Source: Torpedo marmorata
Lineage: Eukaryota
Direction: 5' to 3'
Assembly: GCA_977017645.1 (NCBI GenBank)
Contig: OZ360245.1
Span: forward strand, 7,130,001 to 7,194,000
Length of the DNA: 64,000 bases
The position numbers and the translations under genes are program-made. A model generated the notes under the pieces. It was given only the letters and a program-made list of their open reading frames with translations. It ran no database searches and was not told where the DNA came from. This document shows positions 1 to 64,000 of this stretch, in pieces; the stretch's first letter is position 1, and every line of letters starts with the position of its first letter.

Positions 1-1633
1 TGGCCCTTACTTACTTCAACTCCTGCACCACCATCTCAGCCCCTACTCTAAGATCACTTAAGCCAAAGCCTTACCAGTCTGACTCACACATTGAGCCAAA
101 GCCTTCTCACTCTGACGATCATAACATCCCAACTCCTATACTTTGATTTATGAAGGCCAATATGCCAAAAGCTCTCTTTACAACCCTATCTACCTATAAT
201 AGTTGCAGCGCAGATGGAGGCTGGATACCGTTCCCTACCAGAACAAACCACTGGTTTCAGCTGCTGCCCCTTTCTCCATTGGCTTGCAAATTTGCCTTTG
301 CCTTGTACAATATCCTCTCAAATGGAAGTACGTATCATTTTCAGTGAGTCACCCCAACTCTTTTTCCTTTAGTTTATATTTGTGACCTCTAACCTTCGAC
401 CCCTTCACTAACGTGAAGACCCTCCAACTTTTCACTATGCATCATTTTACTTCATTTTTTTTTACACAATCATAGGAGGCCATTCAGCCAATTGTGTTTT
501 TTGTCGTCACATTCGCCCAATTATTTAATTATAACCCACTTTCTCTCGCATTCCCATCAACTCTCCTTTCATTCTTCTGCTTACCAGGGATATTTTACAG
601 AAGCCAATTAATCTACCAGCAGGTCTTTAGGATGTGGGAGGAAACTGTATGTCCCAGGGGCAACTCGCTCGATCACAGCGAGAATGTGCAAACTTCTCGC
701 AGACAGCACCTGAGGTCTGGATCAAGTCAAGTCCCTGGAGCTATGCAGCAGCACTAGCCACACTAGGATTGCTGCAATTAGATACACTGCGATCAAATCC
801 TTCTCTAAAGAAAACAGCCTCAGCATCTCTAATCTAGCCTTGAAACTATACTGTATAAATCTTTTCTGAACTCTTTAATGCCTTCATTTCCTTCCTATGA
901 TGAGTTATCTCAAGGCGCTGGAAAAATACAACAATGCTGTTTCTACAAAATCATCCAAATTCATCAGAATAAGTAAATGAAAAGTTTTAAAAAAGCAGAC
1001 TGGAAATCTAAAATAAAAACAGAAAATGCTGGAAATATTGAGCTGGTCAGGCTGCTATGGGAAAGGAAACAGTGTTAATGTTTCAGGCTGAAAACTCCTT
1101 GTCAGAACTAATTATTAACAGAGAAATTTATCTCTAAGTTCTGAAACCCCAGATATTTTAGAATATTCCGTTTCCAGCCTTGGCCACCCTGTAACTCTCT
1201 AAGAGCTCAAATTAAACCTGTTTATTTATAGTTACGCCCTTATTATAAATTGTTTTATTTTTGTCTTTTTACTATTTTCCCACTTTTCAAGCATAGGTGT
1301 ATTCTTGTGTATCTATCCCTCTGCTCCTTCCTGTCACAGTCCAGTTATCATTAACTATATTGCTGCCCTGCATCATTTCTCTGTCTTCTCTCATTAACTT
1401 CCTAAATCTCCACTTGCCTGAGTCCCTCTCCCATTTATTTGACTGGTATCTACAGTTGAGGGTGTGCCAGTTGTTAGGCTTATAGCACAGGACCAGACCA
1501 ATCCATACTTGATGACACCCTTTACAACCAAGGAAAATGGAGGAGAAGATGATCTCAAGTCTCTTAATGTAGGCATATTACTTTTGTTTCTCTGCCTGGT
1601 TGGTCTCAGTAATGATGTACTTCAATAGTGGTT

Positions 1634-1835
1634 AAAAACACACAGAAATGCTGGAGGAACTCAGCCGGTCTCGCTGCGTCCATAGGAGGTAAAGATATAT
1701 TACTGACATTTCGGGCCTGAGCCCTTCTTCAAGGTATAAGCAAAAAACAGGCAGGCATCTTAATTAAAGATGAGAGAGAAAGGGGGAAGAATGGGAGGGG
1801 GATTCCAGACCAACAGCCAAAAGGTGTTAAATAGG
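1634..1835 (-). mobile_element. Penelope-like element 3' terminal fragment with hammerhead-like core
   Basis: Minus strand reads taccttgaagaagggctcaggcccgaaatgtcagta, then gctgagttcctccagcattt; same family as 16650-17090. Confidence 0.65.
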
Positions 1836-1839
1836 TATC

Positions 1840-2120
1840 AATAGTGGTTGGTCCAGAGCAGGTCATTGGAGGTGATTACTCCCAAGAACTTGAAGCTATC
1901 TACTTTCTCCACTCTAGCGCCATTGTGGTCTCTACTCCCTCTCCCGGTCTATGATCATCTCCTTCATCTTAATGACGTTGAGAGAGAGAGGTTGTTATCT
2001 TGGCACCACGCCACTAGATTTTCAAGCTTTCTAATATTCCGTCTCATCATTAAACCTACAACTGTGGTGTCATCAGCAAATGTAAAGTTGAATTTGGAAC
2101 AGTATTTGTACATTACACGG
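1840..2120 (-). mobile_element. Decayed Rex1/Babar-type LINE fragment
   Basis: Reverse strand contains tttgctgatgacaccacagttgtagg (FADDTTVV) and ttcaagttcttgggagt (FKFLG). Confidence 0.7.
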
Positions 2121-2636
2121 CTATAATGAATGGTAGTTAGACCTGTTTGGTTCTTTCACAAGCAGTCTTTCTCACTCTTCCAGGTACAATGTAACAAATA
2201 AATGTAAATTTAATAAAAGCAGGTAAAATGTGCAATTTAAAACTTATTTTTCCAGTTTCTTTCACACGGGAGAGAAAAATCAAAAACAAAATAACGCAGC
2301 AATATTGTAGTGTTTCAGACAGTGTTGACAGAGTAATGTCACTTTGTTCTTGTGAAACAGCAGAGCAGCAATTAGGATGATGCCCTGACAGCTCTGCTGA
2401 CAAAATGACACATTCTCGGCACTGATGTCTTCGTATAATCAGAGATGATTTATTTTGTTGCCACCTGTCTTGTTTTTAAACACAATGTGTGTCTGATTCT
2501 ATGACTTAGCAACTGCCATTTCATCACCACCACAGCCCTCCTCAGTGCACCCGAAATATGCGAACACATGTCTAGGGTGAGATGGGGGTAGGAAGAAAGA
2601 AATAAATACTCGACCTTTTTGTGTTTTGATCCTCAG

Positions 2637-2702
2637 CTCCTTGGAATCTATGGTTGGTGGGGTAATTTCAGGAAAGCTCTGTGGAGTTTCTTCCATAAAC
2701 AG
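2637..2702 (+). CDS. RNFT1: RING finger transmembrane protein 1, third-to-last coding exon (LLGIYGWWGNFRKALWSFFHKQ)
   Basis: cctcag| acceptor after a pyrimidine tract, |gtaagg donor; 66 nt, phase 0; resembles the RNFT1 segment just before the RING and joins in frame to 9206. Confidence 0.8.
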
Positions 2703-3020
2703 GTAAGGAAATATGGTTTTGTAACTCCAGGCTGGAGCACTGCCTCACATCCCCTTCAACAGGATATATTTCAGACAAGCGACCAGAGCCATTAAAATGC
2801 GGGTCAGCTGCCATCTTATGGCCACTTTGGGAACTACAGGCAGTCTTATTGAAAATGCCAAAAATCAAAGCAGGTGAGAACCTGGATTTAAATACCTCCA
2901 GTTTTCATTTTTACAGTTGTTCCCTTTTAGAGGAACTGTTTTTCCCAGAGGGTAGTGAATCTGTGGAATTCGCTGCCCATTGAAGCAGTGGATGCTACCT
3001 CAGTAAATATATTTAAGGCA

Positions 3021-3852
3021 AGATTCAAGATTAAATTTATTGTCATAGTAATAAGACAGTGTCATATTCAATGAAATTTCTTTTTGCCTGCTGCAAGGCA
3101 CAGATTCACCACCGGCAGAAATTGCCTAAGTGCCTCTAACATTCCTCAGTCAGAGAAAGAGAAGCAAAAGAGAGTCCCCCCAGAGTCACCGAGTGTCCGT
3201 AGATTTGCCTCCAGCGCTTCCGCAGCCACACAGAGTCCGGTCCAAACCATCGGCATCCCGAGCTCCAGATCCGAACCTCCAACACGGTCAGGGCGCCCTC
3301 GACATCCCCTCGCATCCCGGTTCCGATACCTGGTACTCCTCCAGCCAGTTCGAGCCAGCCTCCAGCAGTCCGCAGCCCGGCGTGAGTCCCCCGACAGCAG
3401 TCTCCCACAGCCTCCGCGGGTTCCTCGCCTCAAGTCACCAGCAACCCGCCGCATGCACTGGTCCTTCAGCCTCAGAGCCCCTCACTGGTCTGCCGCCGTA
3501 GTCATTGTCCCGTATGTTGTCTCCTCTGCTTCTCCTTCTCAGATGGGGGGTGATCTTCCCGTCCTCTGGTGCCCTGCTCCAGTCCTCCGCTTCCCCGGAG
3601 TCTACAACCCCTCATGGCTGCTGCCGGTTAAAAGGCGCTGCCATCTTGGGTGCAGACCCCGCGGTCGTGGGATCGTAAATAAAACCACCTTCGGCTCCCT
3701 CAACGTGCCGTTCAAAGCCCGTGCGGAACCGACGGCAGTCAACTGGGCGGTTGGACACCGCGGGAGCGCTGTATCTCCGCTCCCACACTCCCCGCGGGTC
3801 CGCATCAGCGGCAGCGCTGCCGCTGCAGCGGCTCCGGCAGCGCCGCCATCTT
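3021..3852 (-). mobile_element. GC/CpG-rich non-autonomous retroelement with a Rex1-type 3' tail
   Basis: Starts AAGATGGCGGCG, ends GACAATAAATTTAATCTTGAATCT; homologous copy at 42225-43019; no recognisable protein. Confidence 0.7.
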
Positions 3853-3902
3853 TGTAGAAATCTATCCACGGTTGGATAGATTTCTACAAAGTAAGGGAAT
3901 TT

Positions 3903-4132
3903 GGGCGGCACGGTTGGCGTAGCGGTTAGCGCAATGCCTTTACAGCGCCAGCGATCGGGACTGGATCGGGGTTTGAATCCTGCGCTGTCTGTCAGGAATT
4001 TGTACGTTCTCCCCGTGTCTGCGTGGGTTTTCCCCAGGGGCTCCGGTTTCCGGGGTGTAAATTGGGCGGCACGGACTCGGGCGAAATGGCCTGTTACCAT
4101 GCTGTATGTCTAAATTAAATTAAAAAATTAAA
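3903..4132 (+). mobile_element. tRNA-derived V-SINE (HE1-like), internally deleted
   Basis: A-box-like tggcgtagcgg, B-box-like ggtttgaatcc, V-domain-like gtacgttctccccgtgtctgcgtggg, (taaat)n tail. Confidence 0.85.
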
Positions 4133-4426
4133 TAAGGGATATGGGGAAAAGGCAGGTAGGTGGAGATGAGCCTATCATCAGATCAGCCATGATCACATTG
4201 AATGGCGGAGCAGGCTTGACGGGCTGGATGGCCGACTCCTGCTCCTATTTGTTATGTTCTTGTATCTCAAAATCTACAAAACGAAACCCTTTTTTTGTTG
4301 TAAAAGAACCTTATTCTGTTTCAATGGGATCAGGTTAGTAACCCAGACACTGGACCCATTTTAATTCACCTATAGAAGAAACTGTTCCATAGATGATGCT
4401 CGAGCCTTGTCCTTTCACTCAGTCCT

Positions 4427-5492
4427 GACCCACCTGGAAAACGACGCCTCATATGCCAGGCTGGTGGAGAAGCTGTCCTCGCTGGGCTCAACACCCCTCT
4501 CTGGTACTGTATTCTGGACTTCCTAATGGAAAGACCACAGTCTGTCCAGGTCAGTAGCAGAACTTTGAGGACCCCCACACTGAGCACTGGTGCACCTAAG
4601 AGCTGCTGACCCAGAACTGCACCACCAGATTCAGCTCCAACAGTGTCATTGAGTTTGCAGATGACAACAGTAGTTGGCCTCATCAACAACAACGATGAGT
4701 CGCATTACAGAGAAGAGGTGGAAAAATCTCGTGATATGGTGCGAGAGTAACAACCTGAGTCTCAATGTGGACAAGACAAAGGAGGTGATCATGATCATGG
4801 ACTTCAGGGGGACCAGGAACGACCATCATCCACTACACATCAACCACTCTGTAGTAGAGAGCACCAAGTTCCTGGGAGTTCACTTAACTCGTGACCTATC
4901 GTGGACACTCAACATCTCCTCACTTGTCAGGTAGGCGCATCAGCGACTGCACTTCCTGAGAAGACTGAAGTGGGCAAGGTTACCGGCCACCATTATGTCA
5001 ACCTTCTACAGGAGCTCTATTGAGTTTCCTGGTCGGCTGCATCACAATGCAGAGAAATGGATCAGAGGTCAATCAACAGGACCATGTGAGTGGCAGAGAG
5101 GATCGCTGGAGTCTCCCTCCCCCCACCGTCCCACCCCCACTGACGGGATCGTTGTCTGAAGAGGGCGCACTTCCACCCTGCACACAGCATCTTTCAGCTG
5201 CTCCCGTCGGGGAAGAGATACAGGAGTATCAGAGCCAGCACTACCAGGGTGAGGAACTTCCCGTGGGCAGTGAGAATGCTGAACGACCAAAGGAACTGCT
5301 CACACTAACCATCCGAGAATCTCATATTTACGAAATAATTGTTTGTGTATATGAATACTTGTCCTGCATATGTATTGTTTGTCTGTATGTGTGTTATGTC
5401 TGGTTGTGTGTCTGCGTGTTTTGCACCGAGGACCGGGGAATGCTGTTTCGTCGGGTTGTACTTGTGCAATCAGATGACAATAAACTTGACTG
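4427..5492 (+). mobile_element. 5'-truncated Rex1/Babar-type LINE (RT C-terminal half)
   Basis: Frameshifted FADD, WCESNNLSLNVDKTKE..DFR and KFLGVHLT.DLSW; tail GACAATAAACTTGAC. Confidence 0.85.
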
Positions 5493-6454
5493 AATTGCAA
5501 GGATGTTTGCCTATTAATTCTGTGGTGCCTTTAGGCATGATCCCACTACCCCACCATCATGCACAGGGCTATACATATCTTTTTTTTCTCCTTTCAACTG
5601 CTTATCCAATTCTCATTTAAATGCCATGACTGAAGGTGTTTCCAATAATCCCCTGGGCAGTGCATTCCAGATTCTAACCAGTTATTGTATTTTCTTTTCT
5701 TTCTAATTTTTTTTGGTCTGGTATCATTTTGTTTCTTTTTCCAATCATCTTCATCCTTTTGTGGGGGCATCGAGAAGAGGTCACGTTAAAAATAAGGGGC
5801 TGCCCATTTAAGACCAACAAAGGATGTTTATTTCTCAGAAGAATTTGGAACTCTTCCTCAAGCAGATGTTGAATACTGTTAAGGCAAAGATAGGTACCTG
5901 TCCATTCTTGAAAAGCAAGTGGGTGATGGTTACCAGGAGTGTACAGAAATGCTTTGTCATTGTAACCAATCACAGAACGGCACAGCTACAGGTTTTTTGG
6001 TCCCTTGTGTCTGCATGAACATGATGCCCAAATTAAACTGAAACTCAGCTGCTTGTACATGATGCATGTGCCTATCTGGAAGCCTCTTAAACACCACTAT
6101 CATAATCTGCTTCTTCCTCTACCCCTTGCTGTGCACGGTTTTGTAAAAATTTTTTCCACTCACTATAAATGGGCCATTCTCAATCTTTTTGGCTATGTCC
6201 CCTGAGGACTGCAAAAGTTTCTGGGCCCCCTTCTCTGTCAAGTTTAGTTGGTTTCTTCTGTACTTCTCTCCTACCCCCTATACATCTTGGGGTTCCCCCC
6301 CCCCTTAAGGATATCAGTCTGTGACCCCGCTCTTAAATGTGTTGCGGCCCCCAGAGGTGGCTGTATGGCCCTCGATGAGAATGGCTGGGAAAGACTGTTT
6401 ACGTTGGAAAATGGTTCTTTTCAAAAAAAGTGAAATTTTAACATTTAAAAAAAA

Positions 6455-6660
6455 TTTAGCCCGTGCTGCCCAATTACATCCAGTTAACCTACAACCCCCA
6501 GTATGTTTCGAACAGTGGGAGGAAACCGGAGCCCCTGGGGAAAACACACGCAGACATGGGGAGAACGTACAAACTCCTTACAGACAGCGTGGGATTCGAA
6601 CCCTGGTCCTGATTGCTGACGCTGTAATGGCGTTGCGCTAAATGTTACACCAACCGTGGT
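6455..6660 (-). mobile_element. V-SINE
   Basis: Reverse complement of the 27367 family (gagaacgtacaaactccttacagacagcg). Confidence 0.85.
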
Positions 6661-6664
6661 CTCC

Positions 6665-7020
6665 CCTCAGCCTCCCAATGCTCCAGACACAACAAACCAA
6701 GTTTGTCCAACCTCACCCAATGGTTCATCTTCTAATCCTGACAGCATCCTGGTAAATTTATTCAGTACCCTTTCCAAAGCCTCTGTACCCTTCCTGTAAT
6801 GGAGACCAGAATCATATGCAATACTCCAAGTGCAGCTTAACCAAGGTTTTGTAAAGCTGTAGCATGACTTCCTATGATACTGTGCCCTGACCAATGAAGG
6901 CAAGCATGCGACAGCCTTCTTTACCATCTTATCTACTTGTGTGGCTGCTTTCAGGGAGCTCTGGACCTGGACCCCCAGACCCCTCTGCACATCATTGCTT
7001 TTAAGGGTCCTAGCATTAAC
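6665..7020 (-). mobile_element. CR1 LINE fragment
   Basis: ORF-track peptide LGVQVQSSLKAATQVDKMVKKA...ALERV..KFTRML. Confidence 0.8.
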
Positions 7021-7435
7021 TGTATACGTTCCAGCACATCACTCATGAATTTATGTTTTTGTACTTATTGTTTCTCTCACTACGTCCACACCACGATTTT
7101 AAATACCAGCGTCACCTCTGCTCCAAGGAAAGTAGTCCAACTTCTAAAGTTCCTGATCCTTGGAACCATACAAGTAAATCTCTTCTGTTCTCCAAGGCCT
7201 TAACAGTTTGTAACGTGAACACTATACTTCCATTCTGGTCAAAGGTTAATTGTGACTCTAGCTCTTTCAATCAGTGCCCCTTTTTATAAAGTTCAGGAGA
7301 CTGTATACATTTTAAACAGTTTTCTCAACCTTCTCTGCCCCTTTCAATGACTTGTGCATCCATCCTCGATCTGGTACTGTGGCCATTGTAGAACCTTATT
7401 GTATTACATTTTGTTCTTCCCACCAAAATGTAATA

Positions 7436-8078
7436 CAGTAAAAACCCTGGTATCTGGAATTCAAGCAACTGGCAAAAAAAATTGAGGAAAATAAAAAATT
7501 AAAATAAGAATAAAATAATAGGTAAAAAATATGCAAGTTTAAAATTGTCAAAGTAAATAGTCTCTGAAGTAACACATAAACCTTTGGTGAAGATGGGAGC
7601 AAATATTCAGCCAGCAGAGTGCTTTGGTTGTGCTTTGCTCGTAGCAGCTGTTTGAATAAAGTTGTGTGAAACAGCAATGCCGTCGCCCAGGATGAAGAGC
7701 TGGTTGATGCCGCTCGCCGTTGGGGTGACTCTCTTAAAGTGTCTCCTTATACCTGCTTAGTACGAGTCACGCCGGTCAGAGGCTTTATCTGTAAACTTGG
7801 AGGAGGGGGGGATTAATTATCTATAATGTTAGTTTGTCTTTTGGGCGGCTCCGTGAAGGGGGAGGAACCTGCAGATGCAGCGACGGTTAAATGTTTTCAA
7901 AGAATGTGGCTGAAAATAAAGTAAAATGCTTTAAGGTTTATACATTTGAGCAAGTGAAGTTTGTTCAGCGTAAGTACAGTATAGTATTCTTGTCTTTTAA
8001 ACTGTTTATTCTTAATTCAGGTGTATTAGTTAGGCATCTACCAATCCCCATAGGTGCTGGATACCAGGGATTTTACTG
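7436..8078. mobile_element. Tc1/mariner (Tigger/pogo-like) non-autonomous DNA transposon, long form
   Basis: TIRs CAGTAAAAACCCTGGTATC...GATACCAGGGATTTTACTG flanked by TA on both sides. Confidence 0.85.
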
Positions 8079-8424
8079 TATTTATCTTGTTAAATTTCAC
8101 CTGCCAGCTGTCTGCTCATTCCATCAGCCCACATGCAGCATCAGCAGTACAGAAACTGTCACGCTGACAGCAATGCCGAACAAGGCCAATCCCGTTTGCC
8201 TGCGTTCCTTTACTTTCCTGTCCAAAATGCCTTCTGAACATTGTATCTGCCTGCACCACTGCCCCAGGCAGCTTGTTCCACAAAACCTGCCCCTCAGATC
8301 TCCTTTAAGGTGAGAGGAGGAAATTTAAACTATGCCCTCCAGATTTAGATCCCCCCACCCTAGGAACAAGTCACTATCCTATGCTCATAATTTTAAAAAC
8401 CTCTGCAAGCAACTGTTACCTACA

Positions 8425-9145
8425 TACATGGTAGGGCACTGAAGAGTGTAGTAGAACTGGAAATACAGATACATAATTCCCTGAAAGTGGCGTCACAGGT
8501 AGATAGGGTTGTAAAGAGAGCACCGAATTTCATGACTTGTTCATGACAATAAATTCTGATTCTGGCATATTGGCCTTCATAAATCAAAGTATTGAGTATA
8601 GGAGCTCGGATGTTATGGTAAAGTTGTTTAAGACATTGGTGAGGCCAAATTTGGAGTATTGTGTGCAGCTTTGGTCACCTAACTACAGGAAAGATATAAG
8701 ATTGAAAGAGTGCAGAGAAGATTTACTAGGATGTTGCCCGGACTTCAGGAACTGAGTTACAGGGAAAGGTTAAACAGGTTAGGACTTTGAGGGGAGATTT
8801 GATAGTTATTTAAAATTATGAGGGGTCTTGACAGAGTAAATATAGGTAGGCTTTTTCCACTGAGGGTAGGTGAGATACAAACCAGAGGACATGGGTTAAG
8901 GGTGAAAGAGGAAAGGTTAAGAGGGAACATTAGGGGGAACTTCTTCACACAGTGGTGGGAGTGTGGAACGAACTGCCAACTGAAGTGGTGAATGCGGGCT
9001 CAATTTTAACTTTTAAGAAGAATTTAGACAGGTACATGGATTGGAGGAGTACAGAGGGCTATGGTCAGGGTGCAGGTCAGTGGGACTAGGGAGAATAATA
9101 GTTCGGCACAGACTAGAAGGGCCTGTTTCTGTGCTGTAATGTTCT
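8425..9145 (+). mobile_element. CR1 LINE 3' end containing a ~40-bp Rex1-type tail insertion (8521-8563)
   Basis: ILAFINQSIEYRS..LVRPNLEYCVQLWSP peptide; the inserted tail matches 36568-36610. Confidence 0.85.
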
Positions 9146-9205
9146 GTGGTCGATAAACATCGCAATACCAAATGGAAGCATTAACTAAAACATCATCTCT
9201 TGAAG

Positions 9206-9307
9206 CACTATGGGATGGCTGCAACCAAGCACCAGTGCAGCGATGCAGGAGATGTTTGCCCCATCTGCCAGACAGAATTCAAAGAACCTATTCTCCTCAT
9301 TTGTCAG
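9206..9307 (+). CDS. RNFT1: RNFT1 penultimate coding exon, first half of the C3HC4 RING (HYGMAATKHQCSDAGDVCPICQTEFKEPILLICQ)
   Basis: aag| acceptor, |gtaaat donor, 102 nt; CPIC..PILLICQ motif matches RNFT1. Confidence 0.95.
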
Positions 9308-9402
9308 GTAAATGTCTGAACGGGGGGGGGGGGGGGGGGGGAGGTGGGGGAGTTTAAAAATGGAGGGATCAGTTTCTGAACTCTTCCTTTTTTATCTTGC
9401 AG

Positions 9403-9537
9403 CATATATTCTGCGAGGAGTGTATTTCACTCTGGTTTAATCAAGAGAAAACTTGCCCCCTCTGCCGGACTGTCATCTTAGATCATGTTCAGCCCTGGCA
9501 AGATGGAGCAACTTCAACCCACCTCCAGTTTTATTAA
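9403..9537 (+). CDS. RNFT1: RNFT1 last coding exon (HIFCEECISLWFNQEKTCPLCRTVILDHVQPWQDGATSTHLQFY*)
   Basis: ttgcag| acceptor; HxFCEEC..W..CPLCR RING half and the RNFT-family WxDGATS..Q.Y terminus; TAA at 9535-9537. Confidence 0.95.
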   Translation, partial: HIFCEECISLWFNQEKTCPLCRTVILDHVQPWQDGATSTHLQFY

Positions 9538-11840
9538 CCAGCTGATGGGTCCAGCCATCAGAACTCAGCTACATGTGCAACCAAAATTAACTCTCCGGAA
9601 GACTTTTTAAAATATTTTGGTAATAAACAGTAATAGAGAAATGCTTTATTTTGTAAATGGATATTATTAAAATGGGAATATTTTGTTCGCTAAAACTCAC
9701 AATTTAAATGTATTCTTTAACATTACAGTACCTTATGTCTACCTGGAAACAATGAATTGCATTTTGGCCGCAGACATCATATGTAGCTGCCACATCAGCC
9801 TATGGGTGCAGATGTCAAGTATTTCTGAAATTCATAGAAAAATTGAGAACAATTTTCCATTTATCCCAAAGTCATGCTTTTATAGTGGTTTGTTGTGCCT
9901 GTAAATTTCTGTTACATTTTCTGACAAATTCCTAAATTAAGGCTCATTAGGCTCGTTCAAATAGCATTGGAATCAAATGAGGTTTACACCAAGTTTCTCT
10001 TGGCTCATTTTATGCAGTGGGCTGGCCTCTTATTGCAGCTGAACATTATTTTAGAAAATCCATGTGAATTACAGTGTTGGTATGATTTTTATTCTAGGAA
10101 CTGGAGTTGGATAGTTCAAAGCTGCCAACGTTGTTTCATTTGATAGACTGACAGGTATTTAAAAATTGCTTGCAGTTCAGTTCTATAAAAATCAAAAGTG
10201 GACAGACAGGTGCTAGAATTTCAACAATGGAATGCAGTTCACATACCAGAGCCAGGCTGTAGTGCATGAGGGCTTAATGGGTTTTGTAAAGTCGGTAATG
10301 ACTGCACTGAGTTACACTAGATTGTAAAGTCAGACATCAGTAAATGGGAAAATGTGGTAACAATCCCCTCTCCCACCATTGAACCTGTCTGTAACCACAA
10401 TCATTTTGTTTAGATCAGATCAGGACAAGGGTCAGTTAAGATCAGCTGAGTTAATTTTGAAACAAAACTTTTTGCCTTGAATCCCTCAAGCCAGCTGAAT
10501 TACATTGGATAGTTAGAAGTAAAAGTTTCATCGGTGTTGAAGACCTGAACTATTCACTTTCAGAACAAATCAACTCCAGATAGTTAATTTAATGGAGGAA
10601 TGGCAACAGGCAAGATAACGATGAAGCCTCCAGTAATTTCATGTGTGCATTTGAGTGAGAGATCACATATCTCGCAAGCTTAGTCCTTCTCCCCAATTCA
10701 GTCTTCCCTTCACTGGGAGAACACCAAATATCACCTATCTAAATCAGCTGAGGTAATTCCAGGAATGTGGCAAATATTCTTTAAACCAATGCAATAAAAC
10801 TGACAAACTTTTCCTTTGTTTGTATCTTTGGGTCACTGAGCATATTGCTCCCCTCTAATCTGGTGGCTTGCTCAGATAATTAACAATATCATTAGTTTGG
10901 AAACCAGCATCACCATTCCATATATGGAAGAGGACAGTATGCACCAGCTGTCAAATTCTGGGACTCAGGGAACCCCTTGTGCTGCAAAATGGGTGAAAGT
11001 AAATCTCATTAAAAGTTTTGAAGCATGAGCCTGCCTTAGTATAATTCAAGAATTTATAATAAAAAAGAAATCATTTAGTTTCACTTTTCACATTTTATAC
11101 TATTTTCACAGTTCTCAAGTTATTTATATAAATTGGGATGTGATCATTCTCAAAGGTAGCCTTGATCTTGGTTTATCACACAACATGCAGTACAGGAAAC
11201 TAACCTAAGTTTTATCCCTGTCTACTGGCCACAGGAGGGGATAGAATATACTTCTGCTCCTGATTGTAACTTTAGCTGCTAGATTACTCTTTTTAAGTGA
11301 TAGGAAATGTGGAATTTTTTTTTTGTACCAGACCGCTATATAATCCTGCTGCAAGATCCCCAAAAATAGTGGGAAGACACTTACAAGTTTGAGAATTTAA
11401 AATATTGTAATGTTTTCACACCTAAATGTATGCTTTTGATAGTATCTTAATTGAGATGGATTCTTGAAGTGTACACAATCAAATAGGTACTTCATGTTGT
11501 TCATAGGAGCGAAGTAGGCTGTGAGTGCTGAATCTCACTCACACAGCACATGTGCAGCCTGAGCCAAAAACAAGAATCCAGTCTAGACTGGAGGTGCTCA
11601 CCTTGGGGGCTGGGGGTGGGAAAGAGACAGGATTCAATTTCAGTGGAATTAAATCAAAGCACTAGCCCCGTGTCCATTTTAGTTACGTTAGCCAAGACAT
11701 TCTGATCATAAACATTTCCCTTGGTTCTGCATTGACATTTACTGTGCTTTTTTTTTTGTTGCTTTGCTTGGGATACATGGCGTGAAAATATGAAATGAAT
11801 ATTCTTTTTCCAATTTCCATCTAGATTAATTATAAATAAA
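9538..11840 (+). other. RNFT1: Probable RNFT1 3' UTR; candidate AATAAA at 10793, 11058 and 11835
   Basis: AT-rich, repeat-free sequence after the stop; end uncertain. Confidence 0.4.
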
Positions 11841-12053
11841 ATGATTTATCCCACACTGATTTACTTCTTGCTTCAGGTTGTCATTAACCAACATCCATTA
11901 TGCCCTCTACCAGGAAAGAAGGGCTAAATATAAAATAGCTGATATTTTACTATTTGTTATAAACAGTAGAAGTCCACCAGGATTTTCTGCTGTCCTTGCA
12001 TGAAAGCTTCAAGACACCAAAATAATATTGCACTGCATTTCGCAGCAAAGTAA

Positions 12054-12253
12054 CTGGAGCAAAGAATTGCTGGAAGAACTCAGCAGGTCAAACAGCATCC
12101 ATGAGTAGAATTGGTCAGTCAACATTTCAGGTGTGAAACTTTTATGGTACGCACAAAACGTTGACTGACCATTTCTACTCATGGATGCTGCCTGACCTGC
12201 TGAGTCCATCAGCAATTTTGTTTGCTCAAGATTCCAGCATTTGCAGCTTTTGG
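12054..12253. mobile_element. Fold-back (palindromic) Penelope-derived miniature element, older subfamily
   Basis: actcagcaggtca..agcatccatgagtagaa..ggtcagtcaac is mirrored by gttgactgacc..ttctactcatggatgctg..tgacctgctgagt. Confidence 0.7.
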
Positions 12254-15200
12254 TATTTCCCTTCATTAAAGTAATTGGTTGGAACTGTACTATTATATCT
12301 CCTGGAAGCTGGAAATTTGATGCATGGTGAATTGCTGAGGTCACAGTAAATATTCTTGGGAAACATCTCTATCCTAACTGGTCAATATATCTGAACATGA
12401 TTATGATTATGTTGCTTTCCACAGGCTTGTAAACTTTCCAGATAGTTTTCTGTACAGAAGCTTGTCCATTGCCTCTGGAACATTGTGTGGGTGATTTCTG
12501 GTGCCCTTCTCTCCATCCTATTTTTAGCCTGAATATTAATCGAACAATACCCCCGACCATCACAAGTCCATGTCAGCTCTGAGATCCACTTTTCAAACAT
12601 CCAGCCACACCGCTGCCACTGAGAGGTTCCAGTAACTTTCCCACAGCTGATATTACAGACAACTCTACAGACTCCAACTTACAAATTGGTCTTGTCCTGA
12701 GAGTTGACCAGTTTACACGACATCATAATCCTTCTGCATCATCAGACCAACTTGTATGTTGAATGTGGACTGCAAGGTCTGTTTCCCGAACACTGTAGTT
12801 GTGAACAATGAGAACTTCTCAGTCACACTTACCCAATGGCCATTGTACTAAAGCTCCCATCTGCAGCCATGCTAGTTCTACCACCACTCAAGTTTGAAGT
12901 CAAACTAATTTATGCCATTAATACAAGTCCAATTTATCAGAAGCTTCCTGTCACCAAAGCCTGAATACAACAAAGGCATGTTTTAAACATGCACAACAAA
13001 ATAATGCTTTAAATATCAGTGGTGTCAAGGTAGCTCCATTTATTGCATTTAACAATCACACACTGCACCATCAATTTGCAACTTAGCACAATTTGAGAAA
13101 CGCGCGTTATAATTTTGGTGTCCTCATTAATATGCAACACAGAAAGGAATTTTTTCTTTCACATTACCTTCTGCTGTGCCGTCTTCCATGGTGATTCCAG
13201 GTCATTGATCTCCAAGGTTCCTGCCAAAAGGTGTTGGCTGGAATGTTGGTTAGACATCCGATGAAAGGCTTTCCTTTCATCGGATTAATACCCAGTCCCT
13301 TCACACCACTGCCATTAGTCCTGTTGAGATAACTGCGAGTCATTGCCTGAAGCCTCCCCTCAGTGAAATGGCAACAAGGAGACATCACTTCCTATTATTC
13401 AATCAGTCTGGTTTTGCATTCATTCAACAAGGTCCCTGGACATCTCTGCTTCGGGGTTGTTTCAACTGGAAACATCAGTTCCATTTCCCTTAGCAGATGC
13501 TGCCAGTTTGTTTTTTGTCCCAGATTCCAGCATCTGTCATGTCACCCTTTGCATTTCTCACTATCCCCAACTATAAACAAAAATTAAAACCAAAAACATG
13601 CAAAATAAATCAAGACTTTACCTGTGCTCTGTAGTAATGATCTAAGCACAAGCCAAGAACATACTTCAAATTAGTTCATCCAAGTGGCTTTAAGCAGCAC
13701 TTGGAGCATTCATCCCAATATATGCATCACCGTGGCTTAACTTTACAATCAATGGGGAATGCATGCATACTGCAACTGGTAAATACAAAATGACTTGTCA
13801 CATCCAATGCCTGCCACCACTGCACTTGCCAATCACAGGAATTCCAGACAACAGTATTCATTCAAATTTGCCTTTTAATGGGATTTTACAGCTGTTTATT
13901 CATTGATCCGATTTGATTTCAATAATAAAGCTGAGTAAGTACAAGATGATTAGCAAGGAGAAAAGTAATGTAGCTTCACACCATTTTTACTCAGGCAACA
14001 GTGTATTTCTCTCAATGTAATGAGGCAAGATTCTCCAGCAATAAGAGCACCATGCTAAAATACTGACCTCAGAATCAGAGGGAAAAGTTACCCAAGTCCA
14101 ATGTTCACACATCTTTCAAATGTTAAGGTGAGAAACTTGTGCTGTTTTGCTCTTCTTGGAACAAAGCACTGGGGTAAAGGGGGCTTTGTTACTCCTTGTT
14201 CTACACAGTCGATGGTAACCAACAGGATTGTCCATGCAAGTAGAGATGGATCTAATCAGATGTCTAAAGGATGCTTGAAATTCCAATTGAACATTGTAGA
14301 AAGCTTCATCAAGCCCCATTCAGTAGAGTAGCAGCGAAATCTCACCATGAAGATATTCCAAGTTATACATAATACGCACTGGAGGTTCAGCAGTAGCGAT
14401 TACTGCACCCACTTTTTCTAGTTCAATTCCTTTGATCTAATTGAGTTGCAGCATCCAAATAGACTTCCAGATCTGAGTGACCACATAGTACTTTAATACA
14501 GAATCCAATTCCCTGATGTACGAGATACATTAAACTTGATTCAGAAAGAAGTCCTACCAGCTGAAGGATGTGACTGCATCCAGAATTTTTTCACATTGCC
14601 TGGAATGAAGCTTTACTGCTGTGTTACAATTTTTACTGATTATATGTTGATTAATATTCAGCATAAACATCCACCCGTTGGATAATTTGACAGTCACAAT
14701 ATGATACTTATTTTGATGATTTGAGTCTGAGAAAGTGTGGGGGTGGAGAAATTAAATATTATGCCTTGTTAAATTGACTTAATAAACTGAGAACAGGCTC
14801 TTGCAATGGAGTACATTCAGAAATGGCATAACCAGAAGTGGCAAATTGGCGACAGCATCGAGGAGCAATGCTGTTTCTGAGCTAAATCTTCCTGCTGGAG
14901 AACAAAACCTTCCCAACCCCAACTCAAATCGATCCAATGTCCCAAAGAATGGACGCAACTACAAAAAAATACATGTATGTTACAATTCTGCCATATCATG
15001 CCGACAATTTGGATTATTAAGATCCTATTATTAAAAATTACAAAAATATTTCTCTAAACTTGCTGCTCATGTTTACAAAGCCAAAAATGATAGTGTCCAC
15101 TGTGCCCATTCAACAAGATATTCAGCCAACTTTAACTCTACTTTCTGCTTCTGTAACTTGATTCAGACAGCTTCATAATTATGTGCTTCCTTTATTCCAA

Positions 15201-15519
15201 ATATTAAAAAGGGTCATCTCAGTGAGTGATGAACACTAAGGAGGGTGACCAGTGTGTAAATACACAGGTCAATGATGACACGAGAAATTCCCTGATGTAT
15301 GTATGCACGCACCACTGTGGGTGTGTGTATTCACACTCACCTGCTATGGACGCTGTGAGGCCAGTTGCAATCCATTTAATAAAACGGCAGTAATACAGTG
15401 CAAACTGCTTTTAGTTGAAAGGAGGGAAAACAAATTAAAAAACAAGAGCACAAAAATCAACATTCCCATTGGTTGATGTGGAACAGAAAAATAAGTAATA
15501 CAGTTGATAAATATAAATT

Positions 15520-15730
15520 TTATTTACAGCACGGCAGAAGCCGATGCCGCCCAATTTCACCCAAATTAACCTGCAACCCCTGTACGTTTTGAAGGGTGGG
15601 AGGAAACAGGAGCACCCGGAGGAAACCCACGCAGACACAGGAGAACGTGCAAACTCCTTACAGACAGTGGAGGATTCGAACCCGGGTTACTGGCACTGTA
15701 ACAGCGTTGCATTAACTGCTACGCTAACCA
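15520..15730 (-). mobile_element. V-SINE
   Basis: Same family, reverse orientation. Confidence 0.85.
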
Positions 15731-15776
15731 AAAACTTAGCACTTATCAGAAAGTCAGCCTATTTTGGAGGATGATT

Positions 15777-15992
15777 GACACAGAAATACAGGAGGAACTC
15801 AGGAGGTCTCACAGTGTCCATAGGAGGTAAAGATATATAACTGACATTTCAGGCCTGAATCCTTAGGGCTCATGCCCAAAACGTCAGTTATGTATCTTTA
15901 CCTGCTATGGACGCTGTGAGGCCTGCTGAGTTCCTCCTGCATTTCTGTGTTTTTACTACAATCACAGTGCCTGCAGACTTTCATGTTTCACT
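15777..15992. mobile_element. Fold-back Penelope-derived miniature element
   Basis: Two inverted ~85-bp arms meeting near 15862. Confidence 0.75.
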
Positions 15993-16649
15993 GGAGAACG
16001 ACTGAACTCCCCTTGTGTTTTTCCCTCAAAAATGTCGTGCCCAGCATCAGCAGCTTTCTTTTGTAGCTCTACAAAAAGATTAATGTTTTACCATCAAAGA
16101 ATATATTATGGAGTTTATGCAGCAAAACCTGCAGCAATTTAGAAGCAGAAACAGAAGTGAATGCTACTTAGAAAAGGACATTAATCACACATTCATTTCG
16201 AAGATCAAGGTTAACTCAAACATGTTTTAAGAGCATCTCACTCAGTTGCCCAGTGGTTACGGGCAGGAGAGTCTGATACCGAGGCATCAGAGGGGTTTGA
16301 GTGGGGTGCAGAGTGAGCGAAAGAGATAGAGGGGTGTGGGGTCAGATTGGCAATACTGCACTTGGATTGATTTGAAGTGATTTAGTTCAAAGGAGGGAGT
16401 GCAGAGCAGAGGAAGGGTTATTGCCCTCCATTTGATGTAATTGGGTGATGTGCACCACGGTTAATGAGACCACTTTTCATTTTCTAAGCTCTTGCCGGCT
16501 GAGTGACTGAGTTTGCTAATGACATACAATGCAAACAAGTGGGAAAGGTGATGGGCAGGAATGGACCAATCTTGCATCACTAATATGCGTCATACAATCA
16601 GCAATCTGCATGCATGGTTTTAAAAGCTGTTACTGGCTTTACTTCCAGG

Positions 16650-17090
16650 AACCTTGCCATTTCAATTCCTGCCCCATTCCCATGCTGACGTGTCTGTCTG
16701 TGGTCTCGTGCACTGCTGGACTGGAGCCGCCCGCAGATCAGAGGAATAACATCTCATATTCCGTCTGGGCACTCTCCAACTGGATGGCATTGACATCAAC
16801 TTCTCCAGTTTCAGTTGGCCCTGCCCCCATCTACCCCTCTGTCTCCTTTCCTCCAGCTCTGAATTCACAGAGCCACCCCCTCCCCCTATCAATTCTCACC
16901 TTTCCTCTCCTGTCCTATGTCCAATATCACCTTCTGCCTGTTGTCTGTGCTCCTACCCCTGCCCTTCTCCCCAGCCTTTTAATTCAGGCTCCTGCCTGCT
17001 TTTTACTCGTATCTTGAAAGGCTCAGGCCTGAAACATCGGATATATATCTTTACCTCCCATGGACGCTGTGAGACCTGCTGAGTTCCTCA
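16650..17090 (+). mobile_element. Penelope-like element 3' portion (GIY-YIG C-terminal remnant, pyrimidine-rich UTR, terminal repeat)
   Basis: Frameshifted HFNS..HSH and EE.HLIFRLGTLQ.DGI.I.FSSF, typical of vertebrate PLE ORF ends, followed by the shared terminal segment. Confidence 0.75.
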
Positions 17091-17400
17091 GGGGAATCCT
17101 GTAGTCCATTTATCAACCTTTCACCCAAACAAAGGTTTGAGATAACTTATTCAACGTATGGGGTAATCAAGCACAGACCTACTTTCCAAAAGTTAGAACC
17201 TTTTATGTAACAAAAAATAGATGGAACAATAATTTTATGCTGTAATAGTACTTGCACATTTGCCAAGCTACTAATACAGTATTGGGAAATCCGAACTAAC
17301 CCAGCATCCTGTCAGCTGCTGAAGATGGTGATAAACTTGGCATAAATCGATGCCCATCTCATCCCCAGCAACAATCAGAAAGAGGGCCTGTTTGAAGCTT

Positions 17401-17660
17401 AAATTTTTAAATTTAGACATACAGCACGGTAACAGGCCCTTTCAGCCCATGAGCCCATGCCACCCAATTACACCCAATTAACCTACACCCCCGGTACGTT
17501 TCGAACGGTGGGAGGAAACCGGAGCCCCCGGGGGAAACCGACGCAGACACGGGGAGAACGTACAAACTCCTTGCAGATGGCACGGGATTCGAACCCCGGT
17601 CCCGATCGCTGGCGCTGTAAAGGCGCTGCGCTAACCGCTATGCCAACCGTGCCACCCCAC
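17401..17660 (-). mobile_element. V-SINE, near full length
   Basis: Reverse complement of the 27367 copy. Confidence 0.9.
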
Positions 17661-18559
17661 CGCACTGAAGTAGATACTAAAAATATCACTGGGGATGAAA
17701 TGTAACTGCAGTGTCCCTAGTGTTCACTGCAACATCTAGATCACAAAGTCTTTCCAGCAGTAAAAAAATAAAGTTGCTCATCAAAAAAATATTTCCTGAA
17801 CTTTCTAAATTTCTAAAGAGCCGAACTATTTGTTTAAGTGACATTGAATTGTCATATTGATGCAAGGCTGACATGAAAATCTCCAGACAAGCTCTTACCC
17901 AATGTTGGAGCGAGATTCCCCTTTCTCCAGTCCTGGACACCAACCTTTAGCATTAGAGCAAAGTGAAACAATGATAAAGGAACAGGAAAGAAGCAGTGGA
18001 CTCTTCAATTCAGTTGCAGTGGGCGAGACCTCTCAATGGGGTTATTGAAAGTGCCTCTTCTCCATGAGATCCTGCCCACGACAAACTGGCTCCAATGAAA
18101 GACCAACTTCATTAACAGCTGACAATGAAACACATTCACATATTTCCACCTCTTTACCCGATTCACAAACTCAAATATACATTAATGGCAGTTTCAACAG
18201 CTACATTTACAAACAAAAATAAATTTAATAGTCCAGAAAGACTGTACATTCATGAAAGTTGAAAAGCTTTGATAAACTGAAGTAGTTCCCTCTACTTCCC
18301 CACAAATACATATGAGCTAAAGAATTACAAAGTAATTAATAAATCTACAAAATAAAGCCTTGGAAGAAGAGAGGAAAAAGAAGCACTTTATAAAATGTTT
18401 CTTCTATTATTCAAATCAACCAGCCACTTTGGCTGCAACCAAGATTCAAATAGATCATACAAAAATAAGGATTGATTAAAACTTTCATAAATCTGTTAAA
18501 ATACAATGCCCATTTGGCAAAGATTATTAAACAATTAGCAAAATCCACATTGTTTGAGC

Positions 18560-21500
18560 TTTATTTACATAAAATAGAATGGGAGGGGAAGAACAAAAAT
18601 AATTTGCATAGTTTGATCTCTCACCAAATGCCCCACCAAGGCTTCAACTGTCTATTGAAATTTTTCCCTTCCCCAATAGAGGATCCTCCAAGTCAGAAAT
18701 GCCAACACTGCTGGAGGGGGTTTATGGAGGTGATAGGAAAGAGTGGGTGCAAATTTATTAACTCAAAGACCTCATTCCTCACCACAAGCAGTGAACAGAA
18801 TTCTAAACTTTCCATTTTGAACAGTTGGGATTAAATGTTCCCAAGAGGGTCTTTCAGGAAGTTTACTTTCAAGGAAGTTGCCACAGGAGGGGGACCAAAT
18901 TACTTGATGGAAAACAGTGCACAAAATCGAGCAAAATACATTTGTTGTTAAAAACTGTTGTCCATAATCCTTTAAAATCCAAGCATTACAATAAATTGAG
19001 ATTTGCAACATTTTTCCTTCCTGCATTTTTCCCAATTTACGTTACGTGTGTCAAAAATGTTTTACAGAGAAGATATAGAAAGGAGAACGAATAGTGCTAG
19101 AGGTGCCAAAAGCATAAAGGCTCAAATTCTGTGAAAGGAATTTAATTAACTGCCAGACAAAGCTTTATTTTGCATTTTAGAATATAATTTTAATTAGTTC
19201 CCCAGATGTTAAAGAATTCAAGAATTTTAACTTCAAAATTCAGCGCAATTCTTTGGAAGTGTTAGATTTTTTTTTATTTACTAAGATCACCAACGCTCAT
19301 TCCAAAATGTTTGGTGTGATTACAATCTTGAAAAATAATAGACTTTACATGATTCTGGACTGCATGTATAAGAGACTGATTGCAGAATAAAAAGTAATTC
19401 ATTGCTTAATTGCTATTTTCTGCAGTCAGTCTACAACGTCTATGAAGCAGTACTGAAGTAAACATGACCTTATGCTGCCACAGAGCACCTGCTTGGTTTT
19501 CCTCCACCTTTCAAATTGCCCGGTGGGTAAATGCAGGCTTGCTAACCTGGTATAACATTGTTGTCAGCCATTTCCTCCACTTCATCAACAACCATGTGAA
19601 AGCACAACAGGACAAGTGATAAGGAGGCTGAACCCATGTTCTCTCAACCTTTTAACTTCAGTTCTGTCCTATCCATTATGGGGCTGTTAAAGGCACTTGC
19701 AATCTGGTCTCCACCAAGTGCATGATCCCATCCAATTAACCCCTTATAATTTTTTCTTTCATGTAAATGAGATTGGACATTAAATACAAGGTAAATGACA
19801 TGATGATGCCCACTAAAAGAATACTCCGACAGCGTTATGACCCAATTTCGGTTCTCTCAAAAATCAATTTCAATTTTTTTTTACAATATAACAGGAATAA
19901 AACTTATTTTTTCGATCATTTTGAAGGTTAATTGATTTAAGTACATGAGAGGACATTGATTTTAACCTTGCTCTGAAACAGTGAAATAAAAGTTTTATGC
20001 ATTGAGCAACTTTAAACTAATGGACCACTCCAATTCAAAGACACTGCATTACTCTATCCTAGAAAGTAGCTTGCTCAGAATCCAAAGTGATTTGGAATTT
20101 CTCAGTATCCAATAGCCCCAGGGTGATTCATGAATAATGAAGGTGAATTTGAAGATGCTGCTCTATGTCCCATTTGATACTTTCTAGTTAACTAGAAAAA
20201 AAAACAAGAGTTCAGCACAAATAGATTTCTTTCTTAAAGTACTTGGAAATGGTAGTGGGGGATTTCGTTACTCTTGCAAACTTAAAATATAACCATGAAC
20301 ATGATAGTTCCTTTAACAAAAAAAAAGTCAACAGAACTACTCTTCCTCAAGGATGTTCCCATAAAAATATGGTTAGCCATGGGAATTTTTAAATTGCTTT
20401 TGGTTCAGGCTTGTTAAAATTACTCCATCAAACTCTTGTATGACATTGCAATAAAATGCATACACACTGGCCGACAGTGTTTGCTCTCGGTGTGATGCGA
20501 TGATGGACGTCCACAGCCTCTGGTGCTGGGACAAAGGTTCACGTCACAATCCTGTTCTTAAAAAATTACAGCTGTGTCCCTGCACAGAACTGACGCTACA
20601 ATCCAAAACCGAAGGGAAGAGTGACCATCGTCCTTGTGCATCACCTGCAAGCTAACTTTCCATCAGTTTGCCAGCTAAAGAGTTTCTATACTCCAACTCA
20701 CTGCAAAATTAATTGAGCGACTGCAGAAAATTCTGAGATGGTTCGTCTGTACTTCATCCTCAACATCGCTCAAATAACTTCAGGAAAATTGATTTTTATT
20801 CAACATGAATGGAGAGAGTCAGGTTCAGATTCCTGGGCCTGAATGAATCTCCCGCAGTCAAAGGAACGGGTGATGATTGCATTAGGAACATGGGCCATTT
20901 CAAACAGACAAGGCTTGCTTCAGACTACTGTTCAGGGAAGGCAAAGGGAAATATTAAGCTGATATATCATTTCTGAAACCAATCATAACGTTAGGGTTTG
21001 CCACTAATTGGGTATGTTGCCAGCCATGACAATTTCAGGATAGGTGACCAATTCAACTTTATGGAATCAAGTGGCAAGGCAGTATGTTTGACACCGAAAC
21101 TCCAGCTTTTGGTCATAAATGATCAGAATGAACGCCGGGTGGATGGAAACAAATCAGCACAGGTCCAATGAATAGAGAACTGAAAATGGTGACCCTGGGG
21201 CACAACGAGACCCACAGGTTTCTGCCTGTTCTCCCAAGTAGGAATCCCAACCAAGATTTTACTGAAAAATAGAACAGGCGACGATAGTTTGATATTGTCT
21301 GAAGCATAAAGTTTAAAAACAATGGAAACATTTTCTTGTGTTATAATTCTCATCAAGATAGGGATGCAAGGGGAAAATGGAGCCAGCAATCAACTACCTT
21401 TCACTGAACACATTGAAGCCATTCCTTCTCTTGCACTGTTGGTTTCTTGCTACCATTTCTTGCACTTCAGGCTGATGCGTTCTGCTCAGAGGCCATTTGG

Positions 21501-23303
21501 TTTGCCATGATTTTCTACTTGAATAAAATGTCAAAGGTAATATATTCAAGTCCATGGAGCATCGCTGCAGAAATTAAAATGGGCGGGGAAGGGTGAGGTG
21601 ACAGCCCGTAAAGAATTAGGAAAGGTCCTGTGATAAAAATCCTGAATAGAATTAGCAAAAACAAAATACAAAATCCAAGGACACAGCATACTGACCCAAA
21701 GAACAAGAAATGGCAAAGTATTTAGAAACTACGAAATCGACTTTGTCAATGCCTTATCATCTCTCCAAGATATCTGTGTAACAGCCACTTCTAAACTCTG
21801 ATTTAAGCTCTCGTATGGTTTCGTACTCAAAAAGGCCAAATGCATGCCAGATTGCCTTTGCATGCTTAAAGGCATTTATGGCTTGTATCCTATGGCTCAA
21901 CTAATTTCAATTGTAGAAACAAAAAGGAAAAGCAGCTTATAAAGAAAACAAAGATTCAGCACATGCTACACTTCACACAAATCAAACCTGGAAGCGTAGA
22001 TCACAGCATGGCAGATCCAGAGCAAAGATTTGTCAAGTATTTTATAGTTCAGGAAGAAAATAGGGGCTTTATGCAGTGTCCAGTTCAGCACCATGTTTTC
22101 AGGGCTCATCCTGGAAAATGCTATCTGTCAACTTCAGACTCGAAGATGCTTGAACCCTGGGAAAATTTGCTTTGGATCTAAAGGGTTCCCCTTCATTTCT
22201 CCCTGCCTTCCTTATACCCACCATATCCAGTAGGTTGGAGGAACACCAGCGTTTGGGCCTATAATCTCAGTGTTTCATAATGCAGACACTAACACGCGAA
22301 CATATTTTGAAGGAGATGCAGAAGGGTGAATTTTAATGGGGCACACAAAGATGATTTAAATTGGAATCTCCTGTCACAATGAGCTATAAATCTACATTGG
22401 CTAGAGTTTAAAGTGCTTATAGCACACCATCACCTCTATGGCGACATACTCTCAGCAGGTGGTATGTGTTCATTTCAAAAAAAAAATTCTATTCCAGTAC
22501 TGTGATTACAGAAAACTCTAAGAGTATAATTGCAGTAGGCAAAAAGGCAGATAATGTGGTAAACTTTAAACCTCTTCAAACATTAAGTCTACACAAAGCA
22601 AACGTAGGCTTTTAAGACTTGAATGTACTAAAGAGTTGATGCAATTGTATCAACATGCACGCATTGCAGCGTGGTAATTTTTTTTTTTAATCCATGATCG
22701 CTCTCCATAAACTGCATTTATGTGGGCTCCAATAGACCAGTCTGAGCTTCTGAAATTCAGCTACAATAACAGTAGGACAAGGTGCAATCGTTTCTATCCG
22801 AGGTGCAGATGTACCCAGCATTCTCTGCACCCATCTCCACCCTCTGGACACAAGCGTCACTTTGATTGAGAAGTTCAGGCAAGGCTGTGCACAACGCTGC
22901 CTTTGGTAATACTGTGTTCATCAGGCACCTAAGCAGGAAGATTTCTTCAACACCATGAACAATGATGAGCCACGAGTGTTTTCTGTTCATCTCAAGTGCA
23001 GAACCTCAAGAGGTGAATGACCACGCGGAACATCAATTCCCCCGATAATGTTCCAGGACATGTTTCTCACAGAGACGTTCACCACTCTGCCAATTATTTT
23101 AATCTCCCTTTTTTTTTTCAGTCAGCGATGCACGTTTTCATTGTATAACAGCTCTGAACCGAGACTTCCACGGACATTTTTGTAAATGGCCGAGAAAAAG
23201 ATGGGGAGTATTCCCCAAAAACACTCTCCCGTTTGTACTCAGCCGGCGCTTCCACCCACAGTCTTGGATTGGCATTCTATTTTCCCTTCCTCGCAGTCAG
23301 TTG
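18560..23303 (-). other. RPS6KB1: Probable long RPS6KB1 3' UTR; candidate AATAAA signals at 20795-20800, 19164-19169 and 18560-18565
   Basis: Follows the stop codon, has no recognisable transposons, and TGTAAATAAA lies at the distal end; the true end cannot be fixed without RNA data. Confidence 0.5.
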
Positions 23304-23547
23304 TCATAGGTTCATGCGCAGATGTGCTGGTCTGTTGGGGGGCACGGGGTACGTTTGCTTTTTGAAAGGCACAGAATTCACGCCCATGGGATGGCGGATC
23401 GGCAGCGGAGCCGACGCCTCTCCACTCACTGTTACGTCCATCTGTTCCATCCCAAGGTCCATTGGGTAGTCCGATGACCTACGCCCTCTGGGTGGTTCCA
23501 CAACGGCTGCCCGACCCCAGCAGTCAGCAGAAGAAAACTTGACCGGG
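23304..23547 (-). CDS. RPS6KB1: S6K1 last coding exon 15 (SPVKFS...MEQMDVTVSGEASAPLPIR...HLRMNL*)
   Basis: AG acceptor at 23548-23549; the EQMDVT.SGEASAPLPIR and LRMNL terminus is characteristic of S6K1. Confidence 0.96.
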
Positions 23548-24159
23548 CTGCAAAACAAAGAGACTTCAAGTGGACCCGTCACAGTAAACAATCTGCTTTG
23601 AGCTAATCTAAGAATGTTCAAAACATACATGGTGGGAAACTATCCAGGATCTTCCAACATTCTGTACAAACCTGTATAAAAGAGGACCCACATTTGAGGC
23701 AACTCGCGCACAAGGTGACCTCTCTCCAGCCAAACAAAAAAACCTAAAAAAAATGATTCATGTAAAATAAAGTGTCATCAATAAGAGGGGCAGAATGAGA
23801 CAAACATACCTCACACAGAAATTACGACAATTTAGTATTTACACGCATTACTTTCTTTTGTGGAAAAACACAACATAAAGAAACTTCTCTGCTCTGTCAG
23901 TGGGTCCCGAAGTAGTTCACAGGGCAAGTGCAAGTGCCTTGGATTGGTAGGCTGCACTTCTACCTGTGGTCAGGAGCCTCAAGCTGGTGACTTTGAGGAG
24001 ATCTGACGGTTTTTATTTGGAAACCATTCCATTTTGTTCCCACTTGATGCACTCCACTAATCTTCAATGGCCAGCTACTTTTCACACTGATATTCTGTTC
24101 AAGACAATGTTATTTTTGAATTCAGAGACAGAAACAGACCGCTTGGCCCAACTTTGACC

Positions 24160-25330
24160 CATGCTGACCAAGTTGTCTATCCAAGCTAGTCCCATTTGCC
24201 TGCAGTTGGTCCGTATCCCTTGAAACCTTTCCTTCCTATCCACGTGCCCATCTAAATGGTTTTTGAATATTACAACTGTACCCACCACTACCACCTTGTT
24301 CTGCATTCCCACTAACCTCTCTGTGGAAAAAGGTGCTCCTCTGCTCTCTTTACAATCTTTCCCCTCTCACCTTTAATCTGTTCCCTCTTGTTTTAGATTC
24401 ACTTACCTGGGAAAAAGATGACTATTTACTTTATTTATGCCCCTCTAACGTCTTGTGCTCCAGGGAGAAAAATCCCAGCCTCTCCAATTCAAGCCTACCA
24501 GTTCCAGTAACATTCTGGCGAATCATTTCTGCACCCTTTTCAGCTTTATGATATTTTTCCTATAGCTGGGTAACCAAAACTGCGCACAATACTCAAAGTG
24601 TGGTCTTAAAGTCTTGTACAGTGTAAAATGACATCCCTGTTCCTGTACTAAATGCCCTGACCAATGAAGGCCAGTGTGCCAATCATCATCTTCACCACCC
24701 TGCCTACCTGTGTGGCCACTTTCTCAGAACTATGTACCCCTCTCCAGGGCACTACCATTCATTGCGAAAGTCCTGCCTCAATTTAACCTACCAAAGTGCA
24801 ACACCTCGTTAAATTCCATCCGCCGTTCCTTGGCCTATTTCATCTTGATCTGATTGTAATCTCAGATAAGGGTGACACTGATAGCGCAAAGCTATTACAG
24901 CGCCAGCGACCCGGGTTCAAATCTGGTCCGCTCAGTAAGGAGTTTGTACGTTCTCCCAGTGCCCGCGTGGGTTTTCTCCCATACTCCAAAAATGTACAGG
25001 GCTTGTGGGTTAATTTTTATATTTGGGTGGCATGGGCTCATCGGCCAGAAGGGCCTGTTATCGTGCTGCATCACGAAATAAAAATAAAAAATAATCTTCC
25101 TCCACCATCAGTTCTGATGTCATCCACAAACTCACATTCCTTGCTAACAAGATTGTCTTCTAAGTCATTAACATAGATGACAAACAGTGAACTCAACACC
25201 GATCCCTGTGGCACACCACTGGTCACAGTCCTCCAATCTGAATAACAAGCTTTCACTACCACCCTCTGACTTCTAACATCAAGCCAATGCTGTATTCATT
25301 GGCCAGCTCACCTCAAATCAATGCAATCTG
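24160..25330 (-). mobile_element. Decayed CR1 LINE split by a V-SINE (24880-25090, +)
   Basis: Peptide SDWRTVTSGVPQGSVL..FVIYVNDL..FVDD plus CR1 3' UTR. Confidence 0.8.
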
Positions 25331-26664
25331 CCTTCCGCATGAGCCTTCCATTTAGAACAGTGAAACGGTACTGAATGTGCACTGGACAGTGGAACCCAAC
25401 AGTAGAGCATTAAACATTGAGTTTATAACTTATTCCATCACAGCTAGCCACTGTTCAATGAATATTCACCATCCTGCATACTTTACATAACAATTCTAGA
25501 TTTAAAGACAAGCAGAAATAAAAATCTTATTTTCATAGCAAATGAAAAAGTGAATTAACTGAGAACTACAATATGAACCATTCAAGTTAGTTAGGTTCAA
25601 GCTTTTCACGAAATGTAATGGAACCCTGCCAGATGTGAAACATTAAATCTCTCCACTCAGCAATCAATTATTGTTGAAGCCAGCCTTAAGTGCATAGATC
25701 TTTCAATGACCCTTCATGATGACTTTTAGTTGGTCCGTTCACTTTGTCACAAGGGCCATCAGACAGATATAGGGTTCGTGTCAGAGGCCATTTTTTATTG
25801 TTTCAAGGTGATTTGCTAAAGAAATGAATGAAAATAGAGGGGAAAAAAAGTAGTTTGGATTTTGAACAGATTTCTTGATAGAATAGTGAATACGGACCCA
25901 AATGGAGGAATAAAACTGCAGGGAGAAAGAAAGCAGGGGATCATGACTAACTAGGTTGTTCCTGAAAGGAGCTGGGCACTTTGAATGGGCTGTATGAACC
26001 AATAGCGTTGCACCTTTGCATCACAGACTCATTTAACAAGAGTCTGTAACAGGCAAATCTAACACAGATGATCAACAAAATATTTGGAGATGCTAAGTAA
26101 TCTGTCAGATGTCAAATTATGGGTGTACCTGCACAAGGTCACCACTAAATAACTGCATTTAAAAAAAAAAATCTGCACACTTCACTCTTGCTTCTCAGCA
26201 ATGATGCACAACATCCTCTTTATCCATTGACACATCTGCATACTCGCGAGGTCAGTGGTGTATTAGCGGAAGTGTTGGTAAACACAGTGTGCTCCTCCAG
26301 AGCCTCTCCCGTGCGTCCAGCTTCTGTTTGCCGTGGGATGGGATCTGAGGGTTGTGCAATAGCAACAGTCAGCGAATGGCCAGGGCTAGGCCCAGGGTTG
26401 GGAGCACTTCACAAACACGGGTGGCTACGTTGACACCTCTGCTTTTTTTGTCAGTGGATAATGAGGAAAGCCCAAAGCTAGTCAATCTCTCCCTGAAAGC
26501 TTGCTGTACATCAAGAGCAAACCACTTTTGTACAGACACAGAGGGGCTGACAATGGTTTTGTTAATTAGCAGAGTGCAGCTGGGGCTGAATAGTCTAATC
26601 CATCTTGTATTTGTTATCTTCCCATATCCTTAGATGTATCTAAACATAGAGAGCATCGAATTAC

Positions 26665-26777
26665 CTCACCGGAGTCCGAGGGCTGCCAATAAACCTGCGG
26701 GGTGAACGGATTTTTGGTTCGAACGAGAATTTTTCCTTCACACTTTCCAGTACTGATGGAGCAACATATGTGAACCC
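26665..26777 (-). CDS. RPS6KB1: S6K1 exon 14 (GFTYVAPSVLESVKEKFSFEPKIRSPRRFIGSPRTPVS): hydrophobic-motif Thr (T389 equivalent) and autoinhibitory S/T-P sites
   Basis: 113 nt, AG/GT boundaries, manual translation. Confidence 0.97.
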
Positions 26778-26959
26778 CTAGAAACAAAAAAAAACGCCAT
26801 ATCTCTCCGATTCTTCACTCATGACATTATTCACGTGCGTCTAGTCAGTGTAAGGCGAGAGGTGGCTCTAATCACAAAACCACATCATCTTGTCTTTATG
26901 CAACACATTTACACTTTCCACGAGCCGCCACTGGTCAGACCTGGCAGAAGGATTCACAT

Positions 26960-27270
26960 AAAAACTTACAGAAATGCTGGAGGAACTCAGCCAGTCACGC
27001 AGCGTCCATAGGAGGTAAAGATATATTACCGACGTTTTGGGCCTCTTCAAGAGGTAAGCAATGAACAGAAAGGTGTCAGAATAAAGACAGGGAGGAGTTC
27101 ATGCCAACAAAAGGTGTTACCTGCAGATGGGGAATTGAAATGGGTGGCCACTGGGAGATCCGCGCTATTGCGGCATATAGAGCTGAGGTGCTCAACAAAG
27201 TGATCTCCCAGTCTGTGCCCAGTCTCTCCGATGTAGAGGAGACCACAACAGGAGCACCGGAGTATTCACA
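26960..27270 (-). mobile_element. Penelope-like element 3' fragment
   Basis: Terminal segment tgctggaggaactcagc..gacgttttgggcc plus an ORF remnant. Confidence 0.6.
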
Positions 27271-27366
27271 GTTGATCTTTCTCCTCGCTAGTCTTATACT
27301 CACATGACATATTTCCTCATGCGCCAAAGGAAAACATCCCAAAAGCTTACAGCATCTTTTTTACAG

Positions 27367-27626
27367 GGGCGGCACGGTTGGCGTAGCGGTTAGCGCAACG
27401 CCTTTACAGCGCCAGCAATCGGGACTGGGGTTCAAATCCCGCGCTGTCTGTAAGGAGTTTGTACGTTCTCCCCGTGTCTGCATTGGTTTTCCCTGGGGGC
27501 TCCTGTTTCCTCCCACCGTTCGAAACGTACTGGGGGTGTAGGTTAATTGGGTGTAATTGGGCGGCACGGACTCGTGGGCCGAAATGGCCTGTTATCATGC
27601 TGTTTGTCTAAATTTAAAAATTTAAA
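27367..27626 (+). mobile_element. V-SINE, full length and young
   Basis: ggggcggcacggttggcgtagcgg head, B box ggttcaaatccc, many intact CpGs, AT-rich tail. Confidence 0.92.
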
Positions 27627-28543
27627 TCTCCAGTCATGCTCTGTAACCTCACCACCAAACTCTTCATGAAACCATCCATTCACCCCACATTCAGGAACTC
27701 AAGGTGGTCAGCTGCTCAGGAACCTTCGGCCTCTTTGGAGGTTCTCACCTGAAACCCATGTTATTTTTTTTAAACTCACCAGCATACAAATACTTTCTTG
27801 AAATGTAATGCCAAATTATGCCTGCGCATCCCGAGCCCCTTGTGATCACTTTTCACGTTCCCAATAATGCCCCATTTTGTACAGTGCCATACTGCATTTC
27901 ATTCACACGACCCCGTTCATCACAAATGGTGGAGATGAACAACTTAAATCCTGAAGGATCAAGTAAAATCACCAGCAGAGTATGGCCAGTAGGAGGTCTC
28001 CAAACTGTTGGCGTGAACCAGCTAGCAATCCTCCACTTTCATTTATTGGGGCTAATAGTCTGTAGTTTTCTGCTTTTGCAAGTGAAGAGAAATCGACCCC
28101 ATTGACAATTTCCTGGTCTGTACCATACTACAAATATTCAGTTCGTACATTCATACAGTTTGAAAAAAGAGAAGTAGTAAATGGTCAAATAAGACTTTGA
28201 AGGGTAAATTTTAGTCAGGACAGAATTCACCTGCACATTATGACGTTTTACATCCATTGAAGCAAACAGCCTTTTAAAGGTGCAGAATTCAGAGCTACCC
28301 TCGAAATTGAGCCTTGATTATGTGCTTGTATCTGCCGTTTCACTTGAATGCCCAGAAGCTTGGATGATACCAAGAATGACACACGCCCAGAGCAATATAC
28401 TTGTATTTTTTAATACACAAGATATTTTCAGTGAATCATCCCAAAAACAATGTCAACCCCTTCTTTGTCCTCAAGGTATGCCTCAAATTTCTCTTAAAGG
28501 GGAGTATATGCTAGAGATACATTCAGTTTTTATTTATTTATGT

Positions 28544-28794
28544 CAAATTTAGACTTGTAGCGCGGTAACAGGCCATTTCGGCCCACGAGTCCGTGCCGCC
28601 CAATTTACACCCAATTAACCTACACCCCAGGTACATTTTGAACGGTGGGAAGAAACCGGAGCCCCCGGGGAAAACCCACGCAGACACGGGGAGAGCGTAC
28701 AAACTCCTTAAAGACAGTGCGGGATTTGAACCCCGGCCCCGATCGCTGGCGCTGTAAAGGCGTTGCGCTAACCGCTATGCTAACCGTGCCGCCC
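28544..28794 (-). mobile_element. V-SINE, full length and young
   Basis: Reverse complement of 27367. Confidence 0.92.
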
Positions 28795-28849
28795 CAATTT
28801 AAAAAGACAATTAAATTTAAAATTAAAATTAAAAAAAATTTAATTTCAG

Positions 28850-29088
28850 TGTTGCAGTTAACACAACGCTGTTACAGCGCCAGCGACCTGGGTTCCAATC
28901 CAGTACTGTCTGTAAGGAGTTTGTACGTTCTCCCAGTGACCGCGTGGGTTTTTACCAGTTGATCTGGTTTCCTCCCATGTTGCAGACATACATGATTAGT
29001 GAGTTAATTGGTCATATGGGTGTAATTGGGCAGAGCGGGCTCGTGGGCCAGAAGGGCCTGTTACCGCATTGTATCTCTAAATTTAAAA
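28850..29088 (+). mobile_element. V-SINE, older copy, head-to-head with 28544-28794
   Basis: Same family motifs, more diverged. Confidence 0.85.
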
Positions 29089-29174
29089 AGATACAAAAGT
29101 GTAAGGTGTTTCACCTTTCCAGCTGTACTCAATGTTTTTGAAAATATACCAAATAGAGTTTAAAACACAAATGG

Positions 29175-29384
29175 AGTGAAACACGAAAGTCTGCAGACAC
29201 TGTGATGTAGTAAAAACTCAAAAATGCTGGAGGAACTCAGCAGTTCTCACATCATCCAAAGTTTCGCGCCTGAGCCCTGCTTCAAGGTACCTCAGGCCCG
29301 AAACACTGGTTATATATCTTTACCTCCTATGGACACTGCGAAACCTGCTGAGTTCCTCCAACATTTTTATGTTTTTACTTCAAC
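29175..29384. mobile_element. Fold-back Penelope-derived miniature element
   Basis: tgctggaggaactcagcag...ctgctgagttcctccaaca arms; ggcccgaaac core. Confidence 0.75.
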
Positions 29385-29702
29385 ACAAATGGGTCAAATA
29401 GCCTGTGTCATGTTTAAGCTCCACATGAGCTACTTTTCCCATCCTGAAACCCATGAGAATATTCAAGTGGTTTATTTACTTTTTATGCACAAGATTTTTT
29501 TTCTTTCATTACACCTCATCATCCAGACAGTACAATGATCACTCAACTTGAGTAGTGTAAAATAAAACACCAGTGACCTCAGAAGCAGAGAAAGACACAT
29601 GGCATAAAAACAGAAACTAGTGGAAACGCTAAGACAGGCAGCATCTGCAGGAAGATAAATAGTTAATGTTAACTGCAGTCCATGAAAGCTTCTCTTTCCT
29701 CA

Positions 29703-29897
<195 letters not shown>

Positions 29898-31612
29898 CTA
29901 AAGACAAAAAAAAAACACATGATTCATCTAGAACTGGATGACTAGTCCTGAGGATTTTGTTCTTCATTCATCTTTTATGAACACTCAGCACAATTCTGAA
30001 CAAAAAAAACACTAGCTAAACAATTACATTGGTGCAAAAAAACTCTATTAGACTGTGACCGGCAAAATATCTAACTGCATATTTATTTCACTAGAACTTT
30101 CTCGTCATCAGATTCTGTCTCATCATCAGATGCAGTCGGAGAAAGCCAAGCTCTCAAACACTAATTCTGCAATACTTCTCCATTTCTCCCCCATCCGCAG
30201 GCAACACTCCAAGTTTTGCAGTGTTTTAATTTGTGCTGATCTATCGTAAGCAGCCCCATGAGAAAGCCTGGAGAAAATGCGGGTTTTGGTGAAAAATGAA
30301 AGGATTCACAATGAAGTGAATTGAAAGTGAGCCCATAAGATTCCAAGATACACAAGAGGAGCATCAGTTATATATCAGATATGTTATTTAGCGAGTTAAA
30401 GATTTTACATCCTAAGTATGCATTGAGCTCATTTCAGCAACAGGATTGTATTAGTTTGAAGGATCATTCAGAAGGCTTCTAATTCCACTAGCAGCTATTT
30501 GTAGTTGTGAATGCTAACTCAAGTAAAAGAAAATTCAATTACATAACCAACATTACTCACCAGGCAGTGAGTTAAAGTGACAGGTTAACAGCCATTGAGT
30601 TCCACTGCATTCAAACGCAATCAATTATGACTATCTCATGCAAGGAATTCTTTCTATCACTTCTAGTGTGAACGTGTTCGTAGGCACCAGGGCTCAAATT
30701 GCTAATATGCTTCCAGAGTTTTACCTCTTCTCATATCAGGCCACTTTAGAGAACATCAGAAACTAACTCTGCAGTGTGAAGGTTATTTCCACTGGCTACC
30801 AGTAAACAATTCTGGCCTCTGCAAAGGCTGATAAACATTTATGTTGTGGTATCATATTGCAGGATTTGTTGAATTCTATTTCATAACCTAGAACATTAAA
30901 TCAAAACTTCTGGTTGCTTAGCCAATTTTTTATTACACTACAATACTTAAAAAGAGACAAATTTATTATGAATTCAGCACTTTGATCCAATTCTTTTCCA
31001 AAGGCAGAAGTGACTAAAGGATGAAAACAAAATCACACAAAACATCTGTTTGGCCATAAGTTGCACGTCCAACTCTGGGCATTGCAATTTAAGGGAAATG
31101 GAATAGTTCTTGGAGTGAGGGATTCAGAAAACAAAAATGCTCTCCTTGGAGCAGAGAAGGTTGAACGCAGATTAAGTTACAGTACTCAACCTCATGAAGG
31201 GTCCAGGCGAAATAAATAAGGAGTTCTCATTGGTGGAATTCCCACAAATCAGGGCATAGTTTCAAGATGACTGGCAAAAAAGCAAAAGGAGAGGCAAGGA
31301 ATGCTTCACAAATATATATAATTTTGAATGCTTTGCTTCGAAGGCCAGAGAAAGCAGATTCAAATATGGCTTTTAAAAAAGCACTGGCAAAATGAACCAG
31401 TCTGAAAGGCCATAAATCCCCAGGGCCTGATTAACTACATCTGGGATTTTGAAGGTGGTGGCAACAGAGAATGTGAATGTACAAATTACCATCCAAAATT
31501 CCATAGTTCCCACAGATTGGAAGGTAGCAAATATAATTTCACTATTTAAGAAAGGAAAGAGGGAATACACAGGAGGTACAGACCAGTTATTACCGGTAAT
31601 TACTTTAAAAAA

Positions 31613-31855
31613 TAAAAAAAATTTAGACATACAGCACTGTAACAGGCGCTTCCAGCCCACGAGCCCGTGCCACCCACATACCCCAATTAACACCCCCGTA
31701 CGTTTTGAAGGGTGGGAGGAAACTGGAGCACCTGGAGGAAACCCATGCAGACACGTGGAGAACGTACAAACTCCATACAGACAACGCTGGATTTAAACCC
31801 GGGTCGCTGGCGCTGTAACAGCATAGCGCTAACCACTACGATAACCTTGCCGCCC
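31613..31855 (-). mobile_element. V-SINE inside an old CR1 fragment
   Basis: Family motifs; flanking VPTDWKVANIISLFKKG CR1 peptide. Confidence 0.85.
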
Positions 31856-31944
31856 AATTATCCTGACATCAATAGAAGGGAAAATGTCGGATCCTATTAA
31901 GTGATTAAAAGAATTGGCGGCTAAGACCTCATTAAAATTGCTAT

Positions 31945-33418
31945 TGTCATGGTTGCGTACTTACCTGCGTCGGGAGCAGTGCCAGTCGCCGCTGATGACA
32001 TATCTGAAGCGACGTGCGGGAGTAATAACGCCATGTATGTTACATTCTAAATGTAGTATTACGTGACAATAATGGAACCTTTACCTTTTCTTTTTACATG
32101 CGTGTGTTAGTTAAGCAGTCAGCATACGGGTGATAGATCTTGGACGCATGAGGAGAGTGAGAGTGTCAGGATCACTTGTGTGGCAGTGAGCCAATGAGAA
32201 GGTCAGAGGGGCTTGGCTGGGTGGTGTTTGGGGAGTTGAAGAATGCAGTGTTGTGTCTGAAGAGAATAAAGAAAGTCGACTCCTTTTTGTGCTGAAAGAA
32301 ACGAGTGAGTGTATTCTTTAATTGTGTGCAAACTGGGTAAATCAGTGCCGTTACAAGTGATGACCCCATGAGTTCACAGCACCTTCTAGTTTAAAATGGA
32401 TAGTGATGAGCATAAACCCCTTACAGGAGCAGTCGGGGAGGTCAAACTGGATATTCCCCCCCCCCCCCCTTTATATTAATAATGCACCAGCGTGGTTCAC
32501 AATCCTTGAGGCACGTTTCTCCTCCCTCAGTGTGAGAAGTCAGAAGACGAAATATGGTTTACTTCTGGCGCGTCTTCCAGAGCAGATTGCCTGTGAAGTG
32601 GAGGATGTTTTAGTGGATCCGGATGGTAATCTCCCATATGACATGCTTAAGGCTGCTATTCTGTGGGGTACTCAGCCATCTAAGGAGACTCTTATTGCTG
32701 AAGTACTAGCTGATGACAGCCTAGGCGATAGGCAACCACCACAGATGTTGAGGAAATGGTGCAGACTTTTGTGATTGACAGGAATGGGAAAGCTGGCATG
32801 GTTTCCATCGGCAGGTTGAGGCCAGCGTATATCGATGGTCCACGTTCTGCGTCGGGGCCAGAGTCGGAGGACCAGTCGCACCCCTGCCAGTCGGACCGTA
32901 CATCACCTGTCTTGCAGTATCGTACGAGGTCAGCTGAACTGTCAGCCCTCCAGACTGTTAAGTAGTGCGACAGTTTCATTCAGTCACCTCCTTTTTTTTG
33001 GGGAATATCTTATTTATATTTTTTAAAGCCAAACATAAGTCACCTCCTTGTATGGCTCGGAGGCTGGGGGGGGGGTGCTGTCGCGGTCGCGTACTTACCT
33101 GCGTCGGGAGCGGTGCTGGTCGCCGCTGATGACGCATCTGAAGCGACGTGCGGGAGTAATAGCACGCATGCGTGGGTTAGTTAAGCAGTCAGCATACGGG
33201 TGATAGATCTCACGCAGCAGGAGGAGAGTGAGAGTGTCAGGATCACCCGTGTGGCGGTGAGCCAATGAGAAGGTCAGAGGGGGTTTGGCTGGTTGGTGTT
33301 TGGGGAGTTGAAGAATGCAGTGTTGTGTCTGAAGAGAATAAAGAAAGTCGACTCCATTTTGTGCTGAAAGAGTGTATTCTTTAATTGTGTGTAAACTGGG
33401 TAAATCAGTGCCGTTACA
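31945..33418 (+). mobile_element. Internally deleted Gypsy (CsRN1-like) LTR retrotransposon; LTRs 31945-32355 and 33079-33418
   Basis: TGT...ACA direct repeats; 4-bp TSD CTAT (31941-31944 / 33419-33422); PBS-like tgatgacccc (32358-32367, near tRNA-Trp complement TGGTGACCCC); poly-G PPT 33066-33075; gag N-terminal and integrase C-terminal peptides. Confidence 0.9.
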
Positions 33419-34584
33419 CTATCACTAATGAGGTAGTGCTGAGCAAACTGTGGGTGTAAAAGGTAGACGAGTCCCCTGGACCTGATGGATAAATCCCAGG
33501 GCACTGAAATAAATGGCAGAAGCTATAGGAGCGGCGTTTGGTCATTTACCAAAATTCTCTTGAATCTGTGCAGGCTCCGGTGGATTGGAGAACAGCAAAT
33601 GTCATGTCACTGTTTAAAAGAGGGTGTAGGCAAACTATAGGCCAGTTAGCTTAGCATCTGTAGTTGGGAAAATGCTTGAAGCTATAATTAAGGAAGAAAT
33701 AACGAGACATCTGGAGAGAATTTGTTTCATCGGGCAAACATAGCATGGATTCAGGAAGGGCAGGATCTGTTTGACAAATTTACTGGGGTTCTTTGATGAT
33801 ATAAAAAGCACAGTGCACAGAGGGAAACAGGTGGATGTTGTATAATTGGATTTCCAGAAGGCATTCGATAAGGTGCCGCATAAAAGACTCATCGATGAGG
33901 ATTAACATGGGCAGAGGAATGGTTAACCAATAGAATGCAGAGTTGCGATAAATGGGTGGTTCAGGTTGGCAGTGGCAAGTGGAGTGCTGCAAGGATTGGT
34001 GCTGGGCCCACAACCGTTCACAAGGTACATCAACTATTTTGAAAAAGGGACCGAGCAAAGCGTATCTAAGTTTGATGATGACACTAACATGAGTGGAAAA
34101 GCAAATTGTGCAGAGGATCTGAAGAGTTTGCAGAGAGATATAGATCAGTTCAGTAAGTGGACAAGGGTCTGGCAGACGGAGTACAATGTTGCTAAAGGCA
34201 AGGTCATCCACTTTGGAAGGAAAAGTAGATCAGATCATTTTTAAGTGGTGAAATATTCCCACATGCTGTTGTTCAGAGGGACTTGGGAATAATTTTGCAT
34301 GAATTGCAAGAGGCTATTTGCAGGTGCAACAGGTAATTGAGAAGGCAGCTGGAATGTTGGCCTTCATTGCTAGAGGAACTGAATTTAAGAGCAGGGAAGT
34401 TCTGCTGCAACTGCACAGGTGAAGACACACCAGCAGTACTGTATGCATTTTTGGTCTGACTTGAGAAACTGGCTTTGAAGATTCAGCACTGGAGGCTCAC
34501 CAGGTTAACTCTGGAGGTGAGGGGGTTATCCTACGAGGAGAGATCGAGTTGCCTGGGACTATACTCGCTGGAATTCAGAAGAAT

Positions 34585-35606
34585 ATGCATCAGTACCGGA
34601 GCACCACAGGGCTGCGTTCTTAACCCCCTGCTCTACTCACTTTACACCTACGACTGTGGGGATCGGTACGACAATAACACCACCTACAAATTTGCTGACG
34701 ATACCATGGTATTAAAAAAAAAGGCGATGAGTCAGCATACAGGAGGGAGATTGAAAACTTGGCTGAATGGTGCACCAACAACAATCTTGCACTCAATGTC
34801 ACCAAAACCAAGGAGCTGATTGTTGACTTCAGGAAGGGAAAACCAGAGGTATATGATCATTGGGGGATCAGAGGTGGAGAGGATGAACAAATTGAAGTTC
34901 TTGGGAGTCACAATCTCAGAGGATCTTTCCTGGACCAAACACACTAATGGCATCGAGAAGAAAGCACGTCAGCGCCTCGACTTCCTCAGGAATTTGCGGA
35001 GGTTTGGTATGACATCAGAAACCCTGGCAAATTTCTACAGATGTGTGGTGGAAAGTGTGCTGACCGGCTGCACCACGGTCTGGCATGGGGACAACAATAC
35101 CCCTGAGCGTAAAGCCCTCCAAGAGGTAGTGGACACAGCCCAGGACACCACAGGCAAAACCTTCCGCACCATCGAGAACATCTACAGGGAACGCAGCCGT
35201 CAGAGAGCAGCAGCGATCATCGAGGATCCACACCACCAAGCACACGCTCTGTTCTCATTACTACCATCAGGAAAGAGTTATAGGTGCCATAAGACGCGCA
35301 CCACCAGGTTCAGGAACAGCATCTAACCCTCCACCATCAGACTCCTCAACAACAAACTCAATCAGGGACTCATTTAAGGACTCTTCCTATTGCACTTTAT
35401 TTTTTTTTAATTCTCTCTGTGTTGCACAGTTTGTTTACATTAGTTACCTGTTACCAGTTCTTTATTTGTTTACATGTGTACGTTGTGTACAGTTTTTATT
35501 TTGCACTACCAATAAGTGGTAATTCTGCCTGGCCCACAGGGAAATGGATCTCAGGGTTGTATGTGATGTCATGTATGTACTCTTGACAATAAATCTGAAA
35601 TCTGAA
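34585..35606 (+). mobile_element. 5'-truncated Rex1/Babar LINE with (TCTGAA)n tail
   Basis: STGAPQGCVL.PLLYSLYT, YKFADD, KKARQRL.FLR, NFYRCVVESVLTGC. Confidence 0.9.
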
Positions 35607-35723
35607 TGAGAGCGGATCTAATAGAGAAATTTAGAAAATTATAAAAGGGATAGATGAGATAGTGGCAGGAAAGTTGTTTCCACTGGGAGGTGAGACCAAA
35701 ACTAGGGGACACAGCCTAGGGGA

Positions 35724-36611
35724 CACTGCTCTACTAGTTATACACCCATGACTGTGTGGCCAGGCACAATTCCAATGCCATCTACAAGTTTGCCGATGAT
35801 ACCACAGTTGTCGGCAGAATCACAAACTGCAATGAGGAAGCGTACAGGAGGGAGATAATCAGCTCGTTGAATGGTGTAACGACAACAACCTTGAGCTCAA
35901 TGTCAGCAAAACCTTGTGGACTTCAGGAGGAAGTCAGGGGAACACGACCCAGTCCTCATCGAGGGCTCAGTAGTGGAGAGGGTCAATAACTTCAAATTCC
36001 TGGGTGTCAACATCTCCAAGGATCTGTCCTGGAGCCTCCACGTTGATGCAATCACAAAGAAGGCTCGTCAGCGGCTATACTTTGTGAGGTGTCTGAGGAG
36101 ATTCGGTATGTCACCGAAGACTCTCATAATCTTCTGCAGGTGTACCGTGGAAAGCATTCTGGCTGGTTGCATCACTGCCTGGTATGGAGGCACCAACTCT
36201 CAGGACAAGAGTAAACTCCAGAGGAGTTAACTCGGCCTGTGACATCACAGGCACCAAACTTCACTCCATCGAGGACATCGACATGAGGCGGTGTCTTAAA
36301 AAAGCAGCCTCTATCCTCAAAGACCCCCACCACCCAGGCCATACCCTCTTCACTCTGCTACCATCGGGAAATAGGTACAGGAGCCTAAAGACGACCACTC
36401 AACGGCACAAGGACAGCTTCTTCCCCGCTGCCATCAGATTCCTGAATAACCAATGAACCAAAGACACTGCCCTACATTTCGTGCACTATTATTTATAATT
36501 TTTTATAGTAATGTCGTAAGCTGGTTATAATATGAATGTTAATTGCACTGTGATGCTGCCGCAAAACACCGAATTTCGTGACTTGTTCATGACAATAAAT
36601 TCTGATTCTGA
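35724..36611 (+). mobile_element. 5'-truncated Rex1/Babar LINE with (TTCTGA)n tail
   Basis: IYKFADDTTVVG, FKFLGVNISKDLSW, DSFFPAAIRFLN; near-identical to 45033-46232. Confidence 0.9.
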
Positions 36612-37197
36612 ATATGCAGGGGGATAGATTTAGGATGGAGATGAGGAGGAACTGCTTTTCCCAGAGAGGAGTGAATCTGTGGAATTCCCTGCCCATGGAA
36701 GCAGTAGAGGCTGCCTCATTAAATGTATTTAAGACGTAGTTAGATAGGTTAGACCAGTAGTTTTCAAACTTTTTCTTTCCACTCCCTATGTAATCCCTAT
36801 GCCATAGGTGCTCTGTGATTAGTAAGGGATTACTTAAGGTGGTATGTGAGTGGAAAGAAAATGTTTGAGAACCACTGTTTTAATCGTACCTAACTCGTTA
36901 TGTGCACGGTTTCATAACTCCAAAGGAAATGGGCCAATGACAATTTTTCTCAAGCTAAATATTTCAGTAACAATTGGGTCTAGAGCAGTGGTTCTCAATC
37001 TTTTTATCCCACTCACATACCACCTCAAGTAATCCCTTACTAATCACAGAGCACCTATGGCATAGGGATTACCGTATTTTCACTCATATAATGCGCACAC
37101 GCATATAACGCGTGGAAAATCTTAAACTATGTAAAAATATTCTCGTATAGCGCGCACATGCATATACCGCGCGGGTGTAGTATTCTACATTCCAACT

Positions 37198-37535
37198 CAA
37201 GAGCAATTTTCATTTACTTGGGACAGGAGACAGTACACATTCCATAGTCCCACTATCTGCCACAGTAAATCTCCCACGATTTACAACCCATTCAACTTCC
37301 CCCAATAGTGTCAATCGCCCATTATATAGATGATATCCTCCTGAAAGGTCCGACTGAGACCGTTGTCTCAGAGGCACTTGATATGTTAATCTCCTCCCTC
37401 ATGGGACGGGTCTGGGCAATTAATATTGATAAGGTGCAGTGCCCTAGCCAGAATATCCTGTTTCTCGGAATACCATGGCACTCAGGCTAAAGAGATATTC
37501 CCGAGACTGCCAAGATCAAAATTTTGAATTTTGCC
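37198..37535 (+). pseudogene. Retroviral reverse-transcriptase fragment, class III/ERV-L-like
   Basis: QEQFSFTWDRRQYTF, SPTICH, HYIDDILLKG, WAINIDKVQCP, FLGIPW, RDIP..K.KIL; LPQG deleted, one frameshift, one stop. Confidence 0.8.
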
Positions 37536-37620
37536 ATTTTGTATGTACCCAGTTCGTTGTGTGTGTGTGCGTCCTCACTGTGATTTTCCCACGTTCGTCT
37601 GCAAATTTTGCATGTGTTTC

Positions 37621-37765
37621 ATTGCCGCTATTACTTTCCCATGCTTGCTATAAATTGTGCGCGTTGTTTATTGTCACTACTACTTTCCGTCGCCCGCTAT
37701 AAATTGTGCGCGTTGTTTTATTGCCGCTACTACTTTCCCACGCTCGCTATAAACTGTGTGCGTGT
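37621..37765 (+). repeat. About 3 copies of a ~50-bp tandem repeat
   Basis: Unit approx. attgccgctactactttccca.gct.gctataaattgtgcgcgttgttt. Confidence 0.85.
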
Positions 37766-38722
37766 TATCCCCGTTACCATTTTTCCCACAACCGTCTTTT
37801 GTAAATAAAATCATTTATTACAAAACTTTTTTTTTCAATTCAAGCGATTAAAAATAAATTTTAATTTAGAACCAGTTGCTGCTCAAATAAGTTCAATTTT
37901 ATATTGAACATGTAAAAAAATTATTGTATAGCGCTCACACGCATATAACGCGCGTTGGATTACCCGGTTTGTAAAAAAACGCATATAACTTGCGCATTAT
38001 ATGCGTAAAAATACGGTACTTAAAGTGGTATGTGAGTGGAAAGAAAATGTTTGAAAACCACTGGGTTAGACAGTAGGGGAATTAAGGGTAATGGAGAAAA
38101 GGCAGGGAGGTGGAGCAGTCGATGGCCAGATAAGCCATGATCTTAGTAAATGGTGGAGCAGGCTCAATGAGCCATGTGGTCCTACTCCTGCTCTTGCGTT
38201 CTTATAAGGGGCGAGTTACTTTAAACTGAGATGCACAAAAAAATCTTTTTGCAGACTGATAAATCTTTGGAATTGTGTACCTCAGGTCATGGAAGCTAGA
38301 TTACAAGTATTTACAGTGGAGATGGATGTTTTTGAAAGATCAGGAAATCAACAGCAATGATGAACTGTCAGAGCCAAAGAGTTGAGGCCAGTATAGATCA
38401 GCCAGGATTGTATTGAATGGAAGGGAACACTAGTCAAAACCCAATGCACCAAGTTGAACTATGTTGCTAACCCCAACAGCTGAGGAAGTGCAATGCCTGC
38501 CCTCTGCTCTATGGCAATACGGGGACAATAACCCTTGGTTTGCTGGATTTGGTTGAGTAAAATGTGGGTATTTGATAGCCCTGGATAGGGCCCCAATCAT
38601 GATGCAATCCACCACCAACCCCCCAAAACCCCCTCAGAGTCCTAAGCAGCTACCTGTAGTTTAAAAAAAGATAAATGTACATTGAATCAGAGGTCATTGT
38701 TCATCTCTGAATGTGCACCTCA

Positions 38723-38905
<183 letters not shown>

Positions 38906-39607
38906 CTAAAATGAAATCTTGCAACAAATTAATACATGCACTAAAAAAAGAAGCCATTTGCAGAATTCTCAAATTCTGATATTTTCAAATGTTGTTAATG
39001 CAGATTGGAGTTTATTTATCCACATCACTTTTAAAAGTCATTAGTTTATTGGACCATCCTGAGAACACGCTACAGAGATCATTTAATGTAGGCATTTCTA
39101 TTTGTATTTACGATAGCGTACACAGAAATATATACTCAAGTAGTTGAGGTAAATACTAACAAACTGATGCAGCACAGAGACGTTCTTGCATCTGGTTCTT
39201 TGGAGAAGCAAAGTGCTGTCTACTTCATCCAAATCATCCCATTACATACCTGTCTACCCTCAACAATCTCACCCCTTAGAGTAAGACTACTCACGGATGA
39301 ACCCTTTTAGGTGCACCAGGTATAACGTGAGAATAAACCAACATTAAACAGTGTATAGTAACATGATAGCAATACACAAATGGAAACAGAAAGGGTAAGT
39401 AAAAGGGCAAAGCTGGAGAAGAGAGGGGAATTTGAAAAAGTAGTGGATTATTTGCTATCAATTCCTCTGCTTTTGGCTAGAAATGCTTACCTTCAAGTTC
39501 TTATCACAGATCAGTCGTATCTGACGAGTTAAAAGATGACATAAAGCAAGATATCTGGTAACTGAACATGATACTGACGTGTGTCAAGGTCTCTGCTCCA
39601 AACGTAC

Positions 39608-39670
39608 CTGAACATCAGTCGCATCCCCAACTCCAGCTCCAAGGCGTGATGAAGCATTCCTTTTTAGCAG
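39608..39670 (-). CDS. RPS6KB1: S6K1 exon 11 (LLKRNASSRLGAGVGDATDVQ)
   Basis: 63 nt, AG/GTACG boundaries. Confidence 0.95.
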
Positions 39671-39885
39671 CTAAGGCAGAAAGCAAATATCAATGCTCCT
39701 TGTACGAAGAAAATTAAGTTGGCAATTCAAAATGGGCCCAGTTACAAGAGGTACAGTTGTGCAAGTCAAGTTTCCGATTCAGTTTTTGGCAGTCATGTCT
39801 ATATTTTTGACCCGGCCCCACTTGGTGTTTAGGATGTTACAAACACATCTCATTCAACAAAATCAAAATGGCACATACACTCAAC

Positions 39886-40030
39886 AGTAAAACACGAAAA
39901 TCTGTGGACACCGTGGTTGAAGTAAAAAACACAAATGCTGGAGAAACTCAGCAGGTCAAACAGTGTCTTTTATGTAGCAAAGGTAGAAATACTTAACCGA
40001 CGTTTCGGGCTTGAGCCCTTCATCAAAGTA
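39886..40030 (-). mobile_element. Solo Penelope terminal segment with a well-preserved hammerhead-like core
   Basis: Minus strand actttgatgaagggctcaagcccgaaacgtcggt; flanked by the direct repeat tacactcaacagt. Confidence 0.7.
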
Positions 40031-41642
40031 TACACTCAACAGTCCTGGTTGAGCTGTGAAATGAGAAAGAGTTGACATTTCATGCTAGTTTCTCTTTACA
40101 GATGCCACCAACTGAGATTTCTGGCATCTTGTTTTTGTCCCATTCACTAATGGGGTTCCTTAGCAGTGTGCTAATCCTTGCACAGCAATGCCCAACATCC
40201 CCTTGGAAAACCTTCCCTGAGCTGAAAGAGCAACAGGATCCAAAACAGAATACGACAAACAACAGTAGAGTGGTTCAGCACTCAGCAAGGGAACCTGTCA
40301 ATGGACGGAGGGGCGAAACATCAAAATAAGACCATTAGGCCTTTCAAGAATGCTCTGCCACTTAAAATCATGGCTGATCTGATTGCGACCATCTCCACAG
40401 CCTCTTCTATCCAGTAACCTCGCCCATCCCCCCAACTTTGCTTCTCAAGAAGACATCTACCTCTGCTTTTCAACTGAGTCAAGAGTCAGGGGGGCAATAA
40501 TAGTTTAAAGGGGATGGAAAGAAAACTTAAGCAATGAAAAAAACCTGCTGACAAATGGACCCATCATAGTGTGGATGCTAGTGCAGGAGTCGACACAGGG
40601 GATTGCTACACCCTACAAGTGAGTGGCTTGCAAAACTGCAGGAAGAGGTGGGCCAAAAGCTTTGAAGGTGGATGGGATAAGGCAAATATAGGCAATGGCA
40701 GCGTTGTTGGAAATCAGGGGAAGCTGCTCTGGAAGTTGAAGTCAACTCCAGGAATGGCAGCCATTACAAGTACCTTCCTCCAGAGTGCCGTGAACCTTTG
40801 GAATTCTCTTCCCCAGAGAGCTGCTGAAGCAAAGTTATTGAATATATTCAAGGTGGAGATTGACAAACGTTCAAAAAGGGAGTCAAGGGTATGGAGAGGT
40901 TAGGAGCAGGTGTGTCAAGCAGCATTGAAGAGGCAACTAGCAGTCTCTTGCTAAGTCAATTCTCATACAATTTTTAAATATTTCAATGCTATTTAATAGC
41001 TGACTTCAGAGTGACAATTAGGGAGAATGTCTCAAAGGGCAGAACTATGAGTAAAGGTCACTTCTTTGTATTTTATCAAGATGGTGCCAGGTCTTCAAAT
41101 AATTTATTCAAACAAACAATGGGTGCCACCAATCTTTATTTCACTCCCAAGTTTTGAGGTCCTATTTTTATGCAATCACCGTAGTGGTACTGAAGTAAAA
41201 TGATGACAAATAACCTCCATGGAAATTTGAAACACTTTACTGTACTCAAACAATTTTCTCAAATCAAATAGCCCTCGACTCTCTTACAGTTAACCTGTTC
41301 CTGCCTTGAGCAACGTCAATAACTCTGCCTCAACACCTCACTATGGTAGAGAATTCTAAAGGTTCACGCCCTGAGGGAGGGTACTTTAATCACAGCCATT
41401 CCTGGCTCTGACATCAGTTTTCAAAGTTGCTCCTCCGGTGCTACCAAGGCTCGAATCCAGAGAATGCCAAAGTCCAACCCAACAGCACAAGTCAAATAAA
41501 CAAGCGAGAAGAGAACAGTCACTCACAGAAGATGCACTGATTTGATTCCCTTTGCTCTACTGATCACCAAATCAGCCATTAAGGCCAGATTTCAACACGT
41601 TAACAAGTGACCTGATAAAGACTTTTCTGACCAGTGCAATCA

Positions 41643-41771
<129 letters not shown>

Positions 41772-42224
41772 CTAGGCAAAGTTTATGAAGCACAAATCAA
41801 CAAACCAGAATTTTAAAAGTTTTTATAAAGTCTTGGGTAACAAAAAAGGTCCCAATAATGAATAGTAAAAAGCACTTTTGATAAAGCCTTAAAATAGGAA
41901 AGCACACATTATATGGCAGGACAAACTCAGAACCGTTTTTTTCTCTTGAAATTCTCTATCCCAAAGGGAAAGAGAACAAGATTATCCCCCAAATCAACCT
42001 ACTCTAAACATTGTACAAACTACTCAAAGGTAATGGATAACTAAATCACAAAACTGCATCACCACATCCCACACTCCTTTCCTTCTCGTGTAAAACTGGG
42101 AATGTAGGTTATTTCTACTATTTTACAAGACTTCAAAAGCATTTAAAGAAATCACTTTATTCATAATTCTTATCCACAGAAAATATTTATGAAGACAAAA
42201 TAGATAGTGCAAAGGGATTCACTT

Positions 42225-43019
42225 AAATGGCGGTGCTGCTGGAGCTGCTGTAATGGCAGCGCTGCCGCTGGTGCGAACCCGCGGAGAGCGGAGTCACAGC
42301 GCTCCCGCGGGGTCCAACTGCCCAGTCCGACTGCCGTCAGCTCCGTGAAGCCTTTAAACGGCCTGTAAATGGAGCCAATAATGGTTTTATTTAAAAATAA
42401 TGCGACTGCGGGGTCTGCGCCCAAAATGGCGGCGCCCAAGATTGGCAGCAGCCACGAGGGGTTGCAGACTCCGGGGAAGCAGAGGACTGGCGCAGGGCAC
42501 CTGAAAACAGGGAGACCACTCCCCCGTTTGAGAAGGAGAAGCAGAGGAGATGGCCCACGGGACGGTGACCAAGGCAGCGAACCAGTGAGGGGTTCTGCAG
42601 TTGAAGAAACACACAGGCAGCGGACTGTTGGTGACGAGGCGAGGAACCTACGTAGGCTGTGGGCTGCTGCCGACTGCGGTCAAGGGATTCACACCAGACT
42701 GCAGACTGCTGGAGACTGGCTGAAGGGATACCAGGTATCAGAAATGGGATGCGAGATGTGCTGAGGGCACTGAAGGGTTCCTGATCGTGTTGGAGGTTTG
42801 GATCTGGAGCTCGGGTTGCCGATGGTTTGGACTGGACTCTGTGTGGTTGCGGGGTCTGCGGGAGCGCTGGAGGTGAATCTACGGACACTCGGTGACTCTG
42901 AGGGGACTCTCTTTTGCTTCTCTTTCTCTGACTGTAAGAGGCGCTTCAGGCAATTTCTGCCGATGGCGAATTTGTCTGCCGTAACAAATTCCGTGTAATA
43001 TTGCACTGTCTTTATTACA
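42225..43019 (+). mobile_element. Second copy of the GC-rich non-autonomous retroelement
   Basis: Collinear with the reverse complement of 3021-3852 (e.g. ctacggacactcggtgactctg.ggggactctcttttgcttctctttctctgactg). Confidence 0.75.
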
Positions 43020-44395
43020 TCACTCATCCACTTATCGGAGAGGCTTCAAAGCAATCACAAACCCTATCTTATTTGCTGGAAGTCAATGGTGGAGGAATGA
43101 GTGGATGGGTGTGGAGAGAGTTTGCTGCTGGATGCTTTTGTTTCTTAGCCCAGAAGTGATGGAAGCCAATAAAAGCACAAGGAATGGGCAACAACTCTGT
43201 GAAAGCTCTTCAAGGAATGCTCTACAGATTTTCGTGATTTACTTCCAAAAGCACGCCACTTACTGACCCTTCAAGAGTGTCTAACTGCAGAGTTAATGGG
43301 AATAGCACATGACCCTTGGGAAGGAAGAATAGGGTAGCGAGGAATGAAAAGGGCCTTTTAAAGAACTCTTCGAACACAAATTAATTTCTTATAACAGTCG
43401 AATGTTCATTCTCGTGTTTTTTAATGAACAACTTTTCACTCTGCCAGTGACAGCAAGGCTTCCATCATCAATTCACTTCAACATGTTATCATCTCAAACA
43501 AGACTTCAACATTTAAAATATTTTGGTTTATTGGTTTTCATTAAAGCATGCACAATTTACGATTTATGGCAAACTAATTTTCATATCATTCTAATGAATC
43601 TTCAGAGACCTTTTATTGACAACATCCTTCCTGTAATAAGGCAGTGTCAGCTGAATAATTGACATGCCCCACGTAGTACAATTTAAAAGACAAGCTTGAT
43701 TACACAATGGGCTGTCATCATATCCTCATGTGTGGTTTATACCGCGACGGCAATCTTTCAACTGTAAGTGCAACAATAAAACCAAAGTAGCTTGAAGATT
43801 AAGTTTTCAAAAACCTCTGCAATCCCCATAATTTGCACTTATCAAGGATACTTAGTACAAAATAAAATAATTCATTTAGTTTCGATAAGGGCCAGATTAT
43901 TTCAGAATATTTGAATGGTCATTCTGCACCAATGGAAAAGATCCCAAGGAATAATTCTGGGAATAAAAAACCTAAATATATCTGCACCCCTCAACGTGGA
44001 AATACACACTTTTTATTTGTAAAGGATATAGCCCACAAGCTAAATTTGATACATCATTTTTTTTGCATTATAATTAGCGTCGACAAATCAGGTTACTGCT
44101 AGTTTCACTCACTATTTTATAAGCTGATAAATTTGTGAAGAGTTACTGGTCCTGTAGTCTCATTGTTAAATTAACCACTAATCATAATAGCCAAGTCCGA
44201 ATTTATCAGTGAGCTTACACAGGGAATTAAACACTATGACCTGGCTCGCTACTACAATCACTGCAAATCAAAGCCCCATTCAGCTGTTAAGTATTTTAGT
44301 GACACTATTTCACTGAAGCATTTTATCCAATCGATATCTTGTGGACAATTATAATTAGTGTAGGAAGGGCAGTAACAAGATTTCTCATGACATCA

Positions 44396-44635
<240 letters not shown>

Positions 44636-45032
44636 CTAATTTCTCTTCAGCTTTGTTGTGCGTCGCATTGGAATGGAGGGGGGGGGGGGGGAGGGAGGAG
44701 AAGCTGGCTCTCTTGTACATTTGTTGTTTGTCACATTAGAATGGGAGGAAGAAGAGAAGCTAGCTCTCTCAGTATCAGGTTTATTGTCATGAACATGTGT
44801 CATGAAATTTGTTGTTTTGTGGCAACAGTATTGGTGCAAAATTGCTATAAATTACATTTCTGTAAATACAAGATTTAAATAAATAAATAGATAAATGGAA
44901 TGAATAATCAGTGCATTTTCCATTAGAAATATTTAAATTATACCACGATAAATAAACCAATGTACTCCACTGCATCAAGTCCGTTTTCCTAACCAAACTC
45001 CATCCAGGATCATCTTGGGATTCAAATAAAGG

Positions 45033-46232
45033 GTCAGAATCAGAATTTAATGTCATGAACAAGTCATGAAATTCGGGGTTTTGCGGCAGCATCATAGTGC
45101 AAACATTCATATTATAACCATCTTACGACATTACTATAAAAAATATATATAAATAATAGTGCACGAAAAGTAAGGCAGTGTATTTGGTTCATTGATTATT
45201 CAGGAATCTGATGGCAGCGGGGAAGAAGCTGTCCTTGTGCCGTTGAATGCTCGTCTTTAGGCTCCCGTACCTTTTTCTCGATGGTAGCAGAGTGAAGAGG
45301 GCATGGCCTAGGTGGTGGGGGTCTTTGAAGACCGAGGCTGCTTTTTTAAGACACCGCCTCTTGTAGATGTCCTCGATGGAGTGAAGTCTGGTGCCTGTGA
45401 TGTCACAGGCCGAGTTAACAACCCTCTGGAGTTTACTCTTGTCCTGAGCGTTAGTGCCTCCATACCAGGCAGTGATGCAACCAGCCAGAATGCTCGCCAC
45501 AGTACACCTGCAGAAGTTTACGAGAGTTTTCGGTGACAAACCGAATCTCCTCAGACACCTCACAAAGTATAGCCGATGGCGAGCCTTCGTGATTGCATCA
45601 ACATGGAGGCTCCAGGACAGATCCTCGGAGATGTTGACACCCAGGAATTTGAAGTTCTTGACCCTCTCCACTACTGAGCCCTCGATGAGGACTGGGTCAT
45701 GTTCCCCTGACTTCCACCTGAAGTCCACAATCATCTCCTTGGTTTTGCTGACGTTGAGCGCAAGGTTGTTGTCGTTACATCATTCAATGAGCTGATCTAT
45801 TTCCCTCCTGTACGCTTCCTCATTGCTGTTTGTGATTCTGCCGACAACTGTGGTGTCTTCGGCAAACTTGTAGATGGCATTGGAATTGTGCCTGGCCACA
45901 CAGTCATGGGTGTATAACGAGTAGAGCAGTGGGCTAAGCACACATCCTTGTGGTGCGCCTGTGTTGATAATCAGTGAGGAGGAGATGTTGTTTCCAATTC
46001 ATACTGACTGTGGTCTTCCGATGAGAAAGTCAAGGATCCAGTTGCAGAGGGGGGTACAGAGGCCTAGAGTTTGTAGCTTCTTAACCAGCACTGAGGGAAT
46101 AATGGTATTGAAGGCCGAGCTGTAGTCGATGAAGAGCAGCCGTATGTATGAATTGCTGTTTTCGATATGATCCAGAGCTGAGTGGAGAGCCAGCCATATT
46201 GCATCTGCTGTGAAGCGATTGTGATGATAGGC
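45033..46232 (-). mobile_element. 5'-truncated Rex1/Babar LINE, young
   Basis: [28 protein letters not shown] plus an intact 181-aa C-terminal ORF. Confidence 0.92.
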
Positions 46233-46499
46233 GAATTGCAGTGCCGCCCAGAGCAAGAATTCTCAAACTCGTAATGCTTGAAGCCACATTCAGGTTGGAG
46301 CAGATCACTACACAGCAAAATGTTTGTACACATACATACACGGAACAGGCCAATGCACTAAGTTAACATGACACGAGCATCAACTGATGAGTTTACTCTG
46401 CTCAATTTATGGCATTTGTGCAGAACTGCAACAGGCACAAGGAATCAAACCAGGACCCAAAGCAGGTCTTACGTTTATACTGAGTCACCACTATACAAC

Positions 46500-47345
46500 C
46501 CAAGGCTTGCATTCTCTCCAACACACTAACTCAGCGGGTCAAGCAGCACGCGAGGAGGGGAAGGAATTGTTGACACTTTAGGTCAAGACCCTGCATCAGG
46601 ACCCAGTGTAGAAGGAAGATAGCCAGCAGAGGGAAAATGGGGAGACAGCGTCAGGTGATGGGTGGATCAAGGATGTTGGGTAGATGGAGCCAGGTTGGGG
46701 GCAGGGTAGGGCAGAGTTGGGAAACAGAGGTAGGTGGGTCACAGGTGGAAGCAAACAAGGAAAAAAGACAGTCAAGCAGGAGGAGGGAAGGTTGAAGCTG
46801 GAGACTGCTGCTGGAGGGTGATGTGGAGACACAAAGGCGACCAGTGCAGGAATCATAAGGTGATGATAGGAACCAGAAGGTAGAGATGAGGGACAGATGA
46901 AACCAAAGGGGGAGATGGGTTACAGTAGGTGAATGGAACCAGGAGGGCCAGAACAACAAAAATGGGTGATAGGGGGCATGGGAAATGGAACAAAAATGGG
47001 AGGACTGGAGGTAGATCAGAAAGAGAGAGGGAGGGGAACAACGGAGATAAGTGTCACCTGAAATTGGAAAATTCTATGTTAATATCATTGGGGCATAGTC
47101 TCCCCAGGTAGAATGCGAGGTGCTGTTCTCCTTGTCTGTGTTGTCGTCACCCTGGCAAAGGCTGAGGACAGATTGCGTAGTGCAGGAATGGGGGTTGAAA
47201 TGGCAAGCAACCTGGAGCTTGACGTGGCCTCTCAACTGGTCACCAGTCCTTCCCCCATCCACCCTCCCCCCCAGCACAGGCCCACTGACTTCCTCCAGCG
47301 TTTTGTTTTCCACTTGAGATACCAGCATCTGCATTCTTTTGGCTC
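46500..47345 (-). mobile_element. Older Penelope-like element 3' portion with an inverted terminal fragment
   Basis: LQVACHFNPHS and EQHL-type ORF remnant, pyrimidine-rich UTR, cctgatgcagggtcttgacctaaa core. Confidence 0.65.
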
Positions 47346-47439
47346 TCCATAGCATTTTTTTCCAGGTAGGTGTATTGTTTAAAATTGCATTGTCATTGAT
47401 TGCACCTCACGGCAAACTACTGTCAATATCCTCAGATGC

Positions 47440-47776
47440 CACAACCACCGGTCCATCACCCCGCACACAGCATCTTTCAGCTGCTCCCGTCGGGAAAGAG
47501 ATACAGGAGTATCAGAGCAAGCACCACCAGGCTGAGGAACAGCTTCTTCCAACGGGCAGTAAGAATGCTGAACGACCAAAGGAACTACTCACACTAGCAT
47601 TCGAGGTTCTCGTATTCATGGAATAATATTTATTTGTATATATGAATACTGCATATGTATTGTTTGTATGTACGTGTGTAATGTCTGGTTGTGTGTCTGC
47701 GTTTTTTGCACCGAGGACCAGAGAATGCTGTTTCGTCAGGTTGTACTTGTACAATCAGATGACAATAAACTTGACT
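47440..47776 (+). mobile_element. Rex1/Babar LINE 3' end (same family as 4427-5492)
   Basis: HPAHSIFQLLPSGKRYRSIRASTTRLRNSFF; identical tail. Confidence 0.88.
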
Positions 47777-48459
47777 CACAGTCCTCAAGACATCATCTCG
47801 ATCTCCACAATATTCATATCCTTTCTCTACTCAGTTCTATCACCTCTCCATCTCTAACACACCATAATCCTCTCCTTATCCCTCCATTTCAACCCGCACC
47901 CAAATTCTTTCTGAATACCTCAACCTTGGCAAGTGCAATGACAGCATTCATTTCGGGAGGAGTAGAATATAAAAGCAAAGATGTAATGATGAGGCTTTAA
48001 GGAATTAGTCAGACCACATTTGGAGTATTGTGAGTAGTGTTGGGCCCCATGGCTAAGGAAGGATATGTTGGCATTATAGTGACCTGCTGAGTTTCTCCAG
48101 CACTGTTACGTAATGCACTACAATCACACCATCTGCAGACTTTTCTGTTTAACTTAAAAAGCCCAGGCTCTCCTCTACACGATGAAGATCAGAGTATGAA
48201 AAAGACAGGGAATTAGACATCTTTATATGCATCTAAAAAGTAAAATTAAATATCTTCTAAATGGCACTCCCAATAAGAGGTTTTATTTTACATATAGATG
48301 TTTCAATTTACAAAGCACTTAACACATGTAATGAATTGCTCCAAAGTAAATCACTTTTATGTTAACAGCTACCATTACATTCTGTAATGAAGTAACTAGT
48401 TTATGTATTCTTTATGGAATTGGTTAATGAACGAACGTCAGTCAAGTGAACAGGACATT

Positions 48460-50962
48460 AACTTTTTTGAATGCTATTATTACAGTTCTACCAAAAGATA
48501 GAGATGTATTAAAAACGGAGTCATATAGACCTATTTCTTTATTAAATGTAGATTATAAGATTATGGCAAAAATTTTGGCTAATAGAATAGCTAAATTTTT
48601 ACCGAATTTGATACATTCAGATCAAGCGGGTTTTATTAAAAATAGATATTCTAAAGATAATATAGCTAGATTATTAAGTTTAATTAATTTTCATAAAAAG
48701 AAACAAGATTTACCATTGGTGATAACGTTGGATGCAGAAAAGGCTTTTGATAGATTAGAATGGAATTTTTTATTTAAGGTGTCAGAAAAATTTGGTTTTG
48801 GGAATACTTTTATAAACTGGATTAAAACTATATATAAGGAACCTACAGCTAAAGTAATTACAAATGGACAAATATCGTCAAAATTTTCTTTAACGCGTTC
48901 TACAAGACAGGGTTGTCCTTTATCACCAGCTTTATTTGTTTTGGCAATAGAACCTTTAGCTGAATTGATTAGGACAGATCCTAATATAGTTGGGATTAAA
49001 GTCGGTATGGAAGAGCATAAGATTAGTTTGTTTGCAGATGATGTATTAATATATATGACGAAATCAGTTTTATCACTTCAACATTTAGCTATTATATTAA
49101 CAGAATATGGTGAAATATCTGGATATAAAATTAATGCGGATAAAAGTGAAATAATGGCTTTATCTCAAGGTGATTATACTAGATGTAAAGAAGTTACGGA
49201 ATTTAAGTGGGCAAAAGAAGGAATTAAATATTTGGGAATAAAAGTGGATACAAAATTAGAAAATTTATATAAATTATATACCCTTATTTACAAAAATAAA
49301 GAAAGATTTGGAAAATTGGAAAGATTTACCTATAACTTTAATGGGGAGAGTAAATTGTATTAAGATGAATATTTTTCCAAGAATTCAATATCTTTTTCAA
49401 TCAATTCCTTTTGGAATTCCAAATTTTTTTAAAAGATTTAAAATTTATAGTTAGGAAATTTTTATGGAAAGGGAAATTAGCAAGAGTGAGTATGGAGAAG
49501 TTAACATGGAATTATGAGATGGGAGGAATGCAACTCCCTAATTTTCAATATTATTATAAAGCAGCTCAATTAAAATTTGTTAATGAATTTTTTGATTTAG
49601 CTAAAATTTCTGCTTGGATTAATATAGAATTAAATAATATAGGAGAAAATTATAAAGAGGATATTATTTATAAGTGGAATTCTAAATTATTATCAGTAAA
49701 AAAGAAAAATTCACCGATTATTAAACACTTATTGGAAGTATGGACAGAGGTAGATAAAGAAATAGGTGGGAAAGGAATAATTTCTTTAAATATGCCATTA
49801 TATCAAAATCCACTTTTATTGTTCACTATGAATAATCAGTTACTGAAAACATGGTTTCAAAAAGGTATTAAAAATTTTTAAAGATTGTTTTGAAGCTGGA
49901 AGATTTGTTACGTTTCAAAGATTGAAAGAAAAATTTGATATATTAGATAATATATGGTTAGTTTATTATCAGGTTAAAGCTTTTTTGGTTGAGAAATTAG
50001 GAGAAAATTTGATTGCTCCAAGGTATAATGAGTTAGAATTACTAATTACTAAAGCAAATGTTAATAAGTTTATTTCTCAAATGTATAAATTATTTCAGAG
50101 AAAAATGCTAAAAGTAGGATTACATAAATCAAGATTAAAATGGGAATTAGATTTAAATATTAATATAGCTCAAAAACATTGGGAAGATTTATGTAAGTTA
50201 AGTATGACTAAAGTTATTAATGTTAGGTATAGATTGGTACAATATAATTTTTTTCATCAATTATATTTAACACCAAAAAAATTAAAGAAATTTAATCCGA
50301 CATTGTCGGATTTGTGTTTTAGATGTAAGAATGAAGTAGGTTCCTTTGTTCACTCTACATGGTTATGTCCAAAGATTCAAGATTTTTGGCTTAAAGTTAA
50401 GAATTTTTTAGAGAGAGTTTGTAATGTTAGGTTTCCAATGGATCCTATGTTATTTCTATTTGGAGATATTAGAAAATTTAGTATTAGGAATAGATTGAAT
50501 ACGTATCAGGTAGAATTTTTGCGTATTGCTTTAGCTGTTTCAAAAAAATGTATTGCTATTACTTGGAAATCAGATTTAGATTTGAATTTAGATAGATGGC
50601 ATGCAGAACTACGTTCGTGTATTTCTTTGGAAAAAATTACTTATAATTTACGTAATAAATATCATTCTTTTAAAAAAATTTGGAGCCCATATATGAGAGT
50701 TATGGGTTTGAGGATTTGAAATTTTTGGAAATCAGATCTATTGGCGAGTTTAACCTCCAGATTGAAATAGGTTTTTAGATGGCTCTCTCCTCATTATTAA
50801 TCTCTTTTTCTTTTTCTATTTCTATTTTTAGAATAGTGGGGTTGGGGAGGGGTGGGAGGGTGTGGGGGGAGGAAATTATATCACTGTATTTTGGAAATTA
50901 TATATTTTGAATTATGTATTATGTGATTTAAAAAATTTAAATAAAATAATTAAAAAAAAAAA
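48460..50962 (+). mobile_element. 5'-truncated L1-clade LINE (ORF2 RT, CCHC domain, 3' UTR, poly-A)
   Basis: YRPISLLNVDYKI, LDAEKAFDR, RQGCPLSP, LFADD, CFRC-x8-H-x4-C; two frameshifts; G-rich 3' UTR tract, AATAAA, poly-A; 16-bp TSD AAGTGAACAGGACATT (48444-48459 / 50963-50978). Confidence 0.96.
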
Positions 50963-51086
50963 AAGTGAACAGGACATTGCAAAATGTTTCTTTTCTCTTG
51001 GAATAGTCAAGAGGCTGATTGAACCAGGGGTGGGGGGAAGGGGTATTACTCTATTTCCAAGCAAACGTCTGATTTTTAGACACTTA

Positions 51087-51284
<198 letters not shown>

Positions 51285-52401
51285 TTACCGAGTGCCAAAT
51301 CCTAGGTTGGTTATATATATTTTTAATTTGTGCATTCTCTTCTGCTTTGTTTGGGGATGGTGTTTCCTGAACCAGTATCATGTGAACCCATGCTAAATTC
51401 GAGCTTTGTAATTCCTCCTCAGCATTGTTTGACCATTTTTATGGCCACTGTTTTTCCTGAAATTACTGACTTTTGTTGAAACAGTTTGTGGATCAAAAGT
51501 TTTCAGTTTATATAGCAAATATTTGACTGTCTGAGGGGATTGCAATGGAGCTCAATCCGGTTCATTTCACATGATTTCATCCACATTATTCAGCAAGAGC
51601 AATACACGTTTCAAGAAGAGAAAAACTTTTTTTTGTGTTAAAAGTGCCCTCTCACCAAAAATAGAACAGGACGTCTCATTAAGCAACGTTGAATTTAAAA
51701 ATTGCATGAAGCTCAAGTCCAGATTTGCACAGGGTAAGATGATACTTGGTCATTATAAAAAGTTGAAATATGGTATTAGAATAGGTCTTTACCTTCGAGG
51801 ATCTCATTCTGCATTTGTGCAGTTTTATCAATGCCATGTTTTATTCCCTCCTCCCTTCCCCAAGGATCCTTTTTAATCCTTTAACATGAATTTAATCAAT
51901 CAGGACAATTCAAAATGATGCAAATACATTCCAAAACTTTAGGAACACAATATAATTATATAACAAACAGATGTTCTGATTAGGAAACACCTCCCCCAAA
52001 CAAAGAAGAGAATGTACAAATTAATAATATAGATATATATACACGACCAAATGACTGGTAACATTCCGCAAATGAGCTAAATTATCCACTTTAGAGCAAT
52101 CAGTTTTATCATATCAAAAACTTAAAGTATGCTTATGGCTTTTAAACTAAGTAAATAGACTTGGGTCTAAAATTAATTGGAGGCCAGAGAACTCCAGAGA
52201 TTGGAAATGTGCCAGTCGGTTTCAGGCTACAAAGTAGTAGTAACCAGTGCACTAACACAAATATGCATGTGAAAATATGTCAGATGTCCACATAAGTTTA
52301 TCAGTTTTTGTTCAATTGACGGTGAATCTTCAACAGCCCTGCTTGTAGTAAATCACAAAATATATTAAATTAGCTTTGTTTTGCTCCGACTCCTACCCGG
52401 T

Positions 52402-52870
52402 GCAGAGGAGGTTCACCAGGTTGATTCCGGAGATGTAGGGGTTAGCCTATGAGGAGAGATTGAGTCATCTGGGACTGTACCCGCTGGAATTTAGAAGAAT
52501 GAGAGGGAATCTTATAGAAACATAAAATTATGAAAGGCACAAATGTTGTTTCCATTGGTGGGGGAGACCAGAACTAGGGGACATAGCCTCAAGATTCAGG
52601 GTAGTAGATTTAGGATGAAGATGAGGAGGAACTGCTTTTCCCAGAGGGTGGTGAATCTGTGGAATTCACTGCCCATTGAAGCAGTGGAGGCGACCTCAGT
52701 AAATATATTTAAGACAAGGTTGGATACATTTCTACATAGCAAGGGAACTAAGGGATATGGGGAAAAGGTAGGCAGGTGGAGATGAGCCTTTCTTCAGATC
52801 AGCCATGAATGGTGGAGAAGGCTCGATGGGCCAGGTGACCTACTCCTGCTCCTATTTCTTGTGTTCTTAC
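52402..52870 (+). mobile_element. CR1 LINE 3' end
   Basis: TRTRGHSLKI..FSQRVVNLWNSLP peptide and CR1 3' UTR. Confidence 0.88.
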
Positions 52871-53699
52871 TCTCTTCTGGGTGTTCATTTTAGCTCGTCT
52901 TATTTTCTCCACCTTTAACTGGTTGTTTTTGCCATCTTCCTTTGTGCCTTATTTTCTTCACTCAGGTGAGTGACCTGCCAGACCACAGAACAGTCATGGC
53001 ACATTCTTTACAGGCTGTGTACACATTTCTAGTTAATGAAGAGTAGCCACAAAAAAAAATCGACAAGGTTTACAACACAGAAGCCCCCTTGCGAGCCCAA
53101 GTGGCAGGAGGGACAATGCTCCGTCATGAAGGACATGGCGTCTCAATCCAAGAACGTTGTTAGTTCGACAAACATGCTGGATCAGTTTATCAGTCAAAGG
53201 GAGGTGGGGCAGTGGAGAATTATTCTGCGGCATCACATCTCGAGATGGAAACCACAGGAGGTTGATGGTAATCAGGGGAAAGATGGAAAAGAGTACGACT
53301 GTGGTAAATAAAAAATGTTTATGTGGGAATAGACTCCACTGTGGCCTTGAAGGAATTTGATAAACATATGGCAAAGAAAAAATTTCAAGGCCATAGGGAA
53401 GGGGCCAGGGAAGTTGTGCTTTGCTCTGTTGAATGCCAATCAGGACACAAAAGGCCAAATAACCTAATCTGTGCTGTAACCTTTCCACAAAATTTAACTT
53501 CAACTTGCACTGATCCCACCTACTGTGATAGAAACAGTGATGTTAATTTCCTGCTGACTCTTTACAAAACAGAATCAGAACACTTTTTGCACAAAATAGT
53601 TTTGGGCACAGGTTTAAATTATGCCAGATACCACCTCACAAACACAACAGACTTGCTCCTCAGGTGAGTTATGCTTTATAGTCTTATAATCTTTTAAAA

Positions 53700-53905
53700 A
53701 TTAAATTTAAATTTTATTTACAGCATGGTTAAGCCAGTTCCAGCCATTTAAAACCGCACCACCCAATTACACCCAAATTAACCCCGTACGTTTTAGAGGG
53801 TGGGGGGAAACCAGAGCACCTGGGGATAATCCATGCAGGTCACGGGGAGAATGTGCAAACTTCTTACAAACAGTGCCGGATTCTAACCCAGGTCGCTGGC
53901 GTTGT
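53700..53905 (-). mobile_element. V-SINE, 5'-truncated
   Basis: Family motifs. Confidence 0.8.
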
Positions 53906-55057
53906 GTCCATGATATTTCCATGATAATTTTGCATAGTAACAATTATTTACCTTCACCAAACACCCCCTTCATTACAAGCTCCTATCTCAGTCCTACATG
54001 TAGGTGCTAAGTTCTGTCAGTCAGCAGAGATGGAACTCAGAGAGATGGGGTTAAATAGTCAACTTGCTTTTAACATATTCTATACCTGCTACTATTTCAA
54101 CAGCTGCAGAAGTGAGAAACTGTGCATATACTCTTTTGCATTTCAGTGGAATAATGAGTCAGCATAAATACTGGAATCAGCATTCTACAGTTGAACCAAT
54201 TTAAACGAAGGTGCAGTCAAGAAATTACAGAGTTTCAAAGACTTTTTGACGAAGTTTGACAAGGCAGATTTGTGACAGGTGTAAGGTGAAAATAATTTTG
54301 AATTCTCCCTTTCACTAGACTGACTGAAATTATTCAATCAACTGCTGGTGATAAGTCAATGAAAAGCATGGAGCAGTGTCAGGGCCACATGTCAAAGGAA
54401 TGTTGTGAATTAGCTCTTGGTCAACTCTTGCACTGTACTGAACCATTTCATCCAAATTGGTCCTCAATGAAAGTTTAACCTTAGTTACCATGGCAGAAGC
54501 AGTGGTTTGCACTCTTGGTTTTGGCACTGTGAACACTGTAGGTATTAGCACCAAAGGCTTTTTACCAACACCCAGATAAACTACTGTAATAATGAGGAAC
54601 TCTGGAGTCAAAACACTGCTGACTCCAAAATGGCCACTGACAAAAGATCTTCTTACAGGCTTTTGTTTCACCCTGGTCAGCTGAGACTATGCTTTTAACC
54701 AGATACAAATGTGTATTTTATTCATTGCCTGGTGTATTATTCTGGAATTCAATAAAACTCAATGCAAACTATTCTTTAAATCCATTTGAACACCAATTTA
54801 AATGATTTGGTTTGAAGATGCGTCTAAAGCCAACTTTAAATGCATTAACTGTAGTCCACTAAATGAATAAAAGGAGGGGGAGAGAAGGACAAGGAGAGCG
54901 AAACAAGGTAAAGGTTTCAAATCAGCAATTTAAATTTGAAAGCAGATTTAGCCAACAACTATAAATAAATCGCATTATGAAAAATAGATGATCAAAAAAT
55001 TGGTTTAAATCAACCTTCACCAAAAGGGAAAATTTGTCCCATTCCCAACAGTGTTCA

Positions 55058-55225
<168 letters not shown>

Positions 55226-55537
55226 TTAAATATTGTTAAAATAGCAAACAATTGTAGAGTTCCAAATTTCTATTTCAAATCATATAGTCATGCCTTTGGT
55301 TCGCTCTAAATCATTTAGATTTAAATCACTATTTTTTTTCTTTACATTTTTCATGAGAGAATGGATAGAAGTTCCACAATGCCAGAAAAATAGCCTGATT
55401 TTCACACATCAGTCACGCTGCAGAGGAGGCCATTTGTCTCGTCAAGCCCTCAAAACAACCCCATCAATTTCATCATCACTGTGAATATGCATGATTTCTT
55501 TTTCTGTCTTGGCATATTGTGGTAATTTAATTAATGA

Positions 55538-55758
55538 CAGTAAAACCCCTGTTATCCCGAATTCAAGCAACCGGCAGCCTTAAGCAACCAGCAAAAAAAA
55601 TCAGGGAAAATAAATAGGTAAAAAATACGGACGTTTAAAATTGGCACACCTCGCTGTGCGTTTGCCAATCACGCAACACGCAATCTCAAGCAACTGGAAA
55701 ATTCACTTATCCGGCATCTACTAATCCCCAAAAGTGCCAGATACCAGGGATTTCACTG
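55538..55758. mobile_element. Tigger/pogo-like MITE, short form
   Basis: CAGTAAAACCCCTG...CAGGGATTTCACTG; same ends as 7436-8078. Confidence 0.8.
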
Positions 55759-56949
55759 CATTATATTTGGTGCATCTCATGTACCTGTTTGGCTGCAGCA
55801 AGAATTTCAGTGCATTGTACTTATGCATTTGACAATAATCTCTCAGCTCATACCTTCACTTACTTTCCTGGTAACTAATTTTTCTTTCATGCCTATTAAC
55901 CCTACATTCATTCTCCTCATACCGACCTGCACAAGGGGCAATTTACAGTAACCAATTAATCTTGCTACTCCACAAATGTGCTGTACTGTTCACCCATAGC
56001 ATTCAAGGCCATAATTTTGATGGCATTCACCCCAAACATCTGTTTTCAGCTGTTTCAAATCTATTAGAGTCGATTCTCATCTCAATCAAAAATGTAAGTG
56101 TTTCAGACACTTCACAAATGAAATTAAAGGGCTTTGTAAAACACTAATTCTGAGATTTTTAACCTTCATGGAGAGCAAGCCCCCAGAGAGTTTGAGTTAA
56201 TCTTACAATTGTGGAGAACTCAGTTATTAAGGCAAATTTTTAACCCTGTCAGATGTTAGATACAACGTTTTCAGTTCCCATATTTTAGCATCTAGCTTTA
56301 CGATACAGTTTTAGATCAGGGCGTTTGTGAGATTGGCAGCCGTCCAGAAGATAGTCATGGTAATGTATCTGGTTGGATGGCACTAATAATACGGTAATAA
56401 TGAGAGTAAGTTGATGACAGATAGTGAGTTCAATTGTCGTTAGTTATCCTATCCGATTTTAATGAAGGATTTGCTGCCTTCAATGCGTATAAGAAATATT
56501 ATAATGGGAAACGTGCTAAAATAGAGGTGCAATGTGGCAAGTGAATTAAAATGGGAAAATTCCACGCTATTGATCATTATTCCAAGTGTAAAGATAAGGT
56601 TGTTAAGAGTATGTTAGGGGATAAGAGCAATGAGACTGACTCGGAAACAGAATTACATTTTCCACTCAAGCGATTAAGTAACATCTTTTTTTGTTCAAAT
56701 CTCCCAGATTTGGTATCCATGACTGGTGCCAGTAAGAAGCATGCATGAATCAGGTACGATTGCTCCCTTCTAGATATGGGAGCTGGAGCGCAGCTGAGAT
56801 CCTGCAATGTGTAATAACTCCAGGATACAGCACCCAGCTGTCAATATTCACTCGGCAGATTTTTTAAGTTACACATCCTGCAGATTTTAAATCAAAGTCT
56901 AAATAAACAAAACTAGAAAACAGGAAAAATTTGCATCACGGTTGTGTTG

Positions 56950-57390
56950 TCTTGAGTCGTCTGGGACTGTACTCGCTGGAATTTAGAATGAAAGGGGATC
57001 TCATAGAAACATGTGAAATTATGAAAGTCATAGATAAGATTGCGGTAGGTAAGTTGTTTCCATTGGTAGGGGAGACCAGAACTAGGGGACATAGCCTCAA
57101 GATTCAAGGTAGTAAATTTAGGACAAAGATGAGGAGGAACTGCTTTTCCCAGAGGGTGGTGAATCTGTGGAATTCGCTGCCCATTGAAGCAGTGGAGTCG
57201 ACCTCAGTAAATATACCGTATTTAAGACAAGGTTGGATAGATTTTTACATAGTAAGGGAATTAAGGGATATGGGGAAAAGGCAGGTAGGTGGAGATGAGC
57301 CCATCATCAGATCAGCCATGATCTCATTGAATAGCGGAGTCGACTCGACAGACCGGATGGGCTACTCCTGTTCCTATTTCTTATGTTCAC
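56950..57390 (+). mobile_element. CR1 LINE 3' end
   Basis: RLGLYSLEFR..RGHSLKI..NLWNSLP. Confidence 0.88.
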
Positions 57391-57882
57391 ATGTTAATAA
57401 TGACACGAAGTTATGAGGGAAATTGAAGCTACCATCTTTCATAGAATTTCAACTTGGTAACCTTATAGCCTGGACTGTAATTCAAGCTGCACTTGGTTCA
57501 GTCTGTATCACGTGGTGTTTGATCAGAAGCAATTTCGTCAGCTGCAAATGTCAGTGAACTAGTCCATTGGTTTACTACGATGGAAATCTGTGGCCACTTC
57601 TCCAGTTTAAGGAGGAGATGGATGCTGGAGACACGAAATGAGAATCTGTAATAAGTGGGGGGAGAAGAGCTTCAATCTTTTGATAACCCAGATGGATTGA
57701 GTAACGAGTGACCAACACCACAAACCAAAAGATAGGTTTTGGTTTGGTGACATTCAAAAGGAGGAATTAATCCAATTTGACACGAAACGCCAAACCATTA
57801 AAAAAGTTGAAGTTTTGAAAATGGCTGAATCGGGTTTTCTCATTTGCACGTTGTACTGACCTACAGCTTCCATTTCCTAAAG

Positions 57883-58037
57883 CAGTGGTTCTCAACCTTT
57901 TTTTCTACTCACATACCACCTTAAATAATCCCTTACTAACCACAGAGCACCTGCGGCATCCCATGCCTGCTCTGTGGTTAGTAAGGGATTACTTAAGGTG
58001 GTACGTGAGTGGGGAAAAAAAAGGTTGAGAACCACTG
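57883..58037. mobile_element. hAT (Charlie-like) palindromic MITE, monomer
   Basis: TIR CAGTGGTTCTCAACCTTTTT; 8-bp TSD TCCTAAAG; almost fully self-complementary. Confidence 0.92.
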
Positions 58038-58895
58038 TCCTAAAGCAAGAGCCATTTTTAAGCAGCTTCTGTGCCACACTGAGAAAATTGCTGTTGGCAA
58101 CTGAATTGAAAAGGAATCAAGATTTTCTCCCAATGGCCAGCTCACTGAAATGCTTTGTGCTTAGATGGGAGATTAACTGCAGGCTACATCTTTCAAGTGT
58201 TTCATCACTCATGAAGACGATCATGCCAGATGTGCAAAATTGTATCCAGATGCAGAGAATCCATTTTTCAGGGAGTCCAAAAAGGGGAGTTTGTAAATAC
58301 AAGGTGGTCAACAGTAAATTCCGTTGGAAACTCAGAGAAGAGTAGTTGGACGACGAGCTCACTGTTACATAGAGCGGTCAAGTTGACTTTCATGGATGCA
58401 TTTCAGGGGAGACTGGGGAACAACAAATCAGTAAAGAACTTGAAGAACAGTGAAAGCTTAAGATGGAGCAGCATGTGATCAGAGGTTGGGAGGAAAATAC
58501 CAGCAGAGAATCACAAGAACTGCAGATGCTGCAAATTTGAGCAAACAACGAGACGCTGGAGGGATTCAGCAGGTCAAGCAGCTTCCATGAAGGGAAACGG
58601 ACAGCAAATGTTTAGGGTTGCGACTTCAGTTCCAGATTCAAACCCACTGCATTACATCTCAACCATGGCATCCTCACCAGTAGCTTACACTGGGCAGAAT
58701 TTCAGCCAATGCAATATTTCACGTCACATATTACCATCACGTAGTTCAGAGCTTGTTAAACTACCAGAAAGTCCCGAGGCTTACATACAGAGGCACTGTA
58801 TACAAAATAAAGGACATTGCATTTCTCTCTATGTATGCTGCCTGACCTGCTGAGTCTAACTTTTCATCATTTGCTCCAAAGAATACTCCACTTAC

Positions 58896-58953
58896 CAAGC
58901 AGTGTCTTCCATGAAAATTCCCTCTCTTTCCAGCTGCATGAAGAGCTCTCCAC
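58896..58953 (-). CDS. RPS6KB1: S6K1 exon 6 ([20 protein letters not shown])
   Basis: 58 nt, AG/GTAAG boundaries. Confidence 0.96.
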
Positions 58954-59499
58954 CTACAATGACATTACCCAATGAATGCCAGAGAAAGGAAGCAACAATC
59001 ATGCTGGACAGTGGGGGGAGGGGGGGGGATGGTGGGAAACAGCTGGTAAATGCAAAACCCTCACACTGGGCTGCCAGAAGTACTGAAAGCAGATACATCA
59101 GTAATATTTACGAGGCTTCTAAATAGGCACATGAATATGCAGGTAAAAGATGGATAAGGATCATCAAGGTTAAAGGCCCACAGTATTAAAGGAAAGTCAA
59201 GATCATCAGAATCTCTCTGACTAACATTGATTCAAGTCAATAATCCGAACTAGTCTAACAATACTCAGTGATTTAACATGGTGTAAAATGACAAACTGTT
59301 GGAGGAGCTTAGCTATTCAAGCAGCATCTATCCAGGCAAAAAAAATGGTCAACATTTCAGGTAGGGGCACTGCATCAGTATTGAGAGTGGAGAGGGAAGA
59401 TAGCCAGTAAAAAGAGGCGAGACAGAGGCTGGTAGGTGATCGATGTAACCAGGTGAGATGGGGATGATAGACAGATAGAACCAGGTGAAGGTAGACAGG

Positions 59500-59813
59500 A
59501 AAGAGGTGTAGGTGCCACAAGACTCGTACCACCAGGTTCAGGAACAGTTGATACCCCTCCACCATCAGACTCCTAAACCACAAACTCAGAGACTCGTTTA
59601 AGGACTCTTACTTTGAACATTATTTATGATCAAATATTTATTTTCTGCATTGCAGTTTGTTTACATTTCTCTCTTTTGTATTCGTATATTTTTTTGAGTA
59701 CAGTTTTTTTTGCACTACCGATAAGTAAATATTCTGCCTGGCCCGCAGGAAAAAGAATCTCAGGGTTGTATGTGATGTCATGTATGTACTCGGACAATAA
59801 ATCTGAACTTTGA
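59500..59813 (+). mobile_element. Rex1/Babar LINE 3' end inserted in a Penelope remnant (59285-59900)
   Basis: Matches 35275-35606. Confidence 0.8.
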
Positions 59814-59952
59814 AGGTGATGTGGAGCCAGATGAGAGGGGAGATGGGGAGATGAAGACAGGAGGAGGGGACAGCTGAGACATAGGTTGGAAGGTGATAAG
59901 TGATATATGGATACTTCATATGGCATTGAAGTATCAATTTTCTTTTAAGTCA

Positions 59953-60156
<204 letters not shown>

Positions 60157-60697
60157 TCAGATTGCTCAATTAATATTATCGCACTGGAAAGATGAGACCG
60201 GTTGCATGAATGATTAGAATGCCGCAACATCAGATCAGGATTTAGATCCAGGTTAAAATCCACCCAAGTCTGACAAGATTAAAGTCTGCCCGATATCAGC
60301 TGAAACATTGCAAATTAAATTTGACTGGACAGGATCAACTAACAACAGACTGAAAAACAGACTGCAGAAAGATGTCCAGAAATTGAAAAGCCAGTCAGAG
60401 AAGTTCAATAGTAACTGCCACCACAAGTGGACACAAGTCACTGGCGCAATGGTGGGTTTAGGACAATTGTGCTTTATGCTGCAGTCAGAATAACCGCATC
60501 GTTTCCAAGCTCCACTTAGCACAAAAGTCACATTGCGTCGATACGTTAGAAAATTAATTTTAGTTTCTTCAGAGTTGGGAGGGCAAAGCAAGAAAAAGAT
60601 ATTGCAGAGTAAACCATCTCGGAACATTTGTCCAAAGATAAACATACAATGCACAAAGAAAAATTAAAACAAATAGTACTAAAATGCTACTGTTTAA

Positions 60698-60981
60698 AGT
60701 AAAAACACAATGGTGGAGAAACTCAGCAGGTCAAACAGTGTACTTTATATGGCAAAGATAACGATACATAACCAATGTTTCGGACCAAAACCCTTCATCA
60801 AGGTATGAAGGGCTCAGGCCTTCATACGTTGATCAAACACTACCTTGATGAAGGGCTCAGGCCCAAAATGTTGGTTATGTATCTTTATCTTTGCTATATA
60901 AAGTACACTGTTCGACCTGCTGAGTTCCTCCAGCGTTGTGATTTTACTTCAACCAGTGTCTGCAGACTTTCGTGTTTTACT
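60698..60981. mobile_element. Fold-back Penelope-derived miniature element, long arms
   Basis: ~115-bp inverted arms, each ending inward in a taccttgatgaaggg...ccgaaa-type core. Confidence 0.8.
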
Positions 60982-61863
60982 TTTTTGCTACTGTTTAAAT
61001 TCTTGTTTCTTTCCAACATGGGCCCACCCCATAAACATCAGTACATAATGTACAGGCCTGAGCGCCAGCTTCAAAGTGGAACAGAAACTCTCACTCAACC
61101 ATCCCCATCGAAGCCTGGTTCGGTGCTTAACTCAGCAAGATGAACGCAATGGGCAAAGCCTGCAATCTGTGCTCAATTTGAACACACCCAGTATCCTGAA
61201 CTACAAAATAAAACCAAACGGCCCAGGACTCCTGCTCTCGACTGCTACACAGCACCCCTTGCTGTACCGGTGCCATTGCCTGCTGGTCTTGGTCAAGAAT
61301 CAAAATGTTTACTTAGAGGCGGCCTTGAAGCACAGACAGGAACTGTGTGATCCCATCCACCTCATTGGTGACTTTACAATAGTTTGAAAGAACTACTCCA
61401 CTTTTTACTTTATTTACGAGATGACTTTTCCATGTAGCACTTTTCAGCTCCAGAATGCTATCAGGGAAGAATAAAAGTAGGCAAATCTGCTCCGAGCCCA
61501 ATCCATAAAATATGACCTGCACTCCAACTCCATTTAATCACTGCATTCCAAAACTTCCATCTAGTAAATATCCACTCATCTCTGTATTTTCTCAGTCTTT
61601 TGGGGGTGGCAGGTGGAAGAGCATCTACATTTTCTTAACTTTTGATTACATTCCTATATTACCCAACTTTAGGACTGATCGTACTCCTTGGATTTCACCA
61701 AAGAATGTGTATCATTACTGTCAAAGCTAATTTACAATATTAAGCAACTCAGACATCCTCAAACTGCTAAAGGTAGGGATACAAAAGTTTAACCATAACA
61801 TAATCCTTAAAAACCCTGATGCCATTCTGGTGGATCTTTTACATGCCTAGTAAAATGCAAATG

Positions 61864-62067
61864 CAGTAAAATTCCTGGTATCCGGCACCCAAGGGGATTG
61901 GTAGACGCCGGATAAGTGAATTTCTCAGTTGCTTGAGACTGCGTGTTGCATGAATGGAGAACTAATGGCAAGGCGCACCATCTTCAAACTTCCGTATTTT
62001 TTAACCATTTATTTTCCTAAATTTTTTTTGCCAATTGCTTGAATTCTGGATAACAGGGATTTTACTA
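61864..62067. mobile_element. Tigger/pogo-like MITE, short form, opposite orientation to 55538
   Basis: CAGTAAAATTCCTGGTATCC...GGATAACAGGGATTTTACT. Confidence 0.8.
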
Positions 62068-62789
62068 TACATCTTCAGGAGCAGTGACCAAGACAGAATG
62101 CAGCAAGGAACCCTTTTGTATTCTGTCTTGAGATTACTTTGTATTTTTTAAACTGACAAACTTGTTTGCATTTGGAACCCCAAATCCCTCTGAACCTGAA
62201 AAATTCTCAGTTTATCATTTTATGGATCGATATGAAGCCTGATATTGAACTCTGCCACAATTTGACCCTTGACCAGTTACTACCATCCACACTTACTGTG
62301 CTTATACATAGAACTACAGTATTTCAACTGCTTCTGATGTTCAATTTTCAAACACAATTTTTCAAACCTAGCAAGCTCTGCAAATTATCCTCTAGGTGAC
62401 TCAAGTGACAACTAACATGAAGGCGAACTCGCTGGTGACGTGCTTGCAGAGAGCTTCCTGCACATTTTGAAGTCGCAGAATATTTTTGGAAACATTATTT
62501 TTAGCTAACCTTTATAACAGATTTGTCTCGGGTGGCACTGACATGTAATGTACAGACTTAATTCGACAAGTCACAAATATCAGTCATTTTAAAAGAGATT
62601 TTGAAAAAGAATACTCATGGTTAGGTGCCAGAAACTAGCTCTGTATTTGGAGATAAATTTTAATCCACATCCCAACACAGTAATTCCTGAAAATTGTGGG
62701 GAAAAAAATGATAGAGGGAATCATTTAAATTACCAATTATTCTGGGCTCAGAACACAAAGAAAAGCAGTTTAATGATTTTCCACTTTAC

Positions 62790-62858
62790 CTTCTTCAGCA
62801 CTTTCATGGCAAATATCTTTCCAGTATATGCCCCTGATACCTTCCTTACTTGGAAAAC
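62790..62858 (-). CDS. RPS6KB1: S6K1 exon 4 (VFQVRKVSGAYTGKIFAMKVLKK); exons 1-3 lie beyond the window
   Basis: 69 nt; FAMKVLKK catalytic Lys; AG/GTAAA boundaries. Confidence 0.96.
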
Positions 62859-63099
62859 CTGCAAACCAGAGAAAAAAAAATCTTTCTTACTTTCAAAAAG
62901 CTTATTTTATCCTACAGTATTATATCCAGTTCTTATTACATCAAGCTCATTTCAGCACATCTTAGCCAAAGTGGCATGAAGAAACAAATTTATTTTTGAG
63001 TACATTTACCAAATTCAAGTATAAATAAATTACAACAAGAGGGGGGTGGGGGGGGGGTGGGGTGGGGAGAGAGGTGGAAAGGGAAAGGATGAGACGACA

Positions 63100-63600
63100 C
63101 TCGGCGTTTTGGTCTCCCCAACTACGAATGTATACATTTGCCATAAGGGGGAACACAGCAAAGATTCGCTAGACTGGATCACCAGATGAGGAGAGATTGA
63201 GTTAGACTAGGACTGTGTTTTTTCAAGTTACGAATAAGAGATCTCATCAAAACACAAAATTCTGAAAAAGACTTGACAGGTGAGATGCAGGGAAGATGCT
63301 TTCCTGGCTGGTCTAGGGTCAGGTGGCAATTTCAGAATAATGGGAGATGCCGATTCGGACCGAAAGATGGAAGAAGTTCTTCAGAAGGGTGATCCTGTGG
63401 AATTCTCGACCGCAGAAGGCTATGGAGGCTCAGTCATAATGTTCTTTCAAAGCCAGATCTATTTGATTTCTGGATGTTAAGGGAATCAGAAGTTATGAGC
63501 ACTGTGCTGGAAAATGACACAAGAGGAGATCAGCCTTTATGTTATGAATGACAGAGCAGATGGCTTACTCCTGCTCATATTTCTTATGCCCTTGCTTCTT
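63100..63600 (+). mobile_element. Old CR1 LINE 3' end
   Basis: Degenerate ctgtggaattctc and actcctgctcatatttcttatg motifs. Confidence 0.6.
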
Positions 63601-64000
63601 GACAGCAGTGTTATTGACACCTTCCATCATTTGTTGATGATTTGAGAGAACAGACTGGAAGGGCAGTCAAACCTGGAAACCACTGCAAAGAGAGTGGTTC
63701 TGCACATTGCTCTGGTACTCAAGTTTCACACCCAGATGCATCTTGCTTTTCAAAAGGCACTGCAAAAGGATGTGCGCTTCAGTCAAATTTCCTCCTTGGA
63801 CAGGCTTTCAACTCAACTCTGAAGTTTAGATACACAGAATATTGACTCAATATCTGTTCCTGTTGGTTGAATGAGGCTGTGTATGGATCTCATTAGGATG
63901 TACTGTACTCAGTACTTCTAAGAAAACACCAGGACTCCTAGACCTAATCACTTTTTTGTGACTGGTATCGAAAAATGGTCATTATTTATCACCAAGCAGG

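Follow-up and report, generated by a model that had tools for sequence, protein, structure and literature searches.

Capture of retroviral sequence by a DNA transposon has a precedent in the human genome, where RICKSHA, an element with terminal inverted repeats (TIRs), contains the 3′ portion of HERVL together with the LTR MLT2B; a relative devoid of cargo is known as RICKSHA_0 (PMC1431705). RICKSHA is listed under MuDR (PMC5753468). Animal Pack-TIRs have captured foreign sequence, for which template switching was proposed, and spread it by transposition; the screen by which they were collected admitted cases only where the parental copy was unique and had no transposable elements beside it, and reported 4 multicopy cases of 370 in reference genomes (Tan et al. 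2021, PMC8277862). Bat Helitrons amplify captured pieces of retrotransposons and genes, one such passenger having reached about a thousand copies (PMC4224331). Passer transposons are characterised by DD35D, Brk and HTH motifs, TIRs of <30 bp, TA target sites, a length of 1.6–4.0 kb and a transposase of 400–500 aa (PMC7386202, PMC9976928).

Here, we describe a 945-nt transposon at positions 37072–38016 of the window, i.e., the whole stretch of 64,000 nucleotides of Torpedo marmorata DNA that was analysed. We consider it highly probable that this is a non-autonomous pogo transposon of the Passer type, in which reverse transcriptase (RT) and LTR pieces of a provirus have taken the place of the transposase gene, likely captured on one occasion by template switching and then likely moved in trans, as inert cargo, to some 900 sites.

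Anatomy of the element and its transposase partner

The inverted arms (37070–37097 and 37991–38018) comprise 28 nt including the TA that flanks the element on the left and on the right, and are 93% complementary; the TIR itself is 26 nt long. The transposon has entered an older inverted-repeat element of ~130 nt, an empty copy of which has a single TA at the corresponding spot (36825–36839). Since, in addition, many joints in the contigs of all four public runs examined skip 947–948 nt at the insertion point, the TA has indeed been duplicated. The original prediction of a 945-bp element with TIRs and a TA duplication is thus borne out, and the empty paralogous sites agree with it. The coordinates of the constituent parts are given in Table 1.

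Table 1. Constituent parts of the element and its insertion site, in window positions.
Feature	Positions	Strand	Basis
TA target-site duplication, left	37070..37071	.	Single TA in empty host site
Left arm of Passer-type transposon: 26-nt TIR and subterminal repeats	37072..37184	+	92–95% identical to first 113 nt of transposase-coding copies
RT fragment of retroviral origin, reaching from the palm to where the thumb begins and including YIDD	37185..37537	+	83–88% DNA identity to proviral loci; tree
LTR fragment, captured from the retrovirus family that supplied the RT piece	37539..37827	+	70–84% match to donor LTR
Right arm of Passer-type transposon, with right TIR	37829..38016	+	88–91% identical to last 188 nt of transposase-coding copies
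TA target-site duplication, right	38017..38018	.	
Host: older ~130-nt inverted-repeat element, entered by the transposon	36986..38063	.	Empty copy at 36754–36885

The host element, the ends of which we take to be hAT-like, is present in several copies in the window (at 57878–58038 in addition to the two places in Table 1), and a variety of small insertions, many in number, is seen in public contigs at one and the same internal TA region of it. Elsewhere in the window, two open stretches (45192–45779 on the minus strand and 48431–50716 on the plus strand) resemble, by eye, decayed pieces of LINE ORF2.

Two thirds of the transposon (644 of 945 nt) are of retroviral origin, divided over an RT piece of 353 nt and an LTR piece of ~290 nt. 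The RT motifs quoted in the original prediction (QFSFTW..QYTF, HYIDDILL, etc.) are all present in translation, albeit split over two frames, and the window copy has lost about eight codons in frame, is frameshifted and contains a further stop. The RT piece is 62% identical to a stingray retroviral Pol over 89 aa and matches RVT_1 at E = 4.6e-4, a match that falls below the curated cut-off; the 70-aa frame of the cargo gave chance matches only when compared with PDB. The accompanying claim that no LTR or other retroviral sequence surrounds the RT fragment has to be abandoned, as element nt 468–756 match the donor LTR. This LTR fragment contains three repeats of ~50 nt (37615–37763), each with a TATAAA, followed by an AATAAA at 37804. 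Subterminal repeats, which had been ascribed to the transposon, do occur in its left arm, but the three ~50-nt repeats match the donor LTR and are viral.

Element nt 1–113 and 758–945 are common to the window element and to transposase-coding copies of 1.75–1.97 kb, which have the same TIRs and TA. The transposase of these partner copies, ~439 codons long, includes BrkDBD (1e-9) and HTH_Tnp_Tc5 (1.5e-12) domains; the D2–D3 spacing is 35 residues in four of seven copies, the other three being too broken to read, and no intact transposase occurs among the copies fetched. The published traits of the Passer family (DD35D, Brk and HTH, TIR, TA and lengths) are all found in the partner copies, and by these traits the carrier would be a Passer-type pogo transposon, a refinement of the pogo-like identity that had been predicted.

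The donor provirus family

A search of the genome with the stingray protein returned full-length RT loci, and 10 of the 20 fetched are 83–88% identical to the cargo. The donor proviruses measure ~7.8–8.1 kb, including LTR pairs of 730–970 nt, and have the layout LTR-gag-pro-pol-env-LTR. Three proviruses were scanned against Pfam: all three match RVT_1, RT_RNaseH_2, RNase_H, rve and TLV_coat, corresponding to RT, tether, RNase H, integrase and env, one matches RVP, and none has a match for gag or for dUTPase; gag is placed by its position. The CWIC and CX6CC motifs are visible in env, to which the TLV_coat match belongs, and the primer site is presumably that of tRNA-Ser. Every proviral copy seen is broken.

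In an RT tree of 41 rows (foamy virus and SnRV not among them; 41% of the columns filled in the cargo row), the window cargo falls into a ray clade with the stingray protein (100/99). This clade is nested in a class III-type group (100/99) that includes P0007, a Pol from mouse; WEHV1 and the RTs of four LTR retrotransposons fall outside this group, and the outgroup is split off at 100/100. The nearest protein stands at 70%, against ≤55% for the next full-length matches, which points to a ray as the host. From its mouse origin and its RT-RNaseH-IN-dUTPase order, P0007 would be of the MuERV-L type, i.e., ERV-L-type. PDB scores amounted to 130–132 bits for MLV, 91–107 for foamy virus and 62–65 for Ty3. 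By its layout and domains, the donor belongs to the Retroviridae, and its RT, which groups with ERV-L-type Pol, places it on sequence grounds among the class III ERVs.

A Gypsy (Metaviridae) RT, the alternative that had been attached to the original prediction, was rejected in view of the separation of the outgroup at 100/100; the donor RT does not group with epsilon sequences either. ERV-L proper was likewise rejected as the donor, env being present and dUTPase unmatched. What had been announced as a fossil of an ERV-L-like lineage thus retains its class III-type RT, but it is neither ERV-L proper nor the sole fossil, as ~695 proviral places in the genome match the pol sequence immediately beyond the cargo. 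The parental provirus, which was to be sought, has been traced to this resident family but not to an exact donor locus, the nearest proviral copies being 0.10–0.11 K2P away from the cargo.

Because it has an env and no dUTPase match, the build of the donor resembles that of ERV-S and XtERV-S more than that of the env-less ERV-L. As described in PMC8278194, XtERV-S and ERV-S combine an ERV-L-related pol with YIDD and a class I-type env in ~8 kb, and the donor is alike in these respects. XtERV-S and ERV-L possess a dUTPase, whereas the donor lacks a match in all three proviruses scanned; also unlike XtERV-S and ERV-S, the donor stands in its own ray clade with the stingray protein, with all of its copies broken. 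What is reported in PMC6001957 leaves room for class III retroviruses in cartilaginous fish, and SnRV-like and epsilon-like lineages have been described in the elephant shark (PMC4422223).

Other proviral sequences were encountered alongside the donor family. Eight loci (L033, L036, L040, L041, L045, L046, L048 and L049) represent other class III lineages of the same ray clade, with DNA more distant from the cargo. Loci L134–L143 form a defective proviral subfamily, alignable with the full provirus as far as the vicinity of the RT end and again from a point shortly ahead of the 3′ LTR; the 1–3.5 kb between these parts are unmatched, and the subfamily has the appearance of a non-autonomous lineage of retroviruses. 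In a public contig from another genome, a class III-type Pol (P0219) carries fused thymidylate kinase, thymidine kinase and dUTPase domains.

Copy number, capture and state of the cargo

The junction between the RT and LTR pieces has 911 matches genome-wide (≤2 mismatches), as against 0 for the control; the number is one of junction matches, and 1 of 40 sampled loci held two. First-look candidate numbers (2531, 2370, 394 and 1530) are not copy numbers and have not been used. When 30 loci were selected with the left 114 nt of the element, 27 (window copy included) proved to carry the RT cargo and three to run into the transposase gene. The proposal that a cut-and-paste element has captured, and may have amplified, a piece of retroviral pol is thereby supported, with the cargo at many loci rather than at one.

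Two sets of loci were inspected, with a few loci in common: 51 distinct loci selected for their resemblance to the copy in the window, and 40 loci with exact junction matches taken in genome order. In the former, the LTR piece is present in 47 of 51 and both TIRs in 33, of which 30 have a TA on both sides; in the latter, a TIR occurs within 3 kb in 38 and both TIRs in 28, of which 22 are flanked by TA/TA. The flanks vary between loci (47 of 50 left 8-mers and 33 of 34 right 8-mers are distinct). Contigs under three organism labels, one of which may be the window's own species, bridge the junction of the arm and the RT piece.

A viral fragment caught between transposon ends by chance, as a one-off, or a copy number raised by segmental duplication, can be dismissed for practical purposes given the junction count against the control, the diversity of the flanks and the genome-ordered sample. 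Such a duplication might account for 22 of the listed junction matches of transposase-bearing composites (see below; L162 and L163 included), all on small contigs and all one truncated copy of one variant, which may be one insertion, probably in a repeated block.

The letters at the junctions are common to the copies, the RT and LTR pieces stand in proviral order and strand, and the element retains neither a viral end nor an integration junction. Microhomology favours no route of capture, since it amounts to just 1–3 nt or is ambiguous. We propose that template switching, in the course of DNA repair or replication, copied the RT and LTR pieces of a class III provirus once; in the element, which is non-autonomous, the cargo replaces the transposase gene, and the transposase of the family would have moved it in trans to ~900 sites. 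On balance, we lean towards this route, which requires no lost intermediates and fits the fillers and duplications acquired later.

Proviral order and strand would also result if a defective provirus had inserted into a Passer copy and three deletions had left the RT and LTR pieces, after which the trimmed element spread. The closest proviral subfamily has itself suffered many deletions, its sequence passing from pol straight to a point shortly ahead of the 3′ LTR, and four of the 10 close proviral copies aligned also lack the same eight or so codons; in RICKSHA, too, an LTR is retained along with the 3′ part of HERVL (PMC1431705). Nevertheless, we find such nesting rather less likely: three deletions that took away both viral ends are needed, no intermediate of greater length occurs in the 51 and 40 loci, and the four proviral copies that share the deletion have another gap absent from the cargo. 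By its presence in these four copies, the deletion probably predates the capture, although the extra gap leaves room for recurrence or recombination.

The LTR piece runs on for ~19 nt beyond AATAAA, and the final ~57 nt of the LTR are missing from it. The R/U5 boundary is expected shortly past the polyadenylation signal of an LTR, and the end of the piece could thus betray a transposon break patched from a viral transcript or cDNA. We regard this as improbable, as there is no poly(A) tract and the join has 2–3 nt in common with the transposon arm. Our preference remains with template switching from a provirus.

In a phylogeny with 14 proviral copies, 40 cargo copies form one star-like group (100/98); when 11 closer proviral copies are added, the cargo constitutes one side of a branch in 10% of the bootstrap trees, so that a single origin, which we consider likely, leans on the shared junctions more than on the tree.

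In all 30 copies compared, the upstream RT motifs are out of frame with the downstream ones, and the loss of about eight codons is shared. The pN/pS of the cargo is 0.70 (0.62–0.80, disjoint pairs), slightly under the neutral expectation of 0.73–0.83 at a transition bias of 2–4 (observed bias ~3.5), and two proviral subfamilies have a dN/dS of 0.21. The cargo drifts near neutrally and is probably an inert passenger.

Pairwise K2P distances are 0.055 for cargo copies (biased low by the choice of copies), 0.058–0.065 for transposase genes and 0.035–0.068 for four clear LTR pairs. Of eight direct-repeat pairs, those in L086, L088 and L090 were left out as they may not be full LTR pairs, and the partial LTR pair in L084 gave 0.132. 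The overlap of these divergences suggests that virus and transposon were active in overlapping periods; the substitution rate of 2.2e-10 given in PMC4422223 is an assumption of its author.

Later subfamilies, composites and comparison with known systems

The simple form seen in the window is in the minority in the genome-ordered set (L164–L203), where 37 of 40 loci have a filler of ~200 nt within the RT piece and most of these 37 have part of the RT and the filler duplicated near the right end. The filler has no match in the proviral or transposase loci collected, its 30 best genome matches are all copies of the family, and loose ends in public contigs pointed to no source either. These further internal duplications and fillers amount to repeated template-switch-like events: recombination went on in the family, the filler splitting the RT piece and part of it being duplicated.

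Six of 25 transposase loci are composites. Elements of this type are present at L146, L152, L153, L156, L159 and L160, and also at L100, L111, L114, L115, L116 and L118. Over 3.1–4.4 kb, a single TIR pair encloses RT pieces, arrays of LTR repeats and a full-length, now broken transposase gene; the diagnostic junction has 105 matches. Both TIRs are present in six of the 20 composite loci fetched (five with TA/TA and one with TA/TG; L151 was left out of the counts), and none of those with both TIRs has an intact transposase frame. One branch of the family has thus regained a full-length transposase gene; since 20 composite transposase genes have no stop or indel in common over 439 codons, its founder was probably autonomous. 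The transposase tree does not cleanly separate composite from plain copies (5 changes), and a single origin of the composites is thus suggested by their shared layout.

The composites carry 1–30 LTR-derived repeats ~130 nt upstream of the transposase start, where they replace the transposon's own nt 114–173. Conceivably, these repeats served as promoter or enhancer of the composite transposase, or the cargo raised transposition in another way. Matched left-junction patterns count 348 cargo-bearing against 157 plain junctions (the cargo-type pattern misses diverged subfamilies), and the absence of a common stop or indel points in the same direction. We nonetheless think it unlikely that the cargo was favoured, as the native TATA-like site ahead of the transposase is kept in the composite and the number of repeats varies freely; moreover, short non-autonomous derivatives often outnumber their partners without help from a cargo. 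It would be a bold and, in our judgement, rather unlikely extension that a DNA transposon took up a retroviral promoter, expanded its TATA-bearing repeats, regained a transposase behind them and spread as an autonomous hybrid of retrovirus and transposon, scattering ~900 LTR promoter and polyadenylation cassettes without retroviral replication. We prefer to view the cargo as a passenger.

With donor, partner and stepwise subfamilies in one genome, the family documents with rare completeness how a class II element has taken over class I DNA, and it points to a clade of env-bearing class III retroviruses in rays. Counts of ERVs based on RT can be inflated by DNA transposons, here with 911 junctions against 695 proviral pol matches, by patterns of unequal sensitivity. 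Were the LTR repeats active, cut-and-paste movement would constitute a route for spreading retroviral promoters.

In the literature covered, which did not extend to Repbase, Dfam or the supplements of Passer and ERV surveys, we found no report of a Passer/retrovirus family. The Passer accounts (PMC7386202, PMC9976928), as far as consulted, mention neither a cartilaginous fish host nor viral cargo, and both occur here. Compared with Pack-TIRs as defined in PMC8277862, the 644 nt of foreign DNA between the arms of one TIR element exceed the stipulated >100 bp, but the source is a multi-copy provirus family in place of a unique parental copy of ≥90% identity; furthermore, the cargo is viral and present in ~900 copies. 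Bat Helitrons (PMC4224331) move by rolling circle, and the element described here by cut-and-paste.

The closest likeness is with RICKSHA, as described in PMC1431705 and PMC5753468, in that a TIR element with internal class III retroviral sequence has spread as a unit. RICKSHA itself was rejected as an identity, given the pogo-type ends and the ray retrovirus cargo: RICKSHA is a MuDR element with 79-bp TIRs and HERVL/MLT2B, and ours a Passer-type pogo with 26-nt TIRs and TA. RICKSHA holds a HERVL 3′ portion with the LTR, whereas the cargo here is made up of two distinct fragments, one from RT and one from the interior of the LTR. Also unlike RICKSHA, transposase partner and donor proviruses survive in one genome, where one branch has regained a transposase. 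The independent origin of a RICKSHA-like element suggests that viral LTR pieces have been captured repeatedly by TIR elements. The kind of element is thus already known from RICKSHA; new are a carrier of the Passer type, the lineage of the host, a cargo in two pieces, the survival of both donor and partner, and the branch in which the transposase was regained.
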